Assembly (NCBI RefSeq): GCF_004353825.1
Contig: NZ_SMNA01000005.1
Span: forward strand, 310,001 to 374,000
Length of the DNA stretch: 64,000 bases
Source of the DNA: Occultella glacieicola
GTDB taxonomy: Bacteria; Actinomycetota; Actinomycetes; Actinomycetales; Beutenbergiaceae
Direction of reading: 5' to 3'
In this document: piece by piece, positions 1 to 64,000 of the stretch
Numbering within the stretch: the first letter of the stretch is position 1
Layout of the letters: every line of letters starts with the position of its first letter
The notes under the pieces: model-generated
What the model was told of the DNA's origin: nothing
Database searches by the model: none
Seen by the model: only the letters and a program-made list of their open reading frames with translations
Program-made: the position numbers and the translations under genes

Positions 1-1
1 T

Positions 2-298
2 CTCTGGATCAGCACCGACGGCAACGCCCTCGGCACGAACGACGGCCTGTTCGGGGTCGCCGTCGACGGGGAGTACCGGGGTCAGGTCAAGCAGTTCCTG
101 ACCGTGCCGACCTCCGCGGAGACCTGCGGTCCGAAGGTCACCGAGACCCGCGTGCTGGTGTGCGTGCAGCACCCGGGCGAGGCGTCCGGCGCCTCGTTCG
201 AGAACCAGTTCTCGCACTGGCCCGACGGCGGCACGTCCGTCCCGCGGCCGTCGGTCGTCGTGGCGTGGCGTCCGGACGGCATCCGGATCGGCCGCTGA
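2..298 (+). CDS. PhoX-family (DUF839) alkaline phosphatase, C-terminal part (5' truncated by window)
   Basis: Frame 2 reads LWISTDGNALGTNDGLF...VPTSAETCGP...VCVQHPGE...HWPDGG...PRPSVV, the typical PhoX C-terminus. Confidence 0.85.
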   Translation, partial: LWISTDGNALGTNDGLFGVAVDGEYRGQVKQFLTVPTSAETCGPKVTETRVLVCVQHPGEASGASFENQFSHWPDGGTSVPRPSVVVAWRPDGIRIGR

Positions 299-326
299 CC
301 GACCCGCACCGGCCCGCACTCGAACC

Positions 327-359
327 GAGGGCCACCCGCCGAGCCGGCGGGTGGCCCTC
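327..359. terminator. Perfect 15-bp hairpin between convergent genes (probable bidirectional terminator)
   Basis: GAGGGCCACCCGCCG-agc-CGGCGGGTGGCCCTC. Confidence 0.75.
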
Positions 360-376
360 CTGGCGTCGTCCGCCCG

Positions 377-1852
<1,476 letters not shown>

Positions 1853-1941
1853 GGGTCGCCATCTTGGCAGAGGCCGGCGGCCGGGCAACACCTTTCGGAC
1901 TCCCCGCCCGGGCGGATGCCGACCTGTCCTACGATCGGGGG

Positions 1942-2193
1942 GTGCTCCCCTCCCCCGACCGCCCGGCGCCGAAGGAACTCGCGCCCGCCCGGGTGAACGC
2001 GAAGGCGCTCACCCTGATCGGCATCGGCGCCTGGGTGGCCGCCCTGGTGGTGTTCGGGGTGCTGCACCTGACCGGAACCGTCATCGACGGTCGCTGGCCC
2101 CTGATCTGCATCACCGGCGTGGTGCTGGGCTGGATCGGTTTCTGGTGGCTGCACCGCGTCCACCTCATCAACGACGAAGGAATCTCCGAGTGA
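1942..2193 (+). CDS. DUF2530-like small two-TM membrane protein
   Basis: Pro-rich N-terminus, then GIGAWVAALVV and WPLICITGVVLGWIG helices; usual position next to NCS2 permease; start uncertain. Confidence 0.65.
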   Translation: MLPSPDRPAPKELAPARVNAKALTLIGIGAWVAALVVFGVLHLTGTVIDGRWPLICITGVVLGWIGFWWLHRVHLINDEGISE

Positions 2194-3125
2194 AACTGCT
2201 GCTGCCGACCTCGATCCCGCTGTCCGTCACGGTGCCCGACGGCGTCACGACCGCCACGTACGACAACGCCGCCCCGATCCCGGACGAGCACCGCGACGCC
2301 GAGGCGATCGTGGTGTGGGCGATCTCCGGTCAGCGGCTCGCCGACATGGTCGCGGAACTGCCGCGGCTGCGCTGGATCCAGGCGCTGATGGCCGGCACGG
2401 ACGCGGTGGCCGCGGCCGGGTTCGACCCCTCCGTGGTGGTGACGTCGGGTGGCGGTCTCCATGACGCACCGGTCGCCGAGCACACCCTCGGCCTGATCCT
2501 CGCCGCTGCCCGGCGCCTCGACGTGGCGGTCCGGGCCGGCGACGCCCACGAGTGGTACTCCGACCCGTCCGCGCACCAGTCGTTCGGGACCACCGAGACG
2601 TTCAGCACCCTGTACGGGGCGAAGGTCGTGATCTGGGGGTTCGGCGGGATCGGGACCCGGCTGGCCGGCCACCTGACCGGCCTCGGCGCCGAGGTGGTCG
2701 GCGTGGCCACTACGGCCGGGGAGCGCAGCGGCTACCGGGTGATCACCCCCGCGGACCTGCCGGGCGAACTGACCGACGCCGACGTGCTCGTGGACATCCT
2801 CCCGGCGCTGCCGACCACGCAGAACGTGGTCGACGCCGCCATCCTGGGCGCGCTCCCCACCCATGCCTGGTTCGTGAACGTCGGCCGCGGCGCCACCGTG
2901 GACGAGGCGGCACTCAAGCAGGCACTCACCGACGGCACCATCGGCGGGGCGGCATTGGACGTCTTCGCCACCGAGCCGCTGCCCGCCGGCGACCCGCTCT
3001 GGGGCTCCCCCAACCTGATCGTCACTCCGCACATCGCGGGCGGCCGGCCGCACGACCCGGAGCTGCGGATCGAGGAGAACCTGCGCCGCTTCCTGGCCGG
3101 CGAGGACCTGCTCTACACCGTCTGA
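2190..3125 (+). CDS. D-2-hydroxyacid dehydrogenase family NAD(P)-dependent oxidoreductase
   Basis: GFGGIG, VNVGRGATVDE, ALDVFATEPLP, TPHIAG; GTG overlaps the upstream TGA. Confidence 0.9.
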   Translation: MKLLLPTSIPLSVTVPDGVTTATYDNAAPIPDEHRDAEAIVVWAISGQRLADMVAELPRLRWIQALMAGTDAVAAAGFDPSVVVTSGGGLHDAPVAEHTLGLILAAARRLDVAVRAGDAHEWYSDPSAHQSFGTTETFSTLYGAKVVIWGFGGIGTRLAGHLTGLGAEVVGVATTAGERSGYRVITPADLPGELTDADVLVDILPALPTTQNVVDAAILGALPTHAWFVNVGRGATVDEAALKQALTDGTIGGAALDVFATEPLPAGDPLWGSPNLIVTPHIAGGRPHDPELRIEENLRRFLAGEDLLYTV

Positions 3126-3129
3126 GCGA

Positions 3130-3186
3130 GCGAGGGTGCGATCGGGCGGCGGATCGCGCCGATCGGCCGCAGGACCGCACCCTCGC
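3130..3186. repeat. Long imperfect palindrome between convergent genes (terminator or REP-like)
   Basis: GCGAGGGTGCG...CGCACCCTCGC arms with inner GCGGC/GCCGC and GATC/GATC pairing. Confidence 0.6.
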
Positions 3187-3211
3187 GGGTCGGCGGCGGG
3201 TCAGGGGCGGG

Positions 3212-4081
3212 TCAGCGGGTGGCCCGGGTGATGAAGTCCCGCAGGAGCAGGTTCACGAAGACCGGGTCGCGGGCCATCGGCAGGTGCCCGGCGCCGTCGA
3301 TCTCGACGTGCTCGCCCCCGGTCAGGTCCGCGACGATCCGGCCCCGCTCGGGCGGCTGGCACCGGTCCTCGGTGCCCGTGATCACGAGCACCGGGCACCG
3401 CACGGCCGCGCACGCGGCGCGGGCCGCGGCCTCCCCGGAGTACCTCGACGGCGGCGCACCGACGTCCGCGAGGTTCGCCTCCGCCGTCGGGCCGGCCCAG
3501 GAGACCATGTCCTCGACCTGCTTGCTCGAGTGCGGCTCCGGGAACATCTGGTCGAAGAAGAACCGCGTGAAGGCGGGCCAGTCGCGCTGCCAGTAGTTCC
3601 GGTTGAGCTTGGCCCAGCCCGCCTCGGTGTCGAGCACGGCATCGAAGTCGTGGGCGACCTTCCACGGGTGCGGCGGGGTCAACGGCAGCCCGGGATTGAT
3701 CGCGACGACGCCGCGGACCCGCTCCGGATGCTCGGCGGCCATGATCAGCGCCAGACCGGCGCCGGAGCACACGCCGCACAGCACGGCCGCGGCGGACCCG
3801 ACCTCCGCCAGCACCGCCCAGGCGTCCTCGACCATGCCATCGAACGCGTAGTCGGCCGGGTCCGTGGGCCGGTCCGACCCACCGTTGCCGCGCGGGTCCG
3901 CGGTCACCACCCGGCAGGTCCGGGCCAGGAACGGCACCTGCGCCTTCCAGGCCCGGCCCTGCGCGATGACGTCCGGCATCAGCAGGAACACGGTCGGCCC
4001 GCCGGTGCCGAAGACCTCGTAGTGCGTGCGGACCCCGCGCACGCCGACCTCGCCGGCCCGGGTCGGTGCGAGCGCGCGCAT
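3212..4081 (-). CDS. Alpha/beta hydrolase with Cys at the nucleophile elbow
   Basis: DPRGNGGSDRP, GVCSG, TGTED, GAGHLP; start overlaps the upstream stop (TGATG). Confidence 0.85.
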   Translation of the reverse strand: MRALAPTRAGEVGVRGVRTHYEVFGTGGPTVFLLMPDVIAQGRAWKAQVPFLARTCRVVTADPRGNGGSDRPTDPADYAFDGMVEDAWAVLAEVGSAAAVLCGVCSGAGLALIMAAEHPERVRGVVAINPGLPLTPPHPWKVAHDFDAVLDTEAGWAKLNRNYWQRDWPAFTRFFFDQMFPEPHSSKQVEDMVSWAGPTAEANLADVGAPPSRYSGEAAARAACAAVRCPVLVITGTEDRCQPPERGRIVADLTGGEHVEIDGAGHLPMARDPVFVNLLLRDFITRATR

Positions 4082-6378
4082 CAGAGGAGTTCCGCGAGCA
4101 TCGCCGCGGCCCGCGCCGCGCCGGCGGTCTCCACCGGCAGTGCCGTCGAGGCGCGCCCGATCTCCGCGGCTATCGCGGCCGCGAGCGCGTCCGGGTCGCA
4201 GGCCTCCTCGTACTCGACGCACCGGCCCGCCCGGTACCGCTCGAGCCGGTGCCGCACGTGCACGTTCTGCTCGAAGTGGTGCCGGAGCGGGACGTACAGG
4301 AACGGACGGCCGGCCGCGGCGAGCTCCATCGACGTGGTCAGGCCGCCCTGGACCACGGCCAGGTCGCAGGCACCCAGGTGCCGGTACAGGTCGGGGACGT
4401 ACCCCCGGTAGGTGACCCCACGCCGTCGGGGCAGGTCGTCGGGATCGATCCGCGGACCGGTGACCACGAGGACATGCAGTCCGTCAACCGCCCGGCGCGC
4501 CGCCGGCACGGCGTCCAGGACCCGGTGCAGCAGTGCGGTGCCGACTCCCGAGCCGCCCACGGTGACCACGCAGAGCCGGTCGTCGGCGCCGAGTCCGAGC
4601 CCCCGTCGCAACGCCGCGCGCTCCGCGTCGGTGGGCGGCACGAAGCCGGTGACGTACCCGGCGAAGTCGAAGTTCGCCTCCGTCCACTCGCGGATGCCCG
4701 GCAGCCCCGGCCCGAACGTCAGGTCCACGACGTCGTCGGGGTTCCCGACGAAGATCGAGCGGTCGCGGACCCGGCGGTAGCGCGCCCGCTGCTCGATCAT
4801 CTCCGCGTTGTAGTCGGCCGTGAGCGCCTCCTCGGCGGCGCCGCCGTCGGGCATCGGCACCCACCCGACGAAGTCGGTCATCCACGCGAACGAGAAGCGC
4901 TTGAGCTCGGGGTTCTCGTGCAGGAAGTAGTCGACGTCCCACGCCTCGTCGCCGATGACGAGGTCGTAGTTCTCCTCCCGCACCACGTCGGCGAACACCA
5001 TGAAGTTGTTCACCAGGACCTCGTCCATGCGACGGATGGCCTGGAACGCGTGCAGGTCGTGGTCGGCGGACTCGTCCTCGATGTGGGCCGACTCGTTCGC
5101 GAGCCACGCGGACGCGGGGTGCACCCGCTCCCCGGCGTCGCCCAGCACCCGGGTCACCGGGTGCTGGGTGAGCCAGTCGATCTCCAGGTCCGGGTGGTGC
5201 AGGCGCAACTGCTGGGCGACGGCGAGGTCCCGCCGGGCGTGGCCGAGGCCGATCGGGGAGGACAGGTACAGGGCACGGCGCGGGCGCCGCTGCGCGCGCG
5301 TCCAGGTCCGACGGCGGGGGTTCGGGCTCCAGCGCGGGTCCGGTCGGTCCGTGGTGCTCGGGGCGGGCGGGGCGGCGCGGGCGGTGGTGGCATCCATCGC
5401 GAACTCCTTGATGAGCAGGTTGGTCCGGACCGGGTCCCGGGCGGGCAGGCCGTGGCCGCCGCCCTCGACGAGGACCAGGTCGCCACCGGTGAGGTCGGCG
5501 AGCCGGATCCCGATGGCCGCCGGGCGCAGCGCGTCCTGGACCCCGTGCACCACGAGCACGGGGCAGCGCACCCGCTCGCACAGCGGATCGAGCCTGATCC
5601 GGGTGGCGCCCTCGAGGCCGAGCCGGCCGGCCGTCGTGTCCGCGAGGGTCTGCGGATCGATCTGGTGGGCCCACGCCACCACGTCCTCGATCTGCTTCGT
5701 GGCGTGGGGCTCGGTGAACATCCTCCGGGCGAAGAAGTCGACGTAGTCGTCGTACCCGCCGCCGAGCCAGTACTCCTTGTTGTACTTGGCCCAGCCCTGC
5801 GTGGTGTCGAGCTGGCCGTCCCAGGCGTACCTCTCCCGCTCCGGCGCCGCCACGTCCAGGCCGCAGGACGGCGCGATGGCCACGAGCGCGGCGACCCGGT
5901 CCGGGTGCCCCACGGCGAGGTGGACCGCCCACGCCGCGCCGCAGGAGTAGCCGACGATCACGGCCCGGTCGGTCCCGGTGGCGTCCAGCACGTCGGCCGC
6001 GTCGGCCGCGTACTGCTCGTCGGTGTAGGCCGACGCCCCCGACGGCCGCCCGGCGGCGCCGCTGCCCCGCCCGTCGAACGTGATCACCCGGAAGTACCGG
6101 GCCAGGTAAGGCACCTGCGCCTTCCAGAACCGGGACGGCACGAGCGACCAGGTGGGCAGCAGCAGGATCGTGGTGGGGCCGGACCCGTAGACCGCGTACG
6201 GGATCGCCACGCCGTCCCGGACGGTGACGCCGGTGGTCCCCGGCGCCCGGACCGGCCGTGGCTCGTCCCGGTCCCCGGCCGCGGGGGTGAACCGGAGGAC
6301 CCTGGCTCGCGTCGGGCTGCTTCGCCCGAGCACGGGACGTCCCGTCATGTCCGCAGTGTCCTCCGGTTCGGCACTCAT
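4081..6378 (-). CDS. Alpha/beta hydrolase fused to a GT-B fold glycosyltransferase
   Basis: N-half FDGRGSG, GYSCG, GGGHGL; C-half SSPIGLGHARRD, VTVGGSG, DLAVVQGGLTTSMEL, HFEQ; GAAAGG RBS. Confidence 0.85.
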   Translation of the reverse strand: MSAEPEDTADMTGRPVLGRSSPTRARVLRFTPAAGDRDEPRPVRAPGTTGVTVRDGVAIPYAVYGSGPTTILLLPTWSLVPSRFWKAQVPYLARYFRVITFDGRGSGAAGRPSGASAYTDEQYAADAADVLDATGTDRAVIVGYSCGAAWAVHLAVGHPDRVAALVAIAPSCGLDVAAPERERYAWDGQLDTTQGWAKYNKEYWLGGGYDDYVDFFARRMFTEPHATKQIEDVVAWAHQIDPQTLADTTAGRLGLEGATRIRLDPLCERVRCPVLVVHGVQDALRPAAIGIRLADLTGGDLVLVEGGGHGLPARDPVRTNLLIKEFAMDATTARAAPPAPSTTDRPDPRWSPNPRRRTWTRAQRRPRRALYLSSPIGLGHARRDLAVAQQLRLHHPDLEIDWLTQHPVTRVLGDAGERVHPASAWLANESAHIEDESADHDLHAFQAIRRMDEVLVNNFMVFADVVREENYDLVIGDEAWDVDYFLHENPELKRFSFAWMTDFVGWVPMPDGGAAEEALTADYNAEMIEQRARYRRVRDRSIFVGNPDDVVDLTFGPGLPGIREWTEANFDFAGYVTGFVPPTDAERAALRRGLGLGADDRLCVVTVGGSGVGTALLHRVLDAVPAARRAVDGLHVLVVTGPRIDPDDLPRRRGVTYRGYVPDLYRHLGACDLAVVQGGLTTSMELAAAGRPFLYVPLRHHFEQNVHVRHRLERYRAGRCVEYEEACDPDALAAAIAAEIGRASTALPVETAGAARAAAMLAELL

Positions 6379-6425
6379 CGCCCAGCCTTTCCGCAGTGCC
6401 GCCGACCTCATGTCCGCCCCGGGGG

Positions 6426-7592
6426 TCAGGCCCGGATCTCGAGCACCCGGTTGAACGGGGTCTGGGCCACCGAGGTGAACCGGGTGAAGCCCGCCGCGGT
6501 GGCGACGTCCCGGATCCGGGCCGGGCCGGCCTGGGTGCCGAGGGCCAGACCGACATCCTGGGACAGGGACGCGGGCGTGCACAGCAGCGTGGAGAAGCCG
6601 TAGTACGCCCGGCCCACCGGGTTCAGGTTGTCCTCGACGTGGTCGCCGGCCATCGGCTCGACCACCATCCAGGTCCCGCCCGGCGCGAGGGCCTGCCGAA
6701 CCTGGGTGGCGGCGCCGACCGGGTCACCCATGTCGTGCAGGCAGTCGAACATCGTGATCAGGTCGAAGCCCGAGCCCGGGAGCGCCTGCGCGGGCGCCAC
6801 CTGGAAGTCCACCCGGTCGGCGACCCCCGCGTCCGCGGCCCGGCGCCGGGCGGTGGCGATCGAGGCCTCGTGGTAGTCGGAGCCGACGAACCGCGAGTTC
6901 GGGAACGCCTGGGCCATCAGCACGGTCGAGGCCCCGTGGCCGCAACCGACGTCCGCGACCAGGGCCCCTTCCTGCAGCTTCTCTACGACGCCGTCGAGGG
7001 CGGGCAGCCAGGAATCGATCAGGTTCGCGTTGTAGCTCGGACGGAAGAACCGCTCGCACCCGACGTGCACGTCGGTGACGTGCTCGTGCCAGCCGAAGCC
7101 GGACCCGTTGCGGGCCGCGTCGAGGATGTGGTCGACGTCGTGCACGGTGCCGAGCGCGATCTGGAAGAACCCGGGCAGGAACGCGGGGCTGTCCTCGACC
7201 GTGAGCGCGATGGCCTGCTCCGGCGGCAGGGTGTACCGGCCCGACGGCGGGTCGTAGGTCAGGTAGGCACCCGCGGCCTGGGCGTTCAGCCATTCGCGGG
7301 CGTACGGCTCCGCCGTCCCGGTACGGGCCGCGAGTTCGGCCGGCGTGCTGGGACCGTGCGCGGCCAGGTCGCGGTAGTAGCCGAGCTTGTCGCCTAGGAC
7401 GACCAGGGCGGCGTTCAGGGTGGCGCCGACCTCGTCGACCGCACGGAACACGAACGCCATCAGGGCGTCCATGTCGACGGCGGGGGGTGCCTCCGGCGGC
7501 GCGCTGGCAGCCGACTCGGGGGCGGTCGGCGGGGTGACGGCTGGCGTGCTCGCGGCCTGCTGGGTGCTCGGTGCGGATGTCTCGGTGCTCAT
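6426..7592 (-). CDS. Class I SAM-dependent methyltransferase with N-terminal winged helix (Rv2258c-like)
   Basis: LGDKLGYY...ELAARTG...YAREWLNAQAAG; DVGCGHG; FDCLHDMGDP; GGAGG RBS. Confidence 0.9.
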   Translation of the reverse strand: MSTETSAPSTQQAASTPAVTPPTAPESAASAPPEAPPAVDMDALMAFVFRAVDEVGATLNAALVVLGDKLGYYRDLAAHGPSTPAELAARTGTAEPYAREWLNAQAAGAYLTYDPPSGRYTLPPEQAIALTVEDSPAFLPGFFQIALGTVHDVDHILDAARNGSGFGWHEHVTDVHVGCERFFRPSYNANLIDSWLPALDGVVEKLQEGALVADVGCGHGASTVLMAQAFPNSRFVGSDYHEASIATARRRAADAGVADRVDFQVAPAQALPGSGFDLITMFDCLHDMGDPVGAATQVRQALAPGGTWMVVEPMAGDHVEDNLNPVGRAYYGFSTLLCTPASLSQDVGLALGTQAGPARIRDVATAAGFTRFTSVAQTPFNRVLEIRA

Positions 7593-7752
7593 CGGATCCT
7601 CCGTCGGTTCCTCGGTGTGAAGTGGGTTGTGGTTCGCGGCTGATGCCGTGACTTGAGAACGTAGGTTCGCGCGGCACCGGCCCGCGTCAGGTGCCCCACC
7701 TGGTCCGAACCAGCACCTCACCCGCCCGGCCCCTGGCCTGGCGGGAGCGTCC

Positions 7753-7795
7753 GTGGTGTGATTCCGACGCACCGGGTGGCTCGCAACCGCACCAC
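7753..7795. repeat. Palindromic repeat family A, copy 1
   Basis: GTGGTGTGATTCCGA-cgcaccgggtggc-TCGCAACCGCACCAC. Confidence 0.8.
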
Positions 7796-7821
7796 AGCGG
7801 GTCAGGCATGGGCCGAGGGGA

Positions 7822-7905
7822 CCCACCCCGCTCCGCCCACCCCGCTCCACCCACCCCGCTCCGCCCACCCGGCTCCGCCCACCCCGCTCCGCCCACCCGG
7901 CCCCG
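7822..7905. repeat. Tandem repeat, 6 x 14 bp (CCCACCCCGCTCCG)
   Basis: Six consecutive units with 0-2 mismatches each. Confidence 0.9.
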
Positions 7906-7955
7906 TTCCCCCAGCGCACCGGGCCCACCGCTCCCCGCATGCGGCCCAGCCTGTT

Positions 7956-7996
7956 GTGGTGTGATTGCGAGGCACCCAGCACCTCGCAATCGCACC
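7956..7996. repeat. Palindromic repeat family A, copy 2
   Basis: GTGGTGTGATTGCGAGG-cacccagca-CCTCGCAATCGCACC. Confidence 0.8.
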
Positions 7997-8015
7997 GTTA
8001 GCGCTGAGCGGGGTC

Positions 8016-8966
8016 CTATGTGCAGCGCGGGCAAGGTTCGAGCTCGTCGGCCCAGCCGCGGTGGTGCAGGATCTCGGCGATCCACCGGGCGGTCCGGCAC
8101 GGCGTGGTGAAGGCCAGCCCGTACGTGACCCGCGCGGTCGGCGCCCCGGAGGCAGCCAGTTCGGCCAGGTCGCGGGCAGCGTCATCGTCACGTGCGGCGG
8201 CGTCGCCGTGGAAGGCCAGACCGTCGAGCTCCACCACAAGCCCGAACCGCGTGTACCTGACGTCCTGGTGGGTGCGGATCCCGAGCGACGAGCTCTCGTG
8301 CTGGCGACTCGCGCGCGGAAGCGCGTGGGCGCGCTCGACGTTGTCGCGATAGCCACGCTCGAGTACAGAGCACACGCCGTCGCGCAGGTCGTTGAGCATC
8401 GAGACGATCATCGTTCGCCCGGCAACACGTCGACGGCTGGCGAGCGCGACCAGGATCCGCTCCGGCGTGGTCCGGCGCGACTGTGCGACCCTGGCGAGCG
8501 TGGCGAAACCCGCGGCCACGTCCCCCGCGCGGATGTGCTTCGACATCTCGTCGATCGTCGCGTGCTCGGTCCGCACCCGCGGTGGCGCCCGATGCCACAG
8601 CACCCGTCGCTGGAGGTCGCTCATGCGGCGGACCTCCACGCCCTTCGGCAGCCGGAGAGTGCGGGCGCGTGCGATCGCGATCTGCACGTGCGCCGGAGCC
8701 GGACCGGGCAACGCGGAAGCGCCCGCCAACGCGGCCGGCCACGCCGTCAGCACCGCGGCCCACTCCCGCTGCCGCCGGGTCAGCGGGCCGGTGTGGTTCA
8801 CGAAGACGCCGGGATGGACGCGCCGGAGTTCGCGCCGCCGGAGCATCCGTTCGATGTCATGCAGCAGGGCACCCGCCTCGAGCAACTGCCACCGTGCGAC
8901 CACGCCGTCCTGCACCGAGAGCAGCTCCAATAGGGGCACGCGATCGAGCTCGAACCGTTCCGACAT
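8016..8966 (-). CDS. AbiEi-like N-terminal domain plus DUF559/Vsr-like endonuclease-fold protein
   Basis: QDGVVARWQL...RRVHPGVFVNHTGP N-terminus; SVLERGY and DVRYTRFGLVVELDGLAFH C-terminus. Confidence 0.8.
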   Translation of the reverse strand: MSERFELDRVPLLELLSVQDGVVARWQLLEAGALLHDIERMLRRRELRRVHPGVFVNHTGPLTRRQREWAAVLTAWPAALAGASALPGPAPAHVQIAIARARTLRLPKGVEVRRMSDLQRRVLWHRAPPRVRTEHATIDEMSKHIRAGDVAAGFATLARVAQSRRTTPERILVALASRRRVAGRTMIVSMLNDLRDGVCSVLERGYRDNVERAHALPRASRQHESSSLGIRTHQDVRYTRFGLVVELDGLAFHGDAAARDDDAARDLAELAASGAPTARVTYGLAFTTPCRTARWIAEILHHRGWADELEPCPRCT

Positions 8967-9018
8967 CGCGGCACGGTGTCACGCCTGTAGTAGCAGATGC
9001 CCGATCGCGCGCCCACCC

Positions 9019-9030
9019 CTGTGGACCGCC
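9019..9030 (-). promoter_or_regulatory. Upstream motif GGCGGTCCACAG (shared with 33842-33853)
   Basis: Identical 12-mer 52 nt upstream of the ATG at 8966, in the same orientation relative to the gene. Confidence 0.55.
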
Positions 9031-9079
9031 AGGCGTCGGAGCCACGCCTGTGCGGCACGGGTCAAGCGTCAGCGGGCGC

Positions 9080-9179
9080 TCACGGTCGCACACGCCAGGC
9101 GGCGAGCCCGGCGGGCTCACCCGCACACGCCCCGCCGCGAGCCCGGCCGGTCACCCGCACACGCCCCGCCGCGAGCGCC
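9080..9179. repeat. Degenerate tandem repeat, about 3 x 33-37 bp
   Basis: TCAC(C/G)...CGCACACGCC...GCGAGC recurs three times. Confidence 0.7.
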
Positions 9180-9218
9180 CCAGGATCGCCGCCCCGCAGC
9201 ACAGGTCGGAGCGTCAGC

Positions 9219-9259
9219 GATGTGATTCCGACGCACTGGGCACCTCGGAATCGCACCAC
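9219..9259. repeat. Palindromic repeat family A, copy 3
   Basis: GATGTGATTCCGA-cgcactgggcacc-TCGGAATCGCACCAC. Confidence 0.8.
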
Positions 9260-9348
9260 TGCGGCCCAGGCATGCGAGGGGACCACGCGAGGCGACCGCG
9301 CCCGCACGTTCCTTCCGCTCCGCGCTCGCCGCCCACCGGCCCACTGTT

Positions 9349-9389
9349 GAGGTGTGGTTCCGACGCACCGGGTACGTCGGAACCACATC
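9349..9389. repeat. Palindromic repeat family A, copy 4
   Basis: GAGGTGTGGTTCCGACG-caccgggta-CGTCGGAACCACATC. Confidence 0.8.
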
Positions 9390-9431
9390 GATCCCGCGAA
9401 TTCGACTGCGGCGGCTCCCTACACTTGAGCG

Positions 9432-12152
9432 GTGACGCTCCTCGGCAGGGCGGCCGAGCAGGAGACGGTGTCCCGCCTCCTGGCCTCGGCGCGCCTGGGC
9501 AGCGGAGGGGTGCTGACGATCATCGGCGAACCGGGCGTCGGCAAGACGTCGCTGCTCACCGGAGCGCTCGAGAGCCTGCCGCCAGGTGGCGTGCGCGTGC
9601 TTCGGGCGACGCCCGCGGAGTCCGAGGGGAATCTGCCGTTCGCTGCGCTGCACGCCCTGGTGCTGCCCGCGCTACCGCTTCTCGATGATATTCCGGCCCC
9701 GCAGGCACTGGCCCTCGGCACCGCGCTGAGCCTGCGGCACGGCGGCGAACCGGACCGGTTCGCGATCGGTGCCGCGACGCTGAGCCTGCTGAGCCGGTAT
9801 GCCGAGGATGGGCCGGTGGTTGTGGTGCTCGACGACGTGCAGTGGGCGGACCAACCCTCCGTCGACGCCTTCGCGTTCGCGGCGCGCCGGGTACACAACG
9901 ACCCGATCGCGATCCTGATCGCGGGGCGCAGCGCCGAACTGCCGGAACCGGTGCGGGGTATGCCCACGATCGAGCTCGGCGGCCTGTCCCCCGAGGCCGC
10001 GGAGAATCTGCTGGCCGAGGCGTTCGGCTCATCGGACTGCCGGCGCGACGTCGACGGGCTGTACCGTTCAACCGGCGGGAACCCCCTGGCCCTACTCGAG
10101 TTGGCCGGCGAGCCGGACCCGGGCGACGCCGCCGGCGCTGGCCTGCCGCGGACCCTGCCCGACCGACTGCAGCGCACCTTCGCCCGGCGGCTGGAGGCAC
10201 TCACCCCGGACGAGCGCACCGTCGCGATGGTGGCCGCGATGGCCGGCGACGACCTTCGGCTCACCCGCGCCGCCTGTGGCCGTCTCGGCGTGGACCCCGC
10301 CGGCCTGGACGGTGCGTCCGGAGCCGGCCTGATCGCCGTCGACGGCGCTCACGTGACCTTCCGGCACCCGCTCCTGCGGGCGGCCGCCTACGGCTCGGTG
10401 ACGCCCGACCTGCGGCGGCGGGCGCATCTCGCCCTGGCCGCGGAACTCGTCGGTGTGGACGCCGACCGCCACGCCTGGCACCTCGCGGCGGCCACGACCC
10501 ACCTCGACGAGCCGGTCGCCGCACTCCTCGCGGACCTCGGCGGCCGAGCCAGCGCGCGCACCGCGTTCACGGTCGCCGCGACGGCCTACGAACGGGCGGC
10601 GCGGCTGAGCCCGGACCCCGGCGACAGCCACGACCGGATGATCGCCGCCGCCCGCGCGGCCTGGGCCGGGGGCCAACGCGATCGGGCCCTGGCCCTGCTC
10701 GACGAGGTGGAGCCACCGAGCGGACCTGCGACCGCGCCCGGATCCGAGCTACGGGCCACTATCGCCGTGCGCTCCGGCTCGGCCCGCGAGGGCCTCGGTC
10801 TTCTCGAGCGCGCGGCCGAGCTCGCCGATCCCGACCAGCGGGTGCTGATCCTGGCGCAGGCGTGGCATGCCTGCATGTACCTCACCGACACCACCGCCAT
10901 GCGGCGGATCGACGCGCGGCTCGCCGCCGCCCTGCCGTTCGCGACGGACCCCGTGGCCGGCGCCGTCGGGCTGGCCGCGTCCGGAACCGCCGGAGTACTG
11001 CTCGGCCGGGACAGCAGGGCAGTGCTCTCCGACGCCGTGTCGCAGCTGGCCGACCACGTCGACCCGCTCGCGCATCCGGCCGCGCTTCCGTGGCTGCTGC
11101 TCGCGCCGCTGTTCCTGCGTGATGCCGACGCCGGAAGCGAGCTGCGCACCCTCGTGGACCGGGTGCGGGAGCGGGTCGGTGTGGGGGCGCTGCCGAACCT
11201 GCTCTTCCACGTGGCCCGCGACCAGGCGACCACGAACGCCTGGGACCGGGCGGCGGCCAACTACGACGAGGCGGCCCGGCTGGCCCGGGAGACCGGTCAG
11301 GGCGGCGAGCTGGCGATGTCGCTTGCGGGGCTGGCCTGCCTCGAGGCCCGCTCCGGTCGGGCCGCACAGTGCCGGGAGCACGCCGCGGACGCGCTGGCCC
11401 GCTGCCGGGAGCGATCGATCCGCTTCGGTGAGATCTGGTGCGAACTCGCCGTGGGCGAGCTGGCCCTGTCCGAGGGCAGGCCGGTCGAGGCCGCGCAACG
11501 GCTCGGTGGGGTCGCTGCCCGGCTCGATCAGGACCAGGTCGGCGACCCCGATCTGCATCCCGGGCCGGACCTGGTCGATGCCCTGCTGCGGACCGGCGCC
11601 GCCGACGCCGCGGCCGAGGTGACCGCGCGATTCACGGCCGCAGCGGCCGCGAGCGGGCGACCATGGACCCTCGCGCGGGCCGACCGGGCGCTCGGCCTGA
11701 TCGCGACCGACGAGGACTTCGAGACGCACTTCGCCTCCGCGCTGGCGCACCACCGGCACACCCGGGACGAGTTCGAGACGGCGCGGACCCAGCTGGCACT
11801 GGGGATGCGGCTGCGTCGGGCCGGGCGACGGGTCGACGCCCGCACCTCCCTGCGCGCCGCGCTGACGTCGTTCGACGAGCTGGGGGCGCGGCTCTGGGCG
11901 GCGAACGCCCGGACCGAGCTGGAGGCCACCGGCGAGCACGTGCGGCCGCGCGAAGCCGCGGGCCCCGGCGCCCTCACGCCGCAGGAACTTCAGGTGTGCC
12001 TCCTGCTCGCTGAGGGCCGGACCACCCGGGAGGCCGCGGCGGCCCTGTTCCTGAGCCCGAAGACGATCGAGTACCACCTGCGCAAGGCCTACACGAAGCT
12101 CGCGATCCACTCCCGGGACGAACTCGCCGTCGTCCTGAGCGACGTGGGCTGA
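9432..12152 (+). CDS. Large ATP-binding LuxR-family (LAL/STAND) transcriptional regulator
   Basis: GEPGVGKTSLL, VVLDDVQWAD, TGGNPLALLEL, FRHPLLR, C-terminal LTPQELQV...LFLSPKTIEYHLRKAYTKL. Confidence 0.93.
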   Translation: MTLLGRAAEQETVSRLLASARLGSGGVLTIIGEPGVGKTSLLTGALESLPPGGVRVLRATPAESEGNLPFAALHALVLPALPLLDDIPAPQALALGTALSLRHGGEPDRFAIGAATLSLLSRYAEDGPVVVVLDDVQWADQPSVDAFAFAARRVHNDPIAILIAGRSAELPEPVRGMPTIELGGLSPEAAENLLAEAFGSSDCRRDVDGLYRSTGGNPLALLELAGEPDPGDAAGAGLPRTLPDRLQRTFARRLEALTPDERTVAMVAAMAGDDLRLTRAACGRLGVDPAGLDGASGAGLIAVDGAHVTFRHPLLRAAAYGSVTPDLRRRAHLALAAELVGVDADRHAWHLAAATTHLDEPVAALLADLGGRASARTAFTVAATAYERAARLSPDPGDSHDRMIAAARAAWAGGQRDRALALLDEVEPPSGPATAPGSELRATIAVRSGSAREGLGLLERAAELADPDQRVLILAQAWHACMYLTDTTAMRRIDARLAAALPFATDPVAGAVGLAASGTAGVLLGRDSRAVLSDAVSQLADHVDPLAHPAALPWLLLAPLFLRDADAGSELRTLVDRVRERVGVGALPNLLFHVARDQATTNAWDRAAANYDEAARLARETGQGGELAMSLAGLACLEARSGRAAQCREHAADALARCRERSIRFGEIWCELAVGELALSEGRPVEAAQRLGGVAARLDQDQVGDPDLHPGPDLVDALLRTGAADAAAEVTARFTAAAAASGRPWTLARADRALGLIATDEDFETHFASALAHHRHTRDEFETARTQLALGMRLRRAGRRVDARTSLRAALTSFDELGARLWAANARTELEATGEHVRPREAAGPGALTPQELQVCLLLAEGRTTREAAAALFLSPKTIEYHLRKAYTKLAIHSRDELAVVLSDVG

Positions 12153-12169
12153 GACCCACCCCGATCCGC

Positions 12170-12230
12170 GCCGACGTCCACCCTCAATCGTTCCATCCGG
12201 AAAGTGAAACGTTGGAAGTTGGACGTCGGC
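12170..12230. repeat. Long imperfect inverted repeat between convergent genes
   Basis: GCCGACGTCCA...TGGACGTCGGC with partly pairing AT-richer inner arms. Confidence 0.6.
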
Positions 12231-12275
12231 AGCCGAGAGTGCGTGGCGGCGTCCCCGGCGTGGTGGAGGAGTGCC

Positions 12276-12692
12276 TCAGTCGGTGAGGTGGATGAGGCCG
12301 GCGGGGGTGGCCCGGAATCCGCACGCGTCCAGGTAGAACCGCGCCAGCGGCGGCTCGAAGTCCACGAAGAGCCACTCGCATCCGGCCGCGCGCGCTTGCG
12401 TGACCGCGTGGGCGACGACGGCGGTGCCGACGCCGCGTCCCTGGTGGCTCGGCCGCGTCTTCGTGTCGATCAGGAAGGCGTGATCGCCGCCGTCCCAGGC
12501 GACGTTGACGAACCCGACGAGCCGGCCATCCTCCGTTCGGGCGCTCACCCATCCGAGTGAGTGCGGACGCACCCGGTCCCACCAGCCGACCTCGGGCGTG
12601 CCGCCGTGGGACGTGGTGAGTTCGACGAGCTCGTCGTCGGACACCGGCGCCCGCCACTCGATCTGGACGTCTGTGCTCGATCCGCTCGGCAT
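12276..12692 (-). CDS. GNAT family N-acetyltransferase
   Basis: LVGFVNVAWDGGDHAF, HQGRGVG, FYLDACGF. Confidence 0.88.
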   Translation of the reverse strand: MPSGSSTDVQIEWRAPVSDDELVELTTSHGGTPEVGWWDRVRPHSLGWVSARTEDGRLVGFVNVAWDGGDHAFLIDTKTRPSHQGRGVGTAVVAHAVTQARAAGCEWLFVDFEPPLARFYLDACGFRATPAGLIHLTD

Positions 12693-12737
12693 CCCTTCAC
12701 GATGCGGCACCGGTCCACCCGGGCGCAAGCCGCGTCG

Positions 12738-13952
12738 CTACCGCGCGTCCGGCAGGTGGGCCACCAGTACCGGGCCGGAGGACCGGACCCGGAGCGGGCC
12801 GTCGGCGTCGGAGACGAACGCGCTCTGGCCCGCCGAGAGCGTCAGGCCACCGGTGTCGGACGTCAGCGAGACCGTCGAGCGGCCGCCCGCACCCGCGCCG
12901 ACCTCGGGAGCCCACTCGTGCAGGCAGACCACCAACCGCGGCCCGGCCGCCGGCCCGGGCACCTGGCCGCGCGCGCCGGGCGAGCGCCACAACCCCAGAT
13001 CACCCGCGGGCGACGTGAAGAGGGAAGCGCCGCCGTCGGGCTCGGCCTCCAACCGCGGCGGCTCGCCGACGTGCAGGTCCGCGATCCGGAGCACCTGGCG
13101 CAGGTCCACGTGCTCCAGGCTCAGGCCCGCCCGCACGAGGTTGTCGGAGGCACCCGTGAGCTCCAGACCCATCCCGCTGAGGTAGCCGTGGATCATCCCG
13201 GGGGGCAGATACCTGACCTCGCCGGGCTCCATCCGGACCCGGTTCAGGAACAGGGCCAGGACCACGCCCACGTCGCCCGGGTGATGCGTCGCGAGCAGCG
13301 ACACCAGGGCCGCGTCGGGGTGCTCCGGTTGTGCCGCCGCCGCGCGCGCAAGGCCGTCGGCGATCTGGCGCTGCTTCGCCGCGCTTGAGGCGAGCAGCGT
13401 GGTGAGGGCGTAGAGCAGCTCGTCACCGGGGCCGGCCTGCGCCAGGGCCGAGATGATCGGGTCGAGCACGGACAGATCCCACCCGTCCAGCGAGGCCCGG
13501 GTCGCCGCCACCGGCCGGAACCCGCCGAGCAGCCGCACCGGTGCGAACGCGTGGATCAGGCCGGGGCGGGCCGAGGCGTCGGGGTAGAGCCGCTGCGCGG
13601 CGTAGGTGTCGACGCCGGCGGCCTCCTCCCGGGCGTGCCCGGTCCGGGCCTGGCCGGCGTCCGGGCACACCTGCAGCGGCAGCGGAGCCCGGGTGGCGAG
13701 CAGCCGGGCCCCGAAGGGCAGCCGGTGGCCCCCGGTGGCCGCATCCCCGAGCGTCGCCGCCGGGTGTGCCGCTACGTACCGGTCCAGACGCACCGCGTGG
13801 CCGCCGTCGATCAGTTGCGACGACGCCTCACCGAGCGCCCCGATTCGTACCTCCGCGAGCGGGTGGCCGTCCGTGGGCACGCCGAGGAGGCGCTGGAGCA
13901 GGTCCTCGGAACCCCAGCGGTAGCGCAGCAGTGGGTTGGTGAGCAGGTGCAC
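12738..13952 (-). CDS. Class I mannose-6-phosphate isomerase homologue with degenerate metal site
   Basis: YRWGS, LPFGARLLA, HPGDVGV, HGYLSGMGLEL, SDNLVRAGL; usual QAHP and KPE motifs read QVCP and RPG. Confidence 0.75.
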   Translation of the reverse strand: MHLLTNPLLRYRWGSEDLLQRLLGVPTDGHPLAEVRIGALGEASSQLIDGGHAVRLDRYVAAHPAATLGDAATGGHRLPFGARLLATRAPLPLQVCPDAGQARTGHAREEAAGVDTYAAQRLYPDASARPGLIHAFAPVRLLGGFRPVAATRASLDGWDLSVLDPIISALAQAGPGDELLYALTTLLASSAAKQRQIADGLARAAAAQPEHPDAALVSLLATHHPGDVGVVLALFLNRVRMEPGEVRYLPPGMIHGYLSGMGLELTGASDNLVRAGLSLEHVDLRQVLRIADLHVGEPPRLEAEPDGGASLFTSPAGDLGLWRSPGARGQVPGPAAGPRLVVCLHEWAPEVGAGAGGRSTVSLTSDTGGLTLSAGQSAFVSDADGPLRVRSSGPVLVAHLPDAR

Positions 13953-13961
13953 GGTGGCGCG

Positions 13962-14891
13962 TCAGCGGGCGGGGCTCGGGACGTGCGCGTCCGGGATGTA
14001 CATGCCGGCCGCCGCGAGCCGCTCGGCGGTGCGGGCGGCGTCGGCCTGTTCGCCGACGGTGGCGCCGCCGCCCATCGGGACCACCGAGTGCAGGATCGTG
14101 TCCGCGTAGACGTGCACCAGGTTGAAGGCCTGCGCGCCGTCGCGGCCGCGGGTGCCCCGGTCCGGGGTCTGCAGGTCCTGGGTGTAGCAGGTGGCCGACG
14201 CCACCGACACCGGGATGCCGGCGAAGGTGGACGAGGACGAGTAGTGGTGGTGACCGGCCAGGATCGCGCGCACGTCGGTGCCGGTGAGCACGTCGGCGAG
14301 CGCCCGCTGGTCACGCAGCTCGAACGTGACCAGCAGGTCCATGACGCAGGGCGCCGGCGGGTGGTGCAGCGCGAGGATGGTGCCCTCGGGCGCGGGGTCG
14401 GCGAGCACCCCGGCCAGCCAGTCCAGCTGCTCGGGCGTGATCTCGCCGTGGTGCCGGCCGGGCACCGTGGAGTCGAGGACCACGAGGCGCAACCCGCCGA
14501 GCATGACCACCCGGTCGTAGGGCTCCATGAGGCCGGGGCTGCCGGCCGGTGTGTCCAGGAGGGTGCGCCGCAGGGTGGCGCGGTCGTCGTGATTGCCCAT
14601 CACCCAGATCAGCTCGGCGCCGAGCCGCTGCGCGAGCGGCTCCACGATCCCGCGCAGGTTCCGGTACGCCTCCTCCTCGCCCCGGTCCGCCAGGTCCCCG
14701 GTGAAGATCAGGGCCTCCGGGCTCAGGTTCGTCGACTCGAGGTCCGCGAGCAGTGCCTCGAGGTGCTCACGCACGGGCGCGACACCGTGCAGCAGTTGTC
14801 CATCGGGCAGGAAATGGGTGTCGGACAGGTGCACCAGCACATGGTCGGCGTGCGGGTACTCGGCGGCGCGCAGCGGCGATGAGGAGGTCAC
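13962..14891 (-). CDS. Icc/CpdA-type metallophosphoesterase (cyclic nucleotide phosphodiesterase)
   Basis: HLSDTH, TGDLAD, MGNHDD, LHHPP, AGHHH. Confidence 0.88.
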
Positions 14892-14990
14892 GGCCCGAGT
14901 ATGGAGTACCCGCCGAACCGCAAGTTGAACGACACGTGAACAGCCTCGGCGGACGACGTCCAGGCGGTCCCGGCCGGCCTCGAGCGGGCC

Positions 14991-15845
14991 TCAGGCCGAC
15001 GCGCCGAGGACGACCGCCGCGGCCTGCTCCCACCGCTCGCGCCAGTCCCCGATCGGTTCGACGCCGATCGCGCCGAACCCGTCGTGACCGAGCACCGACC
15101 AGGCGGGGCGTGGCGCCGGCCGCGCGAACGACCCCGAGTCCGTCGGGGTCACCATCGCCGGGTCGTGCCCGGCACTGCCCACGACGGCGCGGGCGAAGTC
15201 GAACCAGGACGCCCGCCCCGAGGAGGTGGCGTGGTAGGTGCCGGTGGGGGCGTCCGCGGCGATCAGCGCGACGATCAGCTGCGCGACGTCCACGGTCCAG
15301 GTCGGCTGCCCGATCTGGTCATCGACCACGCTGAGCGAGTCCCGATCCCCGGCGAGCCGCGCCATGGTCGCGGCGAAGTTGGGCCCGTGGGCGCCGTACA
15401 GCCACGCGGTGCGCAGGATCCAGTGCTCCGGTGCCTCGGCCCGCACCGCCCACTCGCCCGCGGCCTTGGTGCGCCCGTACGCCGACCGGGGGGCCATCGG
15501 GGCGTCCTCGGCGTACGGCGTGGTGGCATCCCCGGCGAACACGTAGTCGGTGGAGATCTGCACCAGCCGGGCACCGGCCCCGGCGCACGCCCGGGCCAGG
15601 TGCGCGGCGCCGACGGCGTTCACCGTGAACGCCTGCGCCTCGGCGCTCTCGGCGTCGTCCACGGCCGTCCAGGCGCCGCAGTTGACGACCAGGGCGGACC
15701 CACCGAGGGCTTCCGGCGGGACCGGGCCGGCCGCGATGTCCAGGTCGGCGCGCGAGCGTGCCAGCACGTCGTGTCCGGCCGCGCGCAGGCTCGCCACGAC
15801 GTCCGTACCGAGCATGCCGCCGGCTCCGGTGACCAGGATCCGCAC
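14991..15845 (-). CDS. rfbD: dTDP-4-dehydrorhamnose reductase
   Basis: RILVTGAGGMLG, WTAVDDAE, ISTDYVFAG, YGRTK, RTAWLYG, DDQIGQPT. Confidence 0.92.
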   Translation of the reverse strand: MRILVTGAGGMLGTDVVASLRAAGHDVLARSRADLDIAAGPVPPEALGGSALVVNCGAWTAVDDAESAEAQAFTVNAVGAAHLARACAGAGARLVQISTDYVFAGDATTPYAEDAPMAPRSAYGRTKAAGEWAVRAEAPEHWILRTAWLYGAHGPNFAATMARLAGDRDSLSVVDDQIGQPTWTVDVAQLIVALIAADAPTGTYHATSSGRASWFDFARAVVGSAGHDPAMVTPTDSGSFARPAPRPAWSVLGHDGFGAIGVEPIGDWRERWEQAAAVVLGASA

Positions 15846-15898
15846 GTGTTCTCCCTCTCGTCGGTGGCCGGTCGACGCGACCCCGGCAACGTTCGTGG

Positions 15899-16555
15899 TC
15901 AGCCGGAGCTGCTCTCGGACCCGGTGGGCCCGGTAGCGGCGAGCAGCGCGCGCAGCTCGTCCAGTTCCTCGGGCTGGGAGGAGGTGATCTCCTCGGCGAT
16001 GGCCGCGACCTCCGGGCTGGACCCGGTGGTCAGCACCTGCTCGGCGAGGTCCAGGGTCGCCTCGTGGTGGCCGACCATCCCGGTCAGGTAGACGACGGTC
16101 GCGTCGGAGCCGCTGCCGGTGAACAGGTTCTGCAACTCCTCGGGGGTGAGCATCCCGGTGCGGATGCCGGCGGTCGCCGGATCGACAGGCTCCTCCCCCC
16201 AGGTGACCAGCAGCGCCTCGAGGTCCCCGCTCTCGCGGCCCTGCACGTTCGCGAGGGTCCCGGCCAGCGTGAGGACGTCGTCGGGCACCCCGGCCTTGCT
16301 GAGGATGGCCTGGTGCATCTGCGAGCTCTGCGCGTGGTAGACCCGGATCGCGTTCGCGAAGTCGATGTCCGCCTCGTTCCCCGGTTCCGGCGTGGCTGTG
16401 GTCGCCTCGGGGCTGGGGCTCGTCGAGGCCTGCGCCGTGGCGGTCTCGGTCGCCGAGGGTGAGGTCTGCGGCGACGGGTCCGTGCACCCGGCCAACAGCC
16501 CGGTCAGCAGTCCGAGCGCGAGCACGGCGGCGGACTGGACAAGGCGGCGCGGCAT
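15899..16555 (-). CDS. DUF305-family lipoprotein
   Basis: Lipobox LAGC, Ser/Thr/Pro linker, NEADIDFA, YLTGMVGHHEA, IAEEITSSQ. Confidence 0.8.
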   Translation of the reverse strand: MPRRLVQSAAVLALGLLTGLLAGCTDPSPQTSPSATETATAQASTSPSPEATTATPEPGNEADIDFANAIRVYHAQSSQMHQAILSKAGVPDDVLTLAGTLANVQGRESGDLEALLVTWGEEPVDPATAGIRTGMLTPEELQNLFTGSGSDATVVYLTGMVGHHEATLDLAEQVLTTGSSPEVAAIAEEITSSQPEELDELRALLAATGPTGSESSSG

Positions 16556-16628
16556 GGGGAGATCCTTCGTGACGTCCCGCGCGGGCTGCGGCGGGCAGGC
16601 CCACCCTAGTCGCCCGGTCGGGCCGGTC

Positions 16629-17048
16629 TCAGTCGACGAGCCGGGAGGAGTCGAGCGAATCGGTGATCGTGGACGAGATCCGGGCGAAGAGCGTCTCGGG
16701 CCCCTGGAGCAGGCCCCGGTACTGCTCGGGCAGGTCCTCGGGGGCGAACACCGCCACCTCGGGTCGGCGGGTGACCCGGCCGCGCCTGTTCACGGCCATG
16801 CCGACGGCCGTGACCTCGTAGCGCCACCGGGGCTCGGCCAGCGGCAGCCCGGCGTCGTCGGTGACAAGCAGCGTGATCGCCTCGATGAGTTCGTCGACGA
16901 GGAGCTCGTTGCCCCACCGTGGGTGGGTGAGCCGGTCCCGGAGCTGCTCGGTGAGCGGGTGGACGATCGTCGCCGAGGCTCGCACGGTGGCCAGATCCCC
17001 ATCGATCGGACCCGTCCCATCCCCTCGCGTCGCTGCGGCGCTCATCAC
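16629..17048 (-). CDS. Hypothetical protein
   Basis: 139-aa ORF with protein-like composition, AAGGA-like RBS, co-oriented with neighbours. Confidence 0.55.
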   Translation of the reverse strand: MMSAAATRGDGTGPIDGDLATVRASATIVHPLTEQLRDRLTHPRWGNELLVDELIEAITLLVTDDAGLPLAEPRWRYEVTAVGMAVNRRGRVTRRPEVAVFAPEDLPEQYRGLLQGPETLFARISSTITDSLDSSRLVD

Positions 17049-17189
17049 TCGTCCTTCGTCTCGGTCAGGTCCGGCCCTGCCCCTGGTCGTCCCCCTGACC
17101 TCACGATACTTGCCCGCGACACCGCGCGCGCAACCCGGGCTCCCGCCGTGTGGGTGATGCCCGGGTGATTGGCCGCCGGGGACCCTCGC

Positions 17190-17885
17190 TCAGCGCTCGC
17201 CGGGCTCCCGGATCGCCACCCGAACGCCCCGGGCCCGGCCGAGGACCTCGGTCAGGACCTGCAGCCGCGGGTCGCCGATGTCGTGGAAGGACCGCCGGGG
17301 CAGGTCGACCACGGCGCGCAACCGCGGCTCGGCCAGGACCTGCGCCGCCAGCGCCCGGTCCCCGCCGAGGACCAGCCCGGCCCCGGCGGGCGGCACGGGA
17401 TGCTCGGCGAGCATCCGCACGACGTGACCGACGACCGCGGTGACCAGTTCGTCGGCCTGGTTGCCCCGCCGTCGGGCGAAGCGTTGCTGCGACCAGCCGC
17501 CCGCGGCCGTACGCGACTGCACGTAGCGGGTGCCGCTCTTGTGCGCGGTCAGGTCGGCGCCGTGCGCCCGCCCGACGGCGTACCCGCCACGGCGGAGCAG
17601 GATCAGGACGAGTTCGGCCGGGCCGTGCGCCCAGTCGGGCAGGCGGTCGAGGGCACTGGGGGGCTCGCCCGGCCAGGCCGTCAGGACGGCGGTGGCGCCG
17701 TCCCCGCCGAGCAGCACCACGCCGTCGGGCGGTGGTTCCGGGACGTGCGACCCGGCCGGTGCCGCGTCGCGGCCGGCTCCCGGCCGGACGAGGCGGGCGC
17801 CGTCGTGCCGTTCGGCGAAGCCCTCCACCCAGCGGGCCACCCGCGCGGGCGCTACCTCGAGGCGGCGTTCGGGGGCGTGGGGCAC
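17190..17885 (-). CDS. acVLRF1-family (Vms1/aeRF1-like) peptidyl-tRNA hydrolase
   Basis: LLRRGGYAVG and HKSGTRYVQSRTAAGGWSQQRFARRRGNQA signature. Confidence 0.85.
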   Translation of the reverse strand: MPHAPERRLEVAPARVARWVEGFAERHDGARLVRPGAGRDAAPAGSHVPEPPPDGVVLLGGDGATAVLTAWPGEPPSALDRLPDWAHGPAELVLILLRRGGYAVGRAHGADLTAHKSGTRYVQSRTAAGGWSQQRFARRRGNQADELVTAVVGHVVRMLAEHPVPPAGAGLVLGGDRALAAQVLAEPRLRAVVDLPRRSFHDIGDPRLQVLTEVLGRARGVRVAIREPGER

Positions 17886-17920
17886 GCACCGATCATGGCA
17901 GGTGGGCCGGTCGCCGCCGG

Positions 17921-18529
17921 TCAGCGCGCCTCGTGGACCCGGGTGCGCAGCGCGGTGATCAGGCCCGAGAGCGCCGGGACCGGGTCGGTGTGCACGAGGT
18001 CGCCGTCGGTGCGGTACCGGTGCACGTGCAGCTGCCCATGCACCCGGGTGACGTCCTCGGTCCACTCGGGTTCGCGGACCAGGTCGCCGACCGCCCCCCG
18101 GTCGAGTTCGGTCCGCTCGGCGGTGGTCGCCCCGGAGGCATCCGTGGTGAGCATGACGTCACGGAGTTCGCCGGTGTGCAGCAGCCAGAGCTCGCGGACC
18201 CGGCGCCCGACCTCCGGGCCGACGCGCTCACCCCTGCCGTCGGCGACATAGCGCTCCTCCACGGGGGTCCCGAACACCCGCCACCCGTCGATCGGCTCGC
18301 GTCGCTCCATGGTGGGGACCCGAACGGACTCGCCGAGCTGGTGCCAGCCGAACTGCTCGGCCGAGTGCGCCGGCCGATACTCCTGGGCCAGCCACTCGTC
18401 CCGCGGCACCCGGGCCGCCTCCAACTCGTGGGCGACCTTGCGAGCGAAGGCGAGCACATGCGCGAACGCGGTGGCCTCGTCCGGCTCCGCCGCCTTCAGA
18501 TCGCTGGATTGTTCGACCGTCTCCGACAT
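17921..18529 (-). CDS. Hypothetical protein
   Basis: GGAGG RBS before MSETVEQ; 202-aa ORF with ordinary composition. Confidence 0.6.
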   Translation of the reverse strand: MSETVEQSSDLKAAEPDEATAFAHVLAFARKVAHELEAARVPRDEWLAQEYRPAHSAEQFGWHQLGESVRVPTMERREPIDGWRVFGTPVEERYVADGRGERVGPEVGRRVRELWLLHTGELRDVMLTTDASGATTAERTELDRGAVGDLVREPEWTEDVTRVHGQLHVHRYRTDGDLVHTDPVPALSGLITALRTRVHEAR

Positions 18530-18674
18530 GACGCCTCCTGCGCTGGTGGCTTCGATTTCGAGTCTCCCACAGGGGCGCACGCGGCGCAGGTGCATCTGCC
18601 CGACGGCGCGTCACCGGGCGCCGCGTCCGCCTGACCCGACGTGCGGGTCGGGTAGGGACCAACGGCAGGTCGCG

Positions 18675-19496
18675 TCAGGGGAGCTGGGCCCCGACGAACC
18701 CGTGGCCGTCGCCGATGGCGCCGGTGAGGAGCGGGACCGACTCGCCGGCGCCGACTTCGGCGGCGATCCGGACGTCCTCGCCGTGGCCGGCGGCGGTGAG
18801 TTCGCGCCCGCTGGCGAGGTCGGCCAGCAAACCCTCCCAGCCGGCGGCGGCCGACGCCGCGCGCGCCGCGAGATAGGCGTCCCGGGCCGCCCGCGCCTCG
18901 GGCGAGCACCCACCCGGGGTGCCGTCCGGGCGGGCCGCAGCACCGCCGTCGGGCAGGGCGGTGGCGAACGCGTCGACGACCGCACCCGCACCCCAGAGGT
19001 CCTCGACGGCGGGCCGCAGCGTGTCGTCCGGCCAGCGCTCACCGGCGGCGATCACGAGCACGTCCACGTCCCGCGCGGCGGCCCACCGGCCGACCGTCGT
19101 GGCGTTGCGCAGGCACCCGGCGACCACCCGCGCACCGGCGGACTGCAGCCGGTGGGAGATCGTGGCGCCGTTCGGCGAGGGCAGCACCACCTTGCGGACG
19201 TCGCCGGCCCGGCGCAGCGAGCCCGGCGCGAGGCTGACCTGCCCGGGCGAGGCCTCGTCCCGGCGCACCGCGAGCGCGGCCCCGTGCCGCCGGGCATGGT
19301 CGGCGGCATCGCCGCGGGCCCAGGGGTAGGGCAGCACCTCGACGCCGAGGTCCGCGGCGACCGAGACGGTGGTGCTGAAGCTGAGCACGTCCACGACCAC
19401 GGCGATCCCGCCGGGCCGGATCAGGGCGGCGCCGGCATGGCCCCACTCGAAGCGGATCCGGGCGCCGGCCTGGGTGTGCGCCGGGTCGATGCTCAC
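18675..19496 (-). CDS. 2-phosphosulfolactate phosphatase (ComB) family protein
   Basis: VVVDVLSFST, SPNGA, GCLRNA, AAGERW, RPAVEDLWGAGA; overlaps MFS stop. Confidence 0.88.
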   Translation of the reverse strand: MSIDPAHTQAGARIRFEWGHAGAALIRPGGIAVVVDVLSFSTTVSVAADLGVEVLPYPWARGDAADHARRHGAALAVRRDEASPGQVSLAPGSLRRAGDVRKVVLPSPNGATISHRLQSAGARVVAGCLRNATTVGRWAAARDVDVLVIAAGERWPDDTLRPAVEDLWGAGAVVDAFATALPDGGAAARPDGTPGGCSPEARAARDAYLAARAASAAAGWEGLLADLASGRELTAAGHGEDVRIAAEVGAGESVPLLTGAIGDGHGFVGAQLP

Positions 19497-20725
19497 AGGA
19501 TCCCGGCCCGACGGCGGGTGGTCCGGTTCGCGTGCTCCGACCAGCGGGGTACCCAGCGCCACAGGGCGAGCGCGGCCACGGCGCCGAGGGCGCCCATCGT
19601 CGCGATCCCGGCCGCGAGCGACCCGAGCGCGGTCCCGGCGGAGACCACGAGCGGCCCGGAGGCGCTGCCGGAGTCGGAGAACAGCCGCCAGATGCCGAGG
19701 TACTGGGCCCGCTCGGCCGGTGGTGCGGTGTCCGCGCCGAGGGTCATCAGGATGCCGGAGCCGATGCCGTTGCCGAAGCCCATGACCATGGCCACGATGC
19801 TGATGCTGACGAGGCCCTCGGTGAAGGTCAGCGCGATCATCGCGGCGCCCATGACGAGCATCGACGGGATCGCCACCCAGAGCCGACCGAACCGGTCCAT
19901 GACCTTGCCGGCCGGGTAGAACAGCAGCATGTCGACGGCGCCGGAGATCCCGAACACGAGGGCGGTGGCGGAGGGTTCGAAGCCGAGGTGTTCGGTCCAC
20001 AGGGGCAGGACCGTCTGGCGGGCGCCACGGACCGCGCCGACGAGCAGCACGGCCACGCCCAGGGTGCGGAACACCGGCAGGTACTCGGCGAACACGGTCC
20101 GCATCGGACGGCGCGGTGCCGCGTCCCGGGCGGCGACCGTGCGTTCGTGCGCCACCTCCGGCGCGAGGATCACCACCACGGCCGCGAGCAGGGACGTGCC
20201 CACCCCGAGCCAGTAGGCGTTCGCGGTGTCCGCGCCGCCGTGGACCAGTGCGGCGCCGGCGAACGGGCCGATGAACAGCCCGATCCGGGCCACGCCGCCG
20301 AGCGTGGACAGCGCCCGGGCCCGGCGCAGTGGGTGGATCACCTCGGTCAGGTAGGACTGCCGGGCGAGGGTGTACACCGAGTTCGTGGCACCCACGAGCA
20401 GCACGCCGACGCCGATCACGAGCAGGTTCGGTGCGAGCGCCAGGGTGGCCATGCCGCCCATCGCCACCACCGACGAGCCGATCATGGCCCGGCGGTCCCC
20501 GAACCGGGCGGCAAGCATCCCGGCGGGCACATCGGCGAGGATCTGCCCGATCGGCAGCAGCGCGGCCACCAGTGCCGCGGTGGCCAGATCCGCGCCGAGG
20601 CCGATCGCGGTGACCGCGATGAGCGGCAGCATCGCGCCCACGCCGATCTCGAACAGCAACGAGGGCAGGTACACGCCGGGGATCATCGATCGCAGGGACG
20701 TGGTGTGCTCGGGGGTCGGTGTCAT
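19493..20725 (-). CDS. MFS transporter
   Basis: About 12 TM helices; AGMLAARFGDRR and GKVMDRFGR motif-A copies. Confidence 0.9.
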   Translation of the reverse strand: MTPTPEHTTSLRSMIPGVYLPSLLFEIGVGAMLPLIAVTAIGLGADLATAALVAALLPIGQILADVPAGMLAARFGDRRAMIGSSVVAMGGMATLALAPNLLVIGVGVLLVGATNSVYTLARQSYLTEVIHPLRRARALSTLGGVARIGLFIGPFAGAALVHGGADTANAYWLGVGTSLLAAVVVILAPEVAHERTVAARDAAPRRPMRTVFAEYLPVFRTLGVAVLLVGAVRGARQTVLPLWTEHLGFEPSATALVFGISGAVDMLLFYPAGKVMDRFGRLWVAIPSMLVMGAAMIALTFTEGLVSISIVAMVMGFGNGIGSGILMTLGADTAPPAERAQYLGIWRLFSDSGSASGPLVVSAGTALGSLAAGIATMGALGAVAALALWRWVPRWSEHANRTTRRRAGIL

Positions 20726-20827
20726 CGCGGGGTCATCGTCTCGCACCGGCCCGGTCCGGCGCGCGGCGGGTCAGGTGGCAAGACGGTCCGCCCCGTGTGG
20801 CCGAACCATCGGCAGTACCCACGCGAA

Positions 20828-20866
20828 GGGCCCGTGGGAACACCGAGATGGTGTCCACACGGGCCC
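20828..20866 (-). terminator. Hairpin just downstream of the repeat-peptide gene
   Basis: GGGCCCGTG...ACACC-gagat-GGTGT...CACGGGCCC, 15 nt after the stop. Confidence 0.65.
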
Positions 20867-20881
20867 CCGGGACCTCGAAGG

Positions 20882-21163
20882 TCAGATGAGTTCGTCGCCC
20901 CAGCCGTTGCGGATCAGTTCGTCACCCCAGCCGGCGCGGATCAATTCGTCGCCCCACCCGTTGCGGATCAGTTCGTCGCCCCAGCCGGCGCGGATCAGTT
21001 CGTCGCCCCACCCGTTGCGGATCAGTTCGTCGCCCCAGCCCGTGGCGACGGAACCGTCATCCTGCGTGGCGGCGATGGCGGCAGGGGCAATAGCGACAAG
21101 TCCGAGTGCGGCGGCAGCAGCGACGGCGGCGACTCGGACTCTTAAGCGGAAAGACTTCTGCAT
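20882..21163 (-). CDS. 93-aa secreted protein: Sec-type signal peptide plus six xGWGDELI(R) repeats
   Basis: AAGGAG RBS, basic N-region, Ala/Leu H-region, AIA|A cleavage-like site, in-frame 27-bp repeats, downstream hairpin. Confidence 0.8.
   Translation of the reverse strand: MQKSFRLRVRVAAVAAAAALGLVAIAPAAIAATQDDGSVATGWGDELIRNGWGDELIRAGWGDELIRNGWGDELIRAGWGDELIRNGWGDELI
20885..21043 (-). repeat. Coding tandem repeat, 6 x 27 bp
   Basis: Units encode TGWGDELIR, NGWGDELIR, AGWGDELIR, NGWGDELIR, AGWGDELIR, NGWGDELI; other differences are synonymous. Confidence 0.95.
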
Positions 21164-21328
21164 GTTCAGGGCTCCTTGAGACGGGGTAAGGCGCATGGTT
21201 GTCCACAACTGTGGCTTGCACGATCAAATCTACCCCAGGGGGCACCTTTGGGCGAGCCCTCGTTATCACACCTGTGGGCGATCCACGAAACGCTTCGTGG
21301 GCCCGCGACCCCGGTCGAGCCGGGTGTC

Positions 21329-22249
21329 TCAATCCGTCGGCGTCTGCTCGCCACCCGACTCGGGTGCGACCTCCGCGTCCGCCACGGGGGCCGGTTCCGC
21401 ATCCGCCACGGTTGCCGGTTCCGCTACAGGCGCCGCCTCCGCGCCGTCCGTCGTCAACGGTTCGGTGGCGACGACCTCGATGTCGGCCTCGTCCAGGTGT
21501 GGCGCGCTCTGCTGCCACTCGTGCCCCTGCGGCGGGACGTCGGTCTCGGAGTGGGCACCGCAGCCGTGATCGAGGGAGACCACCTTGCCGTCGTCGGGTG
21601 ACCACTCGTTGGCGCAGACCCCGAAGACGGTCCCGAGCGACCCGGCGATCCGGACGATGAAGCCACAGTCGGCGCAGTTGGCGCCGGCCGCCTTGGTGCC
21701 CGCGGTGTCCGGGCCCTGCGGGCCCGAGTACCACCGGGTGGCGGCAGCGTCGATCGCCCGACGGTTCATGACCCGGTCACGGCCGAGGCCGAGCTCCGTG
21801 ATCGCGACCCGTGCCTCCTCCGGGTCGGCTGAGGTCAGGTAACCCCGCTCGAGCCGATCGTCCTCGGCCACGTAGGGCAGCCGGTCGGTCGGCCCCAGAT
21901 CGCCCGGCGCCAGCCGCTCCGCCCAGGGCAGCCAGTCCGGAGCCAGCAGGGCGCCGTCACCGGGCAGCAGCCCGCTCTCGCAGACCGTGGCGGTCCGGGA
22001 CCTCGAGATCCGGGACATGGTCACATACCAGCGCCAGCCCTCGTAGCCGGGCGAGGTGGCCGCGAAATAGTGCGTCGCGAGCCGCTCCGCCTCGAGCACC
22101 ATGCCGAGGTGGTCACCGACGTCCTTGGCGCCCGCCTCCAGCAGCGTGTCGCGGGCCTGCTCGACGGCGCCAGCGAGGACGGCATCCTTGGCCGGCCGAC
22201 GGGCGCCGGCCGTGGTGGTGGTTGATGGCACGGTGAAGGTCTCCGTCAT
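21329..22249 (-). CDS. DUF3027 domain protein
   Basis: THYFAATSPGYEGWRW, LLAPDWLPWAERL, CADCGF...FGVCANEWSPDDGKVVSLDHGCGAHS. Confidence 0.9.
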   Translation of the reverse strand: MTETFTVPSTTTTAGARRPAKDAVLAGAVEQARDTLLEAGAKDVGDHLGMVLEAERLATHYFAATSPGYEGWRWYVTMSRISRSRTATVCESGLLPGDGALLAPDWLPWAERLAPGDLGPTDRLPYVAEDDRLERGYLTSADPEEARVAITELGLGRDRVMNRRAIDAAATRWYSGPQGPDTAGTKAAGANCADCGFIVRIAGSLGTVFGVCANEWSPDDGKVVSLDHGCGAHSETDVPPQGHEWQQSAPHLDEADIEVVATEPLTTDGAEAAPVAEPATVADAEPAPVADAEVAPESGGEQTPTD

Positions 22250-22254
22250 GGGTC

Positions 22255-22638
22255 TCAGGCGTCGAACTCGTCAGCCACGACACGTAGCATCTTGGCCACC
22301 TTGGTGGCCTCGGCCTTGTCCGGGTAGCGGCCGGACCGGAGCCTGTTGCCGGCCCGGTCGAGCAGCTTGATCAGGTCCTCGACGATCGGGCCCATGTCCT
22401 CGGCGGGGCGGCGGTGCGCCCGCGCCACGGAGGGAGCTGCTTCGAGGATCTTCACCGAGAGCGCCTGCAGGCCGCGGCGGCCGTCGGCCACTCCGAACTC
22501 GACGCGTGTGCCGGGCTTGGGCGCCGGTGTCTCGGCGGGCATCGCGGAGGCATGCAGGAAAACCTCACCGCCGTCGTCGGACGCGATGAATCCGAAGCCG
22601 CGGTCGGCGTCGAAGAACTTGACCTTGCCGGTGGGCAC
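22255..22638 (-). CDS. Cold-shock domain protein with C-terminal extension (CspB-like)
   Basis: PTGKVKFFDADRGFGFI, EVFLHASA. Confidence 0.92.
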   Translation of the reverse strand: MPTGKVKFFDADRGFGFIASDDGGEVFLHASAMPAETPAPKPGTRVEFGVADGRRGLQALSVKILEAAPSVARAHRRPAEDMGPIVEDLIKLLDRAGNRLRSGRYPDKAEATKVAKMLRVVADEFDA

Positions 22639-23201
22639 GAAGATCCCTGACTCTCTTGGGTGTCCGTGAACGGTGTGTTCGGGAACGTTGGCTGCGTGGA
22701 CGCGGGCGCGCCGAAGTGCGCTGGTACGCGTGCTGCAGCGTCGAGTTTACCCGCACGAACCCCGATTACCGCTCCACTATCCCCCGACCGCGGCTCACCC
22801 GCGCCCGCCCGCCGTCGAGCGTGGGGTGAGGGGCCAACCTCACCCACCCATCACCCGCGCACCCGCACCGACGCCCGACGGCCCTGCGGGAGGGTGGGTC
22901 CCGTCCCGCCACCGACCTCGAGGCCCACCATGAGCACCAGTGCCCGGATCCGCCACCGCGCGGTCCCGGTCCCCACCAGCCCGGAGGTCGAGCGCGACCG
23001 CGCCGACACCCGGCCTGCCGACGCCCCGTCCACGGCCCCGTATCCGCGGACCGAGCCGACAGCGGCCACGAGCCCGGCCACGGCGGCGGTGCGGCTGCGC
23101 TGACCGTGGACCCGCCCGGGTCCGGTGCGGCGTCATCAGCGTCGAGGCTCGATCCGGAACTGCAGGGGCTGCACACGACCCGCGCCTTCCCGGGCCACCC
23201 G

Positions 23202-23207
23202 TAGAAT
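23202..23207 (+). promoter_or_regulatory. Probable -10 box of a leaderless transcript
   Basis: TAGAAT 7 nt before the ATG at 23215; no RBS. Confidence 0.5.
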
Positions 23208-23214
23208 TGCGCGG

Positions 23215-25527
23215 ATGACCACCCGCCCCGCCGCTGCCGGCCAGTCCGCGGCCCGCGACCCGCTCGCGGCGGCCCTACGCGAGTGGGACGACGCGCGCCT
23301 GCTGGCCCTGCTGGAGACCCGGCCGGACCTTGCGAGCCCGCCTCCCAGTTCGATCACCGCGATGATCGCCCGGGCCGGCTCGCGGGCGTCGGTCGGTCGC
23401 GCCCTGGCCCACCTGGACGCGCCGACCCTGACGGTGGCCGAGGCACTGGTGGTGGCCGACGACGCGGCGGGGGTCACCGCGGACCGGCTCGCCGGCCTGC
23501 TCGGCCTGATCGGCCCCGACGTGACCGGCTACCTGCAGCACCTGCTCGACCTGGCGCTCGCCACCGGGGACCTCGACGGCGCCCGGGCGGTGCCGGCGCT
23601 CGCGGAGGCGATCGGGCCGCATCCGCTCGGCCTCGGCCCGAGCCTGGGCGACCTGCCGGTGAACCTGGCCGACGGGTGGCCCACCACGGCCCGGGCCCTG
23701 GCCGCCGTGCTCGCGAAGGCGCCGCCCGGCCCGGTGCGGATGCTCGAGGCGCTGACCTGGGGGCCACCGCTGGGCACCGTGACCCATGACATCCCGCCGG
23801 CGGCCCGGTGGCTGCTGGACGCGCACGTGCTGTACCGGATCGCACCGACCCAGTTGGTCCTGCCCCGGGAGGTGGCCCTGGCCGCCCGCGGCGGCCGGCT
23901 GGTCCGCGAGCTGCGCACCGAGCCGCCCCTGCCCGAGGCGACCGCCCGCCCGCCCGCGACGATCGGGGCGGAGACGGTGCGCGTCGCCGAGGAGGCGATG
24001 CACGCCGTCGGGCTGGTCCTGGATGCCTGGGCGAACGACCCTCCGGCCGTGCTGCGCTCGGGCGGGCTCGGCGTGCGGGACCTGCGCCAGGTCGCAGGCG
24101 CGCTCGAGGCATCCAGCACCCGGGCGGCGTTCGTCGTCGAGCTCGCCGGGATGCTCGGGCTGCTCGGCCACGTCCACGACTCCGACGGCAGCGTCTGGGC
24201 CCCGGTCGCCGAGGCCGAGGACTGGCGCGAGGAGCCGGTGCCGGCTCGGTGGGCGCGGACCGTGCGGGCCTGGCTGGCCTCCCCACGGACACCGTGGCTG
24301 GCTGGCACCCGCACGGACAAGGGCGTGCTGCGCTCGGCGCTGGAACCCGACCTCGAGCGCGCCTGGGCGGCCCCGCTGCGGCGTCGGGTGCTGGAGTCCG
24401 TGCGCGCCTGGCCCGAGCACGCCGCCCCGGACGCGGCGGCCGTGCACGCCCACGTCGCGTGGCACACGGCCAGGGCGGCGCCGCCGTTGAGTGCCGTGCA
24501 GGCCATCCTCGACGAGGCGGCCGCCCTCGGGCTCACCGGCGCCGGCGCGCTCGGCGCGCCCGCCCGGCTGCTTCTCGACGGCGCAACCGAGGACCAGCTG
24601 GCGCGGGCGTTCGCGCGGGACCTGCCGCCGTCGGTCGATGAGATCTTCGTCCAGGGCGACCTGAGCGGCATCGTGCCGGGCCGGCCCGGGGCCGGGCTCG
24701 CCGCCCTGCTGGCGGCGAGCGCCGACGTCGAGAGCCGCGGCGCGGCGCTGACCGTGCGGTTCACGCCCACGTCGATCCGACGCGCCCTCGACTCCGGGCT
24801 CACTGCCGAATCGCTGACCGGCCGGTTGCGGGAGGTCTCCCGCACGCCGCTGCCGCAGCCGCTGGAGTACCTGATCGCGGACACGGCGCGCACGCACGGG
24901 CAGGTACGGGTCGGGTCCGCGCGGGCGTTCCTGCGGTCGGACGACGCCCGGGCGCTGACCGCGGTGCTCGCCGACTCCCGGCTGGCCCACCTGGGGCTCC
25001 GGCTGATCGCCCCGACCGTGCTCGCCGCGCAGGCGAGTGCGCATGACGTCGCGGACGCCCTCCGCGCGGCCGGCACCGCCCCGCTCCTGGAGGGGGCCGA
25101 CGGGGAACTGCTCGTCCTCTCCTCCCAGAGGGTCCGCGCCGCCCGCCCGGTCTCGGGTCCGGCAACACCGAGCCCGACGGCGGTGCCGCTCGCCGAGGTG
25201 GTGGCCGGCATGCACGCCGGGGAGGAGCGCGCCCGTCGGCTGCTCAGCGAACGCGCCGCCCAGCCCGACCTCACCGACCCGGGCCGGTCCGTCGAACTCC
25301 TCCGGGCCGCCGCGGCCCACGGCACCGACGTGGACCTGGTGATGGCCGGCCCGAGCGGGCGCACCGAGCGGCGCCGGGTCCGGCCGATGAGCGTCGACGG
25401 CGGCCGGGTTCGGGTCCGCGACCTGAGCCGGGACTCCGAGATCACGGTAGCCGTTCACCGGATCGCGGCGGTGCGGCCGGTCGGCCCGGCGGCGCCGAGC
25501 GGGCCGGCAGCCCCGACGTCGAACTGA
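23215..25527 (+). CDS. XPB-associated helicase-binding domain protein (Rv0862c-like) with C-terminal WYL-like domain
   Basis: RPDLASPPP, LRSGGLGVRDLR, VQGDLSGIVPG, ADVESRGAA..RFTPTSIRRALDSG, PLPQPLEYLIADTARTHG, VAVHRIAAV. Confidence 0.88.
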   Translation: MTTRPAAAGQSAARDPLAAALREWDDARLLALLETRPDLASPPPSSITAMIARAGSRASVGRALAHLDAPTLTVAEALVVADDAAGVTADRLAGLLGLIGPDVTGYLQHLLDLALATGDLDGARAVPALAEAIGPHPLGLGPSLGDLPVNLADGWPTTARALAAVLAKAPPGPVRMLEALTWGPPLGTVTHDIPPAARWLLDAHVLYRIAPTQLVLPREVALAARGGRLVRELRTEPPLPEATARPPATIGAETVRVAEEAMHAVGLVLDAWANDPPAVLRSGGLGVRDLRQVAGALEASSTRAAFVVELAGMLGLLGHVHDSDGSVWAPVAEAEDWREEPVPARWARTVRAWLASPRTPWLAGTRTDKGVLRSALEPDLERAWAAPLRRRVLESVRAWPEHAAPDAAAVHAHVAWHTARAAPPLSAVQAILDEAAALGLTGAGALGAPARLLLDGATEDQLARAFARDLPPSVDEIFVQGDLSGIVPGRPGAGLAALLAASADVESRGAALTVRFTPTSIRRALDSGLTAESLTGRLREVSRTPLPQPLEYLIADTARTHGQVRVGSARAFLRSDDARALTAVLADSRLAHLGLRLIAPTVLAAQASAHDVADALRAAGTAPLLEGADGELLVLSSQRVRAARPVSGPATPSPTAVPLAEVVAGMHAGEERARRLLSERAAQPDLTDPGRSVELLRAAAAHGTDVDLVMAGPSGRTERRRVRPMSVDGGRVRVRDLSRDSEITVAVHRIAAVRPVGPAAPSGPAAPTSN

Positions 25528-25675
25528 GCGATCCGACCCGCAGGGCGTCCAGCCCGCAGCCGCCCGGGGCGCGGACGCGGCTCGCGGGACTGATCCGCGC
25601 AGGCCCACCGGCGGCCGGCTCGATACGATCAATTGGTCCGCACCAGGGCCGCCACCACCGAGCAGGGGATCCGTG

Positions 25676-26843
25676 ATGAGCACCCATACGATCATGACCG
25701 TCTACGGCACGCGTCCGGAGGCCATCAAGGTGGCCCCGGTGATCCGGGCCATCGAGGAGTCGAGCACGCTCGAGTCCGTCACGGTGGTGACCGGGCAGCA
25801 CCGGGAGATGCTCGACCAGGTCAACGAGATCTTCGGCATCGTGCCCGACCATGACCTCAACGTCTTCGCGCACGGCCAGACCCTCAACGCCCTGATGGCG
25901 AAGGTCTTCGGCGGGCTCGACCCGGTCCTCGCCCGGGTCGCTCCCGATGCGGTCCTGGTCCAGGGTGACACCTCCACCGTGGCGGCGGCCTCGATCGCGG
26001 CGTTCTACCGCAACATCCCGGTGGTGCACCTGGAGGCCGGGCTGCGCAGCGGCGACATCACCTCACCTTTCCCGGAGGAGGCGAACCGGAAGATCACCGG
26101 ACAGGTCACCGCGCTGCACCTGGCCCCGACCAGCACCTCCCGGGCCAACCTGCTGCGTGAGAACGTCGACCCGGCCTCGGTCGCGGTGATCGGCAACACG
26201 GTCATCGACGCGCTGCTGCACACCGTGGCGCAGGCAGCACCGTTCACCGACCCACACCTGCAGGCGCTCGCGCACGCCGCCCGGCCCGTGCTGCTGGTCA
26301 CGACCCACCGTCGGGAGAACTGGGGGGGGCGCGATGGCAGGGGTCGGTCGCGCCCTAGCCCGGCTGGCCGCGGACCTGCCCGAGTACACGATCGTGCTGC
26401 CGGCACACCGCAACCCGATCGTCCGTGAGGCGGTCCTGCCACACCTCGAGGGCCTGGCCAACGTCCTGGTCACCGAGCCGCTGCCCTACGGGGAGTTCAC
26501 GCGTCTGCTCGCGTTGTCCACGATCGTGCTCACCGACTCCGGCGGGGTCCAGGAGGAGGCACCGAGCCTGGGCAAGCCGGTCCTCGTCATGCGCGACAAC
26601 ACCGAGCGGCCCGAGGCGGTCGAGGCGGGAACGGTCCGCCTGATCGGAACGGACGAGGAACGCATCGTCGCCGAGGTCACGGCGCTGGCCAGTGATCCCG
26701 CACACTACGGATCGATGTCCCGTGCCGTGAACCCGTACGGCGACGGGCGGGCGGCACGGCGAGCCGTCGCCGCGATCAATGCCCTGCTCGGCACGGGGGA
26801 ACGGCTACCCGGGTTCGAACCGACCGCGCCGGCGACCGCCTGA
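25676..26843 (+). pseudogene. wecB: UDP-GlcNAc 2-epimerase (non-hydrolysing), +1 frameshift in G8 run at 26322-26329
   Basis: GTRPEAIK, TGQHREML, VQGDT, HLEAGLRS, HRRENWG in one frame; TDSGGVQEEAPSLGKP, TERPE, NPYGDG in another; G7 would give WGGAMAG in frame. Confidence 0.88.
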
Positions 26844-26917
26844 CGAGCACCCCACGCATTCGCGATGCTCACCGATACGCCAGCCAGGTGCGGATCGACC
26901 GACCTAGACTCACGATC

Positions 26918-28240
26918 ATGCGTATCTCGGTGATCGGTTGCGGCTACCTCGGAGCGGTGCACGCGGCCTGCATGGCGGAGCTCGGGCACGACGTGGTGGG
27001 CATCGACGTCGACGCCGGGAAGGTCGATCTCCTCAACAACGGCAAGGCTCCCTTCCACGAGCCGGGGTTCGATGAGATCCTCGAGCGCCAGGTCGCGGCC
27101 GGCCGGCTGCGGTTCTCGACCGACCACGCCGACGTGCGCGGCGCGCAGGTGCACTTCATCACGGTCGGCACGCCGCAGTCCGACGAGGGCTACGCCGCGG
27201 ACATGACCTACGTGGACGCCGCGGTCGAGGCGCTGGTACCGCACCTGGCCGCGCACCCGGACGGCCCCACCGTGGTGGCCGGGAAGTCGACGGTGCCGGT
27301 CGGCACCGCGGCGCGACTCGCCGCCCAGCTCGCCGACTCCCCCGCGCATCTGGTCTGGAACCCCGAGTTCCTGCGCGAGGGATTCGCCGTGCAGGACACG
27401 CTCAGTCCGGACCGCATCATCTACGGGCTGCCCGGTGACCCGGAGGCTGCCGTTGCCGCCGGCGCCGTGCTCGACGCCGTGTACGCGCCGATGCTGTCTG
27501 CGGACATCCCGCGGCTGACGGCGGACTACGCCACTGCGGAGCTCGTCAAGGTGGCCGCCAACTCGTTCCTGGCCACGAAGATCTCGTTCATCAACGCGAT
27601 GGCCGAGTTGTGCGAGGCGACCGGGGCGGACGTCACCGTGCTCGCCGAGGCGATCGGGCACGACGACCGGATCGGCCCGAAGTTCCTGCGCGCCGGGGTG
27701 GGCTTCGGCGGCGGGTGCCTGCCCAAGGACATCCGGGCGTTCATGGCCCGCGCCGGCGAGCTCGGCGTGGACCAGGCGCTGACGTTCCTGCGTGAGGTGG
27801 ACACCATCAACACCCGCCGCCGCACGGCCGCCGTCGAGCTGGCGCAGCGGCTCCTGGGCGGCTCGCTCGGCGGCAAGCGGGTGGCCGTGCTCGGTGCTGC
27901 GTTCAAGCCGGACTCCGACGACATGCGCAACTCCCCCGCCCTGGACATCGCGAACGCCATCGCCGGCCGTGGCGCCCGCGTGGTGATCACCGACCCTGCC
28001 GCCGGGCCCAAGCTCGCGACGTCCCGACCGGACATGGAGGTCGCCGCGGATGCGTTCGAGGCCGCGAAGGACGCGGACCTGGTCCTGCTCTTGACCGAGT
28101 GGCGCCAGTTCCGCGACCTCGACCCGAACGAGCTGCGTGAGGTGGTCGCTATCCCGCAGATCATTGACGGGCGTAACGTCCTCGACCCGGCGACCTGGCG
28201 GGCCGCCGGGTGGGCGTACCACGGAGTGGGCCGTCCGTAA
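26918..28240 (+). CDS. ugd: UDP-glucose/GDP-mannose dehydrogenase family protein
   Basis: GCGYLG, VGTP, GKSTVPVGT, NPEFLREG, GFGGGCLPKD, FKPDSDDMR, IIDGRN. Confidence 0.9.
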   Translation: MRISVIGCGYLGAVHAACMAELGHDVVGIDVDAGKVDLLNNGKAPFHEPGFDEILERQVAAGRLRFSTDHADVRGAQVHFITVGTPQSDEGYAADMTYVDAAVEALVPHLAAHPDGPTVVAGKSTVPVGTAARLAAQLADSPAHLVWNPEFLREGFAVQDTLSPDRIIYGLPGDPEAAVAAGAVLDAVYAPMLSADIPRLTADYATAELVKVAANSFLATKISFINAMAELCEATGADVTVLAEAIGHDDRIGPKFLRAGVGFGGGCLPKDIRAFMARAGELGVDQALTFLREVDTINTRRRTAAVELAQRLLGGSLGGKRVAVLGAAFKPDSDDMRNSPALDIANAIAGRGARVVITDPAAGPKLATSRPDMEVAADAFEAAKDADLVLLLTEWRQFRDLDPNELREVVAIPQIIDGRNVLDPATWRAAGWAYHGVGRP

Positions 28241-28286
28241 CTCCACGCCGATGCGGGATCGGAGCCGCAGCCGGTAGGTTCGAGGG

Positions 28287-28679
28287 ATGAGCAAGCCCCA
28301 GGTACACGCACTGGTGATCGAGGACGACGACGACATCCGGCGGCTGCTGGAGGTGGTGCTGGGCCAAGCGGGGTATGAGGTCACCTCGAGCGCGACGGGA
28401 GCGGACGGGGTGCGGCTGGCCCGCGCGACGCCGCCGGACCTGATCACCCTGGACGTGGGCCTGCCTGACACGAACGGGTACGCCGTCGCCGAGACCCTGC
28501 GCACGTTCTACGGCGGCCACCTGGTCATGCTCAGCGCTCGCGCGGAGGCCTACGACGCCGAGTACGGCATGCAGGTCGGCGCTGACGCGTACCTGACGAA
28601 GCCGTTCCGGCCGCGGGCGTTCCGGGAAGCGCTCGCCTCGGTCGTGGCTGAGCCGGCCCGCGGCGTGACGGCGACCTGA
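28287..28679 (+). CDS. Stand-alone response regulator receiver domain
   Basis: IEDDDD, ITLDVGLPD, MLSA, GADAYLTKPF; no output domain. Confidence 0.88.
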   Translation: MSKPQVHALVIEDDDDIRRLLEVVLGQAGYEVTSSATGADGVRLARATPPDLITLDVGLPDTNGYAVAETLRTFYGGHLVMLSARAEAYDAEYGMQVGADAYLTKPFRPRAFREALASVVAEPARGVTAT

Positions 28680-28741
28680 CCGGGAAGCAGCGACCGGCAC
28701 CCTGCGACGCGGGCATCGCTCGCACCACCCGCTCGCCGGTC

Positions 28742-30556
28742 TCACTCGCCGCGGATATCCGCCAGCACTTGGGTACGGAGCACGTCGACCGTCTGCTCAC
28801 CCACCTCGTCGACCCTGGTGAGAAGGCGCCGTGCCTCGTCGAACCGGCCATTGGCCACGACGGCGTCCACAGCCCGCGCCACGGCCTCGAGCCGGTCCGC
28901 GCCGAGCATCGCGGCGGAGGCGGCCAGGCTGACGGCCGCGTCGCGTGCGGCGCGCTGCTCGGCCGCCGCGACCGTCTCGTTCAGGCGAGCCAGGCGCGTG
29001 GGCCACATGATCGCGAAGCCGGAGACGAACTCGAGGGCGAGGTCGTTGCGCTGGTCGAGTTCGCCCGCCAGGTCCTCGATCTGCTCCCGCCGGAGTAGCG
29101 CGAGCGAGTCCAGGACGGGCAGCGCCGGCGCGGACAGCGGTACGACGTCGTCGGCGTTTCGCTTCGTCTTCGCCCAGGCGTTACGGCCGGTGACCAGACG
29201 GGCGATCGCCCTTGGGTAGTACAGGTAGGTGAGGTAGGCGTACACCAGTGTCGCCAGGCCCAGCCCGATCCCGGCCAGAACTCCGATGCGTTCCGTGGTG
29301 ACCCTGCGGTAGATCGGTCCCCAGGATGCGTACGGCAGGATCAGGAACACCAGCAGCGCGGTGACCGCGAATGCCAGGCTGCTCTCGGAGAGGAAGTCGA
29401 ACCGTCCTTCGACGACGGCAAGGAAGGTGAGCGTCGGAAGCACGAGCAGGTTGACCATCATGATCCACGGCAACAGCATGAAGTAGTGGATCTCGAGCTG
29501 TCCGGTGAGGCGCACCATTCCCGAGCGGCGCAGCGCGGGCAGCAACGAGGCGCACTCGAGCACACCCTGTGCCCAGCGGGTCCGTTGTGTCAGCAGCCGG
29601 CGCAGGTAGGGCAGCGCCTCCTGGGAGACGTGCGCCTCCCGGACGTAGTGGGTGCGGTGCCCGAGGGTCAGCACGCCCAGGCCGAGCTCGAAGTCCTCGC
29701 ACAGCTTGCGTCCCCACGGCCGGCCGTTGGCGACGGTCAGTTCGTCGAGCACGCTGAGCCTGGTGAACTGGCCGTTGCCGCCCATGCCCACGCTGCCCGC
29801 GGCGACCCGTAGCAGTTGCATGGCCGAGTTGGTGGTGCGGAACTCCACGTCCTGCATCCGGACCAGCAACCGGCCGACTGCGTTGGCCAGTCGCCCGCGG
29901 TTCGGGAGCGGCCTGCGGTCGTTGCGGTTCTTCATCCACACCTCGACCTGCACGGCGCCGACCTTCGGGTCGCCGAACGCCTCGGGGCCGGCGACGTGCG
30001 CCAGGGTGTTGTCGGAGAGATAGCCGTCCGCGTCGAGGACCCCGATGATCACCTGGGCCCGGTCGGTACCCGCGTCGAGGCTCGCGCCAATGGTCCGGTA
30101 GGCGGCGTTCAACGCTTCGCCCTTTCCGATCCGGGCGTCCGGTCGGACCCGGGAGATCAGGTGCACGCGAGGGTCGAACTCCATCAGTGCGGCCACGATG
30201 GACGCGGTGGCGTCCTCACTGTCGTCATCGATGACCCAGACGTGCGCCAGTGGGAAGGAGGTCCGCGCGGCGGAGACGGTGGCCGCGATCACGGACTCCT
30301 CATCCCGGCAGGGGATCATCAGGTGCCACTCGAGTTGGCCCGGATCGCCGGTGGGGTTCCGAGACCGGCGGAGGTAGGCCATCACCAGCATGGAGATGTA
30401 GGTGAGCGCGCAGGCCGCCGTGATGGTGACGAGCAGAAGGGCGGCATCGCGCCATCCGTTCTCGCCCCAGCGCCCCCAGATACCCGTGGCCGAGAACAGC
30501 GTGAACGCCGCAGCGCCATACGCGCCGGCGATGACCACCATGAGCAGGTTCTTCAC
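28742..30556 (-). CDS. Membrane GT2 glycosyltransferase (processive-type motifs) with C-terminal Hpt-like domain
   Basis: IPCRDEE, IDDDSED, GKGEALN, LDADG, CEDF, QRTRW, TM helices; C-terminal AAVSLAASAAMLGADRL. Confidence 0.82.
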   Translation of the reverse strand: MKNLLMVVIAGAYGAAAFTLFSATGIWGRWGENGWRDAALLLVTITAACALTYISMLVMAYLRRSRNPTGDPGQLEWHLMIPCRDEESVIAATVSAARTSFPLAHVWVIDDDSEDATASIVAALMEFDPRVHLISRVRPDARIGKGEALNAAYRTIGASLDAGTDRAQVIIGVLDADGYLSDNTLAHVAGPEAFGDPKVGAVQVEVWMKNRNDRRPLPNRGRLANAVGRLLVRMQDVEFRTTNSAMQLLRVAAGSVGMGGNGQFTRLSVLDELTVANGRPWGRKLCEDFELGLGVLTLGHRTHYVREAHVSQEALPYLRRLLTQRTRWAQGVLECASLLPALRRSGMVRLTGQLEIHYFMLLPWIMMVNLLVLPTLTFLAVVEGRFDFLSESSLAFAVTALLVFLILPYASWGPIYRRVTTERIGVLAGIGLGLATLVYAYLTYLYYPRAIARLVTGRNAWAKTKRNADDVVPLSAPALPVLDSLALLRREQIEDLAGELDQRNDLALEFVSGFAIMWPTRLARLNETVAAAEQRAARDAAVSLAASAAMLGADRLEAVARAVDAVVANGRFDEARRLLTRVDEVGEQTVDVLRTQVLADIRGE

Positions 30557-30602
30557 GTGTTCCCCCCGGTTCGATCCTCGAACTGTTGCCGAAGGTACCC
30601 GA

Positions 30603-32264
30603 TCACGCGACGGGCAGCCTGACGCGGAAGATCGATCCCTTCCCCGGCGTGGACTCGACCGCGATGGCGCCATCGTGTGCGCTGATGATCTCCTTGCTGA
30701 TGGCCAGGCCGAGCCCCACCCCGGGGACCGCCAGATCACGGGCGTTCGGGGTACGGAAGAAGCGGGTGAACAACCGATCCACCTCCGCAGGCGACATCCC
30801 CATCCCGGTGTCCTCGATCGCCACTTCGACCTCCGAGGCCTCCGGGACGTTGCAGGTCCGCACCACCACCCGCCCGCCGGCAGGGGTGTATTTGAGCGCG
30901 TTGGTGAGAAGGTTGTCGAGCACCTGGATGATCCTCGACGGATCCACCTCCACGTTGGGCAGAGCGGCGAGGTCAGCCTCGAGGCGCACATGACGTGCTT
31001 CGAAGCCGGGTCTGGCGGAGAGGATGGCGCGCTCCACGAGCTGAGGCAGGTCTGCCGGGACTCGCGCCAGCTGCAGGTTCCCGGACGTCGCCTGCGCCTG
31101 CGAGAGAAGGTCCTCGACGATCCGCAGAACCTGGGCGCTGTTGCGCTCGACGACGTCGAGATAGTCGTCGACGTCCGCGGCCCTTGGCGTCGGATCGTCG
31201 CGGATCAGATCCAGGTAGCCGATGATCGAGGTGATCGGAGTACGCAGTTCGTGGGAGACGGAGGAAACGAACGTCTCCCGCTGCCGCATCGCGTCGGTGA
31301 GGTCGGTGATGTCGGTGAACACGACCACCGCGCCCTCACGTGCACCATCGGCGCCGACCAGCGCGCGAGCGGAGACGGATACGGCGCGCTGGGTCCCGCC
31401 GGGCGCCCCGACGTACATGATCGAGCCGGTGAAACTCTCACCGCGGATCGCACGGCGGACCGGGCGCGCCTCGAGCCCGAGGGGCGTGCTGCGGTCGCGG
31501 TGGAACAGCAGGTGCCCGGCCTCGGTGCGGTCGGAGTTCTCCGGTGGCGAGGCGAGCGCGTGGATCTCGGCCTGGGCCGGGTTGCTGATCAGGTCGTTTC
31601 CGTCCGAGTCCACCACCACGATGCCGGCGCTGAGGGCACCGATGATTCCACGCAGCAGGCGCGCCGAGCGCTCGCTCTCCTGCAGCGAGTACGCGAGCTC
31701 CTGGGCGTTGTCGGTGATCTCCCGGCGCTGTCGGCGGAACGTGCTGCGCCCCAGGACGAGCATCGTCGTGACGCCGGCGATGACCATGGGCAGCAGCATC
31801 CGGCGCACGACGGTGAAGGCGTCAACCGGGCCCAGGGTGCCGAGCGGGGCCGGGACAAGGGAGAGCGCGACGGTTGCGGCGGTCGAGATCACCACCCCCA
31901 CGACGTCGAACAGCAATGTGAGCCACAACGCCGGAAACATGCAGAGCAGGCCCAGAGCGGAGGTCTCCGCCCCACCGGTGCCGGCACAGAGTGCGATCGC
32001 AAGGAAGTCCAGGAGCGGCAGAATGGCCAGAACCTTGATCGGGGTCCGGCGCCATGGCACCAGCGCGCAGGCCACCGTCACGCCGGCGATGATGGCCACA
32101 CCGACCAGGAAACTTGGCTCGAAGAAGATCCCGGGACGGAACACGGCGATCACCGGGAACACCACCAGGACCGGCACGATGAAGATGGTCTGCTGCGTCG
32201 CCGCCCGGCGTGGCTGGTTGACGTAGAACGAGCGCCCGTAGGCACGCAACGGTGATCCCCACAC
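30603..32264 (-). CDS. Membrane sensor histidine kinase with PAS-like domain
   Basis: N-terminal TM helices, VSHELRTPIT, NLLTNALKY, EDTGMG, GVGLGLAI, GKGSIF; start uncertain. Confidence 0.9.
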   Translation of the reverse strand: MWGSPLRAYGRSFYVNQPRRAATQQTIFIVPVLVVFPVIAVFRPGIFFEPSFLVGVAIIAGVTVACALVPWRRTPIKVLAILPLLDFLAIALCAGTGGAETSALGLLCMFPALWLTLLFDVVGVVISTAATVALSLVPAPLGTLGPVDAFTVVRRMLLPMVIAGVTTMLVLGRSTFRRQRREITDNAQELAYSLQESERSARLLRGIIGALSAGIVVVDSDGNDLISNPAQAEIHALASPPENSDRTEAGHLLFHRDRSTPLGLEARPVRRAIRGESFTGSIMYVGAPGGTQRAVSVSARALVGADGAREGAVVVFTDITDLTDAMRQRETFVSSVSHELRTPITSIIGYLDLIRDDPTPRAADVDDYLDVVERNSAQVLRIVEDLLSQAQATSGNLQLARVPADLPQLVERAILSARPGFEARHVRLEADLAALPNVEVDPSRIIQVLDNLLTNALKYTPAGGRVVVRTCNVPEASEVEVAIEDTGMGMSPAEVDRLFTRFFRTPNARDLAVPGVGLGLAISKEIISAHDGAIAVESTPGKGSIFRVRLPVA

Positions 32265-32366
32265 CGGTTCAGAGTAGGGCCAGGGAGGTATCGACGCCCT
32301 ACCGGCGCCACCTCTTCCGTTGACGGTCCGACGTCGCACCCGGCGGAACGGTCCGACCGACCGGCG

Positions 32367-33572
32367 TCACACCGGCGGGACCTCCGCGGCCAGCACCGAC
32401 CAGAACGCCTCGATCACGGTCGTCGGGATCGGGGCGGCCCACGCCTCGTTCGTGAGCAGGACCGCACTGAGCCCGCGCACGGTGTCGTTGCGCCAGGCGG
32501 AGCCGAGGCCGCCGTCCCACCCGTAGTTGCCCACGACCGACAACGTCGGCACCAACGCGACTCCGACGCCCAGTCCCCAGCCGGTGGTCCCGTCCGGACT
32601 CGGGCTGCTGGCGGCGAGTTGGGCCTGCGTGAGCCGGTTCGTCGTCATCGCGGCGATACTGCCCGGCAGGAGCACGCGGGTCCCGCCGATCGCGCCGCCG
32701 TCGCGGAGCATCGCACCGAAGGTCAGGTAGTCACCCACGGTGGAGACCAGCCCGGCGTCGCCGCCCTCGAATGCCGGCGGCGCGGCCCACTGCCCGTCCG
32801 GGGAGTCGTAGACGGCGACGGTCCCAGTGCCGGGATCCGGCGGCCAGAAGCAGGCGCCGAACCGCCCGGACTGCTCCGCCGGGACACTGAAGCCGGTGTC
32901 CCGCATGCCGAGCGGCCCGAACACCCGCTCGGTCAGAACCGCACCGAGGGACGTCCCGGTGGCTCGGGCGATGAGGACCCCGAGCACCTCGGCGCCGGTG
33001 TTGTACAGCCATCGCTCCCCCGGTTGGTGCCGTAGCGGGAAGGTACCGAGGAGCGCGAGCCATTCGTCCGGCGGCAGATGTTCCTGCGGAGCCGGCGGCG
33101 CTGCGGCCAACCCGGCCTCGGCCATCGCCGTGTCCAAGGGTGTCGGTGAGCCCATCGTGGTGAAGTCCATCCCGTGTCCGAGCCGGAACGAGAACAGATC
33201 CTCGACTGTGATCGGCCGCTGTGCCGCTTCCGTCTCGCCGATTGGCCCGTCCGGGCGGAGCAGGACCCGGCGCTCCGCGAGCTCGGGCAGGAGGTCGTCG
33301 ACGGGTGCATCGAGTGCGAGAGTTCCGTCCTCGACCAACGCCAGGGCCGCGACGGCGGTGACCGGCTTGGTCATGGAACTGATCCGGTAGATGGTGTCGG
33401 TCGTCGCCGCCTGGGTGCCATCGGCGTCCAGGTGACCGAGCGCTCCGAACCGCCGCTCGCCGTCGACGTCGATGCCCCAGGTGAGCCCCGGTGGGCTGCC
33501 GCCCTCCACGATCGGGCTGAGCGCCACCGTCAGCGCTTCGGCGACGTGGTCGAGATCGATACGGTCGTTCAT
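32367..33572 (-). CDS. Serine hydrolase, beta-lactamase-like family
   Basis: RISSMTKP (SxxK), QPGERWLYN, YGWDGGLG. Confidence 0.9.
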   Translation of the reverse strand: MNDRIDLDHVAEALTVALSPIVEGGSPPGLTWGIDVDGERRFGALGHLDADGTQAATTDTIYRISSMTKPVTAVAALALVEDGTLALDAPVDDLLPELAERRVLLRPDGPIGETEAAQRPITVEDLFSFRLGHGMDFTTMGSPTPLDTAMAEAGLAAAPPAPQEHLPPDEWLALLGTFPLRHQPGERWLYNTGAEVLGVLIARATGTSLGAVLTERVFGPLGMRDTGFSVPAEQSGRFGACFWPPDPGTGTVAVYDSPDGQWAAPPAFEGGDAGLVSTVGDYLTFGAMLRDGGAIGGTRVLLPGSIAAMTTNRLTQAQLAASSPSPDGTTGWGLGVGVALVPTLSVVGNYGWDGGLGSAWRNDTVRGLSAVLLTNEAWAAPIPTTVIEAFWSVLAAEVPPV

Positions 33573-33650
33573 GGGGTCCCTTCCGATCGGTGCTCCCAGG
33601 CAGACCCGGCGCCGGCCCGGAACTCATCGCCGCAACGCGGGGTACGCTTC

Positions 33651-33689
33651 GCGAGAGTGCGGAAATGGCAACCACCACGGCGCCCTCAC
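33651..33689. repeat. Palindromic repeat family B, copy 1
   Basis: GCGAGAGTGCGGAAATGG-caa-CCACCACGGCGCCCTCAC. Confidence 0.7.
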
Positions 33690-33745
33690 CGGGTGGCGCG
33701 CCGGCACCTCGCCGCCCACCCCCGCCTGACCCGCACCCACCCTGC

Positions 33746-33784
33746 GCGAGCGTGCGGAAACGGCAACCATCACAGCACCCTCAC
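33746..33784. repeat. Palindromic repeat family B, copy 2
   Basis: GCGAGCGTGCGGAAACGG-caa-CCATCACAGCACCCTCAC. Confidence 0.7.
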
Positions 33785-33841
33785 GGCCGAGCATCACGCG
33801 CACGCGCGACGCAGTCGTCCACTCCCGTGTGCCCGATGCGG

Positions 33842-33853
33842 GGCGGTCCACAG
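33842..33853 (+). promoter_or_regulatory. Upstream motif GGCGGTCCACAG (shared with 9019-9030)
   Basis: Identical 12-mer 49 nt upstream of the ATG at 33903. Confidence 0.55.
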
Positions 33854-33902
33854 CCGGCGCCATGCTCGCGCGCCGGCTTCGCGAGCTTGCCACCCTGCTC
33901 GG

Positions 33903-34810
33903 ATGGTGCGACAGCCCGATCCGGACGTGCCCCCCGGGGTGCGACTCGGTGAACAGTTCTCCATCACCGAGGCGCGCGCACGCGGCTACACGAGGGGCCA
34001 GATCCGGCACCGTCGGGCGAGTGGGAAGTGGCAGAGCGTGGTCGGGAGGATCGTGCTGGACCGCACCCGCAGGGTCGATGACACCGAGCGCATCCGGGCG
34101 GCGGTCAGCACCTGGCCACGGGGGTGGTGGGGCTGCGGGCAGCCGCCGCGTGGTATGGGCTTCCGGTGGCGCCCGGTCCCCGGATCGAGGTGTACACCTC
34201 CGTGGCCAGGCGGCCGACGCGTCACCTGCAGCCGCTCCGCGGACGCCTTCCCGGGGCCGACATCGACTCCCGCGAGCGCCTCGGGCTTCGGGTCACGACC
34301 ATGAGGCGGACCATCCTGGACTGCCTGGCCCACCTGCCGCGCGGTGAGGCCGAACGCCTCTGGGCCTACGTGTCCAGCCGCTCCCTGCTCAGCCAGGCCC
34401 ACCTGCTGGAGGCGATCGCCGACCGCCGCGGGCATCGGGGAACCGGTCAGCTCCGGCACTTCGCCGACCTCGCGGGCCGCGGTGCCGCCAACCCGGCGGA
34501 GGTCCGCCTGCACGAGATCCTGCGGGCCGCGGGCCTGACCCAGTGGCGGGCGGGGGTGCCGGTCAAGACGCCGGACGGTCTGATCGTGGCGCGGCCGGAC
34601 GTCCTGTTCGAGCGCGAGAAGGTCGCGATCGAACTCGATGGCGCCCGAGCACACGGCCCGGACCAGTTCCAGTCGGACCGAGCGCGCCAGAACAGGTTGG
34701 TCGAGCTCGGCTACACCCCGCTGCACTTCACCTGGGCCGACCTCCGGGACCGGGCCGAGCAGGTCGTCGCGACCGTTCGTCGCACGCTCGCGCTCGCGCA
34801 GCCGGCGTGA
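33903..34810 (+). pseudogene. AbiEi-like/DUF559 endonuclease-fold protein, frameshifted at G5 run 34120-34124
   Basis: FSITEARARGYTRGQIRHRRASGKW...TWPRG in one frame; VVGLRAAAAWYGL...NPAEVRL...RPDVLF...IELDGARAH...DRARQNRL..LGYTPLHFTW in another; G6 restores the frame. Confidence 0.78.
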
Positions 34811-34831
34811 GAGTGCCGACGCGCGGGCGGG

Positions 34832-34871
34832 GTGAGCGTGCCGAAGTGGTCGCCACTTCAGCACTCTCGGC
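34832..34871. repeat. Palindromic repeat family B, copy 3
   Basis: GTGAGCGTGCCGAAGTGG-tcg-CCACTTCAGCACTCTCGGC. Confidence 0.85.
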
Positions 34872-34905
34872 ACCGGCGCGAGGGAGCCGCGCCCGCCTAC
34901 CCGGC

Positions 34906-34945
34906 GTGAGCGTGCCGAAGTGGTCGCCACTTCAGCACTCTCGGC
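34906..34945. repeat. Palindromic repeat family B, copy 4 (identical to copy 3)
   Basis: Exact 40-bp duplicate; half-copies at 34807-34819 and near 34948-34958. Confidence 0.85.
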
Positions 34946-34963
34946 GCCCGAGAGTGCGAGGTG

Positions 34964-36007
34964 TCAGGACTTGCGGAACCGCGACCACAGGTCCACGTCG
35001 GACTCGGGCTGCTTCTCACCGAGCGCGTCCTCGATCGCCTCGAGCTCGTCTCCGGAGAACTCGAGGTTGTCGAGTGCGCCGAGGCTGTCCTCGAGCTGAC
35101 CCACGCTGCTCGCCCCGATCAGGACGGAGGTCACCCGCTCGTCGCGCAGACCCCAGGCGAGCGCGAGCTGGGCCAGGCTCTGCCCGCGACCGGCAGCGAT
35201 CTCGTTGAGGGCGCGGACGGTGGCGAGGGCCTCGTCGGTGAGCAGGTCCGGGTTCAGCGACTTGTGCTGGGTGGCGCGCGACCCCTCGGGGATGCCGCCC
35301 AGGTACTTGTCCGTGAGCATGCCCTGGGCGAGCGGGGAGAACGCGATGCAGCCGGCGCCGACGTCCTCGAGAGTGTCCAGCAGGCCGTCGGTCTCGATCC
35401 ACCGGTTCAGCATCGAGTAGGACGGCTGGTGGATCAGCAGCGGGGTGCCGAGGTCGGCGAGGATCTGCGCGGCGCGGCGGGTGTCCTCCGGCGAGTAGGA
35501 CGAGATGCCCGCGTAGAGCGCCTTGCCCTGCTGCACCGCGGTGTGCAACGCCCCCATCGTCTCCTCGAGCGGCGTCGTCGCGTCGAACCGGTGCGAGTAG
35601 AAGATGTCGACGTACTCCAGGCCCATCCGAGTCAGGGACTGCTCCAGGCTGGCGAGCAAGTACTTGCGGGAGCCGCCGCCCTGCCCGTACGGGCCCGGCC
35701 ACATGTCGTAGCCCGCCTTGGAGGAGATGATCAGCTCGTCCCGGTACGGCCGGAAGTCCGCGGCCAGGTGGCGGCCGAAGTTGGCCTCCGCGGAACCGTA
35801 CGGCGGGCCGTAGTTGTTCGCCAGGTCGAAGTGGGTCACGCCGAGGTCGAACGCACGGCGCAGGATGGCCCGCTGCCGCTCCATCGGCACGTCGTCGCCG
35901 AAGTTGTGCCAGAGGCCCAGGGAGATCGCGGGCAGGTCCAGGCCGCTGCGACCGACCCGACGGTAGGTGGCGGTCTCGTAACGGTTCGGGTCAGCGGTGT
36001 ACGTCAT
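34964..36007 (-). CDS. mgrA: Aldo/keto reductase, L-glyceraldehyde 3-phosphate reductase type
   Basis: LSLG-like ISLGLWHNFG, HFDLANNYGPPYGSAE, SSKAGYDMWPGPYG, HQPSYSMLNRW. Confidence 0.9.
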   Translation of the reverse strand: MTYTADPNRYETATYRRVGRSGLDLPAISLGLWHNFGDDVPMERQRAILRRAFDLGVTHFDLANNYGPPYGSAEANFGRHLAADFRPYRDELIISSKAGYDMWPGPYGQGGGSRKYLLASLEQSLTRMGLEYVDIFYSHRFDATTPLEETMGALHTAVQQGKALYAGISSYSPEDTRRAAQILADLGTPLLIHQPSYSMLNRWIETDGLLDTLEDVGAGCIAFSPLAQGMLTDKYLGGIPEGSRATQHKSLNPDLLTDEALATVRALNEIAAGRGQSLAQLALAWGLRDERVTSVLIGASSVGQLEDSLGALDNLEFSGDELEAIEDALGEKQPESDVDLWSRFRKS

Positions 36008-36100
36008 CGTTCCTTCTTCGAGCTGGGCGGGTCATGGGAGATGCGCGTGGTGGCGGACGGGCGCCCGGATGACCGGCGCCGTCGCACTCACCGTAGTACC

Positions 36101-36127
36101 GGTCACATTCGGTCGCCGTCCGACGTC
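36101..36127 (+). promoter_or_regulatory. Predicted ECF41-dependent promoter
   Basis: GGTCACA-N16-CGTC versus known ECF41 consensus TGTCACA-N16-CGTC, upstream of the oxidoreductase-sigma unit. Confidence 0.7.
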
Positions 36128-36179
36128 CTCCAGGTGAACCGCCATCCCGGCGGTCTCCCCACAGCGGAAGGAAACACCC

Positions 36180-37535
36180 ATGACCACGGCTCTGCAGACC
36201 CTGCGTCAGGACTTCGTCGGCTCCGTCATCGAGCCGGGGCTGCCGGACTACGACACCTCCCGGCGCACCCCGCTCGCCTGGGGCAGCCCCGACGTCGTGC
36301 TCCGCCCCGCCGACACGGCCGACGTGCAGCGCGCCGTCGGGTTCGTCACCGCGGAACGGATGCCGCTCGCGGTCCGCGGCGGCGGGCACTCGTTCGCCGG
36401 GTTCGGCACCCGCGACTCCGGCGCCGTCCTCGACCTCTCGCGCCTCGCGGACATCGAGGTCGACCCCGGCCCGGGCCGGGTCCGGGTGGGCGGTGGCGCG
36501 ACCTGGGCCCAGGTCGCGAGCGCGCTCGCTCCGCACGACCTGGTCATCTCCTCGGGCGACACCGCGAGCGTGGGGGTCGCCGGACTGACGCTCTCCGGTG
36601 GCGTCGGCTGGTTGGTCCGCCAGCACGGGCTGACCCTGGACAGTCTCCGCGCGGCCGAGGTCGTGACCGCGGACGGCACCCTCGTGACCGTGGACGCCGG
36701 ACGGCATCCCGACCTGTTCTGGGCGCTGCGCGGCGGCGGCGGGAATTTCGGCATCGTGACGTCATTCGAGTTCCAGGCGAGCCGCGGAGCGGGGGTCTGG
36801 TTCGGGCGGATCGCGTTCCCCTCTCAGGAGGCGAGCCGGATCCTGCCCACCTGGGCGCAGTACATGCGCACGGCGCCACCCGAACTGACCTCGATCGTGG
36901 ACCTCGCCAACCCGTTCGCCGGCGGCCGCGAGGCGCCCGTGGCGGTGCAGGTCGCGGTCCACGGCGAGGACCCGGCCGCCGCGGACCGGGCGATCGAGCC
37001 GATCCGACGGCTCGGGACCGTCGTCGCCGACGACGTGGCACCGCACCGTTATGCCGACATCCTCGAGGACGGGGCTCTGCTGCCGCCGGGCCTGCGCATC
37101 TCGGCGAGCAACGCCTTCGTCACCGGCCCGGAGGCCGCCGACGCCATGGAGATCCTGGCCCGCCGGGCGCGGGACGAGATGCCGCCGGCGATCACCGTGC
37201 GCAGCCTCGGTGGAGCGGTGTCGCAGGTTCCGCGGGAGGCCACGGCGTTCGCGCACCGTTCGGCGGAGTTCGTGGTCGTGCTCACGGCGGCCGGACCCGG
37301 TCCCGTCGTCGACGCGGCACAGGAGCGGATCGGGGACATCTGGCAGGAGTTGGCGCCGCACGTCGACGGCGCCTACGCGAACTTCCTCAGTACCGCGACG
37401 CCCGCGGACGTCGCGGCCGTATACCCACCCGACACCCTCGGCCGGCTGGCCCGGATCAAGCGCGACTACGACCCGGAGAACCTGTTCTCGGGCAGCCACA
37501 ACATCGCCCCGGCACCCGAACCGGCCCTGCGGTAG
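36180..37535 (+). CDS. FAD-binding oxidoreductase (PCMH-type, BBE-like C-terminus)
   Basis: VRGGGHS, VGVAGLTLSGG, WALRGGGGNFGIVT, YANF, KRDYDPENLF. Confidence 0.92.
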   Translation: MTTALQTLRQDFVGSVIEPGLPDYDTSRRTPLAWGSPDVVLRPADTADVQRAVGFVTAERMPLAVRGGGHSFAGFGTRDSGAVLDLSRLADIEVDPGPGRVRVGGGATWAQVASALAPHDLVISSGDTASVGVAGLTLSGGVGWLVRQHGLTLDSLRAAEVVTADGTLVTVDAGRHPDLFWALRGGGGNFGIVTSFEFQASRGAGVWFGRIAFPSQEASRILPTWAQYMRTAPPELTSIVDLANPFAGGREAPVAVQVAVHGEDPAAADRAIEPIRRLGTVVADDVAPHRYADILEDGALLPPGLRISASNAFVTGPEAADAMEILARRARDEMPPAITVRSLGGAVSQVPREATAFAHRSAEFVVVLTAAGPGPVVDAAQERIGDIWQELAPHVDGAYANFLSTATPADVAAVYPPDTLGRLARIKRDYDPENLFSGSHNIAPAPEPALR

Positions 37536-37590
37536 CGTCGATGACTGCGCATGATGCCGGCCCACACGGACCCCGGCGAGAGGGAATCGA

Positions 37591-38472
37591 ATGACCGACG
37601 CGGACGACGGCGGACCGGAGCGTCGCCAGGCCGCCGAGTTCGAGACGCACCGCCGGTATCTCACGACGGTCGCGTACCGGATGCTGGGCTCGTTCACGGA
37701 CGCCGAGGACGCGGTCCAGGAGGCCTGGCTGCGTCTGCAGCGCTCCGATGCGCGGGTCGACGACCTCCGTGCCTGGCTCACCCGGGTGGTCAGCCGGATC
37801 TGCCTGGACACGCTCCGGTCCCGCGGGCGCCGCCGCGAGGAGCCGCTGGCCGGGGTGGCCGAGGCCGACCCGGCGACCGCGGCACCCTCCGGTGAGGACC
37901 CGGCGGCGCTGGCCGAGACCGCTGACTCGGTCGGGATCGCCCTGATGATCGTGCTGGACCACCTCTCCCCCGACGAGCGGCTCGCCTACGTGCTCCATGA
38001 CGTGTTCGGGCTCCCGTTCGACGAGATCAGCGGGGTGCTGGACCGAACGCCGCAGGCGGCCCGCAAGCTCGCGAGCCGCGGGCGGGCGCGGATCCGCGGA
38101 ACCGATTCGCCGTCGCGCCCGCGCAGCCTGCAGGACCGGGCCCGACAGCGCGCGCTCGTGGAGGCATTCCTGGCAGCGGGTCGGGACGGCGACTTCGACG
38201 GGCTCCTGGCGATCCTGCATCCGGACGTGGTGCTTCGCGTCGATCACGACCCGGAGGCCGGCGGCATGCGGATCGTGCGGGGCGCGGCCGAGGTCGCGAA
38301 CGGGGCCCGCCGCTTCCGCACAACCGCGGCCGGAGGCGAACGCGAGTTCGCGATCATCGAGGTCGCCGACACGTTCGGTGTGCTCACCTACACCGACGGC
38401 AGGCCGACCGGGCTCCTCATCGTCACCGGCGAGGACGGCCTGATCACGCACCTGCACGCGGTCCGGCCCTGA
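37591..38472 (+). CDS. ECF sigma factor with SnoaL-like C-terminal extension (ECF41/SigJ-like)
   Basis: AYRMLGSFTDAEDAVQEAWLR, LSPDERLAYVLHDVFG, FLAAGRDGDFDGLLAILHPDV. Confidence 0.9.
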   Translation: MTDADDGGPERRQAAEFETHRRYLTTVAYRMLGSFTDAEDAVQEAWLRLQRSDARVDDLRAWLTRVVSRICLDTLRSRGRRREEPLAGVAEADPATAAPSGEDPAALAETADSVGIALMIVLDHLSPDERLAYVLHDVFGLPFDEISGVLDRTPQAARKLASRGRARIRGTDSPSRPRSLQDRARQRALVEAFLAAGRDGDFDGLLAILHPDVVLRVDHDPEAGGMRIVRGAAEVANGARRFRTTAAGGEREFAIIEVADTFGVLTYTDGRPTGLLIVTGEDGLITHLHAVRP

Positions 38473-38481
38473 CTCCTCGCC

Positions 38482-39207
38482 CTACCGCTGCTGCGTGGAC
38501 GGGATCCGGAGTCGAGTCAGGGCCGGCGCCGTGAGGCAGTCCGCCGTCGGAGTCGGCCCACCGTCGAGGGCCTCGGCCGCGACGGCGCCGGCCGCCCGGA
38601 TCGAGTCCACCACCGGCAGCCCGGTCGCCTCCCGGACCGGGTCGGCCAGGTCAAGGGTGGTGAACCCGGTGCACGCGAACAGGATCGACGTGGCGCCGGC
38701 ATCCCGGAGTTCGACGGCGGCCGCGATCGCGGCGCGTGCGCCCGCGGCCGTGGTGAGCTCGCTCGTGCGGGTCACCCCGTCGGGCACCCGGGAGGCGACG
38801 AGCCGGTCCCCGAGCACCGCGGTGACGCTCTCCGGCACCTCCTCGGTGATGCCGAGGACCCCGACGCTGCCACCGGTGGCCCGCGCGATGGCAGCACCGG
38901 CCGATCCCGCCCCGATGACGGGGACGTTGACGGCGGCGCGAGCCCAGGCGAGACCCGGGTCGGCGGCACAGGAGATGATCACCGCCTCCGCGCCCTCGGC
39001 CACCAGTGTCCGGGCGGCGGCCGGCATCTTCTGGGAGGCAGCGGCGAAGGTCCGGTCGTCATGGACACCGGTCCGTTGGCCTGGCAGACAGGCGGTCACG
39101 GTGCGGTAGCCGTGGATCTGCTCGAGCACCCGGCCGTGGGCCTCCAGGAAGTCCCAGTCGTCGGTGGTCACCACCCGGATGACGCCGACCGTCCGTGGCG
39201 CGGTCAC
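38482..39207 (-). CDS. Asp/Glu/hydantoin racemase family protein
   Basis: Two-Cys motifs ISCAADPGL and FACTGF; PVVDS. Confidence 0.8.
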   Translation of the reverse strand: MTAPRTVGVIRVVTTDDWDFLEAHGRVLEQIHGYRTVTACLPGQRTGVHDDRTFAAASQKMPAAARTLVAEGAEAVIISCAADPGLAWARAAVNVPVIGAGSAGAAIARATGGSVGVLGITEEVPESVTAVLGDRLVASRVPDGVTRTSELTTAAGARAAIAAAVELRDAGATSILFACTGFTTLDLADPVREATGLPVVDSIRAAGAVAAEALDGGPTPTADCLTAPALTRLRIPSTQQR

Positions 39208-39890
39208 AGCACGGCTCCGAGCAGCCGGGCGGCGACCGAGCGGATGGTCACGACCGCAACGTCCGGCCCGACGGCGGAGGTCGCCGCCGCGCGCATCGTC
39301 TCGTCGAAGCCCATGCAGTCGAGCACGATCAGGTCGGAGTGCGGCGCCAGGGTGGCGGTGGCCGCGGCGATGGTCCGGACCGGGTCGGTGTACGGGCTCG
39401 CGGCCGTGGCCGCGGTCGGACGCACCCCGATGCTGGTCTGCCAGTGGTCGTACGCCTCGTCGACCTGCTCGGGTAGCGGCCGCACCACGCCCAGTCGGGC
39501 GCCTGGCCCGAACCCGCTGAGCAGTCCCCGGACACCGTCGTGAGCCAGTCGTTCCACACCGAAGAGCGGGCGCTCGTGTTCCAGCGCCGGGAACAGCCCG
39601 CCGCACATGAGCAGGGTGAGGTCGGCGCCGTCGGCCTCGGCCCGGGTGACCGCCGCTTGCAGCAGGGGCACCGCCGCCGCATGCGCGAACACAGCCGACC
39701 CGCCGTCGCGCAGTCGTGAGGTGAGGGCCGACTCACCGGGGCGTGGGGCCAGGTCCGCGATCTGGGCGGCGTCGAGTCCGTCCAGCGCGCCGTACTCGCG
39801 CACGACGTCGGCCGGCAGCAACGGGAGCACCTCCCCGGTGACGTCCGTGCGCGGGGCCTGGCCGATGGTGATCAGGGCGAGAGTCGTCAT
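39204..39890 (-). CDS. AroM family protein
   Basis: ITIGQAPRTDV, GALDGL, LTSRLRDG, LDCMGF. Confidence 0.88.
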   Translation of the reverse strand: MTTLALITIGQAPRTDVTGEVLPLLPADVVREYGALDGLDAAQIADLAPRPGESALTSRLRDGGSAVFAHAAAVPLLQAAVTRAEADGADLTLLMCGGLFPALEHERPLFGVERLAHDGVRGLLSGFGPGARLGVVRPLPEQVDEAYDHWQTSIGVRPTAATAASPYTDPVRTIAAATATLAPHSDLIVLDCMGFDETMRAAATSAVGPDVAVVTIRSVAARLLGAVL

Positions 39891-39897
39891 GGGTACC

Positions 39898-41193
39898 TCA
39901 GCGTCGGAGCGTGCGGATCAGCCGGTCGAGCAGGTTGCGGCCGTCGACGCGGATGCCGTCGTGCTGGTAGTCGTTGGTGATGATCGGCCGGAGACCGCGG
40001 ATGGCGTCCGCCGTGGCCAGGGACGTTCGCCGCGGCACGAACATATCGTCGTGGTAGATCGCCGCCGCCACCGGGACCTGGTTCTCGGCCAAGACGTGAG
40101 GGTCGTACAGGACGGGCAGATCAGCACGCCGAGCGAGCAGGTCCGTGGCCTCCCGGAGCGGAACCAGGGCCGGGTCCTCCTCGAACTGCCATGGATAGAT
40201 GTGCTCGCCCGTGAAGCAGAACGGTGCGTCCGGGCCGGCGTCGAGGGCGAACTCGGCGAACTCCTCGCGCACCCGGTGCGCGGCCCAGTCCGTGGCGCCC
40301 CCGGTGGCGGCGCCCTGGGCGTAGATGCTCTCGTGCAGCGCCGCGTACAGGGGTCGCGGCGCGAAGCTCAGTGCCCGGCCGACCCCGTCGAGGAACCCGT
40401 CCCGCAGCCGCCGGGTGCCGTCGACCGTGAGGAACGGGTCCTCCAGCGTGTAGTGCAGGGAGTCGAAGCCGGTCCGGGTGCCGAGGCTGATCCCGAGCGT
40501 CCGGAACCGGCGGGAGCTGAGCCGCTCCCCCGTGGGCAGGATCTCCTCCTCGGCGTCCAGGTGCGCCGCGATCGCCCGGGCTGTCCCCTCGTCCTGCGGG
40601 TGCCTGGCGAAGTACTCGGCGTTGCGCTTGGCGGTGGCAGCGTAGGTGAGCCGGTAGGTGTCCTCCGCGGACGTGCGCAGGCCCGGCAGGCCGGCGGTGA
40701 TCATGGCCTCCCGGACGCCGGCCGGGGACTGGGACAGGTAGGCCGTGATCACGAAGCCGCCGAAGCTCTGTCCGAGCAGCGTCCACGGCTCGTCCCCGAT
40801 CAGGGCGGACCGCAGCGCCTCCGCGTCGGCCACGATCGCGTCGGCCCGCAGGTGCGACAGGTAGTCCGCCTGCGCCGCGGCGTCGCCGGTGAGCGTCTGC
40901 CGGTTCGCCGGCGTCGACCGGCCGGTGCCGCGCTGGTCCAGCAGCAGCACCCGGTAGTCCTCGAGCGCGCGGTCGAGCCAGCCGCCGACCGAGTCGGGCC
41001 GATTGGCACGGTTACCCGGCCCACCCTGGAACCAGACGAGATACGGGCGGTTCGCTCCGCCGTCGCGCACGATCTCCCGCGCGAACACGCCGATGGTGCC
41101 GGGGACCGCCCCGGTGTGGTCCAGCGGCACCTCGAGGTGGTGCTCGCGGACGTCGTGGCCGTCGATCCGGTAGCCCGCCGTGGTCAGTGCCAT
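39898..41193 (-). CDS. Proline iminopeptidase-type alpha/beta hydrolase (S33)
   Basis: VPLDH, QGGPG, LDQRGTGRS, GQSFGG, DDMFV, YQHDG. Confidence 0.88.
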   Translation of the reverse strand: MALTTAGYRIDGHDVREHHLEVPLDHTGAVPGTIGVFAREIVRDGGANRPYLVWFQGGPGNRANRPDSVGGWLDRALEDYRVLLLDQRGTGRSTPANRQTLTGDAAAQADYLSHLRADAIVADAEALRSALIGDEPWTLLGQSFGGFVITAYLSQSPAGVREAMITAGLPGLRTSAEDTYRLTYAATAKRNAEYFARHPQDEGTARAIAAHLDAEEEILPTGERLSSRRFRTLGISLGTRTGFDSLHYTLEDPFLTVDGTRRLRDGFLDGVGRALSFAPRPLYAALHESIYAQGAATGGATDWAAHRVREEFAEFALDAGPDAPFCFTGEHIYPWQFEEDPALVPLREATDLLARRADLPVLYDPHVLAENQVPVAAAIYHDDMFVPRRTSLATADAIRGLRPIITNDYQHDGIRVDGRNLLDRLIRTLRR

Positions 41194-42260
41194 CAGTAGC
41201 CCTCGACGCCGAGCCGGCGGCAGATCTCGACGAGGTCGGGATGCACGTAGCGACCCTCGGACTCGATCGGGGTGCCGTCCACGAAGATGCTCGGGGCGAT
41301 CGCGGAGCCGTCGGTGTGGGCCGGGGCGACCCAGGGCTCGCCGCCGATCCAGGCGCCCTTGGTGCCGATGCCGAACTCGACACAGCCGAACACCCGCTCG
41401 TCCTCGACGATCCGACCGGTGGAGCGGGTCACGCCGGGGTTGAAACCGAGGGACCAGTGCGCCACCCGGTACATGTTCGGGTCATCCTGGGCAGCGAGCC
41501 AGTTGCGGTAGATCTGGGCGTCGCGGCCCTCACCGGCAACGTCGGTGACCACGCCGTTCTCCACCGTCAGGGTGATCGGGTTCGTGATCAGCCCGTTGTC
41601 ATCGGGCGGCCAGGCGGCGCCGTCGAACACGATCGTGCCGTTCTGGGTCTCCTCGATCGGGTTCCAGGAGATCTGGCCGGCCAGCATCACGGACATGCCG
41701 GGCTTGTCCGCGGGGATGCCACGCACGTGGATCGGGCGGTCGCCCGTGCGGCCGGTGATGTCCATGCCGTTGGCGGAGGTGATCCGGATCTCGTCGCCGG
41801 AGCTGAGCAGCTCGACGAGCTTGTCCCCGAGCTCGCGGACCCCGGCGTAGTCGACCTTCGCCACCGTGTCGACGAGCATCTGCACGTCCAGGCCGGTCAG
41901 GCAGGTGTAGCGGGTGCCCCGCGCCATGGCGGCCCGGAACGCGTCCGAATGCATGATGTAGCCGAGCTGGAGCTCGATCCAGACGTCCGCGCCGAGCGCG
42001 GCGCCGGCGACCGGGGCCGGCGGCTCGATCGCGGAGGCCCAGCGGGTCTCGTAGCGGACGATCACGGGATGGGCGCCGGCGGCCATCGCGGCACCGCCGA
42101 GCAGGTCGGCCACCCGCATGTCGGAGGACGTGTCCGTGGTGATCAGGACGTTCTCCCCCGGTTTGACGCACATGATCTCCTCGATCAGTTTGCGTGCGCC
42201 GACCATGGCCTCGAAGGACAGGTACTCGCTGCGGGACTCGATTCTGTTCGTGACCTCCAC
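41193..42260 (-). CDS. M29-like metallopeptidase-fold protein (aminopeptidase T or NicX-like)
   Basis: VKPGENVLITTD, ITSANGMD, AHWSLGFNP, EDERVFG, HTDG. Confidence 0.7.
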   Translation of the reverse strand: MEVTNRIESRSEYLSFEAMVGARKLIEEIMCVKPGENVLITTDTSSDMRVADLLGGAAMAAGAHPVIVRYETRWASAIEPPAPVAGAALGADVWIELQLGYIMHSDAFRAAMARGTRYTCLTGLDVQMLVDTVAKVDYAGVRELGDKLVELLSSGDEIRITSANGMDITGRTGDRPIHVRGIPADKPGMSVMLAGQISWNPIEETQNGTIVFDGAAWPPDDNGLITNPITLTVENGVVTDVAGEGRDAQIYRNWLAAQDDPNMYRVAHWSLGFNPGVTRSTGRIVEDERVFGCVEFGIGTKGAWIGGEPWVAPAHTDGSAIAPSIFVDGTPIESEGRYVHPDLVEICRRLGVEGY

Positions 42261-42297
42261 GGGTCACTCCTTTCGGTTGTGGTGGGGTTCGGCGGGC

Positions 42298-43962
42298 TCA
42301 GCGCAGCACGCGGCCGAGGGAGGCCAGGGCGTCGCCCGCGATGAGGCCGGCACCGACGAGGGAGAGTTCGGCCTCCGCTTCGGGGCCCTTGACCTTCCGG
42401 ACGACCAGCCGGATCGCGAGGGCACCGGCGACCAGGAGGCAGGCCCACGGGACGGTGAGCAGCAGGCCGGTGGCGAGCATGACGCCCATCTGCCGCTTCG
42501 GCCCACCGATCGCCTGGATGATCGCGCCGGGGATCGCCCAGATCACCAGGTTGCGCACGGCGTCCGGGTCGGTCAGCCCGGCCGTGATGGTGTCCGCGTA
42601 GACGACCGCGACCGGCGGGATGAGCCCGTCCTCGAAGTAGGAGCGCCACAGCAGCGCGACCACGACGAGCGCGACGACGAAGCCGACGATCGCCGAGTAG
42701 TACTGCTGGCGGCGCCCGTCCCGCTCGTACGCGTCGTACTGCGGGTGCCGGGAGTGCACCTTGCGCAGCACCCAGCCGGCCTTGAGGTCGTAGCCCATGT
42801 CCGCGAACGCCGGGCCGGTGGCCGCGCAGTAGCCGACCAGCACCACGAGCGGGACCTCCGGGAGCCCGACCACCAGGCCGATGACCAGGAAGATCAGGGT
42901 CACCGCGAACGCCGGGAACCAGCCGGAGTGCATCGCCGCGAGACCGACGATGATCTCGTGGACGAACGCGGCGAACGCCGCGAACATGGCCCAGCCGATG
43001 ATCGCGGGGATGCTCATCTCGGTGACGAGCCCGGTGATGATGGCCAGCAGCACCGCGCCGGCGAGGAACATCACGACACCGGAGGACAGCGCCCGCCGCA
43101 GCTGGCCGGGGGAGACGGAGTCGGCGTCGGCGGGGTCCGCGGCGCCGGGATCGGGGGCGGTCGGGTCGCCGGTCCGTTCCGCACTGTCCGACTTGCCCCG
43201 CCGGTTGCTCAACAGGATCCCGGCCTGGACCAGGGCGACGATCCCGGCGCCGATCATGACGCCGTGCGGGATGAACTGACCGCTGAGGGAGAAGTCGGCC
43301 AGGCCCGGCACCAGGGTGATGAACTGGTTGACCGCGAGCCCGACGGCGAACATGAGCAGGGCGACGACGTTGCCGATCAGGGCCACGCCCGCAGCCGACC
43401 CGCTGAGGCCGACCCAGGCCAGCACCGCACCGACCACGCCGCCGCCGGCGAGTACCACGGCACGCTTGCCGCCCTTGTCGCCGGCCTTGATGGTCTCGGC
43501 GGCGGCGATCCCCGGGGGCCACGCGGCCGTGGCCGGCAGGAAGCGGGAGCCGAAGCTGCGGTAGAGCACCCAGGAGTCCACGCCGAGGCCGACGACGGCG
43601 CCGATCAGCAACGGCCAGACCAGGTCGATCCGCCCGTACGCCCAGCCGATCGCCATCGGGGTCAGCAGCGCGTTGGCCGCGCCGAAGGTCGCCGAGGAGA
43701 TCGCCGTCTGGGCCAGGTTCTGCCGGTTCGTGCTGCGGAACTTCGCGAAGAAGCCGATGCCGACCCGGCCCATCACCATGGCGATCAGGGCACCCACCAC
43801 GGAGGTGTTCGCGGAGATGCCGAGCGTGGTGATCAGGTGCAGCCCGATGTATGCGCCGAGGACGGACAGCGCGACCGTCAGGATGAGCGTCGCGGGCGCG
43901 AACGCGCGGGGGTGCACCAGCCGTTCGGTGGTCTCGGTGCTGGGCGGGGACTGTTCGGCCAT
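42298..43962 (-). CDS. OPT/YSL-family oligopeptide transporter
   Basis: QNLAQTAISSATF, WPPGIAAAETI, ADMGYDLKAG, GLIAGDAL; many TM helices. Confidence 0.82.
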   Translation of the reverse strand: MAEQSPPSTETTERLVHPRAFAPATLILTVALSVLGAYIGLHLITTLGISANTSVVGALIAMVMGRVGIGFFAKFRSTNRQNLAQTAISSATFGAANALLTPMAIGWAYGRIDLVWPLLIGAVVGLGVDSWVLYRSFGSRFLPATAAWPPGIAAAETIKAGDKGGKRAVVLAGGGVVGAVLAWVGLSGSAAGVALIGNVVALLMFAVGLAVNQFITLVPGLADFSLSGQFIPHGVMIGAGIVALVQAGILLSNRRGKSDSAERTGDPTAPDPGAADPADADSVSPGQLRRALSSGVVMFLAGAVLLAIITGLVTEMSIPAIIGWAMFAAFAAFVHEIIVGLAAMHSGWFPAFAVTLIFLVIGLVVGLPEVPLVVLVGYCAATGPAFADMGYDLKAGWVLRKVHSRHPQYDAYERDGRRQQYYSAIVGFVVALVVVALLWRSYFEDGLIPPVAVVYADTITAGLTDPDAVRNLVIWAIPGAIIQAIGGPKRQMGVMLATGLLLTVPWACLLVAGALAIRLVVRKVKGPEAEAELSLVGAGLIAGDALASLGRVLR

Positions 43963-44004
43963 GGAAGGCCTCCTTCATGGTGGTGCTCTGTCGGGAACGC
44001 CCGA

Positions 44005-44757
44005 TCAGCTCCGGAGGGTCGCTCCGATGGTGCTGGCGGCGTGACTGACGGCCTCGATCAGCTCGGTGGAGCGATCTGCCATGTACTGCGGTGGGCCGAG
44101 GGTGCTCACGGAGCCGAAGATGACACCCTCGAGGAGGATCGGCGCCGAGATGGCCATCACCCGGTCGTCGAACTCACCGACCGAGACCGCGTACCCGAGT
44201 TTTCGGACCTCCTCGTGGCGGCGCTCCAGCGCCGCCACCTCCGCTTCGCTCGGGTCCGCGGCGCCGTAGGCGTCGAGGACGTCGCGGGCACCCAACGCCG
44301 GGGAGAACGCGAAGATCGCGTGTCCGGTGGCGCCGAGGTGACCCGGGTAGGTGCGGCCGAGCGCCGTGTTGTACCGGACCATGCCCGGACCGTCCACGGC
44401 AGCCACCGTGCGGTATCGGGCGCCGTCGGGCACGCACACCACCGCGCTCTCCCGGGTCGCGACGCTGAGCGCCGCCAGGTGCGGCTCGAGGCGGTGCCGC
44501 ACCCCCTCGCTGTGCTCGGCGAGGTGACCGAGCACCACGAGCGACGGACCGAGGGAGTACCGACGGGTGACCGGGTCGAGCACCGTGAACCCCTGCGCGG
44601 CGAGGGTGGCCAGGACGCGCTGCGCCTGGGACTTGTCCATCCCCAGCTCGCGGGCGAGCTCGGAGACTCCCCGGGTGGGCCGCTCGTGGGTGAACGCCCG
44701 GAGCACCGCGAGGGCGCGCCCCACCGTCTGCAGGTGGCCTGCACCCGGTGCACCCAT
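44005..44757 (-). CDS. IclR family transcriptional regulator
   Basis: QTVGRALAVL, GVSELARELGMDKS, GATGHAI, GYAVSVGEF...AISAPI. Confidence 0.92.
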   Translation of the reverse strand: MGAPGAGHLQTVGRALAVLRAFTHERPTRGVSELARELGMDKSQAQRVLATLAAQGFTVLDPVTRRYSLGPSLVVLGHLAEHSEGVRHRLEPHLAALSVATRESAVVCVPDGARYRTVAAVDGPGMVRYNTALGRTYPGHLGATGHAIFAFSPALGARDVLDAYGAADPSEAEVAALERRHEEVRKLGYAVSVGEFDDRVMAISAPILLEGVIFGSVSTLGPPQYMADRSTELIEAVSHAASTIGATLRS

Positions 44758-44904
44758 GCGACTCTCCGTTGCTCATATCGGGTCGAGCGATCCGATAGTA
44801 GCAACAGTGCCAGCCGAATGTGACGGCCGCGTTACGCCGTCGGCCGCGGTCGGCCAGCCCGGCCGGCCCGGGCGCCCGTGTGGGCCTTCCCGCTCGGCGG
44901 ACCG

Positions 44905-45852
44905 TCAGGCGTTGCCGACACCCTGCAGGTGGGTGGCGTCCCCGTACAGGCGGGTCAGGGCGGCGAACTCCGCCTCGTCGCAGAAGCTCAGCGAACCGTC
45001 ACCGAACCCCTTCGCGACCTCCAGGGCGTACCGGGCCGCGAGCGCGATGTCGACCTCGTGGCTCGCTCCGGTCGCGGACCCGGCGACGGCGGTGACCGCG
45101 GTCAGCGCGACGCCCACCACCGGCACCTGCGCGGCCACGGCCGGCTGCAGGATCGAGTTGATGTGGTAGAGCCCGTTGGCGTAGGGCGTGATGTCCTGGG
45201 TCGACAACGGGAACACCTGGGCGGGCTCGCCGCAGACGGTCTCGTACACCGAGACCAGGTCCGGGGCGACCGGCAGGATGTACCCCTGGCGCACCGTCGG
45301 CGAGATCGCGATGCCCCGGTGGTTGATGACGCGGTTGCCCTTGGTGGTGTCGATGGAGACGATCGCCTCCATCTCCGGCAGCACCTCGTTGTCGTTCATG
45401 ACCCCCATGTCCACCGGCGAGTCCATGAACGGGACCGGCTCGTGCGGGCGCGTCGGCGCCCAGGCGCAGATGTGCGTGCCGATGATCACGTCGCCGCGCA
45501 GCCGGTCGCCGCGGGCGTACATCTCGACCACCTTCGCCGCGGTGGCGAGGGCCGCCGTCGCCCCGTCCCCGTCGGAGACGTAACCGATCCGCTCGGGCCG
45601 CGCCCCGATCCCACCCAGCCGGCCGATCACGCCGAGCGTGCGGGCGTCCCCGCCGCCCGCTCGGCCGGCGCTGCCCGGCACCCGCACGGTCACGAAGTCG
45701 GTGTGCCCCTTGTCCCCCTCGACCCGGGTCACGTCGATGCCGATCTGTCTCGTCGCCTCACCAGCGAGGCCGCGCAGGTGGGCGGCGACCCGTTCGCCGT
45801 CGACGCGCGGGTCGTCGAGCAGGTCGAGGATCGTCAGGACGTGCTTGAGCAT
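44905..45852 (-). CDS. DUF1177 family protein
   Basis: PTLG-like TLGVIGRLGGIGARPE, VSDGDGA, HEPVPFM, IDTTKGNR, ITPYANGLYHINSILQP. Confidence 0.85.
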   Translation of the reverse strand: MLKHVLTILDLLDDPRVDGERVAAHLRGLAGEATRQIGIDVTRVEGDKGHTDFVTVRVPGSAGRAGGGDARTLGVIGRLGGIGARPERIGYVSDGDGATAALATAAKVVEMYARGDRLRGDVIIGTHICAWAPTRPHEPVPFMDSPVDMGVMNDNEVLPEMEAIVSIDTTKGNRVINHRGIAISPTVRQGYILPVAPDLVSVYETVCGEPAQVFPLSTQDITPYANGLYHINSILQPAVAAQVPVVGVALTAVTAVAGSATGASHEVDIALAARYALEVAKGFGDGSLSFCDEAEFAALTRLYGDATHLQGVGNA

Positions 45853-46138
45853 CGAAAGGCTCCCGTGTTCGAGGATTGGGTTCATCCCAGAGTAAGCACC
45901 ACGATCAGCCGGCAGTTTCTGGAGGGGCGCAACTTTCGGCGGCGCGAGCATGAGGTGAGGTGCGCCGTCCTCGACTGGGCGACGTACTCCAACCGTCACG
46001 ACCACCGAATGATGTCGCGCCAACCTCACGTCGACGTATCCGCCCGCCCCACCCACTCACCCGGGATGTTGGGACTGGAGCTCATCGTGGCTGGGCCTTC
46101 GGCTCACGGGATGCGACCGACCTCGCCGACCCTGCCTC

Positions 46139-47737
46139 TCAGGCACGACGACGGCGCCCGGTCCCGCCGCGTTGCCACGGCCGCGGGCCGTCCGGCGGGC
46201 GGTAGTTGACGCCCAGCGCGTCGAGCCGCCGCAGGTGGTACGGGATCCGTTCCGGCAGGGCCACGGCGCCTCGGCGCTCGGCAGAGGACCACCCCGCCTC
46301 GGCGATCGCGGCGAGCCGCGGGAACGCCATGTACTCGACCTCGCGTGGCGTCGGCATGTACTCCGTCCAGAGCTGTCCCTGCACCCCGAGGATCCGACCG
46401 GTCAGGCCGTCCGCCTCGGGCGGCACCGGCTCCCAGGCGGCGATGTCCTCGAGCGTGATCGTCCGGCGGGGCGCGAGCGGCTCGTCTTCGTCGTCCGAGG
46501 AGGCGTAGTCGAGGTACGTCGTCCACTTGGGGCACATCACGACGTCGTGGGCGCGCTCCAGGGCGTGCAGTCCCGGTTCGACGCCACGCCAGGACATCAC
46601 GACGGTGTCGCTCGGCATGCCGCCGTCCTCGAGCACCTCGTCCCAGCCCACCACGCTCCGCCCGTGAGCGGTGACGTGCCGGTGGACCTCGCGCAGGAAC
46701 CAGCTCTGCAGCTCGTCCACCGATGCCAGCCCGAGCCCCGTCGCGCGCTCGGCGGCGGCCGGGCTCGCTCGCCACTGCGTGCGGGGCACCTCGTCACCCC
46801 CGATGTGGATCCACGGACTGGGGAAGAGATCGACGACGACGTCGAGCACGTCGCGGGCGAACCGCAGAGCCGCCTCGGTCGGCGCGAGGACGTGGTCCGA
46901 GATGCCCCAGGTGGTCCGCACCTCGACCGGATCACCGTTGTTGCCGAGCTCCGGGTACGCGGCGAGCACCGACTGCACATGGCCGGGGAGGTCCACCTCC
47001 GGGACGATCGTGACGCGCCGCCGTCTCGCGAACTCGACGATCTCCCGGACGTCGTCGGCCGAGTAGAAACCGCCATGGGGCGTCCCGTCGAACCCGGCGT
47101 CGTGGCCGTGGCGGCCGATCACCGTCTCAGCACGCCACGACGCCCGCTCCGCGAGCAGCGGCCACGACGGCACGTCGAGCCGCCAACCCTGGTCGTCGGT
47201 GAGGTGCAGGTGCACGACGTTCAAGCGGTGCAGCGCCGCGAGATCGATGAACCGCAGCACGAACTCGCGCGGCATGAAGTGGCGGGCCACGTCCAGGTGG
47301 ACGCCGCGCCAGCCGAAGCGCGGCGCGTCCTCGACGAGGCAGCATGCGATCGACACCTCGCCGCCGACGGGTGAGCGGCGCAGCGCGTGAGGGGGCAGCA
47401 ACTGCCGCAGTGCCTGGAGTCCGCGGGCGAGGCCGTCCTCGGACGCCCCCACGAGGTCGGCACGCTCGGGCGTCACAGTGATGCGGTAACCCTCGCCATC
47501 CCGCGAGACAGCGGGGTCGATGCGCAGCGCGATCGTTGCGCCGGGACTCTCGGCGCCGAGCACGGGCGCCCGGACTCCGGCCTCGCCGAGGTACTCCGCG
47601 AGCAGCCACGCGTGCTCGCGAGCCGGCCCGTCCGCGCCGAGCGTGGTGTCCGGCCCGAGCACGAGCGAGCCGGGACGCGGTTCGTGCCGGAGGGGCAGGG
47701 GCAGCAGCTGCTCCGAGGTGGTGGCGCGGTCAGACAC
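46139..47737 (-). CDS. GH20 beta-N-acetylhexosaminidase
   Basis: DAPRFGWRG..LDVARHF, HLTDDQGWR, EVDLPGH, HIGGDE, LWTEY, FPRLAA; start uncertain. Confidence 0.93.
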   Translation of the reverse strand: MSDRATTSEQLLPLPLRHEPRPGSLVLGPDTTLGADGPAREHAWLLAEYLGEAGVRAPVLGAESPGATIALRIDPAVSRDGEGYRITVTPERADLVGASEDGLARGLQALRQLLPPHALRRSPVGGEVSIACCLVEDAPRFGWRGVHLDVARHFMPREFVLRFIDLAALHRLNVVHLHLTDDQGWRLDVPSWPLLAERASWRAETVIGRHGHDAGFDGTPHGGFYSADDVREIVEFARRRRVTIVPEVDLPGHVQSVLAAYPELGNNGDPVEVRTTWGISDHVLAPTEAALRFARDVLDVVVDLFPSPWIHIGGDEVPRTQWRASPAAAERATGLGLASVDELQSWFLREVHRHVTAHGRSVVGWDEVLEDGGMPSDTVVMSWRGVEPGLHALERAHDVVMCPKWTTYLDYASSDDEDEPLAPRRTITLEDIAAWEPVPPEADGLTGRILGVQGQLWTEYMPTPREVEYMAFPRLAAIAEAGWSSAERRGAVALPERIPYHLRRLDALGVNYRPPDGPRPWQRGGTGRRRRA

Positions 47738-49298
47738 TGACGCCACCCGGTACGCCGTCGACGACGACGTAGCTCGCCCGTGTGCTGATCGGCGCGTCGG
47801 GCGTCGAGATATAGGGCATGACGCGGAAGTCGTTCGTCAGGGTGTCCGGTGTCATCGTCACGCGCGAGTAGCCGCGCTGGAAGTTGCAGAACTTCATGTG
47901 CGGGTTCGCTGCGAGGTAGTTCTCGCCGACGGGCAGCATGTCGGCGCCGTCCCGGTTGCTGGCGATCGAGGTCCCGACGATCTCGGTGCCGACGACGGGT
48001 GAGTCCGGGTTGGAGTAGTCCGCCTTGAGGTCCATGAAGTAGTTGCTGTGCCGGTCGCCGGTGACGACGACGAGATTGTCGACGCCGCGTTCGTACGCCT
48101 CGGTCAGGACCTGCTCGCGTTCGACGTTGTAGTTGTCCCAGGCCGCCGCGAAAGTCTCGACGGCCGGGTCGGGGTTGCTGTCGAGCTGCGCCATCGGTTG
48201 CTGGTTGCCGATGATCTGCCAGCGGGCGGGCGATGACGAGAACCCCTCGACGAGCCAGTCGCGCTGGGCCCCGCCGAGCATTGTGGCGGACGGGTCGTCC
48301 CGGCCGCGTTCGGACCGGTACTGGCGCCCGTCGAGCATCGTGAAGTCGGCCAGCGCGCCGTAGCCGATGCGCCGGTGGATCCGGATGTTCGGACCGGACG
48401 GCATCTGTGTGTGGCGCAGGGGCAGGTTCTCGTACATCGCCTGGAAGGCGTCGGCCTTGCGTTGCGCGAAGACCGCCGGGTCCTGGTCAGGCTCGTCGTC
48501 CACCTCGGAGCGGCCGGCGAGCCAGTTGTTCTCGACCTCGTGGTCGTCGAACGTCACGAGCCAGGGGCACATGGCGTGCGCGGCCTGCAGATGGGGATCA
48601 GCCTTGTACAGGGCGTACTGCAGCCGGTAGCGGGGAAGATCGAAGCACTCGGTGCGCAGGTAGTCCGGCATCGGTGTTCCGTCGTGCAGGATCGGCTCGG
48701 GCACGTAGGACTTCTCGTAGATGTAGTCGCCGAGATGGACCACGAGGTCGAGGTCTTCCTCGGCCATGTGCTGGAAGCCGGTGTAGTAGCCCGCCTCGTA
48801 GCTCTGACAGGACACGATCGCGAACGAGGTCGAGCCCGGCATCTCGCCTGGCGCTGGAGCTGTGCGGGTACGGCCTACCGGTGAGACGTCGCGACCGACC
48901 ATGAAGCGGTAGAAGTACTCCCGTCCAGGCTCGAGACCCGTGACCTCAGGGTGCACGGAGTGGCCGAGCTCGGGCGTCGCGAGAACGTGGCCGGCGCGGA
49001 CGATCCGGCGAAAGCGTTCGTCGGTCGCAACCTGATAGCGGACCGGCACGGGCCGGGATGGCATGCCGCCGGCGCCGTCCGGCGCAAGGGGGTCGAGGGC
49101 GAGCCGCGTCCAGAGCACGACGCCGTCGGGCAGGGGGTCGCCGGACGCGACACCGAGAGTGAACGGGTACTCGCGCAGGCGCGGTGTCGCAGCTGCCTCG
49201 TCCGACCATCCGGTGCCGACGATGACGGCTGCCGCGCCGATGCCCGTGTATCCGAGGAACCCGCGGCGGCTGAGGCGTCGTGGACTGGTGCCGGACAT
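47730..49298 (-). CDS. phoD: Tat-secreted alkaline phosphatase D family protein
   Basis: SRRGFL Tat motif, FTLGVASGDP, HLGDYIYE, DDHEVENN, TGDRH. Confidence 0.9.
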   Translation of the reverse strand: MSGTSPRRLSRRGFLGYTGIGAAAVIVGTGWSDEAAATPRLREYPFTLGVASGDPLPDGVVLWTRLALDPLAPDGAGGMPSRPVPVRYQVATDERFRRIVRAGHVLATPELGHSVHPEVTGLEPGREYFYRFMVGRDVSPVGRTRTAPAPGEMPGSTSFAIVSCQSYEAGYYTGFQHMAEEDLDLVVHLGDYIYEKSYVPEPILHDGTPMPDYLRTECFDLPRYRLQYALYKADPHLQAAHAMCPWLVTFDDHEVENNWLAGRSEVDDEPDQDPAVFAQRKADAFQAMYENLPLRHTQMPSGPNIRIHRRIGYGALADFTMLDGRQYRSERGRDDPSATMLGGAQRDWLVEGFSSSPARWQIIGNQQPMAQLDSNPDPAVETFAAAWDNYNVEREQVLTEAYERGVDNLVVVTGDRHSNYFMDLKADYSNPDSPVVGTEIVGTSIASNRDGADMLPVGENYLAANPHMKFCNFQRGYSRVTMTPDTLTNDFRVMPYISTPDAPISTRASYVVVDGVPGGVSV

Positions 49299-49379
49299 GG
49301 CGACTCTCCTTCGTCATGCCGACCCCGTCGACCGGCCTGCGGACAACCCTTGCGAGGCCCGCGTGCGACTGTCAACAAT

Positions 49380-49393
49380 CTAATTCAAATTAG
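49380..49393. promoter_or_regulatory. Candidate LacI-family operator 1
   Basis: CTAATTCAAATTAG near-palindrome next to the minus-strand TTGACA at 49370-49375. Confidence 0.7.
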
Positions 49394-49418
49394 TAAGGCG
49401 AATTCCGAGTGAACACTA

Positions 49419-49447
49419 TTGACGCAGTTGAGACCTATGCCTAACGT
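49419..49447 (+). promoter_or_regulatory. Housekeeping-sigma promoter of the LacI-ABC operon
   Basis: TTGACG-N17-TAACGT. Confidence 0.7.
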
Positions 49448-49453
49448 GACGAT

Positions 49454-49467
49454 CTAATTCGAATTGG
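49454..49467. promoter_or_regulatory. Candidate LacI-family operator 2
   Basis: CTAATTCGAATTGG with central CG, over the predicted +1. Confidence 0.7.
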
Positions 49468-49480
49468 AAGGAGAGCGTCG

Positions 49481-50521
49481 ATGGCCGCCGCGCGACCCCG
49501 TCAGCTCGACATCGCGAAGTTGGCAGGCGTCTCCCAGACGACCGTCTCGCTCGCGCTCAACGGCAAGACGGCCGACTACGGCATCAACCCTGAGACCGAA
49601 CAGAAGATCATGGACGCGGCCCGTGAGCTCGGCTACGTCCCGAACGTCACCGCCCGAGCCCTTCGGGGCGGTCGCAACCGACTGATCGGTGTTCATGCCT
49701 TCGAGCCGTTGTTTCCGACGGGTCGGGAGTCGTACTACGAGGAGATCCTCGTCGGGATCGAGCAGGGGGCGGTCCGAGCGGGCCACGACCTCGTGCTGTT
49801 CACGTCGATCCACCAGCACACCGGTCAGGCGAACATCTTTCACGAGGGTCGCAACCGCCTGCGGATCGCTGACGGCGCAATCATTCTTGGGTTCGAGCAG
49901 CACGACGACGAACTCGTCCGGCTCGCGGACGAGGGTTACCGGTTCGTCTTCGTGGGTCGTCGCGAGCGGGCGGCCACGCTCGGGCCGTACGTCTCCGCCG
50001 AGTACGCCGCCGCCGTCCGGGATGTCATGAGCCGCGTCCACGCTCTCGGTCACCGTGAGGTCGCCTATCTCGGACTTCGCGACCGCGCGGAGCCGCGGCT
50101 CGAGCGCCGCGAGGGGTTCCGGGCCGGCGCCGCCGAACTGGGCATGGCCGTGGTAGCGGAGACGTGGGCCGGCGCCGGCGAGGTGGAAGCGTCCTGGATC
50201 CGGCAGGTCATGGACGGCGGGGCGACGGTGTTGCTGGTCGAGAGCACGGGGGTACTGGAGGAGGTTGCGGAACGCGTCGACGAGCTCGGCGTCGACATCC
50301 CGGGCGATCTCTCCGTCGTCGGACTCGACTCGATCACCGATCCGAGCGCTGCGTCACACGACTGGACCCATCTCCTGGTGCCGCGCAGAGAGATGGGGGC
50401 CCGTGCCGTCGAGCTGCTGCTGGACGTCCTCGATGGCCGCCAGGAGCCCACCCACCACGAACGACTGAACTGCACGTTCCGGCCGGGCGGCACGCTCGGT
50501 GCACCGGCGCCGGGGGTGTGA
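49481..50521 (+). CDS. LacI family transcriptional regulator
   Basis: DIAKLAGVSQTTVSLALN, LGYVPNVTARALR, IPGDLSVVG. Confidence 0.93.
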   Translation: MAAARPRQLDIAKLAGVSQTTVSLALNGKTADYGINPETEQKIMDAARELGYVPNVTARALRGGRNRLIGVHAFEPLFPTGRESYYEEILVGIEQGAVRAGHDLVLFTSIHQHTGQANIFHEGRNRLRIADGAIILGFEQHDDELVRLADEGYRFVFVGRRERAATLGPYVSAEYAAAVRDVMSRVHALGHREVAYLGLRDRAEPRLERREGFRAGAAELGMAVVAETWAGAGEVEASWIRQVMDGGATVLLVESTGVLEEVAERVDELGVDIPGDLSVVGLDSITDPSAASHDWTHLLVPRREMGARAVELLLDVLDGRQEPTHHERLNCTFRPGGTLGAPAPGV

Positions 50522-50580
50522 CCGGCTCCGACGCCGGCGCACCGACGATCGCTACATCACCATCACGAGAGGAAGAGCAG

Positions 50581-51924
50581 ATGAGACGCACACGACGAGT
50601 GCCCGTGCGCACGTGGACCGGCATCGCGGCCGCGGTCGCGGCAGTGTCCCTGGTGGCAGCATGCGGCAGCGGGAACGCCGGCGACAGCGGGGAGGACAGC
50701 GATAGCGGTGACGCCTCGGGCGAGACGCTGGTCGTGTGGTTCCCGGGCAAGAGCGAGGCCGAGATGGCCCTGGTCAACGACACGATCGTGCCCGCGTTCG
50801 AGGAGGAGACGGGTGCCCAGGTCGAGGTCACGTTCGTGGACTGGCCCGACCTGTCGCCCAAGCTGAACGCGGCTTTCGCGGCCGGCACCGCGCCCGACGT
50901 CATCGGCCACGGCGTGGCGGCAACGGCGGACCTTGCCGCGAACGAACGTGTCCTCGACCTCTCCTCGTACATCGACGAGATGGACCCAGAACTGCGCGAC
51001 GACATCTCGGTGGCGCTGGAGGGCGGCGAGGTGGGCGGAACGCCGTACATGGTTCCGCTCATCATGACCGCGAGGTTGCTCGTCTACTCCGGTGCGGACT
51101 TCACCGAGGCAGGCCTCGACCCGGAGGCACCCCCGGCAACCTGGGAGGAGGTCCACGAGGCGGCCGAACAGCTCACGGTGAGGGACGACGATCAGATCAC
51201 GCGGTCCGGCCTCCTGCTCGGGAGCCAGCCGATCGCCAACCAGCAGTCGTTCGCCACGTTGTTGTGGTCGAACGGCGGCGACTTCCTGAACGAGGATGGC
51301 ACGGAGGCGGTGATGAACTCGCCGGAGGGGGTCGAGGCCCTCCAGTACTTCGCCGATCTCTACCAGGGCGAGGACCCCGTCGACGGCATGCTCGGCGTCG
51401 AGTGGTCGGCGCTGCCCGTGGGCGAGCAGCCGGTCGTCGCGGGCACCGCGTCCATGCAGCTCGTCAGCGCGGGTGCGATCGTCGACTACCAGGCGGCGGC
51501 TCCGGATCGCGACCTGCGGCTCATGCCGCCGCCCGCGTTCGAGGGGTCCGAGCCAGGGACGTTCGGCGGGCCGGGCAACGGCCTCATGATCAACGCGGAC
51601 AGCGAGGTTCCCGACCTGGCCTGGGAGTTCGTCGCCTCGATGGTCGAGCCCGAGACCAACCTTGCGTACGCCCAGGAGCTCGGCCAGCTCCCGATCCACG
51701 CCTCGGCGATCGACTCGGACTACATCACGTCGAACCCGGCGCTCGTGACGGCCGTCGAGGCGCTCCCGTACGCCCACGGGAACCCGAACGTGCCTGGCTG
51801 GGTCCAGATGCGTGACGCTATGGGCCAGCACCTCGAGCGCGCCCTGCATGGCGAGGCCGACCCCGCCGAGGCTCTGGACCAATCGGCGTCGGAAGTGGAT
51901 GAGATCATTGCCGCAGGCTCTTGA
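50581..51924 (+). CDS. Carbohydrate ABC transporter substrate-binding lipoprotein
   Basis: Lipobox VAAC, GTAPDV, PPATWEE, LAWEFV. Confidence 0.9.
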   Translation: MRRTRRVPVRTWTGIAAAVAAVSLVAACGSGNAGDSGEDSDSGDASGETLVVWFPGKSEAEMALVNDTIVPAFEEETGAQVEVTFVDWPDLSPKLNAAFAAGTAPDVIGHGVAATADLAANERVLDLSSYIDEMDPELRDDISVALEGGEVGGTPYMVPLIMTARLLVYSGADFTEAGLDPEAPPATWEEVHEAAEQLTVRDDDQITRSGLLLGSQPIANQQSFATLLWSNGGDFLNEDGTEAVMNSPEGVEALQYFADLYQGEDPVDGMLGVEWSALPVGEQPVVAGTASMQLVSAGAIVDYQAAAPDRDLRLMPPPAFEGSEPGTFGGPGNGLMINADSEVPDLAWEFVASMVEPETNLAYAQELGQLPIHASAIDSDYITSNPALVTAVEALPYAHGNPNVPGWVQMRDAMGQHLERALHGEADPAEALDQSASEVDEIIAAGS

Positions 51925-52855
51925 GACCGCCGGGCGCCGGCCGGAGACCCCGGCCGGCGTACGGCCGACACAGCGCAAGCGCACCAGGCTCCGCAGCCCC
52001 ATGGCCCGGATGGGGATGCTGTTCGTCATCCCCGCCGCGCTGTACGTCGTCGTCTTCCAGTTCATCCCGGTCGCGTACGGCCTGGTGCTCAGCTTCAGTG
52101 ACTACTCGCCCCTGGACAGAGGGGGTCCGGAGTTCATCGGCTGGGACAACTACGCGTCGATCTTCACGGACGCGTCGTTCGCACGGGCGATGGGCATCAC
52201 CGGGCGGTACGTGCTCCAGGTACTTCCGTTCACTGTCGCGATAGCGCTCGGCCTCGCGCTGCTGTCCAACCGGGTGTTCCGGGGCGTCGGGCTGTTCCGG
52301 ACCGGCCTGTACGTGCCGCACGTCGTCTCGCTGACTGCCGTCAGCATGGTGTGGCTCTGGATCTACTCCGACAGCGGGCTCGTCAACCAGGTGCTGGACT
52401 TCCTGGGCCTCGCGCCCCAACGGTGGCTCACGACCCAGGACGCCGCCCTCAACGCGGTCTCGGCGATGCGCATCTGGAAGGCGCTCGGGAGCAACATGGT
52501 GCTCCTGCTCGCCGGCCTCCAGACGGTGCCGAAGGACTTGTACGAGGCAGCCAGGATGGACGGCGCGAACGCCTGGCAGCAGTTCCGTGCTGTCACGCTG
52601 CCCGGGCTCCGGCCGATGCTGACCTACGTCGTCGCGATGGACATCATCTTCCTCGCCCAGGGATTCCCCGAGATCTTCGTGCTCACTCAGGGCGGGCCGT
52701 ACGGGAGCACGACGACCGTGAACTACCTCATCTACACCGAGGCCTTCCAGTACAACCAGATGGGCAGCGCCTCGGCGATGGCGTTCGTGCTGTTCGCGTT
52801 CATCGCGGCGTTCACGATCGTCGCGATCCGCGTCGGACAAGGAAGGCGAAGCTGA
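51899..52855 (+). CDS. Carbohydrate ABC transporter permease
   Basis: FIGWDNY, LAGLQTVPKDLYEAARMDGA; start could be 52001. Confidence 0.9.
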   Translation: MRSLPQALETAGRRPETPAGVRPTQRKRTRLRSPMARMGMLFVIPAALYVVVFQFIPVAYGLVLSFSDYSPLDRGGPEFIGWDNYASIFTDASFARAMGITGRYVLQVLPFTVAIALGLALLSNRVFRGVGLFRTGLYVPHVVSLTAVSMVWLWIYSDSGLVNQVLDFLGLAPQRWLTTQDAALNAVSAMRIWKALGSNMVLLLAGLQTVPKDLYEAARMDGANAWQQFRAVTLPGLRPMLTYVVAMDIIFLAQGFPEIFVLTQGGPYGSTTTVNYLIYTEAFQYNQMGSASAMAFVLFAFIAAFTIVAIRVGQGRRS

Positions 52856-52856
52856 G

Positions 52857-53759
52857 ATGGCCCTCAGATCTGCAGTACCAGCGGCATCACTGGACGCGCC
52901 GGTCCGTCGTCGCCCCCGGGACCCCGTGTGGCCCCGAGCGCTCACGCTGGCGCTGGTCACCCTGGCCGTCCTGTTCCCGTTCTGGTGGATGATCAGCCTC
53001 GCGTTCACTCCAGAGGGACAGTCGGTCAGCCTGATCCCCGCGGAGCCGACTGTCGAGAACTTCAGGATCGCCGTGCAGGCCGCCAATCTCGACACGGCGT
53101 TCGCGAACTCCACGCTCGTGACGGTCGTGGCGGTACTGACCAACTGCATCGTCCCGGTGATAGCGGGCTACGCCTTCGCGCACCTGCCCTTCCGCGGCAG
53201 CTCCATCGTCTTCTACGGCTTGCTGTCCACCGTCGCGATCCCGGGATCTGTGACGCTGATCCCGCTGTTCCTCATGGCGAAGAACTTCCCGCTCGCAGGT
53301 GGCAACGACATCTTCGGCAGCGGCGGCAGCGGCTTGCTCGACTCGGTGGGAGGACTCATGCTCCCCTACCTCGTCGGGACGATGAACATCTTCCTGTCGC
53401 GGCAGTACTTCGCGTCGATGGACCGCGGCTTCGCGGAGGCGGCGCGGATCGACGGCGCCGGCGAGCTGCGGATCTTCGCGCAGATCTATCTGCCGATGGC
53501 CAAGCCGCTGCTGGCGCTCGTGGCCGTCTTCTCCTTCACCGGAGTTTGGGACGACTTCCTCTGGCCGCTCGTCGTCTCGACGTCGGAGCGCAGCACGACC
53601 GTCCAGCTCGCGATCACGACGTTCGCGTCAAGCGGGGACGTCAAGTACGGCGCGCTCATGGCCGCCACGATCCTCGTGACGATCCCAGTGCTGGTGGTGT
53701 TCCTCGTGAACCAGCGGGGCTTCATCTCCGGTCTCGCCGAGGGCGGGATCAAGGGCTGA
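52857..53759 (+). CDS. Carbohydrate ABC transporter permease
   Basis: AGYAFA, EAARIDGAG, WDDFLWPL, GGIKG. Confidence 0.92.
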   Translation: MALRSAVPAASLDAPVRRRPRDPVWPRALTLALVTLAVLFPFWWMISLAFTPEGQSVSLIPAEPTVENFRIAVQAANLDTAFANSTLVTVVAVLTNCIVPVIAGYAFAHLPFRGSSIVFYGLLSTVAIPGSVTLIPLFLMAKNFPLAGGNDIFGSGGSGLLDSVGGLMLPYLVGTMNIFLSRQYFASMDRGFAEAARIDGAGELRIFAQIYLPMAKPLLALVAVFSFTGVWDDFLWPLVVSTSERSTTVQLAITTFASSGDVKYGALMAATILVTIPVLVVFLVNQRGFISGLAEGGIKG

Positions 53760-53824
53760 CGCCGCGACGTCGCTCCGACCTCATTCCCACACACCACATC
53801 CGAACGGAAAGCGAGACCCTTCAC

Positions 53825-55471
53825 GTGCCGTACGACAGCGCAGACGTCCTCATCATCGGTGGCGGATTGGGGGGTGTGGCAGCGGCCCGCGCCGCCCTCA
53901 CGCTCGGGGCCTCGGTCATCCTCACCGAGGCCGAGGGCTGGCTCGGCGGTCAGCTCACCTCTCAGGCGGTCCCGCCGGACGAGAACCCGTGGATCGAGGA
54001 CTTCTCCTCTGCGGGCTACCGGGAACTTCGCGACCGGGTCCGCGAGCACTACCGGCGCCACTACCCCTTGACGCCCGAGGCCCAGGCCGACGAGCGCCTC
54101 AACCCGGGCGCTGCGTTCGTCTCCGCGCTGAGCCACGAGCCGCGAGTGGCTGCGGCGGTCCTGGACGACATGCTCGCGGGGTGGCTCGCCGAGGGTCGCC
54201 TCACGGTGCTGCGGCGGCACGAGCCCGTCTCGGCCATCCGGTCGGGGGACCGGATCACCTCGGTGACCGTGCGAGATCTCGCGACGGACGAGCGGCGGGT
54301 GCTTGCGGGGTCGATCGTGCTGGACGCGACCGAGCTCGGTGATCTTCTCGAGCTGGGAGGAGTGCCGCACGTCATCGGCGCGGAGTCGCGTGCCCAGACC
54401 GGCGAACTGCACGCACCCGAGGTTGCGGACCCGATGGACCAGCAGGCCATCACGTGGTGCGCCGCTCTGGAGTACCGGCCGGGCGAGTCGCATGTCATCC
54501 CGGAGCCTGCCGGTTACACGCACTGGCGCGACACGGTGGATCCGCGCTGGCCGGGATCGCAGCTGTCGTGGAACGACGTCCACCCGATCACGCTGGAGGA
54601 GCGGTACCGGCCGCTCTTCGCGAGCACGCCGGAGGCCGCGGTCCACGAGGCAGACCGCGACCTCTGGCACTACCGCCGCATCGTGGCCCGTCGGCACCTC
54701 GAGCCGGACTATCCCGGTGGCGAGATCACACTCGTCAACTGGCCGCAGATCGACTACTGGGAGCTGCCGCTCCTGGGCGTGCCTCCGCAGACGCGCCAGC
54801 AGGCCGAGCTCGCGGCGCGCGACCTCACGCTGTCGTTCGTGCACTGGGTTCAGACGGCGGCGCCTCGGTCGGACGGCGGGCACGGCTACCCGGAGCTGCG
54901 GCTCACGGGCAACGTCCTGGGCACTGACGACGGGCTCGCACGAGCGGCGTACATCCGCGAGTCGCGGCGCATCAAGGCGTTGTTCACCGTGACCGAGGCG
55001 CACATCGGCTGTGAGATGCGCGGCGCCGGGGAGGGGGCCGAGGTGTTCGCCGACACCGTCGGGATCGGGCACTACCGAATCGACCTGCACCCCTCGACGT
55101 CGGGTCGGACGTACGTCGACATCGCCTCGTTCCCGTTCCAGATCCCGCTCGGTGCCCTCATCCCGGTCGGGACCGCGAACCTGCTCGCTGCGAACAAGAA
55201 CATCGGGACGACGCACATCACGAACGGGGCGTACCGCCTCCATCCGGTGGAGTGGTCGATCGGGGAGGCCGCGGGCGCGCTGGCCGCGCGGTGTCTCGCC
55301 ACCGGTTCGGCGCCGGCGACAGTCCTGGCCCGCGAGGACGAACTACGCGCGTTCCAAGGTTTGCTCGTGGGTCAGCTCGGTGTGCCGCTCGCCTGGCCGG
55401 ACGAGATCCGGCGGGCAGGGCAGCCCGACGCCGTCCCGGCACCCGTCCGAACCGCGGGATCCGCGTCGTGA
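53825..55471 (+). CDS. FAD-dependent oxidoreductase
   Basis: DVLIIGGGLGG, WLGGQLTSQAVP, LDATELGD, YIRESRR, NGAYRLHPVEW. Confidence 0.85.
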   Translation: MPYDSADVLIIGGGLGGVAAARAALTLGASVILTEAEGWLGGQLTSQAVPPDENPWIEDFSSAGYRELRDRVREHYRRHYPLTPEAQADERLNPGAAFVSALSHEPRVAAAVLDDMLAGWLAEGRLTVLRRHEPVSAIRSGDRITSVTVRDLATDERRVLAGSIVLDATELGDLLELGGVPHVIGAESRAQTGELHAPEVADPMDQQAITWCAALEYRPGESHVIPEPAGYTHWRDTVDPRWPGSQLSWNDVHPITLEERYRPLFASTPEAAVHEADRDLWHYRRIVARRHLEPDYPGGEITLVNWPQIDYWELPLLGVPPQTRQQAELAARDLTLSFVHWVQTAAPRSDGGHGYPELRLTGNVLGTDDGLARAAYIRESRRIKALFTVTEAHIGCEMRGAGEGAEVFADTVGIGHYRIDLHPSTSGRTYVDIASFPFQIPLGALIPVGTANLLAANKNIGTTHITNGAYRLHPVEWSIGEAAGALAARCLATGSAPATVLAREDELRAFQGLLVGQLGVPLAWPDEIRRAGQPDAVPAPVRTAGSAS

Positions 55472-55532
55472 GCAACGGCGAGGACGCCGCGTCGCCGACC
55501 ATCGACGAACGAGCGCAGGAGGATCGCGACCG

Positions 55533-57008
55533 ATGAGACCGGACGCTCGCCCGAACGTGCTGCTGATCATGGCTGACCAGTGGCGTGGCGACTGCCTCTC
55601 CGTCGCGGGGCATCCCACGGTGAGCACGCCGTTCCTCGACCGACTCGCGGGGCAGGGCACGCGCTACACGAAGGCGTACTCCGCGACGCCGACGTGCACC
55701 CCGGCGCGGGCATCGCTGATGACGGGGCTGCGTCCGATCACGCACGGCCGTGTCGGGTACGAGGACCACGTGCCGTGGGACTACCCGACGACGCTGGCCG
55801 GCGAGTTCACGCGGAACGGCTACCAGACGCAGGCCGTCGGCAAGATGCACGTGTTCCCGGAGCGCGCGCAGCTGGGATTCCAGAACGTCATCCTGCACTC
55901 ACCCCTGGGTATCCTCCGGTCTGCGCGCCGGCGCGGACTGGACCCAGATCTCGTCGACGACTACCTGCCCTGGCTCAGGCTGCGGCTCGGTCGGGATGCG
56001 ACCTTCTTCGACCACGGGATCGACTCCAACTCATGGGTGGCCCGGCCGTGGGACAAGCCCGAGCACCTCCACCCCACGAACTTCGTCGCCAGCGAGTCGG
56101 CCGACTTCCTGCGGCGGCGAGACTCCACGAAGCCGTTCTTCCTGTTCGCCTCGTTCAACGCCCCGCATCCACCGTACGACCCTCCGGCGTGGGCCTTCGA
56201 GCAGTACATCGACGCGGAGATGCCCGATCCGCCGGTCGGGGACTGGACGGCCGGGCTCGCCGAGTGGGCGAAGCCCTGGGATCCGACGGCGTTCGTCGGC
56301 GAGGTCTCGGACAAGACGCTCCGGCGAGCGCGAGCCGGGTATTACGGGCACATGAGCCACGTGGATTCTCAGATCAACTTCCTGCTCGAGGAGTTGGCGC
56401 ATCGCGGCCTGCGGGAGAACACGGTGATCTGTTTCCTCTCCGACCACGGCGAGATGCTCGGCGACCACCACCTGTTCCGCAAGGGATTCCCGTACGAAGG
56501 GTCGGCGCGGATCCCGCTGATCCTTCATGGTCCGGGCGTCCCCGCCGGCGAAGTGCGCGACGACGTCGTCGAGCTGGGTGACGTCATGCCCACACTGCTG
56601 GAGGCCGCGGGTCTCGGCGTCCCGGAGACTGTCGAGGGGCGCAGCTTCCTGCCGTCGACCCTCGACGCCGCCGATCCGCGGCCGTGGCTCCACGGCGAGC
56701 ACACGCTCCTGGGACAGTCCTTCCAGTGGCTCACCGACGGCCACGAGAAGTACGTCTGGTGGAGCGGGACGGGCCACGAGCAGTTTTTCGACCTCGACGC
56801 CGACCCGACCGAGTCGCACGACCTCGTCTCCTCGCCCGGTACGGAGGCACGCGTCGGGCGATGGCGCGACGTGCTCGTCGGAGTGCTCCGAGGCCGCGAG
56901 GAGGGTTTTGTCTCCGAGGGTCACTTGGTGGCCGGCCGACCTGTCCGACCGACTCTCCGCCGTCGGACCGTGCCGCGCCGGGGCGACGAGGACCCCTTGC
57001 CGGCCTGA
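55533..57008 (+). CDS. Cys-type sulfatase
   Basis: PNVLLIMADQWRGD, CTPARASLMTG, GKMH, PHPP, SDHGEMLGDH. Confidence 0.92.
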   Translation: MRPDARPNVLLIMADQWRGDCLSVAGHPTVSTPFLDRLAGQGTRYTKAYSATPTCTPARASLMTGLRPITHGRVGYEDHVPWDYPTTLAGEFTRNGYQTQAVGKMHVFPERAQLGFQNVILHSPLGILRSARRRGLDPDLVDDYLPWLRLRLGRDATFFDHGIDSNSWVARPWDKPEHLHPTNFVASESADFLRRRDSTKPFFLFASFNAPHPPYDPPAWAFEQYIDAEMPDPPVGDWTAGLAEWAKPWDPTAFVGEVSDKTLRRARAGYYGHMSHVDSQINFLLEELAHRGLRENTVICFLSDHGEMLGDHHLFRKGFPYEGSARIPLILHGPGVPAGEVRDDVVELGDVMPTLLEAAGLGVPETVEGRSFLPSTLDAADPRPWLHGEHTLLGQSFQWLTDGHEKYVWWSGTGHEQFFDLDADPTESHDLVSSPGTEARVGRWRDVLVGVLRGREEGFVSEGHLVAGRPVRPTLRRRTVPRRGDEDPLPA

Positions 57009-57097
57009 TAGCTGACCCTCACCAGCAGCGCACCTCCCGCGATGGCACGATGGAACCCGCGATGATCGCCGTCGCGAACCTCACTCGAGAGGCCACG

Positions 57098-57793
57098 ATG
57101 GAACTCCTGCTGCTGTCCAACTCCACGGCCCCTGGCCGGGCCTACCTGGAGCACGCCCGGGAAGCGATCGCCGAGACGTTCGCGGGCGTCGAGCGGGTCG
57201 GGTTCGTCCCGTTCGCGCTCGCCGACCATGACGCGTACACGGCGCAGGCGCGCCGCGGGCTCGCCTTCCTCGACGTCGAGGTGGTCGGACTGCACGAGCG
57301 CGTCCGCAGCCCGCTCGACGGGTTGGACGCCGTGTTCGTGGGCGGCGGCAACTCGTTCCGCCTGCTGGACCAGCTGCAACGGCGCGGTCTCCTCGGGGCG
57401 ATCAGGGACGCCGTCGCACGCGGCCTGCGGTACCTCGGCTCGAGCGCGGGCACGAACGTGGCGACGCCGAGCATCCGGACCACGAACGACATGCCGATCG
57501 TGGAGCCGGTCTCGTTCGAAGGGATCGGCCTGGTGCCGTTCCAGATCAACCCGCACTACCTCGACCCGGACCCGGGCTCGACGCACCAGGGCGAGACCCG
57601 CGACGAGCGCCTCCAGCAGTACCTCGAGGAGAACACCGTCCCGGTCCTCGCGATGCGCGAGGGCACCTGGTTGCGGCGCAGCGCCGACCGGCTGACGCTC
57701 GGTGGCGAGGCCACCGGCGCCCGACTGTACCGGCCGGGACTCCCGACGGCGGAGGTCACCACGGGCGCGGACCTCACCCACCTGCTGGGCTGA
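57098..57793 (+). CDS. pepE: Dipeptidase E (S51)
   Basis: LLLLSNS, VGGGNSF, GSSAG, RTTNDMPI, NPHY, HQGETR. Confidence 0.92.
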   Translation: MELLLLSNSTAPGRAYLEHAREAIAETFAGVERVGFVPFALADHDAYTAQARRGLAFLDVEVVGLHERVRSPLDGLDAVFVGGGNSFRLLDQLQRRGLLGAIRDAVARGLRYLGSSAGTNVATPSIRTTNDMPIVEPVSFEGIGLVPFQINPHYLDPDPGSTHQGETRDERLQQYLEENTVPVLAMREGTWLRRSADRLTLGGEATGARLYRPGLPTAEVTTGADLTHLLG

Positions 57794-57848
57794 GTCGGGT
57801 TGCTCACACCCCGGCCCAACAAGGGCGAGGGTGGTGGAGAATGGAAGG

Positions 57849-59504
57849 ATGCCTGATGGCCCCCTGATCGTTCAGTCCGACAAGTCCCTCCTGCTCGAGA
57901 TCGACCACGCGCTGGCCGGCCCGTGCCGCCGCGCCATCGCCCCGTTCGCCGAGCTCGAGCGCGCGCCCGAGCACATCCACACCTATCGGCTCACCCCGCT
58001 CGGCCTCTGGAACGCCCGCGCCGCCGGCCACGACGCCGAGCAGGTCATCAACACCCTGCTCGAGTACTCCCGCTACCCGGTGCCGCACAACCTGCTGGTC
58101 GACATCGCCGAGACGATGTCCCGGTACGGCCGGCTGCAGCTGACCTCCGACCCCGCGCACGGGCTGGTGCTCACCGCCACGGACGTCCCGGTGCTGGAGG
58201 AGGTGCTCAAGTCCAAGCGCACCGCCGGCCTGGTCGGCGCCCGCCTGGACGAGCGCTCGGTCGTGGTCCACCCCAGCGAACGCGGCCACCTCAAGCAGGT
58301 CCTGGTCAAGCTCGGCTGGCCCGCCGAGGACCTCGCCGGTTACGTCGACGGCGAGGCCCACGAGATCGGCCTCGACGAGGACGGCTGGTCGATGCGCACC
58401 TACCAGAACGAGGCCGTCGAGAGCTTCTGGCATGGCGGCTCCGGTGTGGTGGTGCTGCCCTGCGGTGCCGGCAAGACGATCGTCGGCGCCGGGGCGATGG
58501 CGCAGTCCGGCACGACCACCCTGATCCTGGTCACGAACACCGTGAGCGCCCGGCAGTGGCGCGACGAGCTGGTCAAGCGCACCACCCTGACCGAGGACGA
58601 GATCGGCGAGTACTCCGGCTCCCGCAAGGAGGTCAAGCCGGTCACGATCGCGACCTACCAGGTGCTGACCACCCGCCGCAAGGGCGTCTACACCCACCTG
58701 GAGCTGCTCGACGCCCGCGACTGGGGCCTGATCCTCTACGACGAGGTGCACCTGCTGCCGGCGCCGATCTTCCGGATGACGGCGGACCTGCAGGCCCGCC
58801 GCCGGCTCGGCCTGACCGCTACCCTGGTCCGCGAGGACGGCCGCGAGGACGAGGTGTTCTCCCTGATCGGGCCGAAGCGCTACGACGCCCCGTGGAAGGA
58901 CATCGAGGCGCAGGGCTACATCGCCCCGGCCGAGTGCATCGAGGTCCGCCTGGACATGCCGCACCACGCCCGGATGGCCTACGCGGTCGCCGAACCGGAG
59001 GACCGCTACCGGATGGCGGCGACGGCGAAGGGCAAGCTGGACGTGGTCCGCCAGTTGGTCGCCAAGCACGACGGCGAGCAGATCCTGATCATCGGCCAGT
59101 ACCTCGACCAGCTCGAGGAGCTGGGCGAGAAGGTCGGCGCGCCGGTGATCACCGGCGCCACCACCGTGCCGGAGCGGCAACGTCTGTTCGCGGCATTCCG
59201 CACCGGGGAGATCACCACGCTCGTGGTCAGCAAGGTCGCGAATTTCTCGATCGACCTGCCCGAGGCCGCGGTGGCGATCCAGGTGTCCGGGTCGTTCGGG
59301 TCCCGGCAGGAGGAGGCCCAGCGGCTCGGCCGGGTGATGCGACCGAAGGCGGACGGGCGCACGGCCCACTTCTACGCCGTGGTCACGCGGGACACGGTGG
59401 ACCAGGAGTTCGCCGCGCACCGGCAGCGCTTCCTCGCCGAGCAGGGCTACGCCTACACGATCATCGACGCCGAGGACCTGGCCACAGTGGAGGACGCCGG
59501 CTGA
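57849..59504 (+). CDS. DNA repair helicase XPB
   Basis: GPLIVQSDK, LPCGAGKT, DEVH, LGLTATL, QRLGR. Confidence 0.95.
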   Translation: MPDGPLIVQSDKSLLLEIDHALAGPCRRAIAPFAELERAPEHIHTYRLTPLGLWNARAAGHDAEQVINTLLEYSRYPVPHNLLVDIAETMSRYGRLQLTSDPAHGLVLTATDVPVLEEVLKSKRTAGLVGARLDERSVVVHPSERGHLKQVLVKLGWPAEDLAGYVDGEAHEIGLDEDGWSMRTYQNEAVESFWHGGSGVVVLPCGAGKTIVGAGAMAQSGTTTLILVTNTVSARQWRDELVKRTTLTEDEIGEYSGSRKEVKPVTIATYQVLTTRRKGVYTHLELLDARDWGLILYDEVHLLPAPIFRMTADLQARRRLGLTATLVREDGREDEVFSLIGPKRYDAPWKDIEAQGYIAPAECIEVRLDMPHHARMAYAVAEPEDRYRMAATAKGKLDVVRQLVAKHDGEQILIIGQYLDQLEELGEKVGAPVITGATTVPERQRLFAAFRTGEITTLVVSKVANFSIDLPEAAVAIQVSGSFGSRQEEAQRLGRVMRPKADGRTAHFYAVVTRDTVDQEFAAHRQRFLAEQGYAYTIIDAEDLATVEDAG

Positions 59505-59540
59505 CGCGACCGGGCGGCACCCCTGGGGTGGACCCGGACC

Positions 59541-61022
59541 TCACCCGATCAGGTCACGCACCCACGCGAACTCCGTGATCGGCGTCCGTCCGGGTACCAG
59601 TCCCCCGTCGAGGACGTACCCTTCCTCGCGGTCCGTCAATGCCTCCACGAGCCGCGCCCGCCAGATTGCCACCTCACCGGCACGGGTCGGGTCGGCAGCG
59701 AGGTTGCGGGTCTCCTGCGGGTCCTCGACCAGGTCGAAGAACTGCTCGAGGCCCTCGCCGGAGAGCCACACATACTTGCGGCGCCCGTCGGTGAGCCACT
59801 GCAGCGACTGCTTGAGCAGGGTGTGTTCGCCGTGCAGCACCTCCCGCCACGGCGGGGCGGAATCAGGTTCGAGCAACGGCACCAGGCTGCGACCGTCCAC
59901 CGAGTCGGGCACCGGTGCGCCGGCGAGGTCGAGCAGCGTCGGCATGATGTCCCGCAACTCGACCACCTCGTCCCGCACCACGCCACCCGGGTGCCGCGGC
60001 GAGGAGATCAGCATCGGGATCCCGGCGGAGCCCTGGTACGGGAAACCCTTGCGGTACAGGTCGTGGTCACCCATCATCTCGCCGTGATCGGAGACGAACA
60101 CGATCGTGGTGTCCCGGGCCAGGCCGTGCTCGCCCAGGGCCTCCAGGAACCTGTTGATCTGGACGTCGATATGCGCCATGTGGCCGTAGTACCCGGCCCT
60201 CGCGCGGTGATGCGTGACCGGATCCATCCGACCGACGAACGCGTCGTGGACGCCGTCGGTGCGGAACGCCTCGAGGTCGCCCGTCCAGTCCCCGACCACC
60301 GGCTCGGTGGGCTCGGCCGCGAGGTACTGCTCGAATGCCCACGACGGCGGGTCGTATGGCGGGTGCGGGCGGTGGAAGGACATGTAGAGGAAGAAGGGCA
60401 CGGTCGGGTCGCGCCGGTCCAGCCAGTCCAGCGACTCCGAGACGACCCAGTTCGTCGGGTGCAGGTGTTCGGCCTTGTCCCACGGCCGGGCAACGACGGA
60501 GTTGCAGTTCAGCCCGGTCTCGGTGTAGTCCGCCGCGGCCTGCCCGTCCTGACGGTGCAGCCAGGTCAGGTAGTCGTCCGCCGGCGCGGGACCGTTCGCG
60601 CCCCGACGCCGGGCGTGGTGCAGGTACCCGTCGTGAAGACGGACGTCGTCGAAGCCGGCGCGGGACCGCTCGGGGTAGACGTGCATCTTCCCGATCGCCT
60701 GGGTCTGGTACCCGGCGCGGGAGAGTTCTCCGGCGAGGGTGACCGGATGCGCGCGGTGGAAGGGCACCCCGTCCCGGTAGCCGACCCGACCGTGCCGCTC
60801 CTGGGACTGCCCGGTGAACAGGGCGGCCCGCGCGGGCGTACAGGTGGGGGTCGCCGAGTACGCGCTGGTGAACCTGGTGCCCGAGCGTGCGAGGGCATCC
60901 AGATGCGGGGTTCGCACCACCGGATGGCCTGCCACGGACAGGGCGTCCCCGCGCCACTGGTCCACGCAGATCAGAACGATGTTGCCCGGTCCCACGGCCC
61001 CGTCGGCCATTCTGTCGGTCAT
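59541..61022 (-). CDS. Cys-type sulfatase (paralogue of 55533-57008)
   Basis: DQWRGD, SATPTCTPARAALFTG, GKMHVYPER, SDHGEMMGDH. Confidence 0.92.
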   Translation of the reverse strand: MTDRMADGAVGPGNIVLICVDQWRGDALSVAGHPVVRTPHLDALARSGTRFTSAYSATPTCTPARAALFTGQSQERHGRVGYRDGVPFHRAHPVTLAGELSRAGYQTQAIGKMHVYPERSRAGFDDVRLHDGYLHHARRRGANGPAPADDYLTWLHRQDGQAAADYTETGLNCNSVVARPWDKAEHLHPTNWVVSESLDWLDRRDPTVPFFLYMSFHRPHPPYDPPSWAFEQYLAAEPTEPVVGDWTGDLEAFRTDGVHDAFVGRMDPVTHHRARAGYYGHMAHIDVQINRFLEALGEHGLARDTTIVFVSDHGEMMGDHDLYRKGFPYQGSAGIPMLISSPRHPGGVVRDEVVELRDIMPTLLDLAGAPVPDSVDGRSLVPLLEPDSAPPWREVLHGEHTLLKQSLQWLTDGRRKYVWLSGEGLEQFFDLVEDPQETRNLAADPTRAGEVAIWRARLVEALTDREEGYVLDGGLVPGRTPITEFAWVRDLIG

Positions 61023-61263
61023 CAATACCCCTCCGGTCCACGACCCTAGTGCCGGGACGTCGCCCTTCGGCCGGTGTCCTGCAGGAGACTGCGGTAGATA
61101 GCCTGTGACTCGGCGGACGGGTCGACCCCCAGATCGACTCGCCGGCCCACGCACGTCGTCGGTGTCGCGACTGCGTCTCGTCCGCAACGCCGCGCTCGTG
61201 GACCTGCTGAACCCGAAGACGGCCCGCACGTACGTTCCCGTGACCCCGTGACGCCGACAAGCC

Positions 61264-61716
61264 TCACCCGGCCTGGCTGGCGGCCTGGTTCGCCCGGGAC
61301 CGCATCAGAAACGCGATCCAGAGCAGGAAGACGGCGTCGGTGACCGGTACGTCATCGGTGACGTCCAGCGTCGGCTTGACCGACCAGAACCCGCCGACGC
61401 CGCTGGACCCGATCGGCCGCCCGTCTCGGGTCACCACGTAGTTGCGCCGGAACGCCCCCTCGGGTGCGATCTCGTATCTGGTGGTGGGGCCGATGGCGAT
61501 CACCCAGTTCTGGCGCCAGAAGCTCGGCCGGGCGGCTCGGCACCGCGGCGCCGGCTCCCCCACGATGGTGCCGGTCCGCTCGGAGCCGTCCTTGCCGAAC
61601 TCCCAGGGCACGCCTTCGATGACGACGCTCGCGCGCTCGGACCAGAACGACCGGTCCACGTCCGCCACGACGCGCTGATCCAGCAGGACGTGGTCGCTGT
61701 CCCAAGTTGCCCGCAT
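61264..61716 (-). CDS. Hypothetical protein
   Basis: 150-aa ORF, beta-rich with a C-terminal hydrophobic helix. Confidence 0.6.
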   Translation of the reverse strand: MRATWDSDHVLLDQRVVADVDRSFWSERASVVIEGVPWEFGKDGSERTGTIVGEPAPRCRAARPSFWRQNWVIAIGPTTRYEIAPEGAFRRNYVVTRDGRPIGSSGVGGFWSVKPTLDVTDDVPVTDAVFLLWIAFLMRSRANQAASQAG

Positions 61717-61819
61717 CGCTTCACCCTGGCATGCCGGCGCCGGCGAGCCAACCCGATTCCCGCCCCGGGGCCGACGACACGGCAGACTTGGCCCGGTCCA
61801 CCTCGGAGGGAAGGCATCC

Positions 61820-62503
61820 ATGACCCACCCCATGCTCGAACCGCTGCGCGGCGGCCTGATCGTCTCCTGCCAGGCCTACCCCGGCGAGCCGATGCGGCAC
61901 CCGGAGACGATGGCACAGGTCGCCGCAGCCGTGGTCGACGGCGGCGCGGTCGCCGTGCGGGCTCAGGGCCTGGCCGACGTGCAGCTGGTGGCCGGCCGCG
62001 TGGACGTGCCGGTGATCGGCATCTGGAAGGACGGCGATGACGGCGTGTTCATCAGCCCGACGCTGCGGCACTGCCGGGCGGTCCTCGCCGCCGGTGCGGA
62101 CATCCTCGCCCTCGACGGCACGGTGCGGCCCCGCCCGGACGGCCTGAGTTTCGCCGAGACGGTGCGGCGGGTCCGGGAGGAGTCCGACGCCCCGATCATG
62201 GCCGACTGTGACACCCTCGCCGCTGCGGTGGCCGCGGCCGAGGGGGGCGCCGACATCATCGGGACCACCCTTGCGGGGTACACCGACGCCCGGCCGCGTA
62301 CCGACGGACCGGACCTGAACCTGCTCGCGGAGGTGGTGCAGGCGCTGCCCGGGGTTGCCGTGGTGGCCGAGGGTCGGATCCACACCCCCGCGCAGGCCAG
62401 GGCTGCGGCCGACGCGGGGGCGTTCGCGGTGGTGGTCGGCACCGCGATCACCCACCCTGCCACGATCACCGGCTGGTTCGACGGGGCGCTGCGCGCCCGA
62501 TGA
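61820..62503 (+). CDS. nanE: N-acetylmannosamine-6-phosphate 2-epimerase
   Basis: LIVSCQA, PVIGIWK, MADC, GTTLAGYT, AEGRIHTP, VVGTAIT. Confidence 0.93.
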   Translation: MTHPMLEPLRGGLIVSCQAYPGEPMRHPETMAQVAAAVVDGGAVAVRAQGLADVQLVAGRVDVPVIGIWKDGDDGVFISPTLRHCRAVLAAGADILALDGTVRPRPDGLSFAETVRRVREESDAPIMADCDTLAAAVAAAEGGADIIGTTLAGYTDARPRTDGPDLNLLAEVVQALPGVAVVAEGRIHTPAQARAAADAGAFAVVVGTAITHPATITGWFDGALRAR

Positions 62504-62686
62504 CCAGCGCCGCACGACGACCCAGCGACGGCGGTGGAGGTCGTGGTCCCTCGGGGGGCACCCTGGGCGAACCCGGACTCACCTCAGGGTCGGATCGGGG
62601 GAGATCCCCCATGACGCCAGGCGGCCCCGGCTGAGAGGGTGGTGGTGGCCCGCTGGAGGGGCGGGCCACCAACTTCGGAGGAACCA

Positions 62687-63397
62687 ATGCACCGCTCGCG
62701 CGTCGCCATCGTCACCGCTGTCGCAGGCCTGTCCCTGGCGCTGGCCGGATGCACCTCGTCGGGCCCCCGGGTCACCGAGGAACGGGACGTCGACGCCGAT
62801 ACCCGCGCTGTCGAGGTCGAGGGCAGCGGGGACCTCTACCTGGAGGTCGGCGACACCCCGGAACTCCTGGTCACGGCCCACGAGCGCACGCTGGAGGACA
62901 TCCGCACCGAGAACCGCGACGGCGTGCTCGTCCTCAGTAACGAGGGCGGCTTCGCGTTCTTCGGCAACCGGGGCCAACTCGACTACGAGGTGACCCTGCC
63001 CGCGGTCGAGGCACTCAGCATCTCCGGCGCCGGCGCGATCGACGGCGAGATCGCCCCGGGTGAGTCCCTCACCCTGGACATCCGCGGCGCCGGCGACGTC
63101 CGGATCGAGGGCGTGGACGTGGTGGACCTGACCGTCACCGTCTCGGGCGCCGGCAGCGTGGAACTCCTCGGCACGGCCGTGAACCAGAGCGTCACGATCG
63201 CCGGCGCCGGCGACTACGTGGGCGGGGAACTCGAGTCCGAGCACGCCGTCGCGACGGTCTCCGGCGCCGGCAGCATGGACGTCTGGGTGACCGGCACTCT
63301 GGACGCGACGGTCTCCGGCGCCGGGGACATCACCCACACCGGCGGCGCCGAGGTGACCGAGGAGATCAACGGCGCCGGTTCGATCTCGGGCGACTGA
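62687..63397 (+). CDS. Lipoprotein with head GIN (DUF2807) beta-helix repeats
   Basis: GGAGG RBS, lipobox LAGC, repeated (I/V)SGAG units. Confidence 0.85.
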   Translation: MHRSRVAIVTAVAGLSLALAGCTSSGPRVTEERDVDADTRAVEVEGSGDLYLEVGDTPELLVTAHERTLEDIRTENRDGVLVLSNEGGFAFFGNRGQLDYEVTLPAVEALSISGAGAIDGEIAPGESLTLDIRGAGDVRIEGVDVVDLTVTVSGAGSVELLGTAVNQSVTIAGAGDYVGGELESEHAVATVSGAGSMDVWVTGTLDATVSGAGDITHTGGAEVTEEINGAGSISGD

Positions 63398-63455
63398 CCC
63401 GAGCCTCCGGTCGTCATGCAGCACCCCCGGCCCTCAGGCAGGACCTCCCGCAGTC

Positions 63456-63516
63456 AGGCAGCGCCTCCCGCCCGAGGAAGGCTCGTGGATCCTCCTCCTG
63501 CGGGAGGGTGCTGCCT
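63456..63516. terminator. Long imperfect hairpin between convergent genes
   Basis: AGGCAGCGCCTCCCGC...GCGGGAGGGTGCTGCCT. Confidence 0.5.
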
Positions 63517-63541
63517 CGGTCCGGGGCCGGACCCGTTCTGC

Positions 63542-64000
63542 TCAGGCGACGCGGTCGCGGGCGCCGAGCACCTGGGCCACGAAGCCCTCGGCGATCTCCT
63601 GGGCCAGCGTCGGCAGGTCGTCGGCCGACGCGGCCAGCCCGGCCGCGAGCGCCTCGAGGTCGGTGTCCGGGTGCCGGGAGGCCCACTCATGCATGAGGTC
63701 CGGGCCCGCCTCGGGGTGGAACTGGACGCCGAGGGCGCTGCCGAGCCGGAACGCCTGGAACGGGTACGTCGCCGAGCTCGCGAGCCACACCGCCCCGTCC
63801 GGCAGCGAGGTGATCGCGTCGTCGTGCATGGACGGCGCCGGCACGGTGCGGCCGAGGGCCGTGACCACCCCGCCGAGGACCGGGTCCGCGGCGGCGTCCG
63901 GGCGCATCCGGACCTCGATGATCCCGCGCTCGGGCCCGCTGGGAGCGTTCACGCTGACCTGGCCGCCACCGGCGACCGCGAGCACCTGGGCGCCGAGGCA
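63542..64000 (-). CDS. Class I glutamine amidotransferase, C-terminal part (5' truncated by window)
   Basis: CLGAQVLAVAGGG, HDDAI, GVQFHPE. Confidence 0.88.
   Translation of the reverse strand, partial: CLGAQVLAVAGGGQVSVNAPSGPERGIIEVRMRPDAAADPVLGGVVTALGRTVPAPSMHDDAITSLPDGAVWLASSATYPFQAFRLGSALGVQFHPEAGPDLMHEWASRHPDTDLEALAAGLAASADDLPTLAQEIAEGFVAQVLGARDRVA

Follow-up and report, generated by a model that had tools for sequence, protein, structure and literature searches.

A nuclease-fold gene bracketed by its own palindromes in Occultella glacieicola: a likely repeat-plus-enzyme mobile system with a REPtron-like layout

To our knowledge, the only known partner enzymes of REP-like repeats are the HUH RAYTs, and the origin and spread of such repeats are debated. 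REPtrons are described as TnpA-REP/RAYT genes accompanied by their cognate REP, REPIN or BIME repeats (PMC8266576; PMC3116915). The locus that we analyse here, which lies in a 64,000-nucleotide stretch of Occultella glacieicola DNA (NZ_SMNA01000005.1:310001-374000, referred to as the window), resembles REPtrons as those accounts present them: an enzyme gene sits between its own palindromes, further copies are dispersed in intergenic regions, partly as inverted doublets, and one genome holds several private pairs of gene and repeat. It differs from them in that the enzyme is a predicted fusion of an AbiEi module to a Vsr-like domain and not a HUH Y1 tyrosine recombinase, that the palindromes have no GTAG foot and are fixed, odd-centred sites of ~47 bp with signs of double-strand reading, that the promoter carries a DnaA-box-like motif, that the hosts are Actinobacteria, and that the gene itself has occupied several loci.

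Two other described systems share components with this locus. Residues 3-195 of the protein have the predicted fold of the AbiE type IV antitoxin AbiEi/Rv2827c, and the palindromes consist of two ~23-bp inverted halves, much as the AbiEi operator is reported to have two 23-bp inverted repeats with a 3-bp spacer, to which two monomers bind (PMC7319586); here, however, the protein has an extra C-terminal nuclease domain, there is no AbiEii partner, and the sites lie on both sides of the gene and genome-wide. The EDxHD homing endonuclease I-Bth0305I, which is reported to act as a homodimer and to cut a pseudo-palindromic site in its middle, likewise joins a DNA-binding N-terminal part to a Vsr-like domain and has a long symmetric site (PMC3239194), but our gene lies in no intron or intein, uses a different binding module, and has intact sites that flank the gene and are not interrupted by it. 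The locus works like a REPtron in layout but is not one, and it is neither an AbiE toxin-antitoxin pair nor a homing endonuclease. DnaA boxes are known in transposon ends, for example those of IS50/Tn5; the likeness is a replication-initiator site inside a mobile unit, whereas here that site stands at a fixed, activator-like promoter distance and not in an end repeat.

We consider it likely that the locus belongs to an undescribed mobile system of repeats plus enzyme, comparable to REP/RAYT and built on an unrelated enzyme. The system is real and widespread, and it is undescribed as far as the searched literature goes (mostly open-access papers, in their main texts), among which no paper links the protein family to palindromes or to DnaA boxes. 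The genome that holds the window (G000; its congeners are G001-G003) presents dispersed palindrome families and no RAYT, and each of these palindrome families is linked to one member of an unexplained protein family that is very common in actinobacteria.

The locus and its encoded protein

An earlier note on this DNA had described a nuclease-fold gene with two imperfect hairpins on each side, short tandem repeats in the flanks, and a methyltransferase gene and a LuxR-ATPase gene as divergent neighbours, and all of these were found in place (Table 1). The four palindromes are imperfect, have a 39-bp core with a single central base (41 nt including two flanking bases) and are 80% alike (family D4). 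Judged from their flanks, palindromes 1 and 3 point one way and palindromes 2 and 4 the opposite way, so that an inverted doublet stands on each side of the gene; the doublet of palindromes 3 and 4 recurs, as the same module without the gene, at another locus in G001. A search with the full-length family-A pattern returned 11 copies in G000, 10 in G001, 17-18 in G002 and 7 in G003, 1-3 copies in three of 32 other genomes of the family and 0 in the remaining 29, and the reversed control pattern gave 0 copies in any genome. The palindromes had been called private; they are not private to the locus, since 7 of the 11 copies lie elsewhere in G000, but hardly any occur outside the genus. Solo sites of family A mostly hold one palindrome, and G001 has one gene-free doublet. 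The tandem repeats are present as described but look incidental: this is the only one of 13 family-A sites in G000 to carry them, and they occur at 5 of 31 clusters of a second palindrome family (family B, described below) versus 84 of 1009 control spacers, counts on which we rejected them as a signature of the system.

Table 1. Features of the cassette and its surroundings, in window coordinates
Feature	Position	Strand	Remarks
SAM methyltransferase gene	6426..7592	-	Left neighbour, outside cassette
Family-A palindrome 1	7755..7793, centre 7774	none	Outer, 3' side of gene; family signal to about +/-23
14-bp tandem repeat x5.5	7822..7898	+	Between palindromes 1 and 2; absent from G001 and G002; incidental
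Family-A palindrome 2	7958..7996	none	Inner, just past stop codon; flanks point the opposite way to those of palindromes 1 and 3
Nuclease-fold gene, 316 aa	8016..8966	-	AbiEi part, residues 3-195 (predicted winged HTH and AbiEi C-domain), fused to Vsr-like domain, residues 199-306
Putative -10 element of leaderless promoter	8973..8978	-	12-7 nt before ATG; A-11 and T-7 weakly conserved in homologues; inferred
DnaA-box-like motif CGGTCCACA on gene's strand	9020..9028	-	Begins 62 nt before start codon; weak match, position conserved in family
34-bp tandem repeat x2.6	9087..9176	+	Unrepeated in G001; incidental
Family-A palindrome 3	9219..9257	none	Inner, 5' side, upstream of promoter
Family-A palindrome 4	9351..9389	none	Outer, 5' side; inverted doublet with palindrome 3
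AAA-ATPase/LuxR regulator gene	9432..12152	+	Right neighbour, outside cassette

The 316-aa protein itself matches no Pfam family at E<=0.01 or at E<=1. Among 30 aligned homologues, AbiEi_4 (PF13338) was found in 26 and REase_MTES_1575 (PF18741), weakly, in 16, and PADLOC matches the window protein to AbiEi (E=1.2e-4). Neither the window protein nor 29 homologues exceed the Pfam cut-off for DUF559 (PF04480), for which the only match in G000 is a paralogue at a second locus of the window (locus B). The earlier assignment to AbiEi/DUF559 therefore stands for an AbiEi part plus a Vsr-like part, on the strength of homologues, PADLOC and predicted fold, but not for DUF559 as such, PF04480 not being matched by the protein. 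In a structure model (pLDDT 89.5), residues 3-195 align with AbiEi 6y8q (Foldseek E 1.6e-5; VIA Z 10.2, rmsd 3.5, 181 aligned). Residues 199-306 give middling matches to 3hrl (Z 6.6, rmsd 4.1, 81 aligned), to I-Bth0305I 3r3p (Z 5.9, rmsd 4.8, 83 aligned) and to Vsr 1cw0 (Z 5.0, rmsd 3.5, 85 aligned), scores that were taken from the full-length model and not from the domain folded alone; a sequence search of solved structures returned nothing relevant. The protein is thus predicted to be an AbiEi-fold DNA-binding module fused to a Vsr-like nuclease. Across 75 intact homologues, E203, D235, E246 and R265 are invariant (75/75), H253 is kept in 73 and D266 in 74, and D248 and D262 are near-invariant. 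By motif spacing, not superposition, D235, H253 and D262/D266 map to D51/H69/D97 of Vsr (the Vsr/EDxHD set described in PMC3239194), and the conserved E/D/H residues are a candidate catalytic set of the nuclease domain. The best named protein matches are from Occultella species (90-91% identical), which places the host among the Micrococcales actinobacteria. A homodimer prediction scored 0.56 against 0.43 for a single control, and we do not use it as evidence.

Palindrome geometry and pairing with the protein

Anchored on their centres, 153 of 174 detected palindromes are odd-centred. Within the close subfamily (132 palindromes), 97% of half-sites carry G at -16; the core resembles CACC-W-GGTG, positions -23 to -20 form a YTAR-like edge motif, and pairing weakens past about 22, for a total of about 47 bp in fixed geometry. 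There is no GTAG tetranucleotide at the palindrome foot; the centre-anchored profile instead has a degenerate YTAR-like motif at both ends. Mismatches on the gene's strand at positions 1-21 are equally often G-T (151) and A-C (160). The ~47-bp odd-centred geometry, which matches that of AbiEi operators, and this lack of G-T bias suggest that the palindromes are likely to be double-stranded binding sites and not single-stranded hairpins of the REP type. Folded as single-stranded DNA on the + strand and compared with shuffles, two of the four window copies have z values of 0.12 and -0.92 and the other two of -4.19 and -3.58, so that the hairpins of the earlier note are real as palindromes but two of the four fold poorly as such. 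A double-stranded site is likely to fit better than an RNA or single-stranded DNA hairpin, and single-stranded use on either strand is possible.

We set aside a reading of the palindromes as RNA terminators, there being no G-U bias on the gene's strand and copies lying upstream as well as downstream of the gene; Rfam gave no match. A link to Vsr through CCWGG/Dcm sites stays speculative: the centre is CCWGG in 42 of the 132 palindromes and in none of the window's own. We also note that at the 3' ends of the genes (L096-L175) many stop codons lie within the palindrome downstream: the distance to its centre is 14-16 nt at 22 of 63 loci, and at 19 of 63 it is 22-24 nt, which is the edge motif itself.

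Palindromes accompany homologues of the gene beyond the genus as well. From 110 homologue loci we dropped six (three duplicates, the window's own locus and two with short flanks), and 72 of the remaining 104 have a palindrome common to both flanks, as against 1 of 695 control genes of G000 (with naive ORF starts) and 5 of 300 swapped pairs of flanks; no palindrome pair was detected at the other 32. The claim that such hairpins are commoner beside these genes than elsewhere is thereby upheld. Each relative across the actinobacteria has its own palindrome: palindrome arms from one and the same locus agree at 84% (50 loci), those from loci whose proteins are more than 70% identical at 80-87%, and those from loci with protein identity below 60% at 32-37% (overall Mantel rho between protein and arm 0.19).

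The earlier note had proposed to test whether flanking repeats co-vary with the phylogeny of the protein; repeats and protein do co-vary, down to a single pair of positions. We compared residues with bases in 44 representatives of less than 68% identity, leaving out doubtful palindromes, duplicates and broken genes. Of 3720 residue-base tests, the highest score was that of residue 35 versus base 8 (z 12; the next was 7.4), residue 35 being the start of a predicted helix, 35-43, the recognition helix. Asp35 goes with C at +/-8 in 21 of 21 cases, while other residues go with G in 17 of 22, with C in 4 and with T in 1; similarly, Glu39 goes with G-5 in 11 of 11 cases and Arg39 with a base other than G in 16 of 18. 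Contacts of carboxylates with cytosine and of arginine with guanine are standard recognition chemistry. The prediction was fixed in advance and applied to 22 metagenome loci and 29 loci from a class-wide search, of which 48 have the N-terminus, 39 a palindrome and 26 are non-redundant. In this hold-out, Asp35 went with C in 7 of 8 cases (one had T) and other residues did so in 5 of 18 (Fisher p 0.009), Glu39 went with G-5 in 5 of 6, and Arg39 with a base other than G in 12 of 13. The states of residue 35 are scattered over the tree, and a phylogeny-aware test found five well-supported independent pairs, of which 4.6 agree on average and none ever disagrees (p 0.0625, too few pairs). The window protein has Leu35 and Glu39, and its eight half-sites have G at position 8 in 8 of 8 and at position 5 in 7 of 8. 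Tracking of base 8 by residue 35 on the hold-out loci supports cognate binding, and we consider it very probable that the protein binds its own palindrome.

Mobility, promoter control and alternative readings

The site between the methyltransferase and LuxR genes holds the gene in G001 and G002. In G003 the same site is 180 bp long and contains one chimeric palindrome with the left flank of palindrome 1 and the right flank of palindrome 4; no gene was found in G003, which keeps 7 family-A palindromes genome-wide. In the outgroups G034 and G010 the methyltransferase and LuxR genes are still paired, and both gene and palindrome are missing; the G010 LuxR protein is only 40% alike, which makes its orthology less sure. 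Empty-site alleles, which the earlier note had asked for, exist in two forms, with one palindrome and with none, and the simplest order of events would be insertion in the ancestor of the genus followed by collapse in G003.

Other remains of the gene lie elsewhere. At C18:76930-77194 of G000 (L209), a palindrome is followed by a promoter with a DnaA-like box (87% to that of the window) and, with the ORF missing, by a second palindrome; the two genes next to this relic are 26-28 kb apart in congeners. At C23:37404-38364 (L210) there is a frameshifted paralogue (75% at the amino acid level) with its own degenerate pair of variant palindromes, a copy absent from G001-G003, where the neighbouring gene is inverted. 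Relics of the 3' end of the gene stand beside a palindrome in three congeners, at a site that in G000 retains the palindrome alone, and G002 has a further relic of the gene. When 20 congener palindrome loci were mapped onto G000, some were shared and some absent. Comparison of these genomes shows that the gene itself has occupied several loci. At the polymorphic congener sites (C18, C23 and solos, in congeners ~85-90% alike), where divergence or rearrangement obscured the junctions, we saw neither a clean boundary of fixed position nor a target duplication such as a classical DDE insertion sequence with terminal inverted repeats would leave. In a quick, midpoint-rooted tree of 63 rows, both the window clade and a mycobacterial clade nest among Nocardioides rows, which suggests transfer of the gene between genera. 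At 40 loci, we scanned 80 of 149 extracted neighbouring ORFs; these are housekeeping genes that differ from locus to locus, and no partner recurs. A search of these 80 for nucleotidyltransferase toxins at E<=1e-12 found none, one ABC transporter matching AAA_21. The gene was found in 0 plasmid records and in one partial phage record.

The promoter of the gene carries a further conserved element. At 90 of 105 loci, the 150 nt upstream of the gene contain TCCACA on its own strand (in antisense at 7), as against 73 of 2951 control genes (2.5%), and the strict form TT[AGC]TCCACA occurs at 43 of 105 loci (control 4); the upstream motif is also present at 42 of 45 hold-out loci and in 7 of 9 distant locus-B relatives. 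At 52 of 69 loci its first base stands 59-63 nt ahead of the start codon, and the centre of the upstream palindrome lies 22-95 nt beyond it at 51 of 53, most often about 31. In G000 the motif forms a cluster between two ORFs that by eye resemble dnaA and dnaN, and it fits the DnaA box given as TTATNCACA in the published account (PMC4588119). We infer that DnaA may control the promoter, and a weak -10 signal suggests a leaderless transcript. By eye, no PafBC-type promoter motif was seen.

We put at roughly 0.6 the probability that the protein binds its own ~47-bp palindrome as double-stranded DNA, nicks it, and spreads the palindrome and, more rarely, the whole cassette. Taken by itself, it seems to us likely that the palindromes owe their spread to the protein. 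Two monomers would each occupy one ~23-bp half, with the winged-helix recognition helices reading +/-5 to 8; the AbiEi C-domain would run outward along the arm and bring the nuclease near the conserved YTAR-like edge (+/-20 to 23), the putative position of the nick. The leaderless promoter would be switched on by DnaA at about the time of replication. As the nicked site is repaired or replicated, single palindromes, inverted doublets or the whole unit would be copied, and the new copies would land at mostly convergent intergenic sites. Later recombination between palindromes may delete the gene and leave one chimeric palindrome, as in G003. The palindrome edge as the position of the cut is the part that we hold less firmly. 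Identity of the winged helix tracks arm positions 5-10 (rho 0.26), and identity of the C-domain and of the nuclease tracks arm positions 17-23 (rho 0.135-0.137, p 0.003), although these are two of 16 tests on kin that are not independent; this points weakly to a nuclease domain near the palindrome edge. In the published model of AbiEi, as far as it is described, the C-domains meet each other (PMC7319586), contrary to an outward placing of the nuclease. Covariation gave no support to the reverse arrangement, with the conserved centre read by the nuclease and the outer edge by the winged helix. Also counting against the preferred reading are the middling scores of the nuclease domain, the small number of pairs in the phylogeny-aware test and the one hold-out Asp with T, the overall Mantel rho of 0.19, the palindromes in G003 and G029 with no gene found, the 32 loci at which no palindrome pair was detected, the outcome of the plasmid and phage searches, and the lack of a clean junction at the polymorphic sites.

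It is unlikely, in our view, that the protein is instead a domesticated host factor, that is, a DnaA-controlled DNA-binding or repair protein for which the palindromes serve as landing sites in chromosome upkeep or regulation, the palindromes having spread by other means with the gene as a passive companion. The strong conservation of the DnaA-box-like promoter would fit such a role, as would the chromosomal location of the gene throughout, the age of many solo sites, which are common to congeners, and purifying selection. The dN/dS of the gene among congeners (0.21-0.27), however, is well above that of the neighbouring methyltransferase gene (0.03-0.10), and a host factor would be expected neither to be patchily present (21 of 35 genomes of the family) among changing neighbours nor to decay as often as it does (C18, C23, locus B). 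Each paralogue, moreover, has its private palindrome, and a search of G000 for RAYT/Y1 (PF01797) found none that might have spread the repeats.

A homing-type cycle earns still less of our confidence. A dimer would make a double-strand cut in the middle of a lone palindrome and repair from the gene-flanking palindromes would copy the cassette, lone palindromes being targets or footprints. This would draw on the fold match to I-Bth0305I and its central cut and on the conserved core, and it would account for the chimeric palindrome of G003 with the outer flanks of palindromes 1 and 4. But the recognition helix maps to +/-5 to 8, which leaves little room for central nuclease domains, a filled site keeps intact targets and would be recut, the outgroups have no palindrome to home into, and the many family-B copies (43, of which 24 are in doublets) would go unexplained. 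That the protein is an orphan AbiEi-type antitoxin or repressor, with palindromes that are only autoregulatory operators and a nuclease fused for another role such as defence, is very improbable: it would explain the AbiEi fold, the operator geometry and the palindrome that always lies upstream of the promoter, but that upstream copy leaves the -10 region free, another cognate copy follows the stop codon, and others are scattered over the genome, mostly between convergent genes (10 of 23 versus 163 of 1032). Moreover, no AbiEii (PF08843) was found in G000, and the scan of the 80 neighbours brought up no nucleotidyltransferase toxin.

Binding and nicking of the palindromes by the protein thus remains the reading that we prefer. 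The earlier proposal, of a REPtron-like layout around a different enzyme class whose nuclease recognises, spreads or is mobilised with its own hairpins, gains support from the cognate pairing, the empty site and the covariation; the likeness to REPtrons holds for the layout, but the repeats behave like double-stranded operators of the AbiEi type and not like REP single-stranded hairpins, and the gene moves, unlike RAYT. A wider picture, which we offer tentatively and at somewhat less than even odds, is that of a replication-timed class of mobile DNA in Actinobacteria, in which an antitoxin-derived module with a Vsr-like nuclease would mobilise its own gene and REP-like palindromes under a DnaA switch, with residues 35 and 39 specifying bases 8 and 5. 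With the residue-base rule and the DnaA-like box, the link between protein and palindrome can be tested directly. Should the protein prove to cut, its family would be a large natural collection of long-site nucleases whose targets are known; if the wider picture is true, there are thousands of such natural nucleases with matched targets and a simple, readable protein-DNA code.

Paralogues and other elements in the genome

The second locus of the window, locus B (33653-34942), holds a distant paralogue at about 33.9-34.81 kb on the + strand, frameshifted near 34.1 kb, with two family-B palindromes on each side (33653, 33748, 34834 and 34908) and a DnaA-like box at about 33844. The copy numbers of family B offer a natural experiment: G000 has 40-41 copies in one count and 43 in another, G003, where the gene is a relic, has 7-9, no gene was found in G002 (3 copies) or G001 (0 copies), and 32 other genomes have 0 copies. 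Of the 31 family-B clusters in G000, 12 are pairs. The locus-B cassette is absent from that site in G001-G003. G003 has different DNA there (C6:140171-142856), comprising an ORF that by eye resembles a sodium:alanine symporter and another ORF, which suggests that the site is an insertion hot spot.

Two more distant paralogues lie on C17 of G000, one (315930-316895) with its own palindrome pair and a DnaA-like box and the other (304413-305333) truncated and with one downstream palindrome; the palindromes of both have few or no dispersed copies. In another genus, two near-identical family-A palindromes ~1 kb apart bracket an unrelated small gene (G029:C1:415862-416933, L090), and in that genome, which has 3 family-A palindromes, no nuclease homologue was found.

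Lastly, we note a group of young, MITE-like elements of 340-420 bp, 94-99% alike, that occur in G000 only. There are full copies at C1:66205-66548, C11:48022-48401, C17:323668-324015, C19:107325-107666 and C20:378294-378714 and partial copies at C17:39784-40067 and C19:45182-45349. They have 12-bp terminal inverted repeats, with target duplications of 9 bp in two of the five full copies and of 7 bp in two more, and their central palindrome is of the variant type that flanks the C23 paralogue.

Follow-up and report, generated by a model that had tools for sequence, protein, structure and literature searches.

The DNA analysed here (the window) is a stretch of 64 000 nt from the genome of Occultella glacieicola (G000). 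On its reverse strand lies a reading frame of 93 aa, with the ATG at 21163 and the TGA at 20882–20884, which is predicted to encode a peptide precursor composed of a Sec-type signal, a short spacer and six GWGDELI cores (Table 1). The units follow one another in the order TGWGDELIR, NGWGDELIR, AGWGDELIR, NGWGDELIR, AGWGDELIR and NGWGDELI-stop, and TRF reports a period of 27 with 5.8 copies over the repeat. Re-reading of the frame agrees with the original prediction, made from the letters of the DNA, of a stand-alone 93 aa gene with six such units. The claim that the core varies only synonymously also held, as the six cores differ in four columns, all of them synonymous (three third positions and one CTG/TTG leucine codon). 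A ribosome-binding site and a downstream hairpin belonging to the gene had been proposed as well, and both are present: AAGGAG lies 8 nt 5' of the ATG, and the hairpin folds at -34.1 kcal/mol (z -3.11), one of 200 shuffles being equally good. The terminator scan missed this hairpin because it has no U-tract.

Table 1. Features of the precursor locus (positions within the window)
Feature	Position	Strand	Basis
DUF3027 gene, constant upstream neighbour (context only)	21329..22249	-	Locus comparison
Upstream block kept in four same-genus genomes	21178..21262	-	Promoter inferred
-10-like TAGATT inside upstream block	21227-21232	-	Sequence; putative promoter
Ribosome-binding site AAGGAG	21172..21177	-	Sequence
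Precursor gene	20882..21163	-	Reading frame, homologues, coding-type codon use
Predicted Sec signal, residues 1-31, A-I-A at end	21071..21163	-	Charge and hydropathy; cleavage site inferred
Spacer ATQDDGSVAT	21041..21070	-	Homologue comparison; not conserved outside genus
Six GWGDELI cores, joints RN/RA, last core at protein end	20885..21040	-	TRF, unit reading
Downstream hairpin, likely terminator	20824..20869	-	Folding; homologues from Occultella and Ruania keep a hairpin here
MFS_1 transporter, usual downstream neighbour	19493..20704	-	Locus comparison

Four Lys/Arg among residues 1–12 and a 13-residue hydropathy of 2.52 are consistent with the Sec-like signal originally predicted, and R10, A15, P27 and A29 of the leader are invariant across 13 aligned homologues. 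Conservation of the frame in relatives had been set beforehand as a check, and all three other genomes of the genus keep it at 89% identity, with 6, 6 and 8 units. Antisense frames across the repeat were rejected as a real gene, their amino acids changing between copies and between genera. A search of PDB sequences gave a best E of 0.011 and nothing relevant, an Atlas feature search with the precursor gave a top score of 0.84, which we treat as a lead only, and the same search with the Pseudactinotalea form gave no usable feature match. The motifs of the upstream block have no second copy above chance within the genome, and no shared operator was found there. Two similar words flank the gene, TTGTCCACA upstream of it at 21199-21207, presumably an actinobacterial DnaA-box-like word, and GTGTCCACA inside the downstream hairpin at 20851-20859; neither is perfectly kept in relatives.

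The locus was compared in 36 genomes of one family, which we take to be the Beutenbergiaceae. A precursor gene follows DUF3027 in 19 of them, comprising 4/4 Occultella (g1), 10/10 Ruania (g6) and 5/7 Pseudactinotalea (g9); a profile alone detected 11, and the figure of 19 comes from direct reading of the stretch after DUF3027. The precursor was not found in the remaining 17 family genomes; the DUF3027 locus is unassembled in G004 and G041 (<90% complete). The gene order is cold-shock protein, DUF3027, peptide gene, MFS. The MFS gene is present in 31 of the 36 genomes, many of them peptide-negative; it predates and is independent of the peptide gene, and the original view that the two are linked merely by position stands. 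The core alleles follow descent on the DUF3027 and MFS trees, with losses in g7 and in G042 and G043, the last two lacking both the peptide gene and the MFS gene. An antisense gene of 560 aa stands between the two genes in G001–G003 (L029:8423-10117, L030:8193-9881 and L031:8109-9794); it is polysaccharide-biosynthesis-like by sequence resemblance, and a near-perfect 19-21-bp hairpin is common to it and the peptide gene.

Beyond the family, no member was found among 401 genomes of the order, where eight weak profile matches proved to be RTX-repeat or other signal-peptide proteins. A profile search of 1.84 billion representatives gave 28 matches, two of which are family members (P0002 and P0013); the other 26 (six read fully, all 26 motif-counted) were rejected as mostly RTX-like or unrelated repeats. 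A three-copy pattern applied to 185,579 genomes returned 99 loci, and the members among the 80 translated belong to Occultella, Ruania/Ruaniaceae or Pseudactinotalea only. Nine metagenome loci included three members, at the same locus, and six non-members. Searches of the literature for the core strings found no paper, and topic searches found no description of such precursors, within a library covering few subscription journals; passages from PMC4748050, which reviews quorum sensing in actinobacteria, and from PMC12180512 describe nothing similar. These precursors form a real, undescribed and unannotated family of narrow range.

The core alleles found are GWGDELI, GGGDEELI, GxxDEEVI and KDG[D/S]EFI, in 1 to 22 copies per gene and joined by unrelated linkers. 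GWGDELI occurs in Occultella and one Ruania clade (4–8 copies), GGGDEELI in three or four copies at the same locus of G008 and G046, a single C-terminal GGGGDEEVI or GNGADEEVI behind a signal peptide in G015, G020 and G024, and KDGDEFI or KDGSEFI in 15–22 copies in complete Pseudactinotalea genes; P0013 carries GDGDELI-R three times. The 50 GWGDELI copies of nine genes from two genera are written in 29 distinct DNA sequences that differ by synonymous changes only; these copies were chosen by pattern, and the printed linkers contain no decayed core. The linkers measure one (N) to ten residues, with no resemblance from genus to genus (RN/RA in Occultella as against N, QLNPGGQQTQ and NGGGGYQTL), and the neighbouring MFS proteins are only 65–68% identical where the GWGDELI cores stay invariant. 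The core is therefore invariant while linkers, period and copy number (1–22) change, and cores differ by lineage. This comparative evidence is good, and suggests that the heptapeptide core is the active, selected unit. The idea of a multicopy short-peptide precursor gained support from the invariance of the cores across unrelated linkers, from the lineage alleles and from the single-copy C-terminal alleles.

The original prediction placed processing at arginine. Following the 50 GWGDELI copies are R (22), N (12), Q (7) or a stop (9), so that there is no basic site after every core of the Kex2 type; all 22 Arg junctions are in Occultella, and none of the 19 internal Ruania junctions has Arg, all being I-N or I-Q, with I-S in the DEELI alleles. 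Arg is thus not the general cleavage signal, since it follows GWGDELI in Occultella only. The alternating N/A first residue is real, as had been noted, but belongs to the linker and not to the peptide core. The mature peptide likely ends at Ile, as all 14 Sec-type genes, three of them single-core, end Ile-stop.

By charge and hydropathy, the N-terminus is of Sec type in all 13 complete precursors from Occultella and Ruania (leader hydropathy 2.32–2.78). Six Pseudactinotalea-type precursors (L040, L044, L054, L078, L231 and L345) have a longer last linker (ELxxAGG-like) and no Sec-type leader; since these six leaders score as non-Sec (hydropathy 1.05–1.56), export is, on present predictions, not uniform across the family. 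Their 3' ends extend in every case exactly one residue past the last Ile (L, G, C, W, R or Y), of which drift from an ancestral Arg-stop would be the simplest reading.

Six-frame translation of the 5.3-Mb G000 genome contains GWGDELI seven times, six of them in the precursor. The seventh ends a 16-codon ORF (G000:C21:158926-158976) encoding MFGFFFGLFGWGDELI, preceded by a strong ribosome-binding site, AAGGAGGTG, and followed by a -37.5 kcal/mol hairpin. A 15-kb prophage inserted at tRNA-Arg contains this mini-gene in its early region; it also encodes terminase, portal, capsid, tail and integrase proteins, and its terminase shares about 39% identity with the corresponding enzymes of small Arthrobacter phages. 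When the 36 genomes were searched by pattern, one more extra copy came to light, in G003, where MFRFFFGFLGWGDELI is encoded by the last gene of a prophage arm that contains endolysin, holin and tail genes and ends at tRNA-Thr (about 7 kb was read). A 68-bp stretch (91%) is all that the two prophages have in common, and the G000 terminase has no match in the G003 genome. A third mini-gene, of the Pseudactinotalea allele, lies in an IMG/VR temperate phage (L442:5016-5054; 68% GC) between tail spike and integrase, encodes the 12-residue MSGPKDGDEFIR and has a -42.7 kcal/mol hairpin 3' of it. It was one of nine matches to the pattern RBS + ATG + GDE[L/F]I-x-stop, and fits Pseudactinotalea also in the preceding GP-KD and the one-residue tail, both outside the search pattern. 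The attP-like core of this phage matches 35 of 36 family genomes, and so does not discriminate its host.

Three unrelated phages thus carry a mini-ORF, led by a strong ribosome-binding site and followed by a hairpin of -37 to -43 kcal/mol, that ends in a host-type core. None of the phage peptides has a Sec signal, and both GWGDELI copies end Ile-stop. Two of the three mini-genes stand last before the attachment site, a position that accessory genes commonly occupy. In a control search, the 21-mer coding for GWGDELI turned up once in 400 other Actinomycetia genomes, mid-frame. Extra phage-type copies are rare, there being none in seven of the nine GWGDELI genomes, in five DEE[L/V]I genomes or in five Pseudactinotalea genomes; viral scans found no multi-copy form, and four more scans gave nothing independent. 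Other candidates were discarded: L350, L384 and L388 are the prophage of G000 itself, and L351, L385–L387, L452 and eight of the nine IMG/VR pattern matches either arise by chance, lie out of frame or are the ends of longer proteins. The G000 prophage (G000:C21, about 158200-173800; L349:9181-20000 and L383:1-4800) is a compact 15-kb temperate siphovirus at tRNA-Arg(ACG), and its repressor ORF extends into the attachment sequence that derives from the tRNA, an overlap that presumably reflects integration-dependent immunity.

We consider it probable that the six-core gene encodes a precursor from which a short linear peptide, serving as a signal between cells, is cut after Ile, and that phages imitate this signal via mini-genes. 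That the precursor might yield a signal was part of the original prediction, and this reading is strengthened by the phage mini-genes with the same C-terminal cores. Our working hypothesis is that the host precursor is exported by Sec and cleaved after each Ile, with N-terminal trimming to 5–8 residues. The shared part, [G/D]-[D/E/S]-E-[L/F/V]-I, would be common to the alleles, and the two or three preceding residues would set specificity. The peptide would accumulate, be re-imported by an oligopeptide permease and bind a receptor in the cytoplasm whose gene lies elsewhere, on the model of Phr and NprX; the repeats would raise the yield of peptide per transcript. The phage peptide may act within the infected cell or on release at lysis, because neither the phage peptides nor the Pseudactinotalea precursors have a Sec signal, and would switch the host circuit to signal-on.

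No maturase or receptor adjoins the peptide gene in any locus read, as had been observed for the window, and no linked protease was found. Screens for a receptor were partial, covering five genomes each, with two candidates profiled across all 36. Scans for TPR_12, BTAD and SpoIIE found no protein whose presence tracks the peptide, and the same holds for HisKA_3 (70/77 loci) and AAA_16 (30/53 loci). Four candidates were rejected: a MalT-like LuxR-TPR pair (G000:C8:42238-47409), which 29 of 36 genomes carry, peptide-negative ones among them, and whose TPR region gave no signal; a HisKA_3 kinase (G000:C18:158316), found in g7 and g8 and below threshold in three of five peptide-positive Pseudactinotalea; a SpoIIE phosphatase, missing in G045 and found in G009; and a BTAD protein, missing in G008. 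The G000 genome encodes 12 SBP_bac_5 proteins, which would fit re-import but are generic. The rejected MalT-like pair (L203:7239-12413), a tandem of STAND-TPR-LuxR regulators, interrupts the ribosomal protein region between map and infA, extra MalT-like copies adjoin pilin-like or surface-protein genes in G005, G017 and G041, and a 906 aa AAA_16 and LuxR regulator is encoded at 9432-12152 of the window, 9 kb from the peptide gene.

Streptococcal SHP and ComS come from short precursors whose N-terminus is hydrophobic and whose C-terminus yields the mature peptide. The two phage 16-mers resemble them in these features and in being non-Sec, but have no Rgg or ComR neighbour, are phage-encoded and have a polyprotein as their host version. 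SHP and ComS propeptides are exported by a non-Sec route (PMC10075063). The host precursors resemble Phr and NprX, whose genes contain duplicated autoinducer sequences (PMC5199041), in their Sec signal, short and often C-terminal core, duplicated cores (identical or diverged) and allele diversity (PMC5199041, PMC10075063), and the single-copy C-terminal alleles of G015, G020 and G024 have the Phr/NprX layout itself. They differ in being actinobacterial, in having no adjacent TPR receptor, in reaching 22 copies and 303 aa, in their acidic Ile-terminal core and in including one lineage with no Sec signal, and no sequence similarity was found. Whereas Bacillus pherotypes switch fast, the core alleles here vary slowly and follow the DUF3027 and MFS trees. 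RRNPP systems are defined by a small propeptide (10–100 aa) with a Sec signal and a directly adjacent TPR receptor of 250–500 aa (PMC10075063). The 93 aa precursor, with its Sec signal predicted from charge and hydropathy, fits the propeptide part; the neighbours in all loci read are DUF3027 and MFS_1, and because no TPR receptor is adjacent the family falls outside RRNPP.

Temperate phages are known to encode short signal peptides, as in arbitrium AimP/AimR (PMC11323111) and phage Rap-Phr (PMC10075063), and phage phiCDHM1 carries agr genes (PMC3901668). In contrast to these, the phages described here carry only a 12–16-residue copy of the host core, with no Sec signal. The fully read G000 prophage has no arbitrium-like pair of secreted peptide and TPR receptor, its regulators being a repressor and an excisionase-like gene, none of them receptor-sized; this negative result covers the G000 prophage, the other two phages having been read in part. 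Viruses are included in the tables of candidates in PMC10075063, which might therefore list short phage ORFs. Repeat proteins of fungi that are processed by Kex2, yeast alpha-factor among them, also combine a signal peptide with tandem cores freed by proteolysis, and fungal pheromone genes stand without modifying enzymes (PMC7329392); the present precursors differ in being bacterial, in having no dibasic sites and in their constant boundary after Ile.

The main rival to a cell-to-cell signal is that the core is a ligand that holds in check or activates a defence, toxin or quality-control protein of the host, the phage copies being counter-defence or superinfection-exclusion peptides. Such a role would suit phage copies with no Sec signal, one of them just 12 residues long and two of the three last before the attachment site, as well as Pseudactinotalea precursors that look non-secreted; we also take the acidic-hydrophobic, Ile-terminal tail of the core to resemble PDZ and TPR ligands. 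However, a purely intracellular ligand would have no need of the Sec-type N-terminus seen in 13/13 complete Occultella and Ruania precursors, and no defence gene was recognized beside the host gene; we regard this explanation as unlikely. Rather less credible is a multi-core RiPP or antimicrobial precursor with cores modified or cyclized by enzymes encoded elsewhere. Fungal KEP precursors have this arrangement of a signal with repeated cores (PMC7329392), and the one residue kept after the last Ile in 6/6 Pseudactinotalea-type ends is what a transpeptidase might need. Against this, every locus read is devoid of a modifying enzyme, Trp, Lys and Ser are each limited to one allele so that the alleles share no modifiable residue, the 14 Sec-type genes end Ile-stop with no follower, as do both phage copies of GWGDELI, and no NCBIfam RiPP model comes near its cut-off. 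On the first two of these grounds the multi-core RiPP reading of the original prediction is not supported.

A small secreted calcium-binding or structural protein of RTX-like nonapeptides (GGxGxDxUx), acting intact, was also considered, since the 9-residue unit, acidic and rich in Gly, belongs to a secreted actinobacterial protein and can be aligned with the RTX pattern. The NCBIfam matches are of RTX type only, the model Ca_rpt_SMc04171 giving E 7e-5, and the weak profile matches outside the family include secreted RTX-repeat proteins. Yet all these NCBIfam matches are far under their cut-offs (22 bits against 625 for Ca_rpt_SMc04171), Pfam gives no match at E 0.1, and an AlphaFold2 model of low confidence (pLDDT 46.9) has no strands and no confident fold. 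The calcium-binding Asp at position 6, present in 422 of 429 RTX-like library matches, is Glu here, in units picked with a Glu-containing pattern. A single copy appears to suffice in some alleles, and single-copy alleles, period-8 arrays, proline-rich linkers and 12–16-residue phage versions cannot make a beta-roll; an RTX-like protein is accordingly very improbable. We give equally little credence to a two-gene module in which the adjacent MFS transporter either carries the peptide or is regulated by it. The MFS gene does lie directly downstream in most carriers, and both genes are missing from G042 and G043. This joint loss is nevertheless explicable as one deletion, the MFS gene is found in peptide-negative genera, the 560 aa antisense gene intervenes in G001–G003, and a hairpin lies 3' of the peptide gene in Occultella and Ruania.

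Returning to the signal hypothesis, we incline, if only slightly, to its wider form, namely that this is actinobacterial peptide communication with lineage-specific codes and a receptor, hijacked by phages via 12–16-codon copies of the host signal. Actinobacterial signals are typically small molecules made by enzymes, processed propeptides being a trait of Bacillota (PMC10075063), and a family of unmodified 7-mers with natural alleles offers a cheap and direct test of peptide signalling in Actinobacteria. The phage mini-genes fall under the usual length limits of gene calling. If they work, phages would speak the host code in 12–16 codons, and hidden host signals could be found by searching the ends of very small phage ORFs for the repeat cores of host genes. 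This would be signal mimicry by stand-alone mini-genes, unlike a phage-owned system such as arbitrium.

Several other features were observed. The window encodes a release-factor-like protein (17193-17840) with the motif SRTAAGGWSQQRF, which we take to be acVLRF1-like, and a 200 aa protein with no Pfam match (17924-18595); both recur near the locus in relatives. Elsewhere in G000, four further regions of long tandem-repeat ORFs, at C20:46924-49165, C21:24826-26982, C22:155515-157785 and C23:3-2338, contain 7–14 exact heptamer repeats.

Follow-up and report, generated by a model that had tools for sequence, protein, structure and literature searches.

REPIN-RAYT systems (REPtrons) of Proteobacteria are described in the excerpted text of bioRxiv 10.1101/2021.07.10.451892 and PMC3733652 as a single gene on the chromosome with flanking copies of a short palindrome, which is also found extragenically across the genome, mostly after stop codons. 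Gene and repeat are paired in a lineage-specific manner, inheritance is largely vertical with rare occurrence on plasmids and phages, and in the absence of the gene the repeats are reduced in number and further decayed. The defining feature is an HUH/Y1 tyrosine transposase (PF01797), an enzyme that binds and cleaves REP hairpins as single strands. Actinobacteria are mentioned in the main text of neither source. EDxHD homing endonucleases such as I-Bth0305I, together with Vsr (PDB 3R3P, 1CW0, 3HRL; excerpts of PMC3239194 and PMC3424549), carry a nuclease fold with the residue set E..D..E-x-D-G..H..D and an N-terminal DNA-binding part, and I-Bth0305I is a dimer that cuts a pseudopalindrome (excerpt of PMC3239194). 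Type IV antitoxins of the AbiEi/Rv2827c group (PDB 6Y8Q, 1ZEL) are described in the abstract of PMC7319586 as binding inverted repeats near their own gene, and AbiEi as autoregulating through them; AbiE is a two-gene operon that includes an AbiEii/DUF1814 nucleotidyltransferase toxin.

The genome under study (G000) was analysed around a 64-kb window (C19:310001-374000), the whole stretch of DNA presented here, and feature positions are given as window positions. A nuclease gene framed by its own palindromes at locus B of this window is best read as a RAYT-like partnership of repeat and enzyme in which the enzyme is an unrelated nuclease. Shared with the REPIN-RAYT systems described in those excerpts are the single chromosomal gene framed by a palindrome that recurs extragenically, the lineage-specific pairing, the mostly vertical inheritance and rarity on plasmids and phages, and, over four related genomes, the lower number and greater decay of repeats without the gene, a trend that one repeat family (G) does not cleanly follow. 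Locus B differs in its enzyme, which by Pfam, HMM and fold searches joins an AbiEi-like part to a Vsr/PD-(D/E)XK nuclease in place of HUH/Y1; PF01797 was found in 0/4 genomes of the genus, and the control was positive in 6/14. No GTAG/CGTC foot of the kind described for REPIN-RAYT was seen, repeat doublets were mostly direct (17/22, with up to three mismatches allowed), seven or more paralogues per genome each had a repeat of their own, and a promoter box was held in common with uptake and recombination genes. Unlike the EDxHD homing endonucleases in the excerpted sources, the gene at locus B stands free between two intact genes, lies in no intron or intein and interrupts no host gene, and it is flanked by its putative site instead of being inserted into it. 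It also has no methyltransferase neighbour, and its DNA-binding part is AbiEi-like rather than of the NUMOD type. It is set apart from AbiEi/Rv2827c antitoxins by the extra nuclease domain and by repeats that lie on both sides of the gene and genome-wide. The AbiE operon arrangement is absent, both neighbours at locus B (a PF00144 gene and an aldo/keto reductase) being on the opposite strand, and no match to the AbiEii toxin family (PF08843) was found in this genome. Several near-identical element copies and a target-site duplication, as in insertion sequences or MITEs, were not found, gene B being single-copy and the one clean empty site, that of a B doublet, showing no duplication.

The cassette opens with two copies of repeat B in the same orientation on the plus strand (33652..33689, an imperfect palindrome of ~38 bp, and 33747..33784), which are 85% alike over 46 nt. 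They are followed by a degenerate first TCCAC box (33818..33824, plus strand) and, 29 nt further on, by the main DnaA-type TCCACAG box (33847..33853, plus strand), which lies 56 nt before the ATG of gene B (33903..34810, plus strand). A half-copy of the repeat (34807..34819, plus strand) overlaps the stop codon of gene B. Two further copies (34832..34871 and 34906..34945) are on the minus strand, inverted relative to the upstream pair and identical to each other across 40 nt, and a last half-copy (34949..34960, plus strand) is inverted relative to the end of the fourth copy. The neighbours outside the cassette, both on the minus strand, are a beta-lactamase-family (PF00144) gene at 32367..33572, also found in three sister species without the cassette, and an aldo/keto reductase at 34964..36007. 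The initial annotation had described two hairpins upstream and two identical 40-bp hairpins with half-copies downstream. The copies, their layout and the half-copies were recovered as described, and the downstream pair folded well (DNA-fold z -3.6 and -2.2 on the plus strand; -4.6 on the minus strand for the first copy), but the upstream copies were poor hairpins (z 0.66 and 0.94 on the plus strand; 0.12 and -2.24 on the minus strand). Rfam gave no match in 33000-35600 at E up to 1.

Gene B had been annotated as one DUF559-type gene. It is a predicted nuclease gene, with an AbiEi-like N-terminal part and a Vsr-like/DUF559 nuclease, but its 908 nt do not form a single open reading frame. When aligned with an intact 293-aa homologue (P0013; 55-59% identity), residues 3-68 fell in one frame and residues 69-291 in another, and the gene is thus frameshifted near 34120 in this assembly. 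It is present in single copy in the genome. The C-terminal piece matched DUF559 at 25 bits (cut-off 20.6), with MTES_1575 under its cut-off; full-length homologues matched AbiEi_4 in addition. A profile built from 29 family members matched 3HRL and 3R3P, and 6Y8Q (AbiEi) weakly. An AlphaFold model was made of the homologue P0002 (pLDDT 92), standing in for protein B. Residues 195-299 of the model matched I-Bth0305I (Z 13.7, rmsd 2.1, 95 aligned), and the model also matched Vsr (Z 11.2). The AbiEi antitoxin aligned in full, both domains included, with residues 2-190 (Z 9.8, rmsd 6.9, 178 aligned), and there was a further fold match to Rv2827c. Prediction of a P0002 homodimer scored 0.41, against a mark of 0.42. 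Neither P0002 nor protein A nor the C-terminal part of protein B is covered by an NCBIfam model.

Residue, flank and box counts were made without L073, L074, L069, L030 and loci with short flanks. Catalytic positions were kept in nearly all of 107 family loci (E198 in 107, D230 in 106, E241 in 102, D243 in 103, H248 in 94 and D257 in 97), and all six are present in gene B. The dN/dS ratio was 0.13-0.38 in 11/11 family pairs; the family genes are under purifying selection. A frameshift or stop was found in 9/107 loci. The family comprises 6929 cluster representatives at E up to 0.001, is present in 55/61 related genomes and has its named relatives among Actinomycetota; one plasmid record and no phage record were found. 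A search of genome contigs with P0002 returned only 7 distant loci, and scans of metagenomes gave neither a close relative of protein B nor an exact match to the repeat-B pattern. In trees made by a quick method and by FastTree, gene B was not firmly placed among its 40-47% relatives.

Seven genes of this family (A-G) were found in this genome with the family HMM, framed by six different repeat families. Locus A (7753..9389, minus strand) is a distant intact paralogue of locus B. Its coding sequence takes up 8040-8966 and continues in a short C-terminal tail, and the locus has a repeat of its own in four copies and a TCCACA-type box as at locus B. The repeat of locus A had been reported as dissimilar to repeat B, and so it proved, the cross score being 26 against a background of about 23; a cross score of 49 between repeats B and F was read as probably reflecting C-rich tracts in common. 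A repeat shared by both flanks was scored with a threshold of 40, which was exceeded at four of the seven genes (A 87, F 58, B 56, C 42). The other three scored lower (E 33, G 31, D 31) and had degenerate or one-sided copies, those at G and E being degenerate and locus D having lost its 5' end by deletion. Separate genome-wide repeat families were found at 13 sites for A, 4 each for C and D, 33 for F and up to 25 for G. Apparent paralogues at two more sites, C4:55751 and C5:114197, were discarded, being chance matches inside other genes.

From loci A and B, the initial annotation had proposed a general class of element in which each nuclease has its own cognate repeat, to be given up if other DUF559 paralogues lacked flanking palindromes or if the repeat were random with respect to protein clade. 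Neither pattern was found. In addition to the four genes in this genome, a repeat common to both flanks was present at 57/101 family loci of relatives, compared with 19/1200 ordinary genes. Among those 57 loci, the upstream flank of one locus resembled the downstream flank of another in 15/20 close, 5/37 middling and 22/1539 distant protein pairs, a comparison that includes non-independent kin and in which syntenic orthologues make up many of the close pairs. Paralogues in the same genome had no repeat in common in 26/29 pairs. The proposed class is thus supported at the level of sequence, with 44/101 loci under the two-flank threshold.

Repeat B is not private to the cassette. Its core is 35 bp long and of fixed length in a search that allowed variable spacing; the ends and centre are conserved, and the 6-nt segments between them are variable. 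There were 44 strict sites in the genome, and 66 copies in 43 clusters with up to two mismatches; a reversed-pattern control gave 0 sites. By crude gene calls, 31/43 clusters lay within 150 bp after a stop codon. Locus B was the only place in the genome with repeat-B clusters 250-2500 bp apart, that is, bracketing a gene-sized stretch. Selection for a hairpin in repeat B was looked for via covariation between the arms and was not seen (253 paired positions, compared with 253.7 in shuffles); arm covariation was likewise absent in repeat A and strong in repeat F (813, compared with 726 in shuffles). With arm pairing thus uneven among the families, a repeat may be recognised either as a duplex or as a hairpin. 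Repeat F, present at C17:404383-405651 and at 33 sites elsewhere, is palindromic over 70 bp and consists of four 12-bp units separated by 8-nt spacers; its arms covary, unlike those of A and B. The ends of repeat B are of two types genome-wide, and unlike ends were paired above chance (40/62, p = 0.005).

The history of the cassette was followed in four related genomes (G000 and the sister species G001, G002 and G003), using repeat patterns taken from G000. In G001 the two genes that flank locus B adjoin one another without the cassette, with about 108 bp between them; in G002 and G003 they are separated by other DNA. Copies of repeat B numbered 66 in G000, which has the near-whole gene, 15 in G003, which has a deleted remnant (69% nucleotide identity), and 9 and 4 in G002 and G001, respectively, in which gene B was not found; controls gave 0-2. 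The remnant in G003 is at a different site, framed by two B repeats in inverted orientation; G000 has only a B doublet there. Both deletions in this remnant (L048; G003 C32:133058-133607) stop at the inner edges of the flanking B repeats, which fits a prediction of nicks beside the repeats. Beyond the genus, 57 genomes were searched with the strict repeat-B pattern and gave no match. Repeat A was counted at 11, 10 and 16 copies in genomes with gene A and 6 in the genome without it, and half-units of repeat F at 45, 37 and 15 in genomes with gene F and 7 without. Counts of the repeat-G pattern (19, 0, 0 and 9 over the four genomes) depart from a clean trend with the gene: G001 has a G-clade gene with a different repeat, and G003 has G-type repeats beside a gene that has another repeat. 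Of the seven paralogues, five (A, C, D, F and G) occupy orthologous sites in the genus, which indicates that cassette movement is rare. At one syntenic site, the protein of G001 has diverged and its repeat is different from that of G002 and G003. One B doublet is cleanly missing in two sisters; this single clean empty site showed neither a target-site duplication nor a fixed insertion sequence.

TCCACA was found in a 170-nt window around the start of 82/103 family loci, with 6 more in reverse, compared with 76/2791 ordinary genes. Box positions peak at 47-49 and 56-59 nt upstream of the start codon, and boxes are often paired 27-29 nt apart, a tandem spacing typical of the family and of competence promoters, to which locus B conforms with its degenerate partner. 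The family consensus, YYRTCCACAG, resembles 12 boxes near dnaA in this genome and the actinomycete DnaA box given in the excerpted text of PMC4285127, a DnaA box being taken as TT(G/C)TCCACA or a close variant, bound by DnaA. The box was present upstream of yraN in 23/30 loci (30 of 39 matches examined), of comF in 11/13, of comEA in 24/30 (top SLBB matches, taken as comEA; 900-nt window) and of recA in 23/30, compared with 0/30 for rpsO; downstream control windows gave 0/30, 2/13 and 3/30. The comF count was drawn from 16 DZR_2 loci, from which L214, L218 and L219 were dropped because the match did not start at the beginning of the domain. The recurrence of the box upstream of comEA, yraN, comF and recA across the order marks these genes as a candidate uptake/recombination regulon in its own right. 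The shape of the box is that of the boxes around dnaA, and it may therefore signal replication control rather than competence. The competence regulon of Micrococcus luteus is described as unknown in a 2026 paper (excerpt of PMC12849477), and DnaA is not mentioned in the main text of the M. luteus competence papers PMC8467076 and PMC12849477. In the genome under study the box was also found upstream of cpaB and of an FHA-FtsK gene. Sites of the candidate regulon as a whole in this genome are C1:264, C10:19185, C17:444837, C19:282315 and C16:353777, with loci L174-L249 and L295-L324 in the wider survey. DUF222 genes of this genome had a box within 1200 nt upstream of the domain in 9/12 cases, so that a second multi-copy family seems to share the promoter.

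Locus B is thus read as belonging to a large family of single nuclease genes in Actinobacteria, each framed by its own palindromes, whose products would bind and nick or cut DNA at the repeat when recA and the uptake genes are on, with repair spreading the repeat and the cassette itself rarely moving (probability roughly 0.6). Palindrome framing, together with a promoter motif held in common with DNA-uptake and recombination genes, suggests that the enzymes spread palindromes during recombination. The AbiEi-like part would bind the cognate palindrome and the Vsr-like part would nick or cut DNA beside it; both activities are likely by analogy with AbiEi and I-Bth0305I. Host repair would then copy the palindrome to further extragenic positions and, on occasion, relocate or exchange the cassette as a whole, and we infer that the family genes are expressed together with recA and the competence genes. 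A counterpoint to this enzyme-spread reading is that gene B is broken although repeat B is the most abundant; as the gene is broken in this assembly, repeat B is predicted to decay from now on, as in the sister species. In a wider form of the proposal, which we hold only tentatively, these would be a second, independently evolved repeat-replicating system of Actinobacteria, in which thousands of AbiEi-Vsr nucleases, each with its own palindrome family, are tied by a DnaA-type box into an actinobacterial uptake/recombination regulon (comEA, comF, yraN-comM-dprA, cpaB and recA), with homing-like repair in natural transformation spreading or exchanging both the cassettes and the repeats. No description of the nuclease-palindrome pairing or of the box in competence promoters was found in a search of open-access main texts.

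An alternative is a host role in DNA uptake: the protein, made with the competence genes, would recognise the palindromes dispersed over the genome as marks of its lineage and process DNA there, whether incoming or recombining, in the manner of Chi or uptake sequences, the repeats being selected or gained by biased recombination. The box shared with comEA, comF, yraN and recA, the mostly vertical inheritance under purifying selection, the near absence from plasmids and phages and the separate repeats of each lineage would all be expected of such a role. It is nevertheless unlikely, as each repeat family has only tens of copies and several families coexist in a genome, loci with a frameshift or stop and the 5'-deleted gene D occur, and the bracketing of each gene on both sides is left unexplained. 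We consider it quite improbable that the palindromes are instead operators for autorepression by the AbiEi-like part, on the model of AbiE antitoxins, the remaining copies being binding sites or the work of another enzyme. The fold match to AbiEi and Rv2827c, the autoregulation described for AbiEi in the abstract of PMC7319586 and the lack of arm covariation in repeats A and B, as duplex binding sites would give, agree with operators; copies that lie both 100-250 bp ahead of the promoter box and beyond the end of the gene, the concentration of genome-wide sites just past stop codons, the lack of a detectable AbiEii toxin in the genome and the conservation of the nuclease residues do not.

That the cassettes are dispensable islands whose flanks gather whichever REP-like repeat is active, without cognate pairing, would account for the occurrence of such repeats in many intergenic regions and for the 44/101 loci without a clear pair. 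This explanation is already largely refuted by the comparison of same-genome paralogues, which mostly share no repeat, and is now very improbable: six repeat families coexist here, yet each gene is framed by its own, and gene B has kept repeat B at two unrelated sites.

If the preferred reading, a nuclease that spreads its own palindrome through repair, is true, a very large protein family, so far unexplained, would acquire a role, and the origin of actinobacterial extragenic palindromes would be accounted for without RAYTs, the partnership of repeat and enzyme having arisen twice. Every paralogue would then be a compact nuclease with a different specificity of 35-75 bp, readable from its own flanks. 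The common promoter box makes the question of an actinobacterial competence regulon testable.

Several variants of the framing were noted. Flanking repeats at L008, L009, L010, L012, L075 and L076 (genus g9) and at L016 are tandem arrays of 20-40 bp units rather than simple palindromes; the arrays are inverted across the gene at the first six loci and direct at L016. At L098 (G159), which encodes a protein 43% identical to protein B, the framing palindrome has the outer 12-14 bp of repeat B and a different, longer centre. Within the window, a 27-bp unit is tandemly repeated in coding sequence at 20858-21067, and 55998-60533 contains two paralogous stretches of gene length, inverted and 71-73% alike. 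A block of genes at 28300-32340 (response regulator, glycosyltransferase-HPt fusion and histidine kinase, named from their translations) lies between a gene resembling UDP-glucose dehydrogenase, also named from its translation, and the PF00144 gene next to locus B. These two flanking genes are adjacent in the three sisters, and a repeat-B copy is present in the gap in two of them.
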